DNA of 64,000 bases. It comes from Candidatus Palauibacter sp. (lineage in GTDB: Bacteria; Gemmatimonadota; Gemmatimonadetes; Palauibacterales; Palauibacteraceae). The DNA lies in NCBI RefSeq assembly GCF_965213655.1, contig NZ_CBDBZT010000003.1:3275829-3339828 (forward strand), written 5' to 3'. The translations under genes were made by a program, and so were the position numbers. This document shows, one piece after another, positions 1-64,000 of the stretch (within the stretch, counting starts at the first letter, position 1; each line of letters begins with the position of its first letter). The notes beneath the pieces are model-generated. The model was not told where the DNA came from, made no database searches, and saw only the letters and a program-made list of their open reading frames with translations.

Positions 1-150
1 CGCATCGTCAGGATCGCCGCGTGGGATGCGTCAACCCGTCGGCGGCTCCGGGAGGTTGTCTTGTCGCTCCAACCGCCGCAGCCGCTTCACCACCACCGAT
101 GACCCGTGGGCCCTGCTCCGTGACGCGCTCATCGACACGGGGCCGGGAGT

Positions 151-1407
151 CTACCGGACATCTTGCGGCAATCGCCTCACGGTGATGACCGGGACATCAA
201 ACTCGTCCGTGCCGAGGAAAGCTGCCAGACCGTCGGGACCAAAGGCGTCCGGCATTTCGCGCCTCCCGGCGGGGAAGGTTCCGACGTAGCGCCCGTCCGG
301 TGCGAGCACGTCGATGGGACCCGGATCGCTTGCACCCGGCTCCGTGCTCCGCTCGATCCACAGGCTTCCGTCCCACGTGACGCGCACGGCGGCTATCACA
401 GGCACGTCGGCGTGGAACTGCATGTTATCAAGAGCCTCCCGCCGTGTAGACTGAATGCGGCTGATCATCTCCGAGACCTGCGGCGGCGGATCGCCACCGC
501 TCAGGGAGGTAAACGTCCGCTTGCTCTCCCTTTCGAGCCGCCGTTGCCGCTCCGCCCGCTTCAACTCCTCCGTCGCCGGCAGCGGTCGTATTGGTCGGCG
601 TAGGATGCGCGAGACCGCCCCGGAGGCATCGGTGAGCTTGACTGCGTAAGCAGTAGAATCGGAAAACGCGATCCCGCCCGTTGGCAGCGCGTCGAACAGC
701 ACCTCCGGTTCAAATCCCCATTCCGCGTCGGCGAGCGCGGCGAGCACAGTCTCGAAACCCGCACCGTCCGGGAACTCGGTCGTAGCTCGTGGAGCCCAAG
801 CTTCGAACAGCAACCGGTCCTCGACCTCCTCCGAGGACATGTCAATACGGAGGATCGAGCGTTCGTCCCGGCCCAACACCGTCCGAGACCCCGTCCGCTC
901 CGATCGAAGACCCGCACGGATTCCGAAGCCGAATCCTGGACCCGACTCCCGCACCGTGCGTTCGTACCCGCCACCGGGACTGAAGATGTGGTATCCTCTC
1001 ATCATGTCGCCAACCAACGCTCCTCCGTCCTCCCATACGACCAGCTGCGACGCCGTCTGAAACTCGCCCGGACCCTGGCCCGCGCGCCCGAAGTCTCCGA
1101 CATGGCGTCCGGAAGCATCCACGACAACGACCCGCCCTCCGCCCCCCGCGCCCGCCCCGTCCAGCAAGTACAGGTTCCCCACACCGTCGAAGCCGACGCC
1201 TTGGATGGAGGAGAATTCCTCCCATCGGGCCACCGCGTCCGCAGAGCCGACGCGGTACACCGACTCGAACTCCGCCGGGAGCGGAATATCCTCGGCAGGC
1301 AGATCGACAACCTCTTGGGCACGGATGCCTGTAGCTCCCAAAACGGCGACGAGCGCTCCGACCGTTGCCATTCCACCGATAACCAATGGTCCGAGTCTCC
1401 GATGCAT
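151..1407 (-). CDS. Secreted 6-bladed beta-propeller (NHL-like) protein
   Basis: Signal peptide ending IRA-Q; motifs '[11 protein letters not shown]' and C-terminal '[12 protein letters not shown]...[13 protein letters not shown]'. Start set at ATG 1407. Confidence 0.75.
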
Positions 1408-1540
1408 CTTGGCCACGCCTCCACATGGATCAGGTCCCGTCAAGCCCTACAGGGGCCACTGACTATGAAAGTCGTAGATGCATGGGCGCAAGCGATCCCG
1501 GCGGCCCGAATCCGGGGAGGGTGACCGTGCGCGGGGCGTC

Positions 1541-1660
1541 GGGGGTTCCAAGGGGGCCGAGCACCCCCTTGGCCAGAGCCGCGATGTTCAACGTCGCGTC
1601 GGCTGGCTTGCTTGCTTGCTTGCTTGACTACCTAACGGTGTTCGAGCCGGCGGGAACGCC
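1541..1660 (+). other. Conserved noncoding oriT-like motif (copy 1) with a (GCTT)n expansion
   Basis: GGGGGTTCCAAGGGGG..CACCCCC, then CCAG, hairpin GCGATGTT-C-AACGTCGC, then GCTGGCT; homologous to 18053-18108 plus 19449-19490. Confidence 0.5.
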
Positions 1661-1699
1661 GTCCCAAGGCCTACAACGCAGCGGCCTCGAAGGGCTTTG

Positions 1700-1990
1700 T
1701 CAGTTCCGGATGCGCCGCAACGTTGGTCCACTCGAATGCTGAGGCAACTCGAAGGCTCGAATGCCGACTCAACACGCGGCGAGACCTCGACCGGTTCGCC
1801 AGTTCTCGGATTGCCGCACGTTCCCCTGCGGTGTCGCACCTTGAAGGTGCCCGAAACCCCAGGTCCCGATGTGGTCGCCACACCAGCGTTTCGCTCACGG
1901 CGTCGAGGATATGTGACGCAGCAAGTCTCCAACGAGACTTGGTCGGCCTAACGGGGCCTCGCGCTTGGACCGGCGGGTGACCGCTATCGG
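1700..1990 (-). pseudogene. Frameshifted HU/IHF DNA-binding protein remnant
   Basis: 'ILDAVSETLV' in one frame and 'GTFKVRHRR..GNPRTGEPVEVSPR..FEPS' (HU/IHF arm signature) in another. Boundaries approximate. Confidence 0.7.
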
Positions 1991-2373
1991 CGCGGAAAGA
2001 GTGGTTTTGGGGTGATCCACGGCAACCCAGTACCAACTGTCAATGGCGGCCGAAAATGTGACACACCCGGCCGGAGTTGACGAGCCTCGGGGGGTGTATC
2101 GGCCCCATCTTGCGGCGTACGCGGTCGCATCTCGGGATTGACGTGAGTCAACGGCAATTCAGAGCGTTTTGAATTGGTCGGCAGGGCGCAAACGCTAACG
2201 AAACTTGTCCCTCGTCGCCGGAGGCGATGGCAAGACCGTCTTGACGGCGGGTTCGGTATGGTCGAATCTGGCTTCGGAAGTGAACTGCTCGGGTCTAGCG
2301 AGATGCCGACTCGCGATCGTTACGAGAGAGGCTTCTTCACCGTCGACTGTGGGCCAAGGAATTGGAGGGGAAC

Positions 2374-2694
2374 GTGGGAAAGTACATGTTGCGGACAAGC
2401 TACACGCCGTCCGGCTTGAAAGGTCTGATTGCCGAGGGAGGCACTGGGAGGCGTGAGGCCTTGCGCCAAACCGTGGAGAGCATCGGTGGCACGCTGGAGG
2501 GGTTTTACTACGCTCTCGGCGACGACGACCTCTACTTGATCGCCGACCTTCCGGACGAGACAGCAGCCCTGTCATTATCGCTGAACATCGCGGCAGCCGG
2601 GGCCCTTACGGTCGCCGTGACTGTTCTGGTCGACCCGGAGACCGTTGACGAGGCGGTCGCGCGGGGCGTCGCGTATCGCCCACCGGGAGCTTGA
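2374..2694 (+). CDS. GYD domain-containing protein
   Basis: 'SYTPSGLKGL..GG.GRREA....ESIGG.LE.FYYA.G..D' pattern; GGAGG precedes GTG 2374. Confidence 0.85.
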   Translation: MGKYMLRTSYTPSGLKGLIAEGGTGRREALRQTVESIGGTLEGFYYALGDDDLYLIADLPDETAALSLSLNIAAAGALTVAVTVLVDPETVDEAVARGVAYRPPGA

Positions 2695-2975
2695 TGGGCT
2701 CATCCCCTCTTCTGGGGGTCTGGGCAGACCATATTTTGACTCAGTGAGGGTCCGGCTTCCGGGGCTGATCCAGGTTCCGGAAATGTGTGGAAAGAGCGTT
2801 GTGATCGAAGATTCGGCATCGAGGTTCCGTTGTAGCTGAGATAGGTTTCGCCGCGACCTGTGCGACTTGCATCCGCGACCGGGTTACCGGGTGATGGGTC
2901 ATTTTGGAGTAGCTCTTGGGTTGCCTTGGTCGGGGCGTAGGCGGCCCTTTTCGCGTTATTTCGCTTCGGTGCCCG

Positions 2976-4274
2976 TCAGGACCGGTCGGGGACGGGGATG
3001 CCGTAGCGCTCCAGGGTCTGCCGCACCGTCGGGCGGCCGAGGCGGACGCGGTCATCGTCGAGCAGGTAGGAGAACAGGTAGCCCGCGCCCAGCATCAGGA
3101 TCCCGATCAGGAAACAGTACATGACCGCCCGGTCGGGGTAGCTGTCCTTCAGGTATCCGACGTACAGCGGGCCGCAGATGCCGGCTGCCGCCCACGCAGT
3201 CAGGATCGCGCCGTAGACCTTCGACATGTTCCTGGGACCGTACACCTCGAGGATGAACGACGGCATGGTCGCGAACCCGCCGCCGAAGCAGAGCAGCACG
3301 TAGCACACGAGCGCCGAGAACACCCACGGGTTGGACTCGGTCATCAGGACGCCGAACACGACCATCTGGCTCGCGAGCAGCATCCGGAACACCGCCACGC
3401 GCCCCACGCGGTCGGAGAGCCACGCCCACAGGATCCGTCCCAGCCCGTTGCACACGGAACTTGCCGCGATGAGCGTCGCTCCGTACTCCGCAAGCACCGC
3501 TGGTTCGACGCTCGGATCGGCCAGCCCCCACACCTCCTGGAGGAGTTCGGACTGGAAGCTGATGACCGAGATGCCCGCGGCGATGTTGAAGAAGAAGACG
3601 ATCCAGATGATGACGAACTGGCTGGATTTCAGGTACGGGGCCACCTGTGCGGGCTGCTTCCACGGCGCGACCTGGGCGGCGGGGGGGTCGTCGATGACCA
3701 GGCTGCTCGGGATCAGGATGCAGGCGAAGACGATCCCCAGCCACAGGAAGGTCTGCGCAAGGTCCCCCTCCGTCTGCACGACGAGCAGGGGCGCGAGACC
3801 CTTGCTCAGGAGGAGCGCGCCGATGCCGAAGCCCATCACGACGATGCCCGTGACCAGTCCCTTCCGGTCCGGGAACCACTTCGCGGCCGTGGTGACGGGC
3901 GTCACGTACCCCAGTCCGATGCCCATCCCGCCGATGAACCCGTAGCCGAGGTAGAAGAGCAGGATCGAATCCAGCCGCAACGCGACGCTCGCCACGACGT
4001 AGCCACCGGCGAACAGGGTGCTTCCGATGAGGGCGAGACGCCGGGGCCCCACCTTGGGCAGCAGCTGGCCGGCCCAGGCCGCGGCCGTTCCGAGGGAGAA
4101 GATCGCGATGCAGAAGGCCAGCGATCCCTCGGTGAACGTCCAGCCGGCCTGCCGGACAAGAATCGTCTGAAAGAAACTCCAGGCGTACACCGTGCCGAAG
4201 CAGACCTGCAGGACGGTGCAGAAGAAGGCGATCGCGACTCGGGGCGCCTTCCAGCCCTCTGTGGATGAGGCCAC
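2976..4274 (-). CDS. MFS transporter, OFA (oxalate/formate antiporter) family
   Basis: About 12 TM helices; 'GTVYAWS', 'KWFPDRKGLVTG..VMGFG.G', 'NGLGRI.W..LSDRVGR'. Confidence 0.9.
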   Translation of the reverse strand: MASSTEGWKAPRVAIAFFCTVLQVCFGTVYAWSFFQTILVRQAGWTFTEGSLAFCIAIFSLGTAAAWAGQLLPKVGPRRLALIGSTLFAGGYVVASVALRLDSILLFYLGYGFIGGMGIGLGYVTPVTTAAKWFPDRKGLVTGIVVMGFGIGALLLSKGLAPLLVVQTEGDLAQTFLWLGIVFACILIPSSLVIDDPPAAQVAPWKQPAQVAPYLKSSQFVIIWIVFFFNIAAGISVISFQSELLQEVWGLADPSVEPAVLAEYGATLIAASSVCNGLGRILWAWLSDRVGRVAVFRMLLASQMVVFGVLMTESNPWVFSALVCYVLLCFGGGFATMPSFILEVYGPRNMSKVYGAILTAWAAAGICGPLYVGYLKDSYPDRAVMYCFLIGILMLGAGYLFSYLLDDDRVRLGRPTVRQTLERYGIPVPDRS

Positions 4275-4275
4275 G

Positions 4276-5016
4276 TCAGTCCGCTCCCGGCGCCGTCTCG
4301 CCCTTCACGGCGTGCAGCATGAGGCGGGCCATCTCCCCGATCTCGTCATCGCGCGCCAGCACCTTCGCATCGGTCGCCGCGGCTTCGTCGCGGCGCGCCA
4401 GCGTCACCACGTAGGAGAGCAGATCCTCCAGCGGCGTGACGGCGAGCCTCACGAACCAGATCGAGCCCAGGATGCCGACGATGAGAATGATGCAGATGAG
4501 GTATATCTGCTGCCCGGTGGCCCGCTGGATCTTCAGCCGCACGAGGTCCAGGTCCATCCCCACATGCACCGTGCCGGCCTGGCCAGCCAGGATCGGGCTC
4601 CCGACCTCGACGAAATCGCCCATCCCCGGCAGGCTGCGCTCGATCGGCTCGGTGGCGTGCGGGTCGCCCTCGCGGATCACGTCCGGGACGCCCGGCACGA
4701 ACGTGTGGGTCAGGATCTCGCCGGTGTCGCTCGTGATGTAGATGTACCGGATGCTCTGGATCTCGACGAACTGGTCGATGAGCGACTGCAGCGTCGCGAG
4801 GTTGCGGTTGAGGAGGATGTCGACGCTGGAGTCGGCGATGTTCTTGGCGATGTTCGCGCTGTTGCTCTCGTACTCCTCCGACAGCTGGCTGGAGACCGTG
4901 CGGATCGAAAGGGCGGAGGTGGAGAAGACGATCGCCCCGAAGAGGACGAAAATGCCGAAGCGCGTCCTCCGAAAGAGCTTCTTGATCCGGATCTCGTTTG
5001 ATTCCGGCTGGTTCAC
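4276..5016 (-). CDS. Membrane sensor-like protein (TM, periplasmic domain, TM, HAMP) with no output domain
   Basis: Two hydrophobic segments; 'PLEDL...RDDEIGEMAR' HAMP motif; protein ends about 15 aa later. Confidence 0.75.
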   Translation of the reverse strand: MNQPESNEIRIKKLFRRTRFGIFVLFGAIVFSTSALSIRTVSSQLSEEYESNSANIAKNIADSSVDILLNRNLATLQSLIDQFVEIQSIRYIYITSDTGEILTHTFVPGVPDVIREGDPHATEPIERSLPGMGDFVEVGSPILAGQAGTVHVGMDLDLVRLKIQRATGQQIYLICIILIVGILGSIWFVRLAVTPLEDLLSYVVTLARRDEAAATDAKVLARDDEIGEMARLMLHAVKGETAPGAD

Positions 5017-6458
5017 GAGGCCCCGTCGCTCGTCGCGTTCAGGCCGAACTTGGCTTCCCAGTCGTTGAGGGTGACGAAGCGGCCGTCCTCCACGACGGTG
5101 TGGTAGACGCTCTGGAGGCCCTGTCGTCGATCGGGCCCGAACGAGACCATTTCGCCGATCCCCAGATCATAGTTCCGCACCGAGAACACCGCGTCGTTCA
5201 GCTTGCCGCGCTCCGGTGTGCCGTCAATCCGACGCAGGATTTCCGTCAGCAGCTTCGCATCCAGGTATCCCTCGAGGCTCGTGAAGCTGTACGGGAACGG
5301 GTCGTACGGTTCCACCACCAGCTCTTCCGGCACCTGTGGATCGTAGCGGTCCATCAGGTCCCGGTACTCGGGCACGGACGGAATCGTCGTGTCCTCGTAA
5401 CTGGGCACGACCTGCGAGTTCACGAGCCACGGCGTGTAATGGGCCGGGTCGTCGCGGCTGGCCTCCACGAGAAGGGAGAGCAGGTTCTCGCTCCCCACGA
5501 AGGAGAGGTTCGCGATGGGCACGTGCAGACCCAGATCCATCGCGTCGCGGGCGAAGGCGGCGCAGGCGGCGTACGCGCCCACGCAGATGACCGCATCGGG
5601 CTCGGCCTCCTGCAGGATCTCGACCTGCGGCCGCATGATGCTCGTGAACTGCGTGCCTCGCCTGTAGGTGGCCTCGCCTGCAATCGTCTCCCCGTGCCGT
5701 GCCAGCGCCGCCCTCACGCCGGCCCAGCCGCTGCGCCCGTAGGCGTCGGCCTGGTAAAAGACGGCGATGCGCCGCCGCCCGATGCGGACGAAGTTGTCGA
5801 CGAGACCGGCCGTCTCCTGGCCATAGGAGGCGCGCAGGTTGAACGCGAACTCCCCGTACGGCGCTTCCCGCTGCGGCTGGGCGCCCGTGAACGGAAAGAA
5901 GATGTACATCTGCTGGTCCTGGAACTTCTTCAGCAGCGGCAGGACGCGGGTGACGGTCGGCGTGCCGACGTAGCCGAACAGCAGAAAGACTTCGTCCTCC
6001 AGCATCAGCTTGAGCGTGTTCTCCACGCACGGATCGGGCTGATAACCGTCGTCGTAGAGCTTGAGGGTGATTCGCCGCCCGTTGACGCCGCCCTGTTCGT
6101 TCACTTGGCCGAAGCAGGCCATGGCGCCGCGGTAGAGTTCGGTGCCCAGTCCTCGCGAGGGCCCGGAGAAGGCCGCGGACACGCCAAGGAGGATCTCGTC
6201 GTCAGGCTGCGCGCGGCTCCTTCCGCTCCAGCGCAGGCCGGGAGCGAGCGGTCGGGAGGGGGCGCCGAGAGAGGCGTTGAGCGATGCCGCGAAGGGCGCG
6301 CCGAGCAGACCGGCGAGACCGGCGCGGATCGCGGAGCGGCGCGTCAGGAGCCCGCCGGACGGAGGGCCCTCAGAGTCCGGGGATCGAGAAGAAGACCGCA
6401 CACCACGAACTCCCCCGGTTAGGTCGATTTGATTGAGGCTGTCGCTTACGCCCGACAT
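5013..6458 (-). CDS. Tat-exported periplasmic binding protein (LivJ-like, type I fold)
   Basis: 'TRRSAIRAGL' twin-Arg; 'GVSAAFSGP', 'NEQGGVNGRRI..YDDGYQP', 'GYVGTPT'. Confidence 0.85.
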   Translation of the reverse strand: MSGVSDSLNQIDLTGGVRGVRSSSRSPDSEGPPSGGLLTRRSAIRAGLAGLLGAPFAASLNASLGAPSRPLAPGLRWSGRSRAQPDDEILLGVSAAFSGPSRGLGTELYRGAMACFGQVNEQGGVNGRRITLKLYDDGYQPDPCVENTLKLMLEDEVFLLFGYVGTPTVTRVLPLLKKFQDQQMYIFFPFTGAQPQREAPYGEFAFNLRASYGQETAGLVDNFVRIGRRRIAVFYQADAYGRSGWAGVRAALARHGETIAGEATYRRGTQFTSIMRPQVEILQEAEPDAVICVGAYAACAAFARDAMDLGLHVPIANLSFVGSENLLSLLVEASRDDPAHYTPWLVNSQVVPSYEDTTIPSVPEYRDLMDRYDPQVPEELVVEPYDPFPYSFTSLEGYLDAKLLTEILRRIDGTPERGKLNDAVFSVRNYDLGIGEMVSFGPDRRQGLQSVYHTVVEDGRFVTLNDWEAKFGLNATSDGAS

Positions 6459-6569
6459 GCCTAGACCTCCGTTTCGATCATCGACCGATCCGACCAATAG
6501 TCGAAGTCTATCACAAGCAGACATAGATTCAAAGCACGGCGGCACCGGTCTGCCGAACTTGACCGGCGA

Positions 6570-7625
6570 TCAGAAGAAGGCGAACGCTTGGACTTTCAGG
6601 GACCAGTCGGAATGATCGCCGGACGTGTAGAAATCCACGTTGGTGGAGATCCCGTTCCGGCCCACGAAGTAGACCATCACGCCCGGGGTCACGACCGTAC
6701 CCGTGACCTTGTCGGGATCTTCGGCACCCGAGTCGACCCAGCTAACCCGGACCATCGGCTCGACCGCCGCGAAGTGTGACTCGGGCGCCAAGGGGAAATA
6801 CCAGAAAGCCATGAGCTGAAGGGCCGAGAACTTCGCGTCGTCGTCCAGCTTCCAATTGCGGCCCTGCAGGGCGTTGACCATGAGATGGGGACCGTCGAGC
6901 CAGGTCCCGATCTCCACCTCGGCCCCGTAGGCCGGCACGCCCATCGTCTCGCCATGCGAATCCAGCGTCTCGTCCAGGGCCAAGTAGGCCGACACTCGGC
7001 TGCCGGCGGCCGGGAACACCGAGAAGCGACCGGAGGCGGACTTGCCGCGGTTCACGTCCCTGTAGCCGATTCCCTCACCGTTGGTGAGTGTGAACCGGTA
7101 TCCGAAACGCTCCCCGAAGCGACCCTGCGCGAGGATGCCCGGCTCGTAGTTGTCCAGCCCCAATGCGCCGGTCAGACGACCAAAGGAGCACACGCTGCCC
7201 ACACCGGGGCAGTGATCGACGCCGGTGACCCGAGCGTCGCGCTCGATGATCGGGAGCCAAGCGTTCGGCACGAGCCAGAACTCCGAAATCCCCTTCTTGA
7301 ACTGGCCCAGCTGTACCTGCAGCGCTTCGCTCGCCGTAAGTTCGAGGTAGGCCTCTAGCACCGTCGACCCGTCGATATCGTACTGCGCGCGTGCCGCCAC
7401 CAGATCGTTCAGCCGCCCGTCCATCGTCACCCACGCACGGCGGATGAAGAACGATGAGGGCGTGTCGTCGACGCTCGATGCCTCGAACTGAGCTTGGATC
7501 CTGGCGCCGATGGTGACGCTGGACCCGCCGCGTGCCCCAATTTCCTGTGCGTTCAGGGGCCCGGCGATCACAAGTGCCAGTCCCAAGCCGACTACGGCTG
7601 CCACTCCGCTGAAAGGTATGCTCAT
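6570..7625 (-). CDS. Outer membrane porin, OprO/OprP-like
   Basis: Signal peptide; 'GARIQAQF', 'FFIRRA', 'LEAY', 'GQFK'; terminal Phe. Confidence 0.75.
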   Translation of the reverse strand: MSIPFSGVAAVVGLGLALVIAGPLNAQEIGARGGSSVTIGARIQAQFEASSVDDTPSSFFIRRAWVTMDGRLNDLVAARAQYDIDGSTVLEAYLELTASEALQVQLGQFKKGISEFWLVPNAWLPIIERDARVTGVDHCPGVGSVCSFGRLTGALGLDNYEPGILAQGRFGERFGYRFTLTNGEGIGYRDVNRGKSASGRFSVFPAAGSRVSAYLALDETLDSHGETMGVPAYGAEVEIGTWLDGPHLMVNALQGRNWKLDDDAKFSALQLMAFWYFPLAPESHFAAVEPMVRVSWVDSGAEDPDKVTGTVVTPGVMVYFVGRNGISTNVDFYTSGDHSDWSLKVQAFAFF

Positions 7626-8040
7626 GTGGATCTGCCCTCTCGAAGAAGGTCCCGGGCGGCCCGGTCACGGTCGAAGATAGCTGCCTCTGGCCAGACCGCC
7701 AGCGCCGTTCTCTTGCGCAGTACCAAAGGGGGATCCCGAAGACCGACAGTTTGGAGAGGCGAAGCCCGAACCTCCGAAGCGTGGGGACCACAAGCGCGAG
7801 CCGGTGCCTATCGCAGTCAGCTTCCCAGCCACAGAAAGGGTTGGGCCAGATGGGGACCGAATTGTGCTTCCTTATGCTCCATGTCGAGAGCAGGGTCCAA
7901 CCAGATGTAGACCTCAATCGGGGGACGGAAGAGCCTGCACCTCTGTTCGATTTGAGCGTCGGTCTCGCGACGGGACGCCTTTGATCGTTGCCAAGAACGC
8001 TGTTTCGTACCCCCCTTGTCCGTACCTGTCCGGTTTGCGT

Positions 8041-9234
8041 TCAGGCAGGGTCCGCTCCTGCGGGCCTGGCAAGGTAGCGAGCCCACTGCTCCATCACCTC
8101 CCGCCGCCGCGCGAAAAGGGTTCCTCGGGCGTATGCGGCCTCCACCTTGTCACGTACGACGTGGGCCAAGGCCGCCTCGGCAACCTCCCTGGCCACGCCG
8201 GTGTCGCCGCACCAGACTCTGAACGACGTGCGGAACCCATGGGGCACGGCGGCAACGCCGTTCTCCCTGAGCAGCTTCGAGAGCGTGCTGGCCGAGAGTG
8301 CCCGATTGGTCGGAGAGGGGAAGACCAGTCCATCGCCGCCTGCGTGACGGCGAGCCTCGCAGAGGACCTCGATCGCCCTCGGAGTCAGCGGCACCCTGTG
8401 TGTACGCCCGGACTTCATGCGGTCGCCCGGGACCGTCCAAGTCTCCGTCCCGACGTCCATTTCCTGCCACATGGCGTGGCGGACCTCGCCCGACCGCGCC
8501 GCCGTCAGAACCAGAAACTCGAAGGCGAGCTTGGTCGCCGGCCATGCCCGCGAAGCGCGGATCGCCTCCAGCGCCGCGCCCACCTCCCCGTGGGGAAGTG
8601 CCCGGAAGTGCCGACGGCCCTTCCCGTGCCGGGGGAGGGCCGAACCGATGGCGTCACCGGCCGGGTTGCTCTCCCGGTAGCCTTGGGCCACCGCCCACTT
8701 CATGATCGCGCCGATTCGCTGGCGCACTCTCCGCGCGGTCTCCGGCTTGCTCGACCAGATCGGGAGCAGGATCTCCATCACGTCCGCCGTCGTGATCTCG
8801 TCGACCCCCTTCGCGCCCAGCCGCGGCATCGCGTAGTCGCGAAGACTCGCCCGCCACTGACCCTCGCTTCTCCCGCCGGGACGCCAAGACGCACGGTGGA
8901 TGGCGATCACCGTCTCGGCTGCTTCCTTGAACTTCGGCGAGGCCTCTCTGGCCAGCCTCGGATCCTCGCCGGACCGGGCCGACTTGCGGTACTCGAAAGC
9001 CTTCTGGCGGGCCTCGGCGAGCGTCACATAAGGGTATCCGCCCAAGCCCATATCCACCCGCTTTCCGCCAACGGTGCCGCGCCAGATCCATTGCTTGCTC
9101 CCGGAGGGAAGCACCCGTAGGATGAGGCCGTGCTGGTCCCCGTATTTGTCTGGACCGGTCTTGCCGCTGTGACCGACGTTGCGGACGAACAGGCCGGTGA
9201 GTCCGGTCGCTGGTTTCGGTGTCTTCGAGGTCAT
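8041..9234 (-). CDS. Tyrosine recombinase/integrase, P4-like with arm-binding domain
   Basis: 'YGDQHGLILRV.PSGSKQW' arm domain; catalytic R (TAARSGE), K, HGFR, LAH and Y (AAY) all present. Confidence 0.95.
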   Translation of the reverse strand: MTSKTPKPATGLTGLFVRNVGHSGKTGPDKYGDQHGLILRVLPSGSKQWIWRGTVGGKRVDMGLGGYPYVTLAEARQKAFEYRKSARSGEDPRLAREASPKFKEAAETVIAIHRASWRPGGRSEGQWRASLRDYAMPRLGAKGVDEITTADVMEILLPIWSSKPETARRVRQRIGAIMKWAVAQGYRESNPAGDAIGSALPRHGKGRRHFRALPHGEVGAALEAIRASRAWPATKLAFEFLVLTAARSGEVRHAMWQEMDVGTETWTVPGDRMKSGRTHRVPLTPRAIEVLCEARRHAGGDGLVFPSPTNRALSASTLSKLLRENGVAAVPHGFRTSFRVWCGDTGVAREVAEAALAHVVRDKVEAAYARGTLFARRREVMEQWARYLARPAGADPA

Positions 9235-9466
9235 TGCTCTTGGTTACCGTCTCATCTGTTGTCCCACGGTACGTCCCACAGCGTGTTCAAGAATACCCGG
9301 AACATCACGGGATGTCAAGGGACGGCATGGCGGATGTAACATTTTTGGGGAAAGGGATTTAGGACACGTTACGGGATCAGCATGGACTGCACGGGAATGG
9401 CGGGGAGGCGGACACCCCCTCCGCCTGGAAGTAGGAGAGTGTGGGGCGAAACTCCGGTTGAGGCGT

Positions 9467-9615
9467 GACTCGAAAGAGTCTCGTGGGTTCGAACCGAGCG
9501 ACCGAAGGGAGCGAGCTCGGCGAGCTGCGGAGCGGTGAAGCCAACCGAGCGACCAACGGAAGCGAGCTCGGCGAACCCTGCGAAGCAGGGAGAGCCCATT
9601 CCCACCCCCTCCGCC
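9467..9615 (+). repeat. tRNA-3'-derived repeat with two palindromic cassettes in the T-loop
   Basis: GACTC-GAAA-GAGTC (variable arm-like), TCGTGGGTTCGAA, [cassettes 9494-9544 and 9545-9599], TCCCACCCCCTCCGCC. Confidence 0.75.
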
Positions 9616-9625
9616 TGCAGCAGAA

Positions 9626-9653
9626 CCTCCGGCACACCCGGAGGCGTTTTTTT
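9626..9653 (+). terminator. Intrinsic terminator-like hairpin
   Basis: CCTCCGG-cacac-CCGGAGG followed by CG and T7. Confidence 0.5.
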
Positions 9654-9741
9654 GGACGGGTGGCCGAGCGGACTAAGGCGCACGCCTGGAGAGCGTGTGG
9701 GCAGCAACCCTGCCTCGTGGGTTCGAATCCCACCCCGTCCG
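9654..9741 (+). tRNA. tRNA-Ser(GGA)
   Basis: Acceptor GGACGGG/CCCGTCC; anticodon arm CACGC-CT-GGA-GA-GCGTG; long variable arm; GGGTTCGAATCCC; CCA not encoded. Confidence 0.97.
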
Positions 9742-9773
9742 TCCAGGCAGTTCCACGAGGCAGGGCCGAAACG

Positions 9774-9851
9774 CCTGCCCTCGTGGGTTCGAACCGAGCG
9801 ACCAGCGGGAGCGAGCTCGGGGAGCGTAGCGACCCAATCCCACCCCGTCCG
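9774..9851 (+). repeat. tRNA-Ser(GGA) 3'-end copy with a 44-nt T-loop cassette
   Basis: CCTGCCCTCGTGGGTTCGAA [9794-9837] TCCCACCCCGTCCG matches the adjacent tRNA 3' end. Confidence 0.8.
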
Positions 9852-9951
9852 TCGCTTTCAAAAGTTTGACATCAGGAACCCTCGCGGAGCACCTTCCCCG
9901 GCCCCGCATGCTGGGTGCTGAGCGTCTGCCGGACCCCTGTATGCGGCACCT

Positions 9952-10033
9952 GGAGAGGTGGCAGAACGGCAATGCACCGGTCTCGAAAACCGGCGCCCTC
10001 ACGGGCTTGGGGGTTCGAATCCCCCCCTCTCCG
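9952..10033 (+). tRNA. tRNA-Ser(CGA)
   Basis: Acceptor GGAGAGG/CCTCTCC; anticodon arm CCGGT-CT-CGA-AA-ACCGG; GGGTTCGAATCCC; CCA not encoded. Confidence 0.97.
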
Positions 10034-10034
10034 C

Positions 10035-10292
10035 TTAGAAGGGGTTCGAACCGAGCGAGCGAAGCGAGCGAGCTCGGCGAGTCCCGCGCAGCGGGAGGAA
10101 GCCAATCCCCCCCTCTCCGCTTAGAAGGGGTTCGAACCGAGCGAGCGAAGCGAGCGAGCTCGGCGAGTCCCGCGCAGCGGGAGGAAGCCAATCCCCCCCC
10201 TCTCCGCTTGGAAGGGGTTCGAACCGAGCGAGCGAAGCGAGCGAGCTCGGCGAGTCCCGCGCAGCGGGAGGAAGCCAATCCCCCCCTCTCCG
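10035..10292 (+). repeat. Three tandem ~86-bp tRNA-Ser(CGA) 3'-end repeats, each with a 55-nt T-loop cassette
   Basis: Units 10035-10120, 10121-10207 and 10208-10292 are nearly identical: GGGGTTCGAA [CCGAGC..GCTCGG..GCCAA] TCCCCCCCTCTCCG. Confidence 0.9.
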
Positions 10293-10985
10293 TTACGCAG
10301 GCTGGTACGGAGCCGGATCCCGTGCGTCCGCCGCAGCGAATCCTGCGAGTCTCAGGCGACAGGAGTCACACTCGGCACAGGCAGCGCCCGACTCATCGGG
10401 ATCGTAGCAACTCCGTGTCAGCCCGTAATCGACGCCCAGCGCGAGTCCGCGCTGGATGATCTCCCCCTTGGTAAGATCGATCAGAGGTGCATGGATCCGG
10501 AACGGCCGACTCCCTTCCACTCCCGCCCTGGTACCGAGGCCGGCGAGTCTCTCGAAGGCAGCAAGAAACTCGGGTCGGCAGTCCGGATATCCGCTGTAAT
10601 CGACTGCATTGACGCCGATGAAGATGTTGCGGGCGTCGAGAACTTCGGCCCAGGCGAGAGCCAGCGACAGGAAGATGGTGTTTCTTGCAGGGACGTACGT
10701 CACGGGAATCTCCTCCGGATCCCCAGCTGCGACTGCGCCCTTGGGTACCTCCAGGTCTCCCGTGAGCGCCGAGCCCCCGAACGTGCGCAGATCGATTTCG
10801 GTGATGACGTGCCGGGCCACTCCCATGGCTTCGGCCACGTGGCGGGCGGCCTCCACCTCGAGTTCATGTCTTAGTCCGTAGCGCAGGGTCAGCGCATGGA
10901 CCTGATACCCCTGCTCAAGCGCGATCGCCAGGGTGGTCGCCGAGTCCAGTCCACCGCTCAACAGGACTACCGCTCTGCGGCCCAT
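10293..10985 (-). CDS. queC: 7-cyano-7-deazaguanine synthase
   Basis: '[10 protein letters not shown]', 'TYVPARN', 'DYSGYPDCR', 'SCY..C..CDSC.LR'. Confidence 0.97.
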
Positions 10986-11143
10986 CGAATACCTCCAAAC
11001 GGGGTGCACATAAGGCGTTTCCGGGGCACGTCGGCGGCCACTTGTAACATGATTTCGCACGCCACTGCAACGCATGGTAGCGCGGGGCCGTTTCCATCGA
11101 GGGGCCTGCGTCAAGAGTCGTCCTCGACGGAGGATAGGGATTC

Positions 11144-12547
11144 GTGCCAACAAAGAGTGCCGCTTCGAGTCGCGATCCGGGACAGAGCGCCCTGCTCACG
11201 GATCTCTATCAGCTCACCATGCTGAAGGCGTACTGGGAGCACGGAATGCACGAGACGGCCGTGTTCGAGTTCTTCGTCCGCCGGCTGCCCCCGAATCGCA
11301 GTTTCCTGCTGGCGGCCGGCCTGGCTCACGCCCTCGACTACCTGGAACGCCTGCGCTTCGAGCCCGAGGCACTCGCATGGCTCGGCGGCCAGTCCGCCTT
11401 CCCCCCCGCCTTCGTCGACTGGCTCGCCGACCTGCGCTTCACCGGGGATGTGGACGCCATGCCCGAGGGCAGCGTTTTTTTCCCCGATGAGCCCGTCCTG
11501 CGGGTTACCGCGCCGCTCCCGCAGGCGCAACTCGTCGAATCGCGCCTCATCTCGCTGCTCAATTTCTCGTCTCTCATCGCCTCGAGGGCGGTCCGCTTCA
11601 CGCTCGCGGCCCCCAAAGCCCAACTCGTGGACTTCGGCCTGCGGCGAGCACACGGTTCCGAAGCGGGCCTGCTCGCCGCCCGAGCCGCATTTATCGCCGG
11701 CTTCGACGGCACCGCGACCGTCCTGGCGGGTCAGCGCTGGGGCATCCCCACCTTCGGGACCATGGCCCATTCGTTCATTCAGTCTCACGACAGCGAAGCC
11801 GATGCCTTCGTTCGCTTCGCCCGCGCCCATCCCGACAACGTGGTGCTGCTCATCGACACCTACGACACGGAGGCGGGAGCGGCGAAGGTCGTCGAGATCG
11901 CGCCCGGCCTCCGCGCCGAAGGCATCGAGATCACGGCGGTGCGGCTGGATTCCGGAGATCTCGCGACCCACGCACGGCGAGTACGCCGGATTCTGGATGA
12001 AGGCGGCTGCCCGGGCGTCCGCATCTTCGCCAGCAGTTCCCTCGACGAGTACGAAGTGGCTCGGCTGGCCGACGCGCCGATCGATGGGTTCGGCGTGGGG
12101 GCCGCTCTCACCGTCTCCTCGGACGCGCCGACGCTCGACAGTGTCTACAAGCTCCAGGAGTACGATGGCCGTCCGCGCCGCAAGCGCTCGGAGGGGAAAG
12201 CGACGTGGCCCGGCCGCAAGCAGGTCTTCCGGACATGCACCGATGGTCGGCTCGCGAGCGATGTCCTGGGACTCGAAGACGAAGGACTGACTGGAGAAGC
12301 TCTCCTGGAGCCGGTGATGCGTGTCGGAGCACGACTGCGGCCGGATCCTGCACTGGAGGAGATTCGGGACCGGGTCCGCAGCTCGTTGGCGATCCTCCCG
12401 GACGGATTGAGGGCGCTCGCGTCGGCCCGCGCTCCCTTCCGGGTCGAGCCATCGCCTGGCGTCCGGGCGCTGTCCCGACAGGTCGACGGGAAGTCCGCAG
12501 GATGCGGAGTCGACAGCGACTTCCGAACGTCCGGCGTTACGCGGTAG
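11144..12547 (+). CDS. pncB: Nicotinate phosphoribosyltransferase
   Basis: '[10 protein letters not shown]', 'DFGLRRAH', 'GTMAHS', 'LIDTYD', 'VRLDSGDL'. Confidence 0.95.
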
Positions 12548-12555
12548 CTTTGGGC

Positions 12556-13026
12556 ATGACTAACGAAACTCCTCTCAACCGTCATCGTCTGTCCCCCCTG
12601 TGGCGGCGTCTTGCGCTCGGCCTCTTCCTGATAGGCTGTGGCGGCACCGCGGCGGAACTGCTCCTGCTCGAGCATTTCGAGGACCCGTGGCAATGGACGC
12701 CGATTGCGCTCCTGGGAGTGGGTCTGGCGGGCGGTTTCGTCCTGGCGATCCATGCCACGCCTGGCGCCTGCCGGGTGTTCCGTTTCCTGATGTGGCTCTT
12801 CATGCTGGCAGGCGTTCTCGGCATGTACCTGCATCTGAAGTCGAATGTCGAGTTCGAGAGGGAGATGAACGCCGCGGTGGGCGGGTTCGATCTGGTCGCC
12901 AAGGTACTCATGGGTGCCATGCCGGCGCTGGCGCCCGGTCACATGGCCCTGCTCGGCCTGCTCGGCTTCCTCGTTCTCCTGCGCCATCCCGCTCTCGCGA
13001 GGGGCGAATCTTCGGAAAAGGAATGA
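12556..13026 (+). CDS. Conserved 4-TM membrane protein
   Basis: Four hydrophobic helices; 'ELLLLEH', 'H...N.EFE.EM', 'PALAPG'. Confidence 0.7.
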   Translation: MTNETPLNRHRLSPLWRRLALGLFLIGCGGTAAELLLLEHFEDPWQWTPIALLGVGLAGGFVLAIHATPGACRVFRFLMWLFMLAGVLGMYLHLKSNVEFEREMNAAVGGFDLVAKVLMGAMPALAPGHMALLGLLGFLVLLRHPALARGESSEKE

Positions 13027-13031
13027 ATGGA

Positions 13032-13676
13032 ATGGAATGGCGACTCAGAATCGGTGTCGTGGGCGGTCTCGCCGTCCTTTTGCTATCCGTGCCTCCCACT
13101 CGGGCTCAGGTGGGGGAGAACGTAGACGGCCTCGTGAACCCGAACCTCGCGACGGAGGAGCAACTTGCGGCGGTCCCGGGCCTGGACGCGGATGCGGTCG
13201 CGGCCCTCATGGAAGCGCGGCCCTTTCTGCGCATGGCCGACCTGCACGCCATGGTGGCCGAGCACGTCGACGCGGACGGCCACGAGGCCGTGTACCGCGC
13301 CATGTTCGTCCCCATCGATCTCAACGACGTAACGGACGAGGAGATCCTGCTCATCCCCGGCGTCGGGAATCGCATGCTGCACGAGTTCGAGGAATACCGA
13401 CCTTACGTCGCCCTCGCGCAGTTCCAGCGGGAGATCGGAAAGTACGTGGACGATGACGAACTCGCGCGGCTCGCGCAGTACGTGTACGTGCGGATCGACC
13501 TCAATTCGGCGACCGAGGAGGCGATACTCAGCATCCCGGGCGTCGGGGCCCGCATGCAGCATGAGTTCGAAGAATACCGTCCTTATGCGTCGATGGCGCA
13601 GTTCCGGCGCGAGATCGGCAAATACGTGGACGAGGATGAGGTGGAGCGTCTCGCCCGCTACGTGGAGATCCGCTGA
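13032..13676 (+). CDS. Secreted helix-hairpin-helix (ComEA-like) repeat protein
   Basis: Signal peptide; repeated 'IDLN..T.E.IL.IPGVG.RM.HEFEEYRPY..QF.REIGKYVD'. Confidence 0.8.
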   Translation: MEWRLRIGVVGGLAVLLLSVPPTRAQVGENVDGLVNPNLATEEQLAAVPGLDADAVAALMEARPFLRMADLHAMVAEHVDADGHEAVYRAMFVPIDLNDVTDEEILLIPGVGNRMLHEFEEYRPYVALAQFQREIGKYVDDDELARLAQYVYVRIDLNSATEEAILSIPGVGARMQHEFEEYRPYASMAQFRREIGKYVDEDEVERLARYVEIR

Positions 13677-13900
13677 CGAGACAGCGCGCCCGAAGGTCGC
13701 CCCCCCCCTTTTTGGGCGGGGATCTTCTTGCCCCCGAAGGGGTTCCAGCGCTTGAACGGGCGACCTTTCGGCGATAGGATTCCCCTGCATTAGTCTCTGA
13801 AGTCGTCGTCCGGCAGAGGTGATGCGGGGTCCCCCAACCGGCATGTACCGGGGTGGAGGGGTGGAAGCGCGACTGGCCATGGTGGCATGGTCGGCGCGCC

Positions 13901-16429
13901 ATGGGGAAGCGGAAAACGGGCATGGCGGGTTCGGAAACTGGCCCCTCTCGGGGCGGGTTGACGGCGGGACATACCATTCTATCCGCGGATTGCGCGGACT
14001 ACGCAGTCGAAGCCAGGCGCAGGACGGACACGTCGCCAGGCCGCGCGCTTCGCATCTCTTCTCAAGTCGCTGCAATTCTTCTGGCGTTCGCGAGTCTTGC
14101 CGCGGGCACTGCCCCCACTGCCGCGGCGCAGGAAGCGCCCCAGCGAGCGGATGCGAGCGGCTTCAATCCCGACGGCACCCCTTCGGTCCTCACCAACGCG
14201 AATCCCGAGACTGCCCGGCGCGCGGAACTGGCCCCCGCCGTGCGCGGCAACACGCTGGAACGGAATCCTCCCCCGACGGGGCATCTGATTGTCGGCGGCT
14301 ATGGCACCAGATCCTGGACCGACTCCCTCCGCGTGAACGCGTCGCTCAACGTCAGCACCGACAGCATCCGGGACGCCGACGGACTCGATCACGTGGAGTG
14401 GGAATACCAGTGGATTCGGGTGACCACGGGCGGTGGCGAGACCAACATCGCCGAGGCGACTCGAAGCTGGTACTACGTATCGGAGAGCGATCTCGGCCAC
14501 CGCCTGAAGGTACGGGTCACCTTCCAGGACGATGAGGGGAACTGGGAGCGGATCGATAGCGAACTCTCAGCGATCGTGGACGTGATGACGACGGAGGAGC
14601 ACGCCCTCATCTCGCTGGAGGCCGACAAGGACACGGTGGAGGTTGGCCAGTGGGTCAACTTCACGATCCGGCGGCGCGGCGAGATGCAACAGCAGATCCG
14701 GGGCGACATCAACGTCCAGGGCCTCCGGTCGGACATCGAGGACTGGTATCTGTACGCCTACGTCTTCCGTGGGCAGGCGACCCGGAACTGGAATCTGCAG
14801 GTGGAAGCGGAACCCGGTGGCGTCCACACGCCGGGCCGGACGATCACGGCCCTGCTGCGTGGCGTATTCGAGGACTTCGCGCTCGTAGACACGACGGCCG
14901 TGACGGTCGTCGTGGTGCCGGCGGGCACCCGTAACCGCGGCGACGTGGGCCCGCCGGACGCGCAGAGCGCCACGGTCGATGCCTCGACCCTTGTCATCTG
15001 GTACGACGAGACGCTGGGCTCCGGCTCGAACCCTCCGGCGAGCGCCTACAGCGTCAGTATCAACAGCGGAAGCGGCATGAACCCGACCGCCGTCGAAGTA
15101 GCCGGACGCACGGTGACGCTGACGCTGGGCACACCCGCGGCGTACGGCGACCAGGTGACCGTGAGCTACACGGCGCCCAATACCGGCGCGGTGCAGGACG
15201 AGGCGCAGAACGATGCGGGCGACCTCACGAACTACCCGGTGACGAACAACACCGCGGCGCCGACCCCGACCATAGATGCGCCCGCGACGCTCAGTCTCAA
15301 CGAGGATGTCGGCACATACAGCTTCAGCGTCTCGCTCTCCCGGTCGATCAACCAGAGCGTGACCGTCGGCGTCGCCGCTCAAGCAGGTACAGCGACTGCC
15401 AGCGACGACTTCCAGGTTTCTTCGGGTACGCTGACGATACCCGCCGGCCAGACTTCCTCCGATACGCACACGATCACGATCGACGACGACGACATCGACG
15501 AGGGGAGCGAGACCTTCAGCCTCGTCTTGAGCAGCCCATCGTCGGGCGCCACGCTCGGCAACAGCACGACGACGGTGACAATCACCGACGATGATACCCG
15601 AGGCCTCTTCCCCAGTCCGAGGTCGGTCACGGTCCCGGAGGACGGAACGGAGACCTACACGGTGGTGCTTGAGTCGGAGCCGACATCAACGGTGACGGTG
15701 ACGGCATCACGGTCGGGGGATGCCGACATCACCGTGGCCCGCGGGGCATCGCTGGAGTTCACCACGGGCAACTGGTACGTCCCGCAAACAGTGGAACTGA
15801 GTGCGGCTGCGGACGCGGACAGCGTCGATGGGACCGCGACGATCACGCACACGGCCTCCGGCGGCGACTACGGTAGTAACAACGTCAGCGCGACCGTGGC
15901 GGCGACGGAGGGTGATACCAGCGACGACGGCGAGAACAACAACAACAACAACAACACGGGGCACTCGGTCTCGACAGGCGTGACCCTGAGCTTGGGCCCC
16001 TCCGGGGTCGGCGAATCGGAAGGCCAGCGGACAGTGACCGTAACAGGCCGACTCAACGGGGACGCCATGGAGTCGGCGAAAACGATCTCCGTGAGCGTGG
16101 GCGCCGGCGGCGACGGCGCCGTTTCGGGAACGGACTATACGACATCGGGCGGCTTCAGCTTCGAGATTCCGGGTGGACAGACGGAGGGAAGCGGGACGTT
16201 CACGATCACCGCGACCGACGATGATGTCGACGAGGGGAACGAGACCATCACCGTGTCGGGGGTGGTATCCGGGCTGGATGTCACCCCGGCCACGCTGAGG
16301 ATCGTCGACGACGATACCCGCGGCCTCTTCCCGAGCCCCGGGTCGGTCACCGTGCCGGAGGAAGGAACGCAGTCGTACACGCTGGTGCTGGAGTCGGAGC
16401 CCACGGCCGCGGTCACGGTGAAGGTGTGA
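13901..16429 (+). CDS. N-terminal part of a giant surface adhesin/autotransporter (SwmB, Calx-beta and Ig-like repeats), interrupted
   Basis: Signal peptide 'AAILLAFASLAAG..AAAQ'; SwmB-like and Calx-beta ('DDDIDEGSETFSLVLSSP') units; stops mid-repeat right after the att core. Start uncertain. Confidence 0.8.
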   Translation: MGKRKTGMAGSETGPSRGGLTAGHTILSADCADYAVEARRRTDTSPGRALRISSQVAAILLAFASLAAGTAPTAAAQEAPQRADASGFNPDGTPSVLTNANPETARRAELAPAVRGNTLERNPPPTGHLIVGGYGTRSWTDSLRVNASLNVSTDSIRDADGLDHVEWEYQWIRVTTGGGETNIAEATRSWYYVSESDLGHRLKVRVTFQDDEGNWERIDSELSAIVDVMTTEEHALISLEADKDTVEVGQWVNFTIRRRGEMQQQIRGDINVQGLRSDIEDWYLYAYVFRGQATRNWNLQVEAEPGGVHTPGRTITALLRGVFEDFALVDTTAVTVVVVPAGTRNRGDVGPPDAQSATVDASTLVIWYDETLGSGSNPPASAYSVSINSGSGMNPTAVEVAGRTVTLTLGTPAAYGDQVTVSYTAPNTGAVQDEAQNDAGDLTNYPVTNNTAAPTPTIDAPATLSLNEDVGTYSFSVSLSRSINQSVTVGVAAQAGTATASDDFQVSSGTLTIPAGQTSSDTHTITIDDDDIDEGSETFSLVLSSPSSGATLGNSTTTVTITDDDTRGLFPSPRSVTVPEDGTETYTVVLESEPTSTVTVTASRSGDADITVARGASLEFTTGNWYVPQTVELSAAADADSVDGTATITHTASGGDYGSNNVSATVAATEGDTSDDGENNNNNNNTGHSVSTGVTLSLGPSGVGESEGQRTVTVTGRLNGDAMESAKTISVSVGAGGDGAVSGTDYTTSGGFSFEIPGGQTEGSGTFTITATDDDVDEGNETITVSGVVSGLDVTPATLRIVDDDTRGLFPSPGSVTVPEEGTQSYTLVLESEPTAAVTVKV

Positions 16430-16649
16430 TGTGATTCATAAACCGCTGTCGTACAAACACTTACAGAGTCAGCTATCAAGCGGTTACCTCATTTTGTCCC
16501 TCTTCTCGGACGGGAATCCAATCGACCCCATCGGAGGTCCGTGGACCCCGTGACGATGAGTCCCGCAGATCCCGCAGACCGCCGATTGTGGACCACGAGC
16601 CGGGACGGCCGACCCCGTTGGGCTACGTTCCTGGGCGTCCCCATGCGCC

Positions 16650-17879
16650 TTATCGTCGGGCGGGCTGCCGTTCGAGTCGCCACACGTCAACGTGGTCCAA
16701 GTCCATTTCGTCTGTGCGGATTGTCGCGAGATGATCTCCCCGGAAAACGGGGACGGTTCGCTCCTTGTACGGGACGGCGGGAACGCTGCCGAGCAGCCTG
16801 CCTTCGGGATCGAAGAACTCCCAGCGGTTGCCGGCGGTGCGGATGACCTCGACCCACAACTTGCCGTCGGGGGACACGAAGATCTCGTTGATGAACGACT
16901 TCCGGTCTGGTCGGCTGTAGTTCCGGGGGTTGCAGGAACCGTCCGGCCACCGCTCCATGGCTTCATCGAACTCTGCACTTCCGGCCGCCCATTCCTCGTC
17001 CGAGATGGGTTCCGGCGGCAGTGTACGCTCGATTACCCGCAGGGTGTCGCTCTCGCCCTGCGTGAGGGCAATCCGGTAGAAATAGCCCCAAGCCGAATAC
17101 GCGAATCCACCGGAGGCCGGGTGCTGCAAGAGTTTTGCCGCAGTCGTGTTTGGATAGACGCCGATCCGCCCGTCCCAAGTGCAGAGAATCGGCTCGACCT
17201 GCCCAGGAAGAGCGCTTGGAACAGACAGGAAGGAAACGGTGTCGCCTGTGTCGCCGCTGCTGTCGAGGCCCACCCACTGCGCGCCGTCATCAGGATCGAA
17301 CGCGAAGCGGAAGACCTCGTTCTCACCGACGGGGAAGAACCGAATGAATGCAGCCGAACCGGTCAGGCCTCCCGAGGTCCTTCTTTGCCCGAGCCACTCG
17401 CCGTCAACGGAAAACTCGCCGATGCGCCCCTGGCCGGGATCGAAGGTCACGAGCCGGTCCCCGGCCCACGCCAAGGAATAGAGGCTCCTGAACTCACCCG
17501 GCCCTTGGCCCTCCCGACCAAAGGTGCGCACATGCGCCCCGTCGAAACCGAAGACGCGGACTTCGAGGTTGGTGTTGTCGGCAACGAATACGGTCTGGCC
17601 GGGACCCAGGGCGACGGAGCTGACCGAACCGAACTCGTCGGGAGTCACCTGTTCCGTCAGCGATTTGGGTCCGATCGAGACGACCGGGGCAAGTCGCCAT
17701 CCGGGTGGCGTGCCGGTGTTGGCGACGTGGACGACGCTGCCCAGAGTATCGAAGGTGGTGGAGAGATCGCTCCGGCCGGGAGTGGAGTTCCCCTGATCGC
17801 AGGCCGCTGCCAAGGTCAGCGCGAGTAGGAGCAGAACCTTGGAGGTGGAGATACGAAGCGGATGCGGGGGCATGACCAT
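16650..17879 (-). CDS. 6-bladed beta-propeller lipoprotein (element cargo)
   Basis: Lipobox 'LAAAC'; 'FGREGQGPGEF'; C-terminal 'DEMDLDHVDVWRL'. Confidence 0.8.
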   Translation of the reverse strand: MVMPPHPLRISTSKVLLLLALTLAAACDQGNSTPGRSDLSTTFDTLGSVVHVANTGTPPGWRLAPVVSIGPKSLTEQVTPDEFGSVSSVALGPGQTVFVADNTNLEVRVFGFDGAHVRTFGREGQGPGEFRSLYSLAWAGDRLVTFDPGQGRIGEFSVDGEWLGQRRTSGGLTGSAAFIRFFPVGENEVFRFAFDPDDGAQWVGLDSSGDTGDTVSFLSVPSALPGQVEPILCTWDGRIGVYPNTTAAKLLQHPASGGFAYSAWGYFYRIALTQGESDTLRVIERTLPPEPISDEEWAAGSAEFDEAMERWPDGSCNPRNYSRPDRKSFINEIFVSPDGKLWVEVIRTAGNRWEFFDPEGRLLGSVPAVPYKERTVPVFRGDHLATIRTDEMDLDHVDVWRLERQPARR

Positions 17880-18108
17880 TCTTGGCACGATGATGGTGAA
17901 GGAAGGCACACCCAAAGGTTGGCTGGCGCCCCGGTCCCTGCAAGGACTGGTCGGCAACAAGAGGCGGATGTGGGCGACGTGGCGGCAAGCAGCCATCATG
18001 GCGCTATGGGCCGGGAAAGCTTCGTCGCCGCGACTTCGCGGCAACGATTTCAGGGGGGTTCGAAGGGGGGGCGGAGCCACCCCCTCGCCAGCCGCAGGTG
18101 TTCAACAC

Positions 18109-19439
18109 GGGAGTGTGCTGATTTCTGTGTAAATGGCCATGGAGTAGACTCTGGAAGCGGGAGGAGACCATGGCGAGGAAGAAGGATGCGACGGAGCGGG
18201 AGGTAGACGAGCTTCTCGACAGCCTGCTGGAGGGCCGCAGCCCGGAAGAGATCATGGGCGGAGGCGGTCTTCTGGAGGCGCTGACGAAGCGGGTGGTGGA
18301 GCGGGCGCTGGAGGGAGAGCTCACCGACCACCTGGGCTACGAGAAGCACGCGAGAGAGGGCCGCAACGGCGGCAACTCGCGCAACGGCCGTACGCGGAAG
18401 CGAGTGAAGACGGACACGTCGGAGTTCGAGATCGAGGTGCCTCGGGACCGTGATTCGACGTTCGACCCGAAGTTCGTCAGGAAGGGCCAGCGTCGGCTGG
18501 GCGGGTTCGACGAGAAGGTGATCGCGCTGTACGCGCGGGGCATGACGACGCGGGAGATCCAGGGTCACCTGAAGGAGCTGTACAAGGTGGAGGTCTCACC
18601 GTCGCTGATCTCGGCGGTGACCGACGCGGTCCTGGAGGACGTGAAGGCGTGGCAGGGCCGGCCGTTGGATACGGTGTACCCGATCGTGTATCTGGACGCG
18701 ATCCACGTGAAGGTGCGTTCCCGGGGCCACGTCCGGACGCACGCGGTCTACCTTGCCCTGGCCCTGACGCTCGAGGGCAACAAGGAGCTGTTGGGGCTGT
18801 GGGTGGGCGAAGCGGAGGGGGCGAAGTTCTGGCTCTCGGTCCTCACCGAACTCAAGAACCGGGGGGTCGAGGACATCCTGATCGCAGCGATCGACGGCCT
18901 CAAGGGCTTTCCCGAGGCGATCGAGTCGGTGTTCCCGAAGACGCAGGTCCAGCTCTGCATCGTGCATCTGGTGCGCGGCTCGCTCCGGTTCGTCGCCTGG
19001 AAGGAGCGCAAGGCGGTCGCCAGGGACTTGCGGGCCATCTACAGGGCTCCGAGCCTGGAGGCGGCCGAGACGGCGCTGGAGGCCTTTTCTCAGCGCTGGG
19101 ACGAGCGCTTCCCCATGATCAGCCGGAAGTGGCGGGCGAACTGGGCGAACCTGACCCCGTTCTTCGATTATCCGCCCGAGATCCGCAAGGTCATGTACAC
19201 GACGAACGCGATCGAGGCCCTGAACGCGCAGCTCACGAAGGTGACGAGGAAGCGCGGCGCGTTCCCAACCCCGGAGGCGGTCAGGAAAGTGCTGTACCTT
19301 GCGATCGAGAGGGCGTCACAGCGCTGGACCCGGCCCGTTCAGGACTGGACCGGCGCCCTGAACCACCTGTCGATCGTGTTCGAGGGCCGAGTGCCCGTAT
19401 GAGTGCGAGGGCCATTTACACAGAAAATCTGACAGTCCC
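18109..19439 (+). mobile_element. IS256-family insertion sequence, 1331 bp
   Basis: Terminal IRs GGGAGTGTGCTGATTTCTGTGTAAATGGCC / GGCCATTTACACAGAAAATCTGACAGTCCC; 9-bp TSD GTTCAACAC at 18100-18108 and 19440-19448. Confidence 0.95.
18170..19402 (+). CDS. IS256-family transposase
   Basis: 'NSRNG', 'VPRDR..F.P', 'YLDA', 'DGLKG', 'QLCIVH', 'YTTNAIE'. Confidence 0.97.
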   Translation: MARKKDATEREVDELLDSLLEGRSPEEIMGGGGLLEALTKRVVERALEGELTDHLGYEKHAREGRNGGNSRNGRTRKRVKTDTSEFEIEVPRDRDSTFDPKFVRKGQRRLGGFDEKVIALYARGMTTREIQGHLKELYKVEVSPSLISAVTDAVLEDVKAWQGRPLDTVYPIVYLDAIHVKVRSRGHVRTHAVYLALALTLEGNKELLGLWVGEAEGAKFWLSVLTELKNRGVEDILIAAIDGLKGFPEAIESVFPKTQVQLCIVHLVRGSLRFVAWKERKAVARDLRAIYRAPSLEAAETALEAFSQRWDERFPMISRKWRANWANLTPFFDYPPEIRKVMYTTNAIEALNAQLTKVTRKRGAFPTPEAVRKVLYLAIERASQRWTRPVQDWTGALNHLSIVFEGRVPV

Positions 19440-19775
19440 GTTCAACACTGCGTGTGCTGGCTGACGACCACTAAGGGTCGTGAGCCAGCCCCCTGCGGAC
19501 GCCTTAGAAACGCCGCTCCGGGCATCGCCCGAAACAGCTTCGGCCGGGCCGTCGCGGGCCAGGCTGCCGGCCTCTTGGTCGAGCGCCTCACGGGCGATGA
19601 GGACGAGTCCGTTCCCCGTGGGGATGGCGGCACTCTCTGCCGCCCGCCGCGTTCTGCTCTACCGTATCCCCTCGGGGACCCGAGATCGTCGCCCTCAGGC
19701 GATGCCACGGCCCGTAGATTCCCCGAAATGCCCTCATCCACCCGGAACCTGCATCTGAGTCTGTCGCGGAGGTGT

Positions 19776-29417: not shown

Positions 29418-31307
29418 TCAGAATCCGAGTGACGCTGTCTCCCGCCTCACGTCACCGGCCGCCGTCATCACCCCGGTTTCCGGGTCGCGCCAGGTCACCG
29501 TGGGAGCGCCCGCGCGCCAGTTCCACAGGCCCCACGCCCGCACGTCGTGGCCCATAACGCGTAACGCTTCGACCGTCTCGGCCGGGATCCGGTCCTCCAT
29601 GTAGAGGACGGCGGGATTGAGGTTCACTTCGCTCCCGGTGGCCGGGAAGTTGTAACTGCCGAAGCGGGGCTGGTCGACGGCCTGCTCAGGGGACATTCCC
29701 CACACCGCCACGTTCAGAAAGACTTGCAGGAGGGCCTGCATCTGCTGGTCGCCGCCGGGGGTGGAAAGTCCCATGAACGGCTGGCCATCCTTCATCACCA
29801 GAAGGGGCGAGTTGGTGTTGCGCGGGCGCTTGCCGGGCGCCATCACGTTGGCCAGGTCGGGATCCAGGTTGAACTGCCCCATGCGGTTGCCCAGCCCGAA
29901 TCCCCAACCCGGGATCATGGGCGTGAAGGTGTGGCCGTCGCTCTCGGTGAGGGAAAACATGTTGCCCTCCCTGTCCATGACATTGAGGGAGAATGTGTCG
30001 ATGGAGGGAGTTCCGCCAGAGGGCCGATCTCCCGCCCCCACGAAGCTCGTGGGGGCGCCTTCCGCCACCGCGGCCATCCGTTCCGGATCGCCCCACGGAG
30101 GCATGTCCTGAAACGCGCTCGTCTCGTCGATGAGCCCGATGCGCTCGCGCGCGTAGGCCTTCCCGTACAGTCCCTCCGGTGCCGGCGCGAAGTCCGGATC
30201 CCCGACGTACCGGTGGGCGTCCGCCATCGCGAGGTCGATCACCTGTGAGATGAGGTGGATGTACTCCGGCGTGTTGTAGCCGAGGGCCCGCAGGTCGTAG
30301 TTCTCCAGCATGTTGAGCATCAGGATGATGCGCGGCCCCTGGCTCCATCCGTCGCCCGTGAAGATGCCGTAGCCGTTGAAGCTGGTCCCCAGAGGCTCCT
30401 CCCAGCGACCCTCGTAGCCTGCCATGTCCTCGTACCGGACGATGCCGTCATGCTCCCGGAAGAAACGGTCCACGTCGCGCGCGGGGTCGCCCCGGTAGAA
30501 GGCGTCCCGAGCGGCGCGGATCCCTTCGGAACGGCTTCCTCCCGCCGACAGCGCCTCCCGCTCGGCCTCCATCATGTAGCGAATGAGCCGGCCCAAATCG
30601 GCGTTCACCATGAGGTCGCCCAGACGTTGTTCGCCGACCCCGCGGGGGAACCAGAAGTCGCGATTGTAGGGGAAGGCGAGGATCCCCTCCGTCTGATCCT
30701 CGATCATCCATTTCTGCATCTTGTAGAGGTGATAGCCCGCCTCCACGATGCGCAGCGTCGGCTGGGCAGCCTCACTGAAGCTGAGGGTGCCGAAACGGTC
30801 GAGGGCGGCGAGCCAGACGTCCACGTCCGCGGGAATGAGTGCGTTGTTGATAGGCGACTTGCCATGCTCGAGGAAGTAGTCGAGGGTGGCGAGCGCGGGT
30901 GAGGTTCCCGCCCCGACGCGGGTGATCACGCGCCCCTCGGCGGCGCTGTACACGATGAGCGGGGCAACGCCCGTCCATCCCGCGTAATCCATCTTGAGCG
31001 CCTTGAGCGCCATCCCGGCGGTCACGCCGGCGTCGAAGGCATTGCCTCCTGCCCTGAGCACCTCGTACCCGGCCTGCGTGGCCAGGTAGTGACCGGAGGA
31101 GATCACCCCGTGCGTGCCCATGACGCGGGGTCGCATGGCCTCGACGTTGTCGGCGTCGTGGACGGGACCGTGACTCCGGAACGGGGCGATGGTGGCGAAG
31201 ACGCCTTCCTCCCCGGACGCGGATTGCTCCGGAGCATCCATGCCCGGATCGAAGGAGACGATGAGAGCCAGAGCCGCCACGGCGACCACACCTGACAGGG
31301 GCTTCAT
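29418..31307 (-). CDS. ggt: Gamma-glutamyltransferase family Ntn-hydrolase
   Basis: 'GGNAFDA', 'DT' nucleophile site, 'PGKRP', 'TPGGDQQ'. Confidence 0.88.
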   Translation of the reverse strand: MKPLSGVVAVAALALIVSFDPGMDAPEQSASGEEGVFATIAPFRSHGPVHDADNVEAMRPRVMGTHGVISSGHYLATQAGYEVLRAGGNAFDAGVTAGMALKALKMDYAGWTGVAPLIVYSAAEGRVITRVGAGTSPALATLDYFLEHGKSPINNALIPADVDVWLAALDRFGTLSFSEAAQPTLRIVEAGYHLYKMQKWMIEDQTEGILAFPYNRDFWFPRGVGEQRLGDLMVNADLGRLIRYMMEAEREALSAGGSRSEGIRAARDAFYRGDPARDVDRFFREHDGIVRYEDMAGYEGRWEEPLGTSFNGYGIFTGDGWSQGPRIILMLNMLENYDLRALGYNTPEYIHLISQVIDLAMADAHRYVGDPDFAPAPEGLYGKAYARERIGLIDETSAFQDMPPWGDPERMAAVAEGAPTSFVGAGDRPSGGTPSIDTFSLNVMDREGNMFSLTESDGHTFTPMIPGWGFGLGNRMGQFNLDPDLANVMAPGKRPRNTNSPLLVMKDGQPFMGLSTPGGDQQMQALLQVFLNVAVWGMSPEQAVDQPRFGSYNFPATGSEVNLNPAVLYMEDRIPAETVEALRVMGHDVRAWGLWNWRAGAPTVTWRDPETGVMTAAGDVRRETASLGF

Positions 31308-31433
31308 AGCATCATCCTCCCTGTTCTTCGACCGAGATGGAGGCGCAGCCAACTGCTCTCGCCTCCCACCGTCCTGAAGCTACTTGTGGGGATCGTCCCG
31401 GCAACGACGCAGCACGACGTGCCCGCGGAAACG

Positions 31434-32165
31434 TCAGGCCGCGGCCAGCGCCTCCAGCGCGGCCAGGGTATCGGCCCGGCCGCGTGCTTCAGGGAAGAGC
31501 TCTAGCGCGAGAGCGACCATGCCGGTCGCGTTCGCCACCGCGAAGCTGATCCCGTTCAGGTTGCGCGTCGGCGGGACGCCGGGGATGGGACGCGGGTAGC
31601 CGGACGCGTACAGGACGCGCCGCCCGATACGGATCTCGTGCCGCGAGAGGTCCCAGTCGAGGCAGACGCCGAGCGCGCCGGGAAGGCTGCCCGGGAGCTG
31701 AAGCTGTCCCTCGTGCGAATAGGCCGCGATGACGAGCGTTCCGCGCTCCACGGCCCGGTCGACCACGGGCTGCAGCACCTCGATGCGGCTCTGGCGGGGT
31801 GTCCCAAGGCTCAGATTGGCCACGCGGCAGCCGCGCTCCCCGGCCCAGTCGATCGCCTTCGCAAGCGTACGGGCGCTCGTCGCGAGCTCGTCGTGAAAGA
31901 CGCGGGCGACGTGGACGCGCGCGCCCGGCGCCTTCTCCTGGATCGCCGCCGTGACGGCGGTCCCGTGGCCGAGCCGGTCGGTCAGGTCGTCGTGTGCGTT
32001 CCCGTCCGACGTGAGCGCGATTCCGCCCGCGAGAAGGCCGAGGTGGGGGTGTCCCGGATGCGCTCCGCTATCGATGACGGCGATCGAGACGCCCCGGCCG
32101 GTCCGGCCCCGGAGCGGCCCCGAGCGCAGCCGCACGAGCGAAGGCGCCACCGGGGGCGCCGTCAC
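31434..32165 (-). CDS. qhpE: Subtilisin-like S8 protease (QhpC leader peptidase)
   Basis: 'VIDSG', 'GHGTAV', 'GISFA' catalytic triad; lies at the end of the qhp cluster. Confidence 0.8.
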   Translation of the reverse strand: MTAPPVAPSLVRLRSGPLRGRTGRGVSIAVIDSGAHPGHPHLGLLAGGIALTSDGNAHDDLTDRLGHGTAVTAAIQEKAPGARVHVARVFHDELATSARTLAKAIDWAGERGCRVANLSLGTPRQSRIEVLQPVVDRAVERGTLVIAAYSHEGQLQLPGSLPGALGVCLDWDLSRHEIRIGRRVLYASGYPRPIPGVPPTRNLNGISFAVANATGMVALALELFPEARGRADTLAALEALAAA

Positions 32166-33880
32166 CCCGCGAACAGGGCGCGGAATGCGCCGGGCCGGCT
32201 GTCGAGCTCCGCGGGCCGGCCGTCCTGCACGACCCGTCCGTCGCGCAGCACGACCGCCCGCTCCGCCCGTCGTGCGAGTTCGGGCCGGTGCGTGATGAGC
32301 ACCGTCGTCCGTCCGTGCATGAGGGCCGCGTAGCCCTCCAGCAGCTGCGCCTCCGAGGCCGGATCGAGGGCCCCGGTCGCCTCGTCGAGCACGAGCACGG
32401 CCGGGTCGGCGAGGAAGGCCCGCGCCACCGCCACGCGCTGCCGCTCCCCGGCGGAGAGCTGCCGGCCCCGCTCCCCCACGACCGTGTCCGCGCCCTCCGG
32501 CAGCGACGCCAGCAGCCCATCGAGCGCGGCGGCGGCGAGGGCTCCGGTGACCTCGAGGTCCGTGGCATCGGGCTTCGCGTAGCGCACGTTCTCCGCGATC
32601 GAGGCGTGGAAGATGAACGGATCCTGTTCGACCACGGCCACGTTCCGGCGCACGTCCGTCAGCGCCAGCGCCCGCACGTCCCGCCCGTCGAGCAGCACCC
32701 TCCCGCCATCGGGGTCGAGTTGGCGCGAGAGCAGATCCGCGATCGTCGACTTGCCGCTCCCGCTCGCGCCGACGAGCGCGACCACCTGCCCGGCGGGCAC
32801 CTCCAGCGACACGCCCTCCAGCACCTCGCCTCCCCGCCCGAAGCCGAGCCGCACCTCCTCGAGGACCAGCGCCCCCGCGGCCCGCTCCAGCCGCTCCGCT
32901 CCCTCCGCCTCCACCACATCGAGCGGGGTGTCCCACAACTCGTGCACGCGCACCAGCGAGGCCCGCGCGCTCGCCAGGTTCGCGTACAGCCCCATCAGCG
33001 CCTGCACCGGGAAGAGGAGCCGCATCTGATACGCCATGAACGCGACGAACGTCCCCAGCGTCGTCGCCTCCGTGATGACGCGGTAGCCGCCGTACAGGAA
33101 GACGGCGGCCGTCCCCGTCTGCAGCAGCACCCCCGGCAGGCCTCCCGCCAGGTATGTAAACCAGCGCATGGACATGAGCGCGCGCACGAAGCGGTCGTTG
33201 TGGCGCCGGAAGCGCTCGGCCTCCCGCTCCTGGGCGTTGGACGCGACGACCGTGCGCACCCCCTGCAGCGTCTCGATCAGGAAGCTCCCGATGTCCGCGC
33301 TCCGCTCCCTCAGATGCGTCACGCGCCCCTCGAGCCGGTTCCGGTATCTCACCAGCGCCCACAGGCTCGGCGGCAGCGCGACGAGCCCCGCGAGGAAGAG
33401 CCGCGCGTCGAGATAGATCAGCATCCCCATTGTCCCGATCAGGAAGAGGACGTTGCCGAACAGGCCGAGCGCCGCGTCCGCGGTCACCCGCTGGATCTCG
33501 CCGATGTCGTTGTTGATCCGGGAGACGATGTCCCCCATCGGCGTCCGCGCGTAGAAGCGCGGCGAGAGTCGCTGCAGGTGCCGGTAGAGCGCGAGCCGCA
33601 TGTCGAACAGGATGCCGGCCGATACCCGCGTGTACCGCATCCCGCTCGCCACGTTCGCACCGAAGCCGAGGATGGTGATCCCGATGAAGAGCCCGACGAT
33701 CCTGAGCAGGAGGGGGAAGTCCCCTCCGAGGATCGCGTCGTCGATCATCGCCTTCGACAGGTAGGGGAGCGCGAGTCCCAGCGCGGTCCCGGCGGTGGAG
33801 AGGAGGACCACCGGAAGCAAAGCCCCCGCGTACGGTCGAACGTAGGCGAGGGCTCGGCGAAGGTGCGGGTCCCGGATCAC
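32162..33880 (-). CDS. qhpF: ABC exporter (permease plus ATPase)
   Basis: 6-TM domain; Walker A 'GASGSGKST'; 'LSAGERQR'; 'LDEAT'. Confidence 0.85.
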   Translation of the reverse strand: MIRDPHLRRALAYVRPYAGALLPVVLLSTAGTALGLALPYLSKAMIDDAILGGDFPLLLRIVGLFIGITILGFGANVASGMRYTRVSAGILFDMRLALYRHLQRLSPRFYARTPMGDIVSRINNDIGEIQRVTADAALGLFGNVLFLIGTMGMLIYLDARLFLAGLVALPPSLWALVRYRNRLEGRVTHLRERSADIGSFLIETLQGVRTVVASNAQEREAERFRRHNDRFVRALMSMRWFTYLAGGLPGVLLQTGTAAVFLYGGYRVITEATTLGTFVAFMAYQMRLLFPVQALMGLYANLASARASLVRVHELWDTPLDVVEAEGAERLERAAGALVLEEVRLGFGRGGEVLEGVSLEVPAGQVVALVGASGSGKSTIADLLSRQLDPDGGRVLLDGRDVRALALTDVRRNVAVVEQDPFIFHASIAENVRYAKPDATDLEVTGALAAAALDGLLASLPEGADTVVGERGRQLSAGERQRVAVARAFLADPAVLVLDEATGALDPASEAQLLEGYAALMHGRTTVLITHRPELARRAERAVVLRDGRVVQDGRPAELDSRPGAFRALFAG

Positions 33881-33920
33881 CCGGACCTCATGACATCAAG
33901 TGCAGGATCGGCTGCCGGGA

Positions 33921-35057
33921 TCAACCCGGATCGGGCACCACGACGACGCTCGTCATGTCGGCGTCCAGCGTGACCGTGCGCAGGAACTCGAACGTCTCTT
34001 CATCGTAGACGTCGATCGTGCTCCCGGCATTGTAGACGTACAGCTTCTCGCCGTCGGCGCTCGGCATCAGCAGCATCCGCGGCCGCCCCGCGAAGGTGAC
34101 GCGTCCGGCCACGCGCCGGCCCTCGAGATCGAACTTCCACATCTCGTAGTGTCCGATTTCGGACTTGAGTCCGTACCCCTTGGTCCCATCCGGAGAAAGC
34201 ACGAACGACACTCCCTCGTCGGGGCCGATGGGGTGGAAATCCACGTCCTGCGCCGCCAGGTCCACGGTCGCGATACCCATGAGACGACGGTTCTGGAGCG
34301 GGTCCGTCATGCGGAAGAGGCCCGTGTATACGCCGTCCACCTCCTGGTACGGGCTGCGCCCGAAGGGGAGCCTCATCTCGCCCAGTCCTGGTTCGAAGGG
34401 CTCGGAGATCTCCCAGCGGTCCACCTCCTCGAACGTCTCCGCGTCGAGCACGACGAGATCGTCCGCGAACATGTACAGGAGGTCTCCGTCCGGAGAGAAG
34501 CGGAAGTTGGTGTTTCGTCGCTCCTCCCCGTCCGGCCACGGGATCGTGTCGGTCACCTCGTAGGTCGTGAGGTCGAAGCGAAGCAGCGTCGGATCGTCGA
34601 TCCGGTACCGGTCCGCGAGCTTGGTGCGGCTCTGCACATGCATCGCCATCCATTCCTGGTCCGGGTGGACCTGGAAGGAACGGATCCACGTACGCGTCGA
34701 GCCTTCGCTCAGCGTGAACTCGCCGACGGACTCCTTGGAGGGAAGCGCGACGATCTCGATCGTCTCGAAGAAGGGGTCCAGCACGTAGAGCCGCGACCGA
34801 TCTTCGGAGACGTCGACACGGAGCGAGATCGCACGTTTGACCGGGATCCGGTCCACGACTTCCTCGCTGGCTTCGTCCCAGACGATCACTTCGTTGCTGT
34901 AGTTGCCCATGTACCAGTGGGCGTTGCGGCCATTCCCCTGCGCCTCCAGCGTCCGAACCCCTGTCAGGGCGCAGGCGATGGCGGCGGCGGCGATACCGAC
35001 AGCCTTCGATGTCCGTCCCGGGCAGCTCCGAATCATGGTGAACACCGTGCGGATCAC
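33921..35057 (-). CDS. qhpB: Quinohemoprotein amine dehydrogenase beta subunit (beta-propeller)
   Basis: Signal peptide; YVTN-like blades; GTGA overlap with the qhpC stop. Confidence 0.75.
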   Translation of the reverse strand: MIRTVFTMIRSCPGRTSKAVGIAAAAIACALTGVRTLEAQGNGRNAHWYMGNYSNEVIVWDEASEEVVDRIPVKRAISLRVDVSEDRSRLYVLDPFFETIEIVALPSKESVGEFTLSEGSTRTWIRSFQVHPDQEWMAMHVQSRTKLADRYRIDDPTLLRFDLTTYEVTDTIPWPDGEERRNTNFRFSPDGDLLYMFADDLVVLDAETFEEVDRWEISEPFEPGLGEMRLPFGRSPYQEVDGVYTGLFRMTDPLQNRRLMGIATVDLAAQDVDFHPIGPDEGVSFVLSPDGTKGYGLKSEIGHYEMWKFDLEGRRVAGRVTFAGRPRMLLMPSADGEKLYVYNAGSTIDVYDEETFEFLRTVTLDADMTSVVVVPDPG

Positions 35058-35389
35058 GGGAAGACGAGGTCCAGCTTCCGCCAGTCCTTCTGCGCCGACG
35101 CGCACTGCGACGTCCAGTCCGGCGAGTGGTTGAGCTGGTCGGGCACATGCGCGGGCCAGAAGCAGGCAAGGTGGCAGTCGAACAAGTCCCGCTCCACCGG
35201 CTGGCACAGCCCGGCGGTCCCGCCGCTCGAGTCCACCTCCCAGCCGGGCGAGAACACGAGCGAGCAGCCCAGCGGAATGTGCGGTCCCTCCGGCGGCCGG
35301 CTCTCGAGCCCCACCACGTCCAGCTCTTCTCGAGCGAGCTGCGCCTCGATGCGGCCGGCCTTCTGGTTGATCGGCTTCAGTTGTTTCAC
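35054..35389 (-). CDS. qhpC: QHNDH gamma subunit (CTQ precursor peptide)
   Basis: 'GC...F.PGWEVD.....LCQP.E.DL..C...C.WPA.V.D...DWRKL..VFP' with leader 'MKQLKPINQKA'. Confidence 0.95.
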   Translation of the reverse strand: MKQLKPINQKAGRIEAQLAREELDVVGLESRPPEGPHIPLGCSLVFSPGWEVDSSGGTAGLCQPVERDLFDCHLACFWPAHVPDQLNHSPDWTSQCASAQKDWRKLDLVFP

Positions 35390-35438
35390 GACTCTCCCCC
35401 TCGCATGCGAAGGTCGGCCGGGCCCGCGCCCGGCCCCG

Positions 35439-36878
35439 TCAATGGTCGAAGCGGGCCAGGTACTCCGGGTTCCGCTCCGACAACTCTCCGTAGATCTCCA
35501 GACACGTGTGCGTCCACGTCCGCACCCAGTTGCAGAAGTGCAGGTTGGGCGCGTTCGTCTCTCCCGTCCGCGTGTACGCCTCGTGGTAGCAGCCGCCCGA
35601 GCAGATCGGGCGGGCCCAGCATGTATGGCAGTCCGTCTTGTTCTTGATGTGGTGGTCCTCGAGGAAGTCCTTCTGCCGCTCGCGGTCGATCCCCTCGGCG
35701 ACGGTCCCGAAGCTGTGGTCGTTCGAGTAGGCGAAGCGGTGGCAGAGCGCCACGTCGCCCCCCGTCGTCACGCCCATCAGCCCGAGCCCGGCCCCGCACG
35801 GGTACGCCTTGCTCACGCCCTTGTGGATCTCCTCCAGCGTGTCCTTCACGTTCGAGAAACCGTGGTGCCGGTTCTGCACCGCGTGCTCCAGCCAGTCGCG
35901 CGCCAACTCGTCGAACTGGCGCAGCATGCGGTCGTATCCTTCGTCCTCGATCTCGTAGTCGCGCCCGGAGGAGGTCGTAACCGGCGCGAAGCCCACCTCC
36001 CAGAACCCCATCTCGTCGGTGAGGTGACGGTAGATGCGGTGGATGTCGAGGTTCTCGCGCGTGAGCGTCACGCGCGCGCCGATCGGACGGGACTTGTGCC
36101 GCTTGAGCAGTGCCTTGATCCGCGGCTTGACCGTCTCGTAGGAGCCCTTCCCGCTGTGGAAGACGCGCATGCGATCCTGCATCTCCTTCGGCCCGTCGAT
36201 GGAGACGGTGACGCCGATCTCGTTGTCCGCCAGCCACTCGATGATGTCGGGGCGAAGGAGCGTCGCGTTCGTCGTGAGGCTGAATTCGAGCCGCTTCCCC
36301 TCCTCCTCGGCGCGGCGCCGGGCGTAGGCCACCGTGTCCTGGAGCACGGGGAAGTTGAGCAGCGTCTCGCCGCCGAAGAAGGTGAGGTGCGCGACTTCGA
36401 TCGGTCCCGATTCCTTGAGGAGGAACTCGACGCTCTCCCGCGCGGTCTCATCTCCCATGAACTTCGGGTCGTCCGTGCAGGTCGTGTCGACGATTTTGTC
36501 TTCGCCGTACTCGTAGCAGTAGGTGCAGGCGAGGTTGCACTTGTTGGTGACGTTGAGGACCATCGTCGTGAGCGGGAAGCCGTCCGGCGGCAGGTCGTTC
36601 ACGACCTGGTCGACGGGAGCCCCGGCCTCGCCGATGGCGCGGATCTGCTGGAGTTCGAGCAACCCGTCGTGCACGCGGTCGACGGGGTATCGGTCCGAGA
36701 GGGAGTTCACGACCTCGCCCGGCGAACGGGGTCCGTAGCTGAGCAGATCGAGGATGGCGGAGGACGCGGCATCGACCCGGAAGATGCCGGCCGAGGGGAC
36801 GAGGTAGAGGAACCGCTCGCCCGACGCCTCGAAGGCATGAAACTCTCGCAACGCCAGTTGGCCGACCGGCTTGATCAT
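35439..36878 (-). CDS. qhpD: Radical SAM/SPASM thioether-forming maturase
   Basis: CNLACTYC; 'FFGGETLL'; SPASM 'CGAG..CH..CHTCWARPICSGGCYH'. Confidence 0.93.
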   Translation of the reverse strand: MIKPVGQLALREFHAFEASGERFLYLVPSAGIFRVDAASSAILDLLSYGPRSPGEVVNSLSDRYPVDRVHDGLLELQQIRAIGEAGAPVDQVVNDLPPDGFPLTTMVLNVTNKCNLACTYCYEYGEDKIVDTTCTDDPKFMGDETARESVEFLLKESGPIEVAHLTFFGGETLLNFPVLQDTVAYARRRAEEEGKRLEFSLTTNATLLRPDIIEWLADNEIGVTVSIDGPKEMQDRMRVFHSGKGSYETVKPRIKALLKRHKSRPIGARVTLTRENLDIHRIYRHLTDEMGFWEVGFAPVTTSSGRDYEIEDEGYDRMLRQFDELARDWLEHAVQNRHHGFSNVKDTLEEIHKGVSKAYPCGAGLGLMGVTTGGDVALCHRFAYSNDHSFGTVAEGIDRERQKDFLEDHHIKNKTDCHTCWARPICSGGCYHEAYTRTGETNAPNLHFCNWVRTWTHTCLEIYGELSERNPEYLARFDH

Positions 36879-38656
36879 GGCACCAGCCTCCCCGTCGGGA
36901 CCCCCTGCCACGGGTCGAACTTGAGGTAGAGCGGCACCGTCACGATGAGGTGCGCCCGTGCGCGCAGACTCCGGGTTGCTCCGGGAGCCGCGTCGGCACC
37001 CGCATAGGTCGCCACGACCCACACGTCGCCCACGTTGTTTCGGTCGCCCACCCGGCTCTCGTTCGGACCATCGATGGCGGGGGTGAAGATCCCGTCCGAT
37101 CCCAGCGCGCCGACGTACTGGATGTCGTCGTCGTCGAAGGTCGCGGCGTATTCCTCCATGCTCCAGGTCACCGGCACCCGCCCGAGCCGGAGGTCGTCCG
37201 CCGTGTTGGGCTCGCCATCCGGGCCGTCGTCCCACCCGATCGCGTCGTAGGGCTGATAGCCCTTCGGGAAGGCCGCGCCGCCGATCCGCGCCATGCCCGC
37301 GCGCGGCGTCACCTCGAGTCGGTCCACTCCGTCATGGACGCGGATCGCGCCCGGCAGGCCCACGCCGCCAAGGAAGAGATCGCGCCCGCCGACCGCCGCG
37401 TCATCATCGACCGAGAGGCGGACGGTGACCCGGCTCCCATCGCCACCGGCCACGGACTCGACGCGGACCCCCGGCCCGAAGTCGAAGTCCGCCGCGTCGG
37501 CATTCGCCGGGAGGTTGACGCCGTGTACGCGGAGTTCGGTGGACGAGGCGCCGGTGCGGATCGCCCGGGGGTGTACGCCGGACACGACGGGGCCGCCGCT
37601 CACGCGCGTCAGCTTCACGTCGGGGCCAAACTCGTCGTAGGCGCCCGCGAACCAGCGGCCCGTCATCGCCTGCCATCCGCGGTCCACCGTCATCACTTCC
37701 CGCAACTCGTCCGCGCCACCGGGATTCGATCGTCCGCGCCACTGATAGCCGGTATAGACGATGGACTGTCCGCTGCGGCTCACCTCCTGCCCCGACTCTG
37801 CGTACGTGTACGACGCTCGCGAGCGGAACTCATCGGGCGCGTCGCCGGCGGAGATCTCCACCGTACCGAAGATCTGACCCTTCCCGGGCTCGAACCCCGC
37901 CAGCGCCCAGGTGCCGGCGAGTCGCGGTGTCCGCATCGATGCCGACCAGGCGGACCATTCGGGCGTCTCGAGGGGAAAGGCCTCGGAGAGGTGGTCGATC
38001 GCCACGTCTACCGGCTGGGGTGCGTCGCCGTCCCCGCCCCTGAGGAAGCCCTGAAAATCGACGAGCGGGTAGAGGCCGCGGTGCGTCGCCATGAGGAGTT
38101 CCCACTCCTCGCGCGTGCGCCGCTGCGTGATGACGCGGCCCATGCTGTGACACTGGATGCAGGTGTTCTCGACGTCGCGATCCGCCTCGTACACGTGTTC
38201 GATGAGGCGGCGCTCGACCTCGAAACGGCCGGGCTCGAGTTCCTCCGGCGCGAGACCCTGCCGGTTGGAGAGGTAGCGAACGACCTCGCGCGCCTCGTCG
38301 GGGCCCAGGGAGACGTCGTTGAGCGCCATCATGCGGCGGACCGACGTCTGCCACCCCTCCGGCGTCTTCCGCTCGTAGGAGATCCGCGTCATCCGCCCCT
38401 GCTCGTCGCGCTCGTGGCAGCGCTGGCAGCGGACAATGATGATCTCGTTGTCGATCGGGTAGCCGTCATCGTCGGCCCGGATGGGGTCTCCGGCGGCGCC
38501 GGCGACCGGAGCGGCGGCGGGCTCGATGAGCGGTGCCTCGGGCATCCCGGGCACCTGGGGGAGGGTGCGGGCGCCCAGGAATACGAGCACACCGACGGCC
38601 ATCCCGGCCGCCAGCACCCCGTGAATTGTCCCTCGCGCGGTCGCTTCGCGTCTCAT
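36875..38656 (-). CDS. qhpA: QHNDH alpha subunit (diheme c)
   Basis: CQRCH and CIQCH; 'RISYERKTPEGW'; 'GPDGEPNTADD'; 'LIVTVP'. Confidence 0.93.
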   Translation of the reverse strand: MRREATARGTIHGVLAAGMAVGVLVFLGARTLPQVPGMPEAPLIEPAAAPVAGAAGDPIRADDDGYPIDNEIIIVRCQRCHERDEQGRMTRISYERKTPEGWQTSVRRMMALNDVSLGPDEAREVVRYLSNRQGLAPEELEPGRFEVERRLIEHVYEADRDVENTCIQCHSMGRVITQRRTREEWELLMATHRGLYPLVDFQGFLRGGDGDAPQPVDVAIDHLSEAFPLETPEWSAWSASMRTPRLAGTWALAGFEPGKGQIFGTVEISAGDAPDEFRSRASYTYAESGQEVSRSGQSIVYTGYQWRGRSNPGGADELREVMTVDRGWQAMTGRWFAGAYDEFGPDVKLTRVSGGPVVSGVHPRAIRTGASSTELRVHGVNLPANADAADFDFGPGVRVESVAGGDGSRVTVRLSVDDDAAVGGRDLFLGGVGLPGAIRVHDGVDRLEVTPRAGMARIGGAAFPKGYQPYDAIGWDDGPDGEPNTADDLRLGRVPVTWSMEEYAATFDDDDIQYVGALGSDGIFTPAIDGPNESRVGDRNNVGDVWVVATYAGADAAPGATRSLRARAHLIVTVPLYLKFDPWQGVPTGRLVP

Positions 38657-38770
38657 CCATCCTCCGTTCGGAACCGGCTCAATTGTGCGCCCGCCGACCC
38701 GGGCGCGCCAGTCCGAAAGGCGTCTCCGGCACGTCCTCAACACGTCCTGCGATCGTCTGCCGGCCCTCCG

Positions 38771-40312
38771 TCAATCGTCGGCCAACTCGAGGAAACCGGC
38801 ACCCACCGCGAAGGCGAGTGCGGCGAGAAAGTCCGGGAGCGGCGCCTCCATTCCGGGCCGGTTGTAGGCCTCGAACAGGTTGGGGACCTGGTCGGAGGTG
38901 GGTGCGAGATCGACGAGCCGCCGCAGATCGACGTTGCGCACGTAGCGCGCGCCGTCCGGGAGCCGGTCGGAGACCAGGTGAGCCTCGAGGGTGATCCGGT
39001 CGTCGACCACGGCGGGGCGGTGCACGGTCGAGAGCCCCGGGGCCGGGCGGAGATGCACGGCCGGCAGCGAGCGGATCGTCTCCCACGCCGTCCGCACCTC
39101 CGGGCGCGCCAGGTAGGCATCTGCCCGGCGCTCCGCGAGCGAGCGGTCTCCAGGTTCCGACACCGCGGGCGCTCCGGGTGCGGGGGTGGGTTCCAGGATG
39201 TCCGCGCCCGCTTCCCGGGCCGCGGCCAGACGAACCTCCCAGAACGCGTGGCCGCTCGCCTCGGCGGCCTGTTCGAGGAAAGGAACGGATAGCGCCCGGT
39301 AGGTGCGGTACACTTCGCGTTCACGATCGTCGTAGAAGTCGGAGGCCGGTTCGGCCATCGTCTCGTCTTCAAGTCCCGTGTGGGCGACGATCGCGGCGAG
39401 CCAGGCCGAGGCGAGTGCCTTCTTGACGCCGTACGAGGAGAGAGGGTCGATGAACGAGCCGGCGTCGCCGACGAGGAGCTGGCCCGGCCGGCCGTGCGAG
39501 GTCGCGCCGTAGAGCGACGCGGGACATGCCCGCACGGGCCCGTCCAGCCGTCCTTCGGCGAGGTGCTCGCCGAGCCGCGCCGCCTTGGCCAGTTCGGCGC
39601 GCCACATGCCGTCGAGGCCCCGTTCGCGCGCCAGGTGCGTGCGGCGCGGGTCGACCATCGCCGTCACGCAGCGGGTACGCGGCGAGGTGGGTACCGACCA
39701 GGCCCAGCCGTCGCGGTAGCTCTCGATGAGCGTACAGCCGGGGTCCGGCGGGGCGTGGCCGCGGGTCGAGGTCCAGCGGCCGACGAGCGCGAGCGTGGCG
39801 ATCCCGCGTTCGCGGATTCGCAGCCCGTGGCGGGCGAGCACCCCGGCCCGGCCGGAGGCGTCGAGCACCCAACGGGCCCGGTAGCGCGCGGTCGAGGTGG
39901 CCACGCGCCAGCCATCGGGCCCCTCGGCCGTCTCGATGACTGGCCCGTCCGTCACGAGCCGCGCCCCCGCGTCGCGGGCCACGCCGTGGAAGGCGGCTTC
40001 CAGCGCCGCCCGGTCCGCATGGAAGCCGCGCTCGGGCGCCCCGAACCGTTCTTCCCGGCGGGGCAGCCCGGCCCACCACACGGTGTTGCCCTCGTTCGGC
40101 ACGAGGCCCGCCGCGTCCAGGGCGTCGAGCGCCCCGACGCGTTCCAGCAGCTTGCGCGCCGAGCCGGGGATCGACTCGGCGAGCCATTTCGCCGGCGGGG
40201 CCGGCCGTGTGATCAGCGCGACATCATGCCCGCGCCGCGCCAGCGACGCCGCGACGGCGCAGCCGGCCGGCCCCCCACCGACGACCAGTACATCGGATGT
40301 CTCTGTTGCCAG
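38771..40312 (-). CDS. qhpG: FAD-dependent monooxygenase, halogenase-like fold (Trp hydroxylation for CTQ)
   Basis: 'DVLVVGGGPAG', 'DASGR', 'GWAWSVP', 'VGDAGSFIDPLSSYG'; directly upstream of qhpA. Start uncertain (CTG). Confidence 0.75.
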   Translation of the reverse strand: MATETSDVLVVGGGPAGCAVAASLARRGHDVALITRPAPPAKWLAESIPGSARKLLERVGALDALDAAGLVPNEGNTVWWAGLPRREERFGAPERGFHADRAALEAAFHGVARDAGARLVTDGPVIETAEGPDGWRVATSTARYRARWVLDASGRAGVLARHGLRIRERGIATLALVGRWTSTRGHAPPDPGCTLIESYRDGWAWSVPTSPRTRCVTAMVDPRRTHLARERGLDGMWRAELAKAARLGEHLAEGRLDGPVRACPASLYGATSHGRPGQLLVGDAGSFIDPLSSYGVKKALASAWLAAIVAHTGLEDETMAEPASDFYDDREREVYRTYRALSVPFLEQAAEASGHAFWEVRLAAAREAGADILEPTPAPGAPAVSEPGDRSLAERRADAYLARPEVRTAWETIRSLPAVHLRPAPGLSTVHRPAVVDDRITLEAHLVSDRLPDGARYVRNVDLRRLVDLAPTSDQVPNLFEAYNRPGMEAPLPDFLAALAFAVGAGFLELADD

Positions 40313-40319
40313 GTCGGCT

Positions 40320-40994
40320 CTATCGCTCTCGCTGGCGCAGCACGTCGCCACCGCTCGGCCCGTCCGTGGCGAAGCAGTAGAAGCGGCCGTCGCCGCCCGT
40401 CCCGCGCAGGTTCTCGAGGCTGCAGCCCCGCGAACCGTGCGCCTCGTTCCACGACGTCGGGTTCTGGCCGCCACCCGTCCGGTCGTGGTGCCCGACGAGC
40501 GCGCTCCCCTCGCCGCCAGACGTCCAGTTGCTGCACGTCGTGTCCCCGTCCGCGTCCGAAGCCATGCCATTCATGAGCGAGCCGGTGAGGATGTCGTGCT
40601 GGTTCGGCTGGTCGCCCCGGCCGTTCACCTCATCGCCGTTCTCGGTGAGGATCGTGGCTTTGGTCAGGTTCGGGCCGTTGCTGTGCAGATGCTCGACGTC
40701 CCGGGCGATCATCGTGCCCGCGTGGTTGTACCACGGCCCGTCGCCGATCCGGTCGCGCGCGCTCACGCCGCCCGCGCCCGTCGTGCTGAGGTAGGCCCGC
40801 CACATGCGGTCCGGCAGCCCCGCCGCCGCGGCCAACGTCTCGCAGTACGCGTCCGCGCCCTCGATACCGCCGAGATCCGCGCCGTCCCCCGGATTCGAAC
40901 TGGTGATGAAGAAGCTGATGTTCTCGTCCTGTGCCGCCGCCCCGCTCGCGCCGAACGCGAGGAGGAGGGCCAGAAGGCTCACTGTGCGCTTCAT
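40320..40994 (-). CDS. Secreted endostatin/C-type-lectin-like protein
   Basis: 'GADLGGIEGADAYC..LA', 'WRAYLS', 'ARDRIG.GPWYN', 'FYCFA'. Confidence 0.75.
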   Translation of the reverse strand: MKRTVSLLALLLAFGASGAAAQDENISFFITSSNPGDGADLGGIEGADAYCETLAAAAGLPDRMWRAYLSTTGAGGVSARDRIGDGPWYNHAGTMIARDVEHLHSNGPNLTKATILTENGDEVNGRGDQPNQHDILTGSLMNGMASDADGDTTCSNWTSGGEGSALVGHHDRTGGGQNPTSWNEAHGSRGCSLENLRGTGGDGRFYCFATDGPSGGDVLRQRER

Positions 40995-41061
40995 GTCAGA
41001 ACTCCTGTCCTGGTTTACCACGTGCCGCTCGACCGGCACCCGTCCGCACGCCAGCAGCGCG

Positions 41062-42087
41062 CTAACGCCGGATGTACTTCCGCATCTGCCGCGGTCCGAC
41101 CTCCGCCCCGTACAGGTTCCCGTGCGCGTCGATCGCGATCCCCTCGGCGCCGCTCGTTCCCGACCCGTCCTGATTCGGCTCCGGATCCGGGATGAAGGCC
41201 GTCACCCAGCCCGTCGCCGCGTCGCCGACGTAGATCCCGCGCAGCCATCCCTTGTTGCGGCGCGCGTTCGACTCCGAGTCCGTCGAGTACAGCACGTCGT
41301 TCTCGTCGATGAAGAGGCCGCTGGGACGCCCGAACTGATGCCACGTCTCGAGGTGGTTCCCCTCCTGGTCGAAGACCTGGACGCGGCTGTTGCCGCGGTC
41401 GCCGACGAAGAGACGTCCCTGCGAGTCCATGGCGAGCGCATGGGGATCCCGGAACTGGCCGTTCGCCGTCCCCGCGCTCCCCCACTCCATGAGGTATGTG
41501 CCGTCCGCCGAGAACTTGACGATCCGGTTGTTGCCTCCCGCGTCGTGCCCGTCCGCCACGAAGATCGTGCCGTCCGAGGTGACGAGGATGTCCGAGGGCT
41601 TGTTGAAGTGCCCCGGCCCGTCGCCCGCGACGCCCTTCTCCCCCAGCACCATCAGGACTTCGCCCTCGGGGCTGAACTTGTAGATCACATGCCCCCAGCC
41701 CTCCGGCACCGGCGCGTAACCCACGGCGTCGGCCACCCAAACGCTGCCGTCCGGCTCGACGAACATCCCGTGCGGCCACGCGATGAGGCCCGAGCCGAAG
41801 CTCCGTACGAGGTTCCCCTCGGTGTCGAAAAGCAGGATCGGGTCGACGTCGCTCTCGACGCACAGGTTCGCCCCGCAGCGCTCGCCCACCCAGATGTGCT
41901 CGCCGTCCGGCGCCGGATACACGGCGCTCGTCGCGCCCCACTGCCGGCCATCGGGCAACTGTCCCCAGCCATCAATCGCCATGTACGGGTTCGGCGCCGT
42001 CAACTGCGCCGCCAGCGCGCCTGCTCCCGCTGTGCCCGCCGCCAGCACGACTACCGCGGCAAGCATGATTCTCCCTGTGCCTCTCAT
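41062..42087 (-). CDS. NHL-repeat, PAL-like beta-propeller
   Basis: 'PHG', 'FNKPSD', 'NNRIVKFS', 'F.DPHALA', 'DRGNSRVQVFD'. Confidence 0.85.
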   Translation of the reverse strand: MRGTGRIMLAAVVVLAAGTAGAGALAAQLTAPNPYMAIDGWGQLPDGRQWGATSAVYPAPDGEHIWVGERCGANLCVESDVDPILLFDTEGNLVRSFGSGLIAWPHGMFVEPDGSVWVADAVGYAPVPEGWGHVIYKFSPEGEVLMVLGEKGVAGDGPGHFNKPSDILVTSDGTIFVADGHDAGGNNRIVKFSADGTYLMEWGSAGTANGQFRDPHALAMDSQGRLFVGDRGNSRVQVFDQEGNHLETWHQFGRPSGLFIDENDVLYSTDSESNARRNKGWLRGIYVGDAATGWVTAFIPDPEPNQDGSGTSGAEGIAIDAHGNLYGAEVGPRQMRKYIRR

Positions 42088-42169
42088 CCGGCCTCCTTCC
42101 GTGTTGGGTCCGGGACGATGGGACGTGATCGCCCGGGCGGGCAAGCGCAAGCGGCGCCGTCGAAACGGG

Positions 42170-43582
42170 CTAATCCGCCAAGGCGGCCCGGCCACCCCCC
42201 TTCGCTTTCGCCGCCAGCTTGCCGAAGGGTCCGCTGATCACCCACGCCGCCCCCACGACGATCAGAGCCAGCGCCCCCCAGCGCATTAGCGCGGCGGCCA
42301 GCGCTCCGTCGAAGGCGGGCCAGGTGAAGCGGTATGCCAGCAGATCGGAGCCGCGGTCCGTCATCCAGTGCCAACCGGTGTGCGCCAGGAGCGCCGAGCC
42401 GATGATCGTCCCCACCCGCTCCGCGACCACCTTGCGGAACAGCAGTTCGACCACCGGAACGGCGATGGCGACCACGACGAGCTGCCCCAGTTCCACGCCC
42501 ACGTTGAAGGCGAGCAGGGAAGCGAGCAGGTGCCCGCCGGCGAACTGGAGCGACTCACTGAGCGCGAAGGAAAACCCGAACCCGTGCACGAGCCCGAACC
42601 CGAACGCGAGCAGCCACCGCTTCCGCGGTCTCGCTCCGACGATGTTCTCGAGCGCCATGTAGACGATGGAGAGCGCGATCAGGGTCTCGATCAGCGGCGG
42701 GAACCAGAGCGCCCGCGGCGCGATCCCGAAGGCGGAGGCGATGAGCGTGATCGAGTGCGCGATCGTGAACGAGGTGATGACGGGCACGAGACCCCACAGC
42801 GTGCGCAGCGGGATGACGAGGCAGAGGAGGAAAAGCAGGTGGTCGATTCCGTCGAGGATGTGCGTGAAGCCAAGTGAAACGAAGCGCAGCGCCGCCTGGT
42901 GCCAGCGGGGGTCGAGCCGCACGAGTCCCGGATCGCCGACGTACTGGAAGACGCGCTCCGGCCGATCCGGCGGCCGCAGGCGCAGCACGGTGACCGTCCG
43001 CAGGCCGAGGTGCGCGAACGCCGGATCGATCGAGAAGCGGGACTCATCCGACTCGATATCGTACTCCAGCAGGACATCGAGCAGGGCCTGCCGCCACGGA
43101 AGCTGGAGCCCGGGGTCGAGCGGCGGGTCGTCGAAGTGCGCCAGGGCCGTCTCGTAACTGGTAAAGGAACGGTCCGACGGGATCGAGACCCGCGTCGCCA
43201 CGATTCGGGGCTGGGCCAGCTGCCGGTCCTCCTCGAAGAAAGTCACGTAATCGGCGAGCCAGAGCTGTGCCGCGTCGACGAGGAAGGGGCCGGCCGCCTC
43301 GAGGTCGAGGTAGCCCAGGCCGTAGCGCGGAAACTCGATGTCCCGCATGGCTTCGAGCGGGGCCCTGACGAGAAAGCGGAGCCGCCCCCCCTCCGGCGAG
43401 ACAAAGGCCTGCACGGTGACGTCCACCGGAATCTCGTGCGGCACGGCGGGGATCGCCTCGGCCGCGCGATCCGGCGCCGCCCGCGCCGCACCGGCCAGAC
43501 TCGTCAGACCGTATAGAGCGAGGACGCACCCCATCAACAGCGCTGTGCGCCGGGTCGGACGGCGTGTGTTACCTCGCTTCAT
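42170..43582 (-). CDS. HupE/UreJ family membrane protein with an N-terminal periplasmic domain
   Basis: 'LGFTHILDGIDHLLF', 'SFTIAHSITL', 'FGLVHGFGF', 'FNVGVELGQ'. Confidence 0.9.
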   Translation of the reverse strand: MKRGNTRRPTRRTALLMGCVLALYGLTSLAGAARAAPDRAAEAIPAVPHEIPVDVTVQAFVSPEGGRLRFLVRAPLEAMRDIEFPRYGLGYLDLEAAGPFLVDAAQLWLADYVTFFEEDRQLAQPRIVATRVSIPSDRSFTSYETALAHFDDPPLDPGLQLPWRQALLDVLLEYDIESDESRFSIDPAFAHLGLRTVTVLRLRPPDRPERVFQYVGDPGLVRLDPRWHQAALRFVSLGFTHILDGIDHLLFLLCLVIPLRTLWGLVPVITSFTIAHSITLIASAFGIAPRALWFPPLIETLIALSIVYMALENIVGARPRKRWLLAFGFGLVHGFGFSFALSESLQFAGGHLLASLLAFNVGVELGQLVVVAIAVPVVELLFRKVVAERVGTIIGSALLAHTGWHWMTDRGSDLLAYRFTWPAFDGALAAALMRWGALALIVVGAAWVISGPFGKLAAKAKGGGRAALAD

Positions 43583-43788
43583 CCGCGATCCCCGAACTTC
43601 GTGAGCTTGGGAGAGCAACCTGGATCCGCCCGCAACGATGGCGCGGCCGGCTCGCGCCGTCGACCCCGGCAGCCCGCGGCCAGCGGATCTCTGGACGCGA
43701 GAGGACGGCATCTGTAGCGTGAATCGATCGGGAAAGGTCGGGGCCGGGCAACGCGGTAGCGATTCAGGATCCGCAAGGAGAAACAGTT

Positions 43789-44985
43789 ATGAACGGGAAG
43801 CGGCAAACCCTCATCTTCGGTGCGGTCGCGGGCATCGCCATCGCGCTCGCGTGCGGCCAGGCGGCCATGGACGACGGGGCCCAGGCCAGCGAGGGGCAGG
43901 GCGTCAAGGCGCCGATGTTCGAGGTGGACCCGTTCTGGCCCAAGCCGTTGCCGGATCACTGGGTGCTGGGATCGGCCATCGGCGTCGGCGTGGACTCGCG
44001 CGACCACGTCTTCATCGTGCACCGCGGCAACCTCACGGAGCGCACCGAGGGCGGGGCCGACGCGGATCCGCCGATCGGCGAATGCTGCCGCGCCGCCCCC
44101 CCTGTGCTCGAGTTCGATCCCGATGGCAATCTCGTGAACGCGTGGGGAGGTCCCTCCGACGACTACGTGTGGCCCGGCTCGAACCACGGCATCACCGTCG
44201 ACCACATGGACAACCTGTGGATCGGCGGTAACGGGCCGAACGACACGCACGTCCTCAAGTTCTCCCGCGATGGCGAGTTCCTGGCCTCCTACGGTGAGCC
44301 GGAGGCGGGCCCGGAGCCCGACAGCCACAGCGAGACGCGCTTCAACCGCGTGGCCAAGCTCTCCTTCGATGCCGCGGCCAACGAGGCCTATCTCGCCGAC
44401 GGCTACGGCGGTCGCCGCGTCGCCGTCCTCGATGCCTCGACCGGGGCCTTCAAGCGTTACTGGGGCGCCTACGGCAACGCGCCCGATGATACCCGCACGC
44501 CCCCCTACGACCCGGATGCGCCGCTCATCCAGCAGTTCCGGACCCCGGTGCACTGTGCCGAGCCCTCGCTCGACGGCCTCGTGTACGTGTGCGACCGCCC
44601 CAACGACCGTATCCAGGTCTTCCAGACGGACGGGACGTATGTGGACGAGGTGCGGATCGCGCCTCGCACGCTGGGCGACGGTTCGACCTGGGACATCGCC
44701 TTCTCGCGCGACGCGGACCAGCAGTACATGTACGTCGCCGACGGGAAGAACATGCGCGTCTACGTCATGGACCGCGCCTCGCTCGAGGTCCTGACCAGCT
44801 TCGGGGACGGCGGCCGGCAGCCCGGCCAGTTCTTCGCGGTCCACAGCATCGCGACGGACTCGAACGGCAACATTTACACGACCGAGACCTACGAGGGGAA
44901 GCGCGTCCAGAAGTTCGTGTACATGGGCATGGGTCCGGTATCCGCCGAACACCAGGGCCCGCCCTGGCCGCGCGGCGACCAGTAA
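43789..44985 (+). CDS. NHL-repeat PAL-like lipoprotein (paralog 1)
   Basis: Lipobox 'LAC'; 'DPFWPKPLP', 'HGI', 'ADGYG', 'CDR.NDRIQ'. Confidence 0.85.
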   Translation: MNGKRQTLIFGAVAGIAIALACGQAAMDDGAQASEGQGVKAPMFEVDPFWPKPLPDHWVLGSAIGVGVDSRDHVFIVHRGNLTERTEGGADADPPIGECCRAAPPVLEFDPDGNLVNAWGGPSDDYVWPGSNHGITVDHMDNLWIGGNGPNDTHVLKFSRDGEFLASYGEPEAGPEPDSHSETRFNRVAKLSFDAAANEAYLADGYGGRRVAVLDASTGAFKRYWGAYGNAPDDTRTPPYDPDAPLIQQFRTPVHCAEPSLDGLVYVCDRPNDRIQVFQTDGTYVDEVRIAPRTLGDGSTWDIAFSRDADQQYMYVADGKNMRVYVMDRASLEVLTSFGDGGRQPGQFFAVHSIATDSNGNIYTTETYEGKRVQKFVYMGMGPVSAEHQGPPWPRGDQ

Positions 44986-44996
44986 GAGGGAGAATC

Positions 44997-46193
44997 ATGG
45001 ACACGAAGCGTCGAACACTCATTTGTGGTGCCTTCGCGGCGGGCATCATCGCCCTCGCCTGCGGTCAGGCGGCGATGGACGACGCGGGTTCGGCCGACGC
45101 GGGAGACGGAGCCGGTGTCGAGGCGCCGATGTTCGAGGTGGATCCCTTCTGGCCCCGGCCGCTGCCGGAACACTGGCTGCTCGGTTCCACGATCGGGGTC
45201 GGCGTGGACTCCCGCGACCACGTGTTCATCATCCATCGCCGGGCTTCGATCAACCCGGGCACCGAGCTCGGAGCGGAAGCCGATCCGCCGACGAGCGAGT
45301 GCTGCCGCGCCGCCCCCGAGGTGCTCGAGTTCGACCCGGAGGGGAATCTCGTGAACTCATGGGGCGGCCCGTCCGACGACTACGTGTGGCCCGAGTCGAA
45401 CCATGGGGTCACGCTGGACCACATGGACAACGTGTGGATCGGCGGCAACGGGGCGAGCGATTCGCACATCCTCAAGTTCACGCGCGATGGCGAGTTCCTC
45501 GCTTCGTACGGCCAACCGCAACTGGGGCTCGATCCGGACAGCCACAGTGAAACGCGCTTCAACCGGGTGGCGAAGGTCGCCTTCGATGCGGAGGCCAACG
45601 AAGCCTACGTCGCGGATGGCTATGGCGGCCGCCGCGTGGCGGTGCTCGACGCGTCGACGGGCGCGTTCAAGCGGTACTGGGGCGCCTACGGCAACGCGCC
45701 GGACGACACGCCCCCGCCGCCCTACGATCCGGATGCGCCACCTCTCCAGCAGTTCCGCACGCCCGTACACTGCGCCGACCCCTCGCTGGACGGTCTGATC
45801 TACGTCTGCGACCGTGCCGGCGACCGGATCCAGGTCTTCCAAAGGGACGGGACGTACGTGGACGAGATGATGATCGCGCCGCGCACGCTGGGCGCCGGCT
45901 CGACCTGGGATATCGCATTCTCCCGCGATCCCGAGCAGCGGTACATGTACGTCGCCGATGGGTCGAACCACAGAGTCTACGTCGTGGACCGGGCCTCGCT
46001 CGAGGTTCTGACCAGCTTCGGCGACGGGGGCCGGCAGCCGGGCCAGTTCATCGGCGTCCACAGCATCGCCACCGACTCGAAGGGCAACGTCTACACGACC
46101 GAGACGTACGATGGGAAGCGGATCCAGAAGTTCGTCTACATGGGCATGGGCCGTGTGCCGGCCGAACAGGGCCCCCTCTGGCCCGACGGCTAG
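44997..46193 (+). CDS. NHL-repeat PAL-like lipoprotein (paralog 2, tandem duplicate)
   Basis: Collinear and highly similar to 43789-44985. Confidence 0.85.
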   Translation: MDTKRRTLICGAFAAGIIALACGQAAMDDAGSADAGDGAGVEAPMFEVDPFWPRPLPEHWLLGSTIGVGVDSRDHVFIIHRRASINPGTELGAEADPPTSECCRAAPEVLEFDPEGNLVNSWGGPSDDYVWPESNHGVTLDHMDNVWIGGNGASDSHILKFTRDGEFLASYGQPQLGLDPDSHSETRFNRVAKVAFDAEANEAYVADGYGGRRVAVLDASTGAFKRYWGAYGNAPDDTPPPPYDPDAPPLQQFRTPVHCADPSLDGLIYVCDRAGDRIQVFQRDGTYVDEMMIAPRTLGAGSTWDIAFSRDPEQRYMYVADGSNHRVYVVDRASLEVLTSFGDGGRQPGQFIGVHSIATDSKGNVYTTETYDGKRIQKFVYMGMGRVPAEQGPLWPDG

Positions 46194-46214
46194 GACCTCT
46201 GACCCGGCCTGTCC

Positions 46215-48797
46215 CTAGGAGACCTGCAGGCGCGCGTACAGGTAGCGGCCGTTGAATCCCATCGCCGAGAACGAGCGGTAGGGGAAGATCCCTCCGAACG
46301 CGTCCACCCGCGTCGGGAAGGCATCGAACAAGTTCTCGGCGCCGACTGTGAGTCGCCACGCACCGGTCAGGTCGACGTGGACTCCCGCATCGAAGAGGAC
46401 CCTCGGTTCGAGGCGTCGGATTCTGTGGGGGTGTTCGCCGACGCCGAGCGCGCGCAGTTCCTCCTGCGCCCCGTAGTAGTTCGCTCCGAGGCCGAACTCG
46501 AACGCTCCGGTCGAGAACCCGGTCCTGAACACGCCCCGCCAGTCCGGGCGCCCCTCCTCGAGGAAGAAAACGTCGAACCCGTTGTAGATCCTGTACGATT
46601 CGTCTCGCAGCGCCTCGTTCTCCTTCACGCAGGCGGCGATGTCGCCCTCCGGGCAGCGACCGCGGACCTGCCCCCAGTTCGCCGATGCACTGAACTCGAG
46701 GCGTGAGGCCTCCGCGAGACGCCGCCCCCACGTGACCCGCGCATCGACACCGTACGACCGCAGGTCGATCGCGTTGGAGAAGAAACGGATGGATTCCACC
46801 GGAAGATCCGCCAGCAGGTGATCGACGAGGCCGCTGACCCCGCTGACCAGTCGGTCGGAGAGGAGGATGGCGTCGTCCACCTCCGTCGCATAACCGTCGA
46901 TCGTCAGGTGCAGGTCGTCGGCCGGCGTGAGCGCGAACCCCGCGCTGACGGAGCGCGACCTCTCCCCCCGGAGGGGTGAGGCGCCGACGGCCCGCGCTTC
47001 CGGAGCGCCCACCGGGAATGTGCCCGCCTCGAACCGCGAGGGGACGCCCGGGTCGTCGGGGTCCTCGCGGCGTCGCGCCGTGACGTGTCCGTAGTGGGAC
47101 TGGCTCAGCGCCGGAGGCCGGAAACCCGTGGACACGCTCGCCCGGAAGACGGCGTCCGCTGAGAGGGCGACGCGCAGCGCGAACTTCCCGTTCAGCGTGC
47201 CGCCGATGCCGCTGAAGCGCTCGTAGCGTCCCGTCGCGGAAGCCAGGAGATACCGCGTCAGGGGCGCATCGACCTCACCGTGGACGCTGAAGCTCGACCG
47301 GTTCCAGCTCCCGGCCTCCTCCGGCCGGAAACCGGTGAAGAGTTGGGAGCCTGCGGCCGCGACGCCGCCGCTCTGGGTCGGGTGGAAGCCGTCGACTCTG
47401 GATGCGTGTTCTCCCGCAAGAATCCGGTAGTTGTCCAACCGGAGCGTCGCGCCGAGGCGGAGGCGCAGCGGACCCGCGCCGAGGCCCGTGTCGATCCTGC
47501 GCCACACGTCCGCATTCGCGAGGAACTGCCGGCTCTCGAGCCCGCCGGTGGAGAACCGGGTCCGGTTCGGGATCCCCGGGTCGTCCGCCGTCCCCGGGAT
47601 TCCGTCCGCGCCGGGCGCGCACGCCGACTCGAGGCAGGGCCCGAGCGAGGGGTTGAGCGTGTCGAAGAGGTCGTTGTCGGCCCGGTTCGAGCCGTACTGG
47701 GCGTTCAGATCCCAGCCCCGGCTCTCCTCGTCTCCGCCCCCCCGAAAACCCGTGACGAGGGAAAGGTCCCGCGTGTCGGAGTCGAAGCCGGGGAGGAAGC
47801 CGAGTGGATGGATCGCCGGCCAGTTGCGATCGTCCATCGAACGCACGAAGAAACCCGAGTGAAGGTCCCGGCGCCGGCTGTAGCCGCCGAACGCGTACAG
47901 TTCAGGGTCCCCGCGCGCGTCGCCGAAGGGGCGCTCGAAGTTTGCGAACAGCATGAAGTTCGACGACTCACCGTCCCCCCACAGGTGGTTCGGCTGCTCC
48001 ACGTCGTTGTGCTTGCGGATGACGAGACCCCGGTCGACGAAGTCCGCGTCCCCGGGGAGGAGTTGATCGCGCCCGTCGGCGCCCGCGCGGTTCGTGGGTT
48101 CCCGCTGGCTGAACGCGCCCGTGAGGTTCAGGACGCCTCTGCGGCCGATGCCCAGTCCCCAGTTGCCCGACAGGCCGTAGCGCAGCCCGTCGTCATCCCA
48201 TTCGTCGGGAAGGTGGTGGCCTACGGAGACGATGAACTCGGGCGCCGAGACCGTGTTCCGGAGACGCAGGTCGATGAGGCCGGCGATCGCGTCGGAGCCG
48301 TGCCGCGTCGCGCCCCCGTCGCGTGCGACTTCCACGCGCTCGATCGCCTGGAGCGGGAACGCGTTGATGTCCACGCCGCTCGCGCCCGGGAAGGGACCCC
48401 CGCCCAGCGCGTGCACGACCGCCGTGGGATGGCGGCGTTTCCCGTTCAGCAACACGAGCGTGTGGTCCGGCGAGAGGCCGCGGAGCTGGAAGGGCCGGAC
48501 GCCCGACGTGAGGTCCACGACCTGCCGGCGCGGGAAGTAGGCGGCAGGCAGGAGTTCGTTCAGGGCGGAAGCGAGTTCGGATTGTCCGGTTTCGAGAATC
48601 TCCGTACGCGAGAAGACCCGGACGGCCGGGTCCATCCGCTGACGGACCTCTTGCTCGAGCGTGTCTGCGCGCGCGCCACCCTCCACGCCCGACTGCGCTT
48701 CGGCGGCGCGAGGGATGGCAGCGGAGTAGGTCGCGGTACCGGCGAGGAGGAGCGTCCGGAGCGCCGACCGCGCGCAGTCCAAACGGAGCCGCGTCAC
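46215..48797 (-). CDS. TonB-dependent receptor
   Basis: Plug 'LRGLSPDHTLVLLNGKRRH', 'IERVEV.RDG....GSDAIAG'; C-terminal 'GFNGRYLYARL'. Confidence 0.93.
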   Translation of the reverse strand: MTRLRLDCARSALRTLLLAGTATYSAAIPRAAEAQSGVEGGARADTLEQEVRQRMDPAVRVFSRTEILETGQSELASALNELLPAAYFPRRQVVDLTSGVRPFQLRGLSPDHTLVLLNGKRRHPTAVVHALGGGPFPGASGVDINAFPLQAIERVEVARDGGATRHGSDAIAGLIDLRLRNTVSAPEFIVSVGHHLPDEWDDDGLRYGLSGNWGLGIGRRGVLNLTGAFSQREPTNRAGADGRDQLLPGDADFVDRGLVIRKHNDVEQPNHLWGDGESSNFMLFANFERPFGDARGDPELYAFGGYSRRRDLHSGFFVRSMDDRNWPAIHPLGFLPGFDSDTRDLSLVTGFRGGGDEESRGWDLNAQYGSNRADNDLFDTLNPSLGPCLESACAPGADGIPGTADDPGIPNRTRFSTGGLESRQFLANADVWRRIDTGLGAGPLRLRLGATLRLDNYRILAGEHASRVDGFHPTQSGGVAAAGSQLFTGFRPEEAGSWNRSSFSVHGEVDAPLTRYLLASATGRYERFSGIGGTLNGKFALRVALSADAVFRASVSTGFRPPALSQSHYGHVTARRREDPDDPGVPSRFEAGTFPVGAPEARAVGASPLRGERSRSVSAGFALTPADDLHLTIDGYATEVDDAILLSDRLVSGVSGLVDHLLADLPVESIRFFSNAIDLRSYGVDARVTWGRRLAEASRLEFSASANWGQVRGRCPEGDIAACVKENEALRDESYRIYNGFDVFFLEEGRPDWRGVFRTGFSTGAFEFGLGANYYGAQEELRALGVGEHPHRIRRLEPRVLFDAGVHVDLTGAWRLTVGAENLFDAFPTRVDAFGGIFPYRSFSAMGFNGRYLYARLQVS

Positions 48798-49023
48798 GAG
48801 ACGCTATCCGGGGTCGACGAAGGGGTCATCCCGCATGTTCACACACGCTCGCGCCGAGCGCCAACATGCCGGCGCCGCGTCACAAGCAGGCGCCGGCGGA
48901 CGCCGCCATCCACCCGCGCGGCTGTTCGGCACGCGGGCAGATCGCGAGATTCGGGGCTCGGCTCCGCTTGACGACCTTCGAAGGAGACGGCAACCCGTGG
49001 CAGAATCCCGCATCGCCCGACCG

Positions 49024-52000
49024 ATGACCCGAATCGCACGGTCCCTGCTCGCGCTGGCGCTTGTCGGCACTTCGACGCCCGCGGCCACATCCGCCCAGCC
49101 CGTCGACGACGGATTGCTCGATCTCCTCGAGTGGCGCTCGATCGGCCCCACGCGCGGCGGCCGCGTGCTCGGCGTGGCCGGCCACCCATCGGATGATCTC
49201 GTCTTCTATCAGGGCGCCGCCGGCGGCGGCGTCTGGAAGACGGACGACGGCGGGGCGAACTGGCGCAACGTCTCCGATGGTTATTTCGGCACCGGTTCCG
49301 TGGGGGCCGTCGAAGTCAGCGGCTCCCACCCGGACATCGTGTACGTCGGCATGGGCGAGACGTGCATCCGCGGCAACGCCTCTCACGGCGATGGCGTCTA
49401 CCGCTCCGACGACGGCGGGACGAGCTGGCGGCACCTCGGACTCGCGGAGACGCTCCAGATTGCCCGGGTGCGCGTGCATCCGGAGAACCCGGACGTCGCC
49501 TGGGTGGCCGCGCTCGGCGACGCGTGGGGCGCAAGCGAGGCGCGCGGCGTCTACCGCACGCGCGATGGCGGCACCACCTGGGAGAAGGTCCTGTACCGGG
49601 ACGAGAACTCGGGCGCGATCGACCTCGTCCTCGATCCCTCGAACCCCGACATCCTCTACGCCTCGCTCCTGGAGTTGCGCCGGTTCCCCTGGGGCTTCCG
49701 CAGCGCGGGGCCCGGCACCGGACTCTTCAAGAGCACGGACGGCGGCGACACCTGGACCGAACTGACCGACAGCCCCGGCCTCCCGTCCGGCCTCAAGGGA
49801 CGCATCGGGATCACCGTCTCGCCGCGGAACTCCGACCGCCTGTGGGCGATCATCGACGCGGCGCGCGGCGTGAAGGGGATCTTCCGCTCCGATGATGCGG
49901 GAGAGACGTGGATGCGGGTGAACGAGGACGCCAACCTCCTCCAGCGCCCTTGGTACTACCACCACATCGTGGCGGACCCCGGCGACGAGAACACCGTCTT
50001 CGTCCTCAACGTCTTTCTCTGGAAGTCGACCGACGGAGGCGAGAACTTCTCGCGCGTCTTCACGCCGCACCCGGATCACCACGATCTGTGGATCGACCCC
50101 GCCAATCCGCGCCGGATGGTCAACGGGAGCGACGGAGGCGCTGCGGTGAGCTTCGACGGGGGCCTCTCCTGGTCGAGCCTCCTGAATCAGGCGACGGCGC
50201 AGATGTACCATGTGACCGCCGACAACCAGACGCCGTACCGCCTCTACGCCTCCCAGCAGGACAACACCTCGATCTCCGTCCCCAGCCGCTCCGATTTCGG
50301 GCGCATCTCGATCGAGGACTGGTACACGGTCGGCGGAGGCGAGGACGGCTACATCGCGGTGAACACCGAGGATCCCGACATCGTCTACGCGGGGGACCAC
50401 CACTGGGTGTACCGTTACGATCACCGCAACCGGCAGGTGCGCGACATTTCCCCGAACCCGGAGACGCATTATGGCTGGGGCTCGGCTGACATCAACTACC
50501 GCTTCTGGTGGACGTACCCGGTGATGACGTCGCCGCACGACCCGGACGTCCTCTACGTGACGTCGCAACATGTGCACCGCACGACGGACGAAGGCCACAG
50601 CTGGGAGGTCATCAGCCCGGACCTCACGCGCGCCGACCCGAGGACGCTGGAGCCGACCCCCGCCTACGAGGCCGAGGACACCGGAGAGTACTGGGGACCG
50701 ATCACGCGCGAGGCCTACGGCCCCGAGTGGTACGCGACGATCTTCGCGTTCGCCGAGTCGCCGCTCGAGCCGGGGCTCCTGTGGGCGGGATCGGATGACG
50801 GGTACATCCACGTGTCGCGCGATGGCGGCGCGAACTGGGAGGACGTGACCATCCCGGACCTGCCCGAGTTCGCGCTCATCTCCATCCTCGAGCCTTCGCA
50901 GCACGACCCCGCCACGGCGTACGTCGCCGCGACGCGCTACAAGCTCTCCGATCATGCCCCCTACCTGTACCGGACGACGGACTACGGGGAGACGTGGACG
51001 CGGATCACGACGGGGATCCCCGACAACGATTTCACGCGTGTAATCCGTGAGGACCCGGGCAGGGCGGGGCTCCTGTACGCCGGTACCGAGCGCACGGTCC
51101 ATGTCTCGTTCGACGCGGGGGACTCGTGGCAGCCCTTGAGCCTCAACCTCCCGGTCGTCCCGATCCACGACCTCGTGCTCCGCGACGGTGACATCGCGGC
51201 GGCCACGCACGGACGCTCGTTCTGGGTACTGGACAACGTGCAGTTGCTCCACCAGGTGGGGGCCGGGGAGATGGCGAGCGAGCCGAGACTCTTCCGTCCG
51301 CGGACCACGACGCGCTTCAACCCGGGCGCCTCCCCCGCCGCCCTGTTTTCGGCGATGGGACGGCCCGGGGCGGGAGATCCGGCCGGGGCGAACCCGCCGG
51401 ATGGCGTCGTCATTTCCTACTACCTGCCCGAGGCGGCGGCGGGCGGGGTCTCACTCCGCATCCTCGAGGGCCGCGCGCTGATCCGCGAGTTCTCGAGCGA
51501 AACCGAAGCGGCGGCGGCCGGCATGGACTTCTTCGGGGCCGGCGGGGGCGTCTCGACGCTGTCCGCCGGAGCCGGCGCGCACACCTTCGTGTGGGATCTG
51601 CGCGTGGAGTCGGCGCGTGTGCTCGACGACGCCGTCTTCCAGGGAAGCGCGCAGGGTCCCCGCGTGCCGCCCGGCGACTACACCGTCGAACTCGATCTCG
51701 GCGACCGCACGCTCTCACAGCCTTTCGAGGTCGTCAGGGATCCGAGGGTGGACGTGACGGACGAGCAACTGCGCGCCCAGTTCGAGTTCCTGCTCGAAGC
51801 GAGAGACCGCCTGACCGAGACCATGGAGCTTGTGGCGAGAATCCGCGACCTGCGCGAGCGTGCCGAGCAGGCCGTGGAGCGCGGCGGAGGAGGGGACCGT
51901 CTGCAGGCCGCGCTCGAGGAGTTGAACGGCGAACTCTATCCGGTTGAGGAGCGCCTCGTGCAGTACCGGGCGCGCGCCGGGCAGGACCTGATCGCGAACC

Positions 52001-52182
52001 CGACTGCCATCGACAGCAAGCTGGCGCGGCTCATGGGCTTCGCGTCAATGGGAGACGGCCCGCCCACGCAGGGGCAGCTCGACCTGCTGGCCCGGCTCGC
52101 CGCCGGCATCGAGACGCGCACGGCGGCGGTGGACGAGATCGAACGGACGACATGGACGAATCTCGTGCGGCTCGTGCCGTAG
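49024..52182 (+). CDS. VPS10/BNR (Asp-box) repeat glycosyl-hydrolase-like protein
   Basis: 'WRSIGP.RGGR'; many S.DGG.TW Asp-boxes; 'ATHGRSFW'. Confidence 0.9.
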   Translation: MTRIARSLLALALVGTSTPAATSAQPVDDGLLDLLEWRSIGPTRGGRVLGVAGHPSDDLVFYQGAAGGGVWKTDDGGANWRNVSDGYFGTGSVGAVEVSGSHPDIVYVGMGETCIRGNASHGDGVYRSDDGGTSWRHLGLAETLQIARVRVHPENPDVAWVAALGDAWGASEARGVYRTRDGGTTWEKVLYRDENSGAIDLVLDPSNPDILYASLLELRRFPWGFRSAGPGTGLFKSTDGGDTWTELTDSPGLPSGLKGRIGITVSPRNSDRLWAIIDAARGVKGIFRSDDAGETWMRVNEDANLLQRPWYYHHIVADPGDENTVFVLNVFLWKSTDGGENFSRVFTPHPDHHDLWIDPANPRRMVNGSDGGAAVSFDGGLSWSSLLNQATAQMYHVTADNQTPYRLYASQQDNTSISVPSRSDFGRISIEDWYTVGGGEDGYIAVNTEDPDIVYAGDHHWVYRYDHRNRQVRDISPNPETHYGWGSADINYRFWWTYPVMTSPHDPDVLYVTSQHVHRTTDEGHSWEVISPDLTRADPRTLEPTPAYEAEDTGEYWGPITREAYGPEWYATIFAFAESPLEPGLLWAGSDDGYIHVSRDGGANWEDVTIPDLPEFALISILEPSQHDPATAYVAATRYKLSDHAPYLYRTTDYGETWTRITTGIPDNDFTRVIREDPGRAGLLYAGTERTVHVSFDAGDSWQPLSLNLPVVPIHDLVLRDGDIAAATHGRSFWVLDNVQLLHQVGAGEMASEPRLFRPRTTTRFNPGASPAALFSAMGRPGAGDPAGANPPDGVVISYYLPEAAAGGVSLRILEGRALIREFSSETEAAAAGMDFFGAGGGVSTLSAGAGAHTFVWDLRVESARVLDDAVFQGSAQGPRVPPGDYTVELDLGDRTLSQPFEVVRDPRVDVTDEQLRAQFEFLLEARDRLTETMELVARIRDLRERAEQAVERGGGGDRLQAALEELNGELYPVEERLVQYRARAGQDLIANPTAIDSKLARLMGFASMGDGPPTQGQLDLLARLAAGIETRTAAVDEIERTTWTNLVRLVP

Positions 52183-52221
52183 CGGGCTCGCGGACTGGCG
52201 TGCGGAGGCCGCTCCCTGCGG

Positions 52222-53007
52222 CTAGCGGTTCCGCAGCGTGATGTTGATCCCACCCACGAAGCCGTCGCCTCCGTAGCGCGCGGACGCCTCGGTCCGCGTC
52301 AGAATCTCGATGCGGCTCACTTCATCGATCGACAGGTCGCGGATCGCCCCGATCGTGTCGGGCTCCCGCCGTTCGTTGATTCTCAACTGGACCGACTGCA
52401 TCCCGCCGGCGCGGGAGCTCGATGTCGCGGAGATGAGGAGGATCACCTCCCCCGCCCCGCTCATGCGCTCGAACCTGAGGAGCTGGTGTCGGCGCAGCAG
52501 GTCGTACACGCTCATTTCGGGCAGGTTGAGGAGGTCGTCGGCGCGAATGATCTCCGAGCTGAACGCCCGGCCGGATCCTCCGCTCCCGCCTCCGGAAAGC
52601 GATCCGATCTCCTCCCTCACGTCGGGCTCGCCCGTGAGCGAGATGAACAGATCCTGCTGGGCGAGCGCCGCCGCCGTCGTGTACGGGACGGGCTCACCGC
52701 GCCGGTCTCCGAGGAGGGCCCGCAGCGAGACCTCCATGTCCTTGGGCAGCCCGCACATGATGAAGAGGCCTTCCAGGTTGGTCTGGACTTCGATGCGCTG
52801 CCTGGCGTTGTCCTGCACCCAGCTGGCGGCGACGGTCGCGCCGGGAACGATGGTCTCCCCCTCGGGATCCGTCAGGTAGCCCACGACGGCCGCTTCCGCG
52901 GTCTCGTCCCCCGTAGGACAGAAGTCGATGTACGACTGAGCCGCCGCGGTGTTCGCGACGACCAGAAACAGGACAGGCGCCAAGAGGCGCACGAACGAGT
53001 GCCGCAT
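52222..53007 (-). CDS. Secreted carboxypeptidase-regulatory-like plus TonB-plug-like protein (no barrel)
   Basis: Signal peptide; C-terminal 'EVSRIEIL...ASARYG....GGINI'. Confidence 0.65.
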   Translation of the reverse strand: MRHSFVRLLAPVLFLVVANTAAAQSYIDFCPTGDETAEAAVVGYLTDPEGETIVPGATVAASWVQDNARQRIEVQTNLEGLFIMCGLPKDMEVSLRALLGDRRGEPVPYTTAAALAQQDLFISLTGEPDVREEIGSLSGGGSGGSGRAFSSEIIRADDLLNLPEMSVYDLLRRHQLLRFERMSGAGEVILLISATSSSRAGGMQSVQLRINERREPDTIGAIRDLSIDEVSRIEILTRTEASARYGGDGFVGGINITLRNR

Positions 53008-53227
53008 TTTCGACCTCTCTCTGCTCGGCGGTTTTCTTGCGTAGCGCGCGTATGCGGGCACAACGCCAGCGGATGTCGCGGTGCGAGCGATCCACCAACC
53101 ATTTAGGATACTCCCGGTCCGATTCGCGTTTAGTCCGGGGGTCCGGCCAGGAGCCGGTCGCCCCATAAACATGCCCGTACCCCGCAAGATGCTGCAGGTG
53201 CCGCCGGGGGCGCTACGGAGGAATCAA

Positions 53228-54595
53228 CTGAGCAAGATCGCCAGACGCGAGTTCGTGCGCCGGGCCGGACGCTGGGCGGGGACCGCGGCGCTCGCGCCTT
53301 CGCTCCCCGGCCTTGCGGCCTGCACCGGCCGCGCGGTCGCCTCGGGCGCGGCTGCCGCGGGCACCGGATACGGGCCCCTGCGCCCCGCGGGCCCCGAACT
53401 CGCTCTCCCCGACGGGTTCTCCTACGCGGTCCTCGGCGTGGAGGGCCAGCCGATGTCGGACGGACGGCCGACGCCGCGTGCCCACGACGGGATGGGACTG
53501 TTCCCCGTGAGCGATGACGTGGTCCGGCTCGTGCGGAATCACGAAGATCAGGATCCTCCGGGCGTCGCGGTGCCCCTGGTCTCGCCGGAGTTGGCGTATG
53601 ATCCGTTGGCGGGCGGAGGCACGACGACGCTGGAGGTCCGGATCGAGGCCGACGGGAGTCCGACCCTCCTGCGCGATTTCGTGAGTGCGGGCGGGACGTT
53701 GATCAACTGCGCGGGCGGCACGACGCCGTGGCGCAGCTGGTTGACGTGCGAGGAGACGACGTTCGGTCGAGGCCGCGGCTGGTCCGTCCCCCACGGCTAT
53801 GTGTTCGAGGTCCCGGCCGACGCCGACGAGCCGGTGGCGGCCGAACCGATCCGCGAGATGGGGCGGTTCGTGCATGAGGCCATCGCCGTCGATCCCGCGA
53901 CGGGATTTGTCTACGAGACGGAAGACTACAACCGACGCGCCGGCTTCTACCGCTTCAGGCCTCACGTCCCCGGTTCTCTGAGGGACGGGGGCGCTCTCGA
54001 GATGCTGGCCGTGCGGGACGCACCTCAGGTGGATCTCCGGACCGACCAGCGTCCGGGCGAGTGGCGCGGCGTCGAGTGGGTGCCGATCGAGAACCCGGAT
54101 CCTCCGGATGCGGAGCGCCGCGCGACGACGGTCTGGGAGGAGGGATATGAGGCGGGAGGCGCACGCTTTTCTCGCCTCGAGGGCTGCTGGCACGCGGACC
54201 GGAGCATCTACTTCCACGCGACGAACGGGGGCGATGCCCAGCTGGGACAGGTGTGGCGCTACGTGCCGGAGGAAGAGGCGCTCGCGCTCGTCTTCGAGTC
54301 GCCGTCGGAGGATGTACTCGCCGGGCCGGACAACCTGACGGTCAGTCCCCGCGGGGGGATCCTGATCTGCGAAGACAATTCGGGTGCGACGCACCTACGG
54401 GGGCTGTCGCCCGCGGGGGAGATCTTCTCCTTCGCCCGGAATCTCCTGAACTCGCGGGAATTCGCGGGCGCCTGCTTCAGCCCCGATGGCCGCACGCTCT
54501 TCATCAACATTCAGGGGGACACGATCTCGATGGGACCGGGGAACCTCGGCCTCACACTCGCGATCTGGGGACCGTGGGAACGAGGCCCCCTCTAA
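53228..54595 (+). CDS. phoX: PhoX-family (DUF839) alkaline phosphatase, Tat-exported
   Basis: 'ARREFV' Tat; 'HDGM', 'NHE', 'NCAGG.TPW.SWLTCEE', 'GRFVHEA', 'PDN'; GGAGG then CTG start. Confidence 0.85.
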   Translation: MSKIARREFVRRAGRWAGTAALAPSLPGLAACTGRAVASGAAAAGTGYGPLRPAGPELALPDGFSYAVLGVEGQPMSDGRPTPRAHDGMGLFPVSDDVVRLVRNHEDQDPPGVAVPLVSPELAYDPLAGGGTTTLEVRIEADGSPTLLRDFVSAGGTLINCAGGTTPWRSWLTCEETTFGRGRGWSVPHGYVFEVPADADEPVAAEPIREMGRFVHEAIAVDPATGFVYETEDYNRRAGFYRFRPHVPGSLRDGGALEMLAVRDAPQVDLRTDQRPGEWRGVEWVPIENPDPPDAERRATTVWEEGYEAGGARFSRLEGCWHADRSIYFHATNGGDAQLGQVWRYVPEEEALALVFESPSEDVLAGPDNLTVSPRGGILICEDNSGATHLRGLSPAGEIFSFARNLLNSREFAGACFSPDGRTLFINIQGDTISMGPGNLGLTLAIWGPWERGPL

Positions 54596-54609
54596 CCGGC
54601 CGCCACGGA

Positions 54610-55230
54610 CTGCCAGGCGCGGCGCTCGCGGTTGCGCTCTCGGGGCAGGCATGCGTGTGGGCCGTACCGCTGGAGACCACGCCCTCCACCGATCCCTCGA
54701 TCTACGTCGTCGGCTGGAGCCAGACCGGTATCGCCTCGTGGTATGGCGAGCCGTTCCACGGACAGCCAACCGCGTCCGGCACCATCTACGACATGGATGG
54801 GATGACGGCCGCCCACCAGACGATCCCGTTCGGGACCCGCATCCGCGTGGACAACCTCGAAAACGGCCGCTCCATCGATCTGGTCGTGAACGATCGGGGC
54901 CCGTTCGTGCGGGGACGGATCCTCGACGTAACCCGGACCGCCGCGCTCGACCTCGGCATGATGGGTCCCGGCACGGCCCGCGTGCGGATCACCGTCACCG
55001 AGGCGGCCAACACGGTTTCCGCGCGCGGCGGCTGCGTCGTCGTCCAGGTGGCTTCGTACCGCGAGCGGGAGAGCGCCGAGGCGAAGCTGCAGGAGGTTGT
55101 ACGCGCGGGGTTCGACGCCTCGATCGAGACGTACGGAGACGTCCACCGCGTCGTGGCCGGTCCGTTCGCGGAGGAACCCGCGGCTCGCCGCGCGCACGAG
55201 GCGCTGGGCGGATTCCAGCGCCGCTGCTGA
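54610..55230 (+). CDS. rlpA: RlpA-family lytic transglycosylase with SPOR domain
   Basis: 'GIASWYG..FHG..TASG', 'TAAH', 'VNDRGPF..GRI.D'; C-terminal SPOR domain. Start approximate. Confidence 0.88.
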   Translation: MPGAALAVALSGQACVWAVPLETTPSTDPSIYVVGWSQTGIASWYGEPFHGQPTASGTIYDMDGMTAAHQTIPFGTRIRVDNLENGRSIDLVVNDRGPFVRGRILDVTRTAALDLGMMGPGTARVRITVTEAANTVSARGGCVVVQVASYRERESAEAKLQEVVRAGFDASIETYGDVHRVVAGPFAEEPAARRAHEALGGFQRRC

Positions 55231-55486
55231 CGGCCGGGGGGGCTCCGGCGCACGCCGGGAAGGTGACCCGGTTCGCGCTCGGGTCGTGATAGTGTTGTGT
55301 CGCGGAAGCCCGGGAGCTGCAAACAGCCGGGATGCGATACGACGCTGAAGCGGAATAGCGAAGGCTCAGAGCCTCAGGTAGCTTTCGACACTCCCTGACT
55401 GCTCGCCGTCCGCGAGGCGGCACGCCCGCCCCGGGGCCCCAGGAACCCGGGCAGGTCGATGGCAGTAGTCTCCTGGAGGAGGTTGT

Positions 55487-58400
55487 ATGCTTCGGAGAAC
55501 CCACGCGCTCGTCGCGCTCGCCGCTCTCGCGGTCTTCTCGGCCCCCGCCGCTTCCGTTCTGGAGGGGCAGGCCGGCCGGTATTTCGGCCGGAACAAGGTG
55601 GTCTACGAGTCGTTCGATTTCGAGGTGCTCAAGACGCAGCACTTCGACATCTACTACTACGAAGAGAGCGCGGTCGGCGCGCAGATGGTCGGCCGTCTGG
55701 CCGAGCGCTGGTACGCCCGCCTCTCCCGGGTGCTCAACCATGAGTTCCGCGAGCGCCAGCCGATCATCCTCTACGCCGACCACCCGGATTTCGAGCAGAC
55801 GAACACCTCCGGTCAGTTCATCGACGAAGGCACGCAGGGCTTCACCGAGATCCTGAAGCGGCGGCTCGTCATGCCGATGATGGTGTCGATCCACGAGACC
55901 GATCACCTGCTCGGCCACGAACTCGTGCACGCGTTCCAGTTCGACATGACGGGGCAGGGGACGGGAGGCCCGGGGCTGGACGTGCCGGGCGCGATCCGGC
56001 TCCCGCTCTGGTTCATCGAAGGCATGGCCGAATACCTCTCCATCGGACCCATCGACCCGTTCACGACGATGTGGATGCGGGACGCTCTGGATCTGGAGGA
56101 CGGGTTCCCGACCATTCCGGAACTCGCCGACCCGCGGTTCTTCCCGTACCGCTACGGCCACGCCTTCTGGTCCTACATCGGCGGCGCGTTCGGGGACGAC
56201 CGGATCGGCCGGATCCTCAACCTCGCCGCGCGCACGGGGAATGCGCTGGCGGCGATCGAAGCCGTCCTCGAGGTGCCGATCGGCGAGCTTTCCGACCGCT
56301 GGAAGAGCGAACTCGAGACCTATTTCGCGGATGCGCGCCAGGAGACCAGCTCCCCCGACGACTACGGGCGCCGCGTCATCTACGAGCCTCCTGCGGAGGG
56401 GAAGCTCCACCTCGGCCCGGCGCTGAGTCCCAACGGCCTGGACATGGTCTACGTGTCACAGAGCGACCTCTTCTCGATCGAAATGTTCGGGGCCGACGCG
56501 CACACCGGAGAGGTGAAGCGTCGCCTCACGAACAACGCGGTCGACCCGCACTTCGAGAGCCTCCAGTTCATCCACTCGGCGGGGGACTGGCACCCGAACG
56601 GCCGGCTGTTCGCGGTCGCCGGCATCAAGACGGGGAACCCGCTGCTCACGATCATGGAGGCGGAGAGCGGTAATATCGTCAGGGAGCTCCCGGTCGAGGG
56701 GTTTCAGCTGGGCGCCATCTTCACGCCGAGCTGGTCGCCCGACGGGTCGCACATCGCGTTCAGCGGCCACTCGGCCGGGTTCACCGATCTGTATGTGATG
56801 AACGTCGAGACGGAGCAGCTGACGCGGCTCACCGCGGACCCGTTCGCCGACCTCCAGCCCGCGTGGTCGCCCGATGGGCGGTCGCTGGCGTTCACGACGG
56901 ACCGCTTCACGACCGACCTTGAGTTGCTCGTCCCGGGACCCTACCAGATCGCGCTCGTGGATGTGGAGAGCGGGGAGATCGAGCCGCTGCCGGGGTTCGA
57001 CGACCAGTTCCGGAACTACAATCCGCAGTGGGCGCCGGACGGCCGGAACCTGTACTTCGTGTCGGACCACGACGGGATCGCCAACCTCTACCGGCTCGAC
57101 GTCGAAACGCGGGAACGGTATCTGATCACCGACCTGTGGACCGGCGTGAGCGGGCTGACGGCCATCAGCCCGGCCGTATCCGTGGCCCGCGGCACGGGCG
57201 ATGTCGCCTTCAGCGTGAACAAGGGCGGCCCGTTCAGCTATGAAATCTATGTGATCGACGACCCGGAGATCCTGGCCGGGGAGCCGGCACCAGAGATGCT
57301 CGTCGGCGTCGACGCCTCGATCATCCCGCCCCGCGAGCGGTTGTCGACCTCGCACGCGGAACTACTCGACAACGCCCGTCTGGGGCTGGCCGATCCGATC
57401 ACCTTCGAGGAGGGCGAATTCCGGTCCCCGTTGTCCCTCGACTTCGTCTCGCAGCCCACGATCGCCTTCGGGGCGAGCGACTTCGGCGTCTTCTTCGCGG
57501 GCGGCGCGGCACTGTTTTTCTCGGACCTGCTCGGCAACCGCACGCTCCAGACCATCCTCCAGGTCAACACGAGCTTCGGGGATCTGGTTCAGGGGACGGC
57601 GGCCCTCGCGGGCTACGAGAACCGGTCCAGCCGCTGGAACTGGGCCTTCATTGGGGGGCAGGTGCCGTACGTCTCGCGCCAGATCAGCTACCAGCAGGTA
57701 CTGCTGGGGGAGCGGTACGTGAACGTCTTCCGGGATTTTCGCTGGTTCGAGATCAACCGGGAGATGACCGGGATCGTCGCCTATCCGTTCAACCGCAACT
57801 CGCGCATCGAGTTCTCCGCTTCCGCCCGCCAGGTCGACTTCTCGGGTGAGATCGAGGAGTTCGGTTTCGACGCCTTCACCGGTCAGCTGCTGGCCGACGA
57901 GGTGACGGATCTGAGGGACTGTGAGGGAGGAGAAACGGTGTCGTTCAGCGGTCAGCCCTGCGCGCCGGAGTCGCTGTACACGGCAAGCGGAAGCGCCGCC
58001 CTCGTATACGACAGCTCGATCTTCGGCGGTACGAGCCCGATCGCCGGACAGCGCTACCGGCTGGAGGTGGAGCCGGCCGTGGGGACGCTCAACTTCCTCA
58101 CGGTCACGGGCGACGTCCGCCGATATGTCCGCGCCGGGCCGTTCACGGTGGCCGGCCGGGGCCTTCACTTCGGCCGGTGGGGGGGCGGTTCGGACGACTG
58201 GCGCCTGGGCCGACTCTATCTCGGGGTGCCGTCCCTCGTACGCGGGTACGATAACAGATCCATCGATGTCGTTGAGTGCACGACCGCCGGCGGGCAGGTC
58301 GGGTTCTTCAATTGTCCTCTCATCGGGAACCTCATCGGCAGCCGCGTGGCGGTAGGCAACCTGGAGCTGAGGCTTCCGCTCCTGGGCGGGATCGGCGTGG

Positions 58401-58654
58401 TCCAGGCCCCGGGCGTGCCGCCGGTCGAGGTCGGCCTCTTCTATGACGTGGGCAAGGCGTGGTCGGGCGAGACGCCCGCGAACTGCCCGGAGATGAACTG
58501 CGGGTTCGAGGATCGGAACTGGGTGTCGAGCGCCGGCTTCCTGACGAGGGTCAACCTCTTCGGCCTCATGATCGCGGAGGTCAATCTCGTCCGACCCTTC
58601 GACCGCCCCGAAAAGGGCTGGATCTGGCAGTTCAACCTCACCCCGGGATTCTGA
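55487..58654 (+). CDS. Peptidase MA-like + TolB/PD40 repeats + BamA/TamA-like barrel protein
   Basis: 'HELVHAFQ..PLWFIEG.AEY'; 'P.WSPDG' repeats; C-terminal 'VRGY', 'ELRLP', terminal Phe. Confidence 0.85.
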   Translation: MLRRTHALVALAALAVFSAPAASVLEGQAGRYFGRNKVVYESFDFEVLKTQHFDIYYYEESAVGAQMVGRLAERWYARLSRVLNHEFRERQPIILYADHPDFEQTNTSGQFIDEGTQGFTEILKRRLVMPMMVSIHETDHLLGHELVHAFQFDMTGQGTGGPGLDVPGAIRLPLWFIEGMAEYLSIGPIDPFTTMWMRDALDLEDGFPTIPELADPRFFPYRYGHAFWSYIGGAFGDDRIGRILNLAARTGNALAAIEAVLEVPIGELSDRWKSELETYFADARQETSSPDDYGRRVIYEPPAEGKLHLGPALSPNGLDMVYVSQSDLFSIEMFGADAHTGEVKRRLTNNAVDPHFESLQFIHSAGDWHPNGRLFAVAGIKTGNPLLTIMEAESGNIVRELPVEGFQLGAIFTPSWSPDGSHIAFSGHSAGFTDLYVMNVETEQLTRLTADPFADLQPAWSPDGRSLAFTTDRFTTDLELLVPGPYQIALVDVESGEIEPLPGFDDQFRNYNPQWAPDGRNLYFVSDHDGIANLYRLDVETRERYLITDLWTGVSGLTAISPAVSVARGTGDVAFSVNKGGPFSYEIYVIDDPEILAGEPAPEMLVGVDASIIPPRERLSTSHAELLDNARLGLADPITFEEGEFRSPLSLDFVSQPTIAFGASDFGVFFAGGAALFFSDLLGNRTLQTILQVNTSFGDLVQGTAALAGYENRSSRWNWAFIGGQVPYVSRQISYQQVLLGERYVNVFRDFRWFEINREMTGIVAYPFNRNSRIEFSASARQVDFSGEIEEFGFDAFTGQLLADEVTDLRDCEGGETVSFSGQPCAPESLYTASGSAALVYDSSIFGGTSPIAGQRYRLEVEPAVGTLNFLTVTGDVRRYVRAGPFTVAGRGLHFGRWGGGSDDWRLGRLYLGVPSLVRGYDNRSIDVVECTTAGGQVGFFNCPLIGNLIGSRVAVGNLELRLPLLGGIGVVQAPGVPPVEVGLFYDVGKAWSGETPANCPEMNCGFEDRNWVSSAGFLTRVNLFGLMIAEVNLVRPFDRPEKGWIWQFNLTPGF

Positions 58655-59001
58655 ACCTGATCAGGAGCTGGTTGGTCAACGCGGTGGCGCTCTACGCGAC
58701 CGCGCGGCTCCTGGCGGGGGTCCGGGTCGAGAACCCGGAGGCGCTCATGGGCGGGGCGCTCGCGATCGGCCTCATCAACGCGATCGTCCGGCCGATCCTG
58801 CGCTTCGTGACCTTCCCGATCACCGTGCTGACGCTGGGACTGTTCTACTTCGTCCTCAACGGCCTGATGTTCCAGCTGGCCGCCTCACTGATTCCGGGGT
58901 TCGAACTCGATGGCCTGGTGGCGGCCATCGGCGGGGCACTCGTGATGTCCGTCGTCGCGACGGTGCTCCACCTCTTCCTGAAGCCGAAAAAGAAGAAGTA
59001 G
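58651..59001 (+). CDS. YvlD-like 4-TM 'phage holin family' membrane protein
   Basis: 'GLINAIVRPIL...TFPITVLTLGLF'. Start approximate. Confidence 0.85.
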   Translation: MNLIRSWLVNAVALYATARLLAGVRVENPEALMGGALAIGLINAIVRPILRFVTFPITVLTLGLFYFVLNGLMFQLAASLIPGFELDGLVAAIGGALVMSVVATVLHLFLKPKKKK

Positions 59002-59021
59002 CCGGCAGTCGTCGGAAGCCG

Positions 59022-59618
59022 CTAGGCGTAGTAGGGGTTGCTGCCGGCGGCGTGGTCGGTCACGTCCTGCACGTCGACGATCTCGGGCGCCGCATCGCGG
59101 ATCATCTGTTTGATCCCCTGCGTGAGCGTCACGGAGGCCATGCCGCAGCCCTGGCACCCGCCACCCATCGTCACGTAGACGACGTTGTCGCGGATGTCGA
59201 CGAGGCGCACGGTGCCGCCGTGCGAGGCCACGCCCGGGTTGATCTGCTCGTCGATGACGCGGCGCACGCGGTCGACGAGCGGCCCGTCGAGCGGCCCGGC
59301 GCCGAGCGGCTGGATGTTGGGATTGTTGAAGTGGAAGCCGGAGCCCTGAAGCGATTCCACCCAGTCGATGCGGGTTCCCGCCAGGATGTCGGCGCTCTTC
59401 GAATCCACGACGACCTCGAAGCCGGAGGCGTCGAACGACTGGTCCTCCGCTTCCCGCTCGAAGGGCTCGATGAGGGCCATCTCGTATTCCGGCGCGATGG
59501 GGCTCGCGTTCTGGACGCTCACGCGTACCGCGAGGCCTTCCGCGGGGTCCTCGGCGATGAACGATCGGATCCGCTCGCAGGCGGCATCCGTGAATTTCAG
59601 AAAATCCTGTTCGGACAC
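59022..59618 (-). CDS. nfuA: Fe-S biogenesis protein NfuA
   Basis: Degenerate A-type domain; 'INPGVASHGG', 'GGGCQGC', 'DVTDH..G.NPYY'. Confidence 0.93.
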   Translation of the reverse strand: MSEQDFLKFTDAACERIRSFIAEDPAEGLAVRVSVQNASPIAPEYEMALIEPFEREAEDQSFDASGFEVVVDSKSADILAGTRIDWVESLQGSGFHFNNPNIQPLGAGPLDGPLVDRVRRVIDEQINPGVASHGGTVRLVDIRDNVVYVTMGGGCQGCGMASVTLTQGIKQMIRDAAPEIVDVQDVTDHAAGSNPYYA

Positions 59619-59620
59619 GT

Positions 59621-64000: not shown

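Follow-up and report, generated by a model that had tools for sequence, protein, structure and literature searches.

Two-hairpin cassettes in spare tRNA-Ser 3' ends of Candidatus Palauibacter: possible copies of a gene-less mobile DNA module

Why does a genome carry, directly behind its tRNA-Ser genes, additional copies of tRNA 3' ends whose T loop is interrupted by a structured cassette of about 50 nucleotides, and what kind of entity is this cassette? The question was raised by a stretch of 64,000 nucleotides from a genome of Candidatus Palauibacter (called here the window), in which an earlier note, made from the letters alone, had proposed a tiny tRNA-targeting mobile or REP-like element. 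We tentatively read the region, at slightly below even confidence, as copies of a tiny, protein-less and non-autonomous mobile DNA module that persists in disabled spare tRNA ends, each cassette sitting 3' of TTCGA(A) within the T loop of a spare tRNA 3' part downstream of the intact gene. The cassettes have a fixed position and a strand-specific covarying structure, and their loci are occupied in some genomes and empty in others; the number of units varies, cassettes are precisely stacked and shared between tRNA ends, and they occur patchily across phyla behind different tRNAs. On these features the earlier proposal of a discrete, T-loop-bound and probably mobile element holds, in contrast to its REP/RAYT or HUH part, which found no support.

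Anatomy of the tRNA-Ser units

The features of the window on which the argument rests are the following.

8041..9234, minus strand: P4-type tyrosine integrase of a 21-kb island (Pfam Arm-DNA-bind_3, Phage_int_M, Phage_integrase)
9413..9425, plus strand: att core copy CACCCCCTCCGCC, right end of the 21-kb island, where the 99.4%-identical stretch shared by two islands stops
9426..9493, plus strand: left part of the tRNA-Ser-GCT-derived unit, with junction motif CTGGAAGTA and a decayed tRNA copy, ending GTGGGTTCGAA
9494..9544, plus strand: cassette 1, 51 nt, with conserved hairpin 1 and hairpin 2, 3' end GCCAA
9545..9599, plus strand: cassette 2, 55 nt, stacked immediately on cassette 1, 3' end CCCAT
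9600..9615, plus strand: spare 3' end TCCCACCCCCTCCGCC, identical to positions 60-73 of tRNA-Ser-GCT followed by CC
9626..9652, plus strand: intrinsic-terminator-like hairpin with a T run
9653..9741, plus strand: intact tRNA-Ser (GGA) (ARAGORN; Rfam tRNA 55.1 bits)
9742..9793, plus strand: left part of the Ser-GGA unit, a junction and then a fold-back hairpin, ending GTGGGTTCGAA
9794..9837, plus strand: cassette 3, 44 nt, with hairpin 2 shrunk to GC-GTA-GC
9838..9851, plus strand: spare 3' end TCCCACCCCGTCCG, the same as in tRNA-Ser-GGA
9952..10033, plus strand: intact tRNA-Ser (CGA) (ARAGORN; Rfam tRNA 59.9 bits)
10034..10119, plus strand: Ser-CGA unit 1, with junction CTTAGAA, GGGGTTCGAA, cassette 4 (10051-10105) and spare end TCCCCCCCTCTCCG (10106-10119)
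10120..10206, plus strand: Ser-CGA unit 2, with cassette 5 (10137-10191) and a spare end lengthened by one C (10192-10206)
10207..10292, plus strand: Ser-CGA unit 3, with cassette 6 (10224-10278) and its spare end (10279-10292)
10293..11153, minus strand: queC, native gene on the downstream side, where it delimits the array (Pfam QueC 1.8e-72)

The six cassettes of 44-55 nt, spread over five units and described by the earlier note as lying 3' of TTCGAA, were found again at the same positions: every one starts CCGAGCGA..GCGAGCTCGG, and GGGTTCGAA stands directly 5' of all of them except the stacked one (9545-9599). The TTCGAA-plus-hairpin pattern occurs five times in the window, against 0 in 100 shuffles. 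After the last cassette of each unit come a T and the 3' strands of T stem and acceptor stem, and these 3' flanks agree with the adjacent tRNA (TCCCACCCCGTCCG behind Ser-GGA, TCCCCCCCTCTCCG behind Ser-CGA), which bears out the placement in spare copies of tRNA-Ser 3' ends. The amplification of a unit of about 86 bp in three copies was reproduced by Tandem Repeats Finder (10018-10292, period 86, 3.2 copies, 98% matches), and the cassette coordinates likewise confirm the tandem stacking. The 5' half of the tRNA is missing from the units, with a partial exception in the tRNA-Ser-GCT-derived unit, which retains an imperfect acceptor-like 5' strand, and ARAGORN calls no tRNA genes at any of them.

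The first unit, 9426-9615, matches tRNA-Ser-GCT, whose gene lies 21 kb upstream with the integrated island in between, and orthologues of this unit are present in relatives. Its decayed tRNA copy (9426..9493) consists of an acceptor-like and a T-like strand followed by a variable arm, and the hairpin at 9626..9652 is, in relatives that have no unit, the native terminator of tRNA-Ser-GCT. In the Ser-GGA unit, the fold-back hairpin is made of an inverted copy of the variable-arm 3' strand together with the T-stem 5' strand.

The integrase that the earlier note saw close by is indeed present, as part of a separate island with different arms that is inserted between tRNA-Ser-GCT and its unit, and it stands outside the cassette system, the units being gene-free and only 70-170 bp long. 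This P4-type island uses the same tRNA-end repeat as the units, with the tRNA end as its att core: the same 12-13 bases as at 9413..9425 terminate both tRNA-Ser-GCT and tRNA-Ser-TGA. The genome holds two such islands, which have 7.9 kb in common at 99.4% identity. It also holds, from tRNA-Val and tRNA-Ala, two attR copies of the ordinary kind with intact T loops and no cassette, and therefore a free T loop alone is not enough to attract a cassette.

Structure, variation and spread of the cassette

The cassette core is conserved as two hairpins in 44-55 nt. Hairpin 1 reads CCGAGC-GA-(2-4 bp stem, 3-nt loop)-(GA)-GCGA-GCTCGG, and hairpin 2 has a 3-bp outer stem, a tandem G.A/A.G, a variable stem, a c-GNA-g loop (such triloops were found in 40 of 58 hairpin-2 tails) and the 3' end ..CAA. 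Within hairpin 1, the inner-stem pair 9-15 is C-G in 22 variants, G-C in 6 and A-T in 2, pair 8-16 is A.G in 23, A-T in 3 and C-G in 4, and the GCGA bulge is retained in 31 of 33. A formal covariation count gave 4 pairs with 22 cells altered on both sides, a score reached by none of 500 shuffles. The outer stem and the bulge are identical across phyla, including genomes of 38-45% G+C. A kink-turn register of hairpin 1, with the tandem G.A beside the outer stem, clashes with the covarying 4-bp inner stem.

The non-Watson-Crick features are confined to the tRNA-sense strand, the G.A/A.G pairs becoming C.T/T.C on the opposite one, and under RNA folding the top strand is better by about 3.6 kcal/mol. 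Compared with shuffles, the top-strand energies have z values of -2.5 to +0.9 and most cassettes are not better, which counts against the mobile-module reading; because these energies are not clearly better than those of shuffles, we take the structural support from covariation. Most likely, the hairpins fold on the tRNA-sense strand only, as single-stranded DNA, and in this genome that strand is the lagging-strand template. The cassette borders, TTCGAA| and ..CAA|, are fixed, with an ambiguity of 1-2 A.

This genome has 8 copies at 2 places, all in tRNA-Ser-derived units, and units are present at all 4 of its 4 tRNA-Ser genes. Across 36 genomes of the genus we counted 90 copies of hairpin 1 (a control pattern gave 1 match), 78 of them after TTCGAA and 1 elsewhere, with the remaining 8 after ..CAA and 3 after CTGAAA representing ordered stacking at one docking site; the ..CAA that precedes the 8 is the end of another cassette, and the stacking junctions, of which 9 are distinct, are precise. 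The earlier note had raised two doubts, namely an assembly artefact and cassettes lying away from tRNA T arms. The first is answered by arrays of 1-5 units with varying cassettes that recur in independent assemblies, including single-contig chromosomes, and the second by the 78 copies of 90 that follow TTCGAA.

Occupancy depends on the locus among relatives, and in five genomes of the genus the Gln/Ser-GCT/Ser-GGA/Ser-CGA cluster is without any units. Where a unit is present, the inserted DNA separates the tRNA end from the native downstream sequence and bears the junction motif (C)TWAGAAG, which is missing from empty sites. Identical cassettes stand before different tRNA ends within one genome for 4 of 61 distinct cassettes, and in one genome (G016) a single cassette is shared by three tRNA end types; at one orthologous site, there are one or two cassettes depending on the assembly. 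Among the unit-like copies at the genus loci examined, we saw neither an uninterrupted T loop nor a cassette-free spare copy. Perfect spare ends are present in 21 of 34 last units and in 24 of 26 inner units, the distal ones being more often degenerate, a pattern that may reflect growth of the array at the tRNA side or the ordinary edge effects of tandem arrays and fits either. Truncated cassettes are also seen; one of them, a hairpin with low-G+C DNA behind it and beside a short open frame in G012, was considered as an autonomous element and rejected. The neighbouring gene in that genome, as identified by eye, is similar to 3-oxoacyl-ACP synthase (KAS II/FabF).

Outside the genus, the same hairpin occupies the corresponding place behind tRNA-Arg in Bacteroidales and in a gammaproteobacterial genome, and also behind tRNA-Thr and tRNA-Leu, including other metagenome contigs. 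Its copy number is low, with one locus per genome in five other hosts (among which G436 is the genus genome G004). In a sample of 401 Gemmatimonadota genomes, the hairpin in its proper context is confined to Candidatus Palauibacter, and the single out-of-context matches in 16 other genomes are at about control level. Five loci (in four Bacteroidales genomes and one low-G+C metagenome contig) are flanked by housekeeping genes, and no island is close to them. The viral contigs searched for the hairpin gave 0 matches, and we saw no autonomous form, in which a gene would lie between the hairpins. The duplicated stretch ranges from 14 to ~65 bp, or comprises a whole tRNA plus its terminator, and with such a varying length one fixed staggered-cut mechanism does not fit.

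A mobile module and its rivals

According to the reading that we prefer, the entry of a cassette into a lineage would be rare, and the cassette would persist only where a spare tRNA end already exists or arises during the insertion, because it would destroy a single-copy tRNA. Since the spare copy adjoins the gene, the tRNA end, from position 60 to 73 plus a few bases, is seen as a direct repeat of 14-18 bp. Within a genome, the unit would then spread to sister isoacceptor genes and amplify in tandem, by means of the T-arm and acceptor-end sequence that these genes share. The process would be unequal crossing-over, ectopic conversion or template switching, or else the action of P4-type integrases on the tRNA-end repeat. 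The hairpins would work as cis signals for a factor supplied in trans. Speaking against a mobile module, there are no candidate enzyme, no autonomous form and only a low copy number; the cassette-free T loops of the tRNA-Val and tRNA-Ala attR copies, the varying length of the duplicated stretch and the pairing that some units keep across the cassette also count against it.

A more specific version, which we regard as speculative and rather doubtful, holds that this is an unrecognised kind of gene-less mobile DNA for which the T-loop sequence of tRNA genes serves as a universal docking site and which is moved as folded single-stranded DNA by a factor other than HUH, integron or GIY-YIG enzymes, possibly a conserved host enzyme. 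Such a mover and docking would explain the identity of the hairpin in different phyla, and the insertion itself might create the spare tRNA end, whereby the host tRNA would survive. The best match to the integron integrase model TIGR02249 reached 88.9 bits against a cut-off of 265, and RYYYAAC/GTTRRRY core sites are not present, the cassettes beginning with CCGAGCG and finishing with ..CCAA. No small GIY-YIG/Ssn gene was found in the cassette-bearing genomes of the genus, where all GIY-YIG matches lie in frames of at least 269 aa that are UvrC-like or of ~360-440 aa. The two small GIY-YIG matches in the genus, both in genomes without the strict hairpin, were rejected as candidates, one being a contig-end UvrC fragment and the other a gene in a plasmid-like region without cassette-like flanks. 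Small GIY-YIG and Y1 genes are present in three Bacteroidales hosts, though not close to the unit, and the gammaproteobacterial host has neither gene in strong form. We also rejected CRISPR-like, guide-RNA, casposon and retro-copy models: there is no matching enzyme nearby, the duplication varies from 14 to ~65 bp (that of casposons is 14-15 bp), and CCA is missing from spare ends where the gene has none.

It is unlikely, in our judgement, that the units are instead transcribed with the tRNA and act as RNA, that is, as a tRNA-like trailer for processing, a decoy or a 3'-fragment donor, the trailer being a T stem or minihelix that is expanded by two hairpins at the 59/60 site, where the structure tolerates insertions. 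This would suit the constant co-orientation of the units with the tRNA and their placement, in the genus, before its native terminator, as well as the frequency of tandem G.A and of the GCGA bulge as motifs in RNA. A contig of 588 nt at depth 23 from a metatranscriptome library, where DNA carry-over is possible, spans tRNA-Ser-GCT, a cassette-bearing unit and tRNA-Ser-GGA, and further contigs of that library cover the CGA units. None of the assembled RNA contigs fuses TTCGAA straight to TCCC over a cassette, an observation to which we give no weight as to splicing; nor do we give weight, as to transcription, to the RNA runs in which the GGA unit (9744-9928) is uncovered, with X16 and X18 covering little. 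In one locus (L084) the T stem has covaried away from that of its tRNA, and in the gammaproteobacterial unit a 12-bp acceptor/T minihelix is formed across the cassette; with pairing kept across the cassette in some units, folded RNA fits as well as folded DNA. Against a role as RNA, T-stem pairing is lost in several units, and hairpin 2 may shrink to GC-GNA-GC, a hairpin of high stability in DNA and low stability in RNA. The units are moreover dispensable and patchy, being missing from the five genus genomes mentioned and restricted to one genus in the phylum sample, and they vary in copy number and in cassette stacking. In the Bacteroidales and gammaproteobacterial loci a terminator precedes each unit and leaves no room for a promoter. 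No Rfam family matches: with Rfam 15 at the gathering score, only tRNA passes at the locus and nothing in seven loci of other hosts, and the score of sX4 (40.9 bits against a cut-off of 70) is driven by its tRNA-Ser part.

We find it quite improbable that the cassette alone is the element, as an IS200/IS605-derived (PATE) or REP-type single-stranded DNA transposon that inserts 3' of ..CGAA in any T loop, with the spare ends being pre-existing island scars that merely tolerate it. Several features recall such transposons: two subterminal hairpins, a fixed left-side sequence and a right end in ..CAA (in IS608, TTAC on the left side and TCAA at the right end), insertion at a single site without clear target duplication, precise stacking junctions, and hairpins on the lagging-strand template; P4-type islands, besides, do use these tRNA ends. 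The enzyme is what is missing, since a Y1 HUH transposase (PF01797) gave 0 matches in this genome and is absent from 29 of the 36 genomes of the genus, including G000, G011, G023, G008 and G002 with 4-8 copies each. The seven Y1 matches of the genus, tried as the HUH/RAYT helper that the earlier note had suggested, sit among housekeeping genes without cassette-like ends and were rejected. The genuine tRNA-Val and tRNA-Ala scars are cassette-free, the units outside the genus lie among housekeeping genes with no island close by, and the left cleavage site would adjoin the hairpin foot, unlike that of IS608, which does not abut it.

Much less probable still is that the units are host-favoured landing pads or decoys, extra att cores that steer P4-type islands behind the working tRNA gene, with the cassette preventing the spare copy from recombining with the gene. 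Islands and units do meet: in G050 a relative of the integrase lies ~370 bp downstream of a cassette, in G016 an island remnant with an island-type arm sits inside the distal GGA unit, and in G000, G010, G012 and G013 an island separates the tRNA from its unit. All 21 of the 21 genus genomes that carry Ser-type units have relatives of the P4-type integrase (E <= 1e-40), against 3 of the 15 that lack such units; this co-occurrence, which also speaks for the mobile module, is confounded by kinship. The constant presence of the cassette in spare copies would likewise suit a landing pad or decoy. Both islands of this genome, however, are inserted at the tRNA's own end and not at the spare end, and the conserved hairpin sequence across phyla would be left unexplained. 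Finally, inert recombination debris or an assembly artefact free of continuing constraint, to which the more degenerate distal units and the truncated cassettes could be ascribed, is hardly credible, being already contradicted by compensatory changes in both hairpins and by the cross-phylum identity of outer stem and bulge, and facing arrays in independent complete assemblies.

Comparison with known systems

Integrating islands classically land at tRNA genes, but literature searches returned no description of a gene-less module of ~50 nt inside a T-loop copy, and this one keeps the same letters in Gemmatimonadota, Bacteroidales and a gammaproteobacterial genome. If it is mobile, the module points to a new way of moving DNA or to a hijacked host enzyme, and it would offer a concrete case of selfish DNA directed at an essential gene of which a working copy is retained; if it works as RNA instead, it would represent a tRNA-like structure of a new sort, in which the T loop is expanded. 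For annotation, we suggest keeping in mind that the units inflate intergenic repeats and add att cores for P4-type islands.

Among systems that rely on folded single-stranded DNA, the GC-rich NTS/SRM hairpin repeats of the Ssn (GIY-YIG) nucleases act only as single-stranded DNA, and they number hundreds per genome, according to a paper whose main text contains no occurrence of "tRNA" (Chenal et al. 2025, PMC11893778). One hairpin-2 variant, TCCCGC-GCA-GCGGGA, is similar to the NTS stem. In contrast to Ssn/SRM, the published SRM search motif has 0 matches at 9300-10400, and the cassette-bearing genomes of the genus are without a small cd10448-type GIY-YIG gene.

The non-canonical tRNA introns that archaea have at position 59/60 are likewise structured inserts at the same T-loop position as the cassette. 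The present hosts, in contrast, are bacteria, the intact gene is always adjacent, the interrupted copies are without the tRNA 5' half (with the one partial exception), and the search for the splicing endonuclease (PF01974) gave 0 matches; an intron or a pre-tRNA processing structure, one of the alternatives in the earlier note, is therefore unlikely. Rickettsia palindromic elements are small selfish palindromic inserts tolerated inside RNA and protein genes, and they insert into working genes without target duplication, whereas the cassette is found only in spare copies.

PATEs and REP/BIME elements (RAYT) resemble the cassette in being short, strand-specific and free of coding sequence; they too have an imperfect hairpin at either end, a fixed left-side sequence and hairpins on the lagging-strand template. 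The cassette differs from them in that its hosts are mostly without a Y1 enzyme, and in that its 1-8 copies per genome are not dispersed, all lying at tRNA ends and always inside a duplicated tRNA 3' end. Its hairpin sequence is also conserved across phyla, and to our knowledge REP sequences are not. Integron attC sites share with the cassette the folded single-strand hairpins with strand-marking unpaired bases, and integron cassettes at attI share the head-to-tail stacking at one docking site with a content that varies between relatives. Here, in contrast, there are no integron integrase, no core sites of the attC type and no open reading frames, and the docking site is a tRNA T loop.

The attL/attR repeats of tRNA-integrating islands, to which tycheposon-type arrays of partial tRNAs and cis-mobilisable elements are related systems, resemble the units in the 14-18 bp direct repeat of a tRNA 3' end around inserted DNA and in the empty and occupied sites among relatives. 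The unit arrays stand behind Ser, Arg, Leu and Thr genes in the manner of such islands, and P4-type islands use the same repeats here. Compared with island att scars, the ordinary ones of this genome having no cassette, the inserted DNA of the units is only ~70-170 bp, is gene-free, and always carries the two-hairpin cassette in its T-loop copy.

Cassettes and islands at the tRNA-Ser genes

Six cassettes, DNA pieces of 44-55 nt with two hairpins, lie in five units around the two intact tRNA-Ser genes of the window, a unit being a spare copy of a tRNA 3' end that is split in its T loop by one cassette or more. The fixed T-loop position claimed in the earlier note was borne out: the window has 5 matches to TTCGAA plus hairpin, and 100 shuffles gave 0.

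Features of the window and of the genome that holds it (G000, 3.84 Mb, 68% G+C; the window is G000:C3:3275829-3339828; positions without a contig are those of the window)
9494-9544: cassette 1
9545-9599: cassette 2
9794-9837: cassette 3
10051-10105: cassette 4
10137-10191: cassette 5
10224-10278: cassette 6
9653-9741: tRNA-Ser(GGA), intact (ARAGORN and Rfam)
9952-10033: tRNA-Ser(CGA), intact (ARAGORN and Rfam)
8041-9234: P4-type integrase of an island (Pfam Arm-DNA-bind_3, Phage_int_M, Phage_integrase)
C3:3264282-3264368: tRNA-Ser-GCT, source of the window's first unit
C3:3177219-3177303: tRNA-Ser-TGA, source of the distant stacked pair
C3:3264369-3285253 (window 1-9425), C3:3177304-3195650 and C3:2357768-2375000: three related islands, P4-type integrases 95-100% identical
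C3:1545505, minus strand: attR scar of tRNA-Val-TAC, anticodon-loop-to-3'-end copy about 41 kb from its gene, T loop intact
C3:3057697: attR scar of tRNA-Ala-TGC, anticodon-loop-to-3'-end copy about 37 kb from its gene, T loop intact
C3:2373715-2373802 and C3:3182973-3183060: two 88-nt ARAGORN calls of tRNA-Arg(CCG) inside related islands, the flanks of the two calls identical, probably repeated island sequence and not real tRNA genes

Each cassette consists of a 27-nt hairpin (CCGAGCGA..GCGAGCTCGG), a second hairpin and a CCAA end (CCCAT in cassette 2). GGGTTCGAA directly precedes five of the six, the remaining one being stacked on another cassette, and 3' of the last cassette in each unit come a T and the 3' strands of the T stem and acceptor stem. 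These match the cognate tRNA, as had been noticed before: three of the four spare ends checked are exact and one has an extra C. The CGA units stand in tandem (period 86, 3.2 copies, 98% matches), in agreement with the threefold amplification of a unit of about 86 bp already proposed.

The conserved hairpin occurs eight times in G000, six times in the window and in a stacked pair at C3:3195683, and since the first unit and the distant pair derive from tRNA-Ser-GCT and tRNA-Ser-TGA, a unit is present at all four tRNA-Ser genes. An island of 18-21 kb separates each of these last two tRNAs from its own unit; the final 12-13 bases of the tRNA serve as att core, and the two islands have 7.9 kb in common at 99.4% identity, ending exactly at this core. 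The integrase remarked on in the earlier note thus comes from an element distinct from the units, though the two use the same tRNA end. The third island (C3:2357768-2375000) adjoins an orphan 3' fragment of tRNA-Ser with T loop TTCGAGT and no cassette, is bounded by a 39-bp direct repeat and has a unit-type motif, TGAGAAGG, at its right junction. The phage-integrase family has 36 matches in G000; among these, 10 are closely related to the integrase in the window, and such relatives number 18 in G006 and 16 in G012. Two ordinary island scars in G000, of tRNA-Val and tRNA-Ala, have T loops that are intact and free of cassettes, so a free T loop is by itself insufficient to attract one. By GC skew (origin about 2.32 Mb, terminus about 0.78 Mb), the hairpin strand at the window locus is the lagging-strand template.

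Units in the genus and in other phyla

In 36 genomes of Candidatus Palauibacter, with "not G" six bases before the hairpin as the sole upstream demand, we found 90 hairpins in 25 genomes, and a control pattern gave 1 match. Against one doubt raised in the earlier note, the cassette is not common away from T-arm contexts: 78 of the 90 follow TTCGAA, 8 are stacked after ..CAA, 3 follow CTGAAA, each as the second cassette after one of another type, and 1 lies elsewhere. The units, one to five per array, follow tRNA-Ser genes GCT, GGA, CGA and TGA, and in G019 five GGA units of two flavours alternate, the expected product of unequal crossing-over.

The Gln/Ser-GCT/Ser-GGA/Ser-CGA cluster is without any unit in five genomes (G018, G022, G020, G014, G017), and in G006 and G043 the GCT site is empty and the GGA sites are occupied. 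Empty and occupied sites place the insertion directly behind the tRNA and ahead of what natively follows it, within direct repeats of 14-18 bp that run from T60 to G73 and slightly beyond; at its start is the junction motif (C)TWAGAAG, common to all four Ser loci and absent from empty sites. One orthologous site holds one cassette or two in different assemblies, and 4 of 61 distinct cassettes stand before different tRNA ends within one genome (in G016, before three end types). Of the spare ends, 24/26 inner and 21/34 last ones are perfect, and no unit-like copy among the genus loci examined has an uninterrupted T loop.

Two arrangements stand apart. At L102 (G016:C4:2134900-2137900), the third Ser-GGA unit has its hairpin 1 broken by some 1.4 kb of inserted DNA (about 900-2330 in the oriented locus), which ends in an island-type arm (GGCGGAGGGACGGA) and then the Ser-GGA end and has the look of a remnant, lacking an integrase, of the island family targeting tRNA-Ser-GGA. 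At L035 and L087, the intact gene is preceded by a cassette-bearing tRNA-Ser-TGA pseudo-copy that takes in the anticodon loop, and has units downstream as well; L035 is binned as Acidimicrobiia, and may be mis-binned, its sequence being Palauibacter-like.

A 401-genome sample of the phylum, Gemmatimonadota, has proper-context copies in this genus only (14 of the 18 genus genomes drawn), with single out-of-context matches in 16 other genomes, about the control level. An exact hairpin scan gave 35 stretches in 185,579 species genomes, a scan of metagenomes gave 17, and viral contigs had none. Apart from the tRNA-Ser loci of Palauibacter, the TTCGAA-context hairpin stands behind tRNA-Arg genes in Rikenellaceae/Bacteroidales genomes with 38-45% G+C (anticodon CCG or TCT), in one gammaproteobacterial genome (ACG) and in G004 of the genus (CCG), and behind tRNA-Thr-CGT and tRNA-Leu-TAA in metagenome contigs. 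Five hosts of non-Ser units, one of them G004 (also G436), have a single locus per genome, and at five loci (four Bacteroidales genomes and a low-G+C metagenome contig) the neighbours are housekeeping genes, such as those for LeuRS, aconitase and a sigma factor. Common across phyla are only GTTCGAA, hairpin 1 itself, the layout of hairpin 2 and the ..CAA end, the remainder being local tRNA. The duplicated part ranges from 14 bp in some units to about 65 bp in L057, where the terminator is included; L051 copies an entire tRNA and its terminator, less an internal deletion, and forms a 12-bp acceptor/T minihelix, and the T stem of the L084 unit has covaried away from its own tRNA. Many units (Bacteroidales, the tRNA-Thr contig, Palauibacter Ser-GGA) have, 8-15 nt before GTTCGAA, an inverted copy of the T arm or of the T-stem 5' strand and the strand of the variable arm, giving a fold-back hairpin beside the cassette; in Bacteroidales units the cassette end CGAAC is able to pair with GTTCG.

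Fold of the cassette and competing readings

The 84 distinct complete cassettes compared comprise 33 variants of hairpin 1 and 58 tails. All variants of hairpin 1 have CCGAGC/GCTCGG as outer stem and 31/33 keep a 3' bulge GCGA, and the inner stem covaries (pair 9-15: C-G 22, G-C 6, A-T 2; pair 8-16: A.G 23, A-T 3, C-G 4; pair 7-17: G.A 25, G-C 7). Hairpin 2 has a covarying 3-bp outer stem (GGC/GCC, GGG/CCC, GAC/GTC), tandem G.A/A.G, a variable stem and, in 40/58 tails, a c-GNA-g triloop, with GC-GAA-GC as its minimal form. In a 45-sequence alignment, four pairs and 22 cells are changed on both sides; 0/500 shuffles reach the covariation score, and slid controls score far lower; predicted folding energies of most cassettes are no better than those of shuffles. 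From the ongoing compensatory changes, and from an outer stem that does not vary, we take it that a folded single strand is still recognised by something. The G.A mismatches occur on the tRNA-sense strand only. Since c-GNA-g mini-hairpins are unusually stable as DNA and are not known to be so as RNA, we incline to single-stranded DNA as the folded form.

Given the patchy spread across phyla, orthologous sites that are occupied in some genomes and empty in others, changing copy number, precise stacking and sharing, and lack of a gene, we tentatively favour the reading of the units as mobile, dispensable DNA over that of an ancient functional RNA. A cassette would destroy a single-copy tRNA and hence could persist only in a spare copy, which might be made during insertion or come from chance duplication. 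Each lineage keeps to one amino-acid family (Ser in Palauibacter, Arg in Bacteroidales), and this, with tandem array growth, would be simply explained if units spread between isoacceptor genes through their common T-arm and acceptor-end sequence. A factor may act in trans on the cassette, and units may also be moved or resized by P4-type integrases, which use the same repeat; 21/21 genus genomes with Ser-type units have relatives of the integrase in the window (E <= 1e-40) vs 3/15 without, a comparison confounded by kinship.

That the units are instead co-transcribed as a tRNA-like RNA we consider unlikely. They are oriented as the tRNA and placed before its native terminator, a metatranscriptome contig (possibly DNA carry-over) spans tRNA, unit and tRNA, and pairing across the cassette is kept in two lineages, but the units are dispensable, the cassettes stack, other phyla have terminators ahead of the units and the GNA hairpins are very short. 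Rfam has no family that accounts for the units; a sub-threshold match, the Xanthomonas sRNA sX4 (window 9938-10102, 40.9 bits vs a cut-off of 70), spans tRNA-Ser-CGA and the first unit and scores through its tRNA-Ser part. The sX4 model seems to hold tRNA-Ser plus a structured trailer, and Xanthomonas may therefore have an analogous arrangement behind tRNA-Ser.

Somewhat less probable still is a pure IS200/IS605-like transposon landing in pre-existing scars, for real scars are ignored and its own enzyme is missing. The HUH/RAYT nuclease that the earlier note had thought of was not seen to accompany the cassette in the genus: Y1 HUH/RAYT proteins have no match in G000, nor in G011, G023, G008 and G002, these five holding 4-8 copies each, and are present in 7/36 genus genomes, with no cassette in their flanks. 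Integron integrase gave no match above the cut-off, splicing endonuclease gave 0 matches, and the cassette-bearing genus genomes have no small GIY-YIG/Ssn nuclease; the SRM motif published in the Ssn paper (PMC11893778) has 0 matches in the cassette region. That the units serve the host as landing pads or decoys for islands is improbable, and inert debris, contradicted by the covariation, is the most remote reading.

Nearest known systems

The literature searched, supplements excepted (that of the Ssn paper may give motif types for each lineage), holds no description of the cassette. Nearest to it are PATE/REP elements, the attC cassettes of integrons and the remnants, flanked by att sites, of islands that integrate at tRNA genes; the cassette has features in common with each of these and fails a defining test of each. 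We rate the units as miniature non-autonomous mobile DNA, and see an appreciable, if lesser, chance that their mechanism is categorically new.
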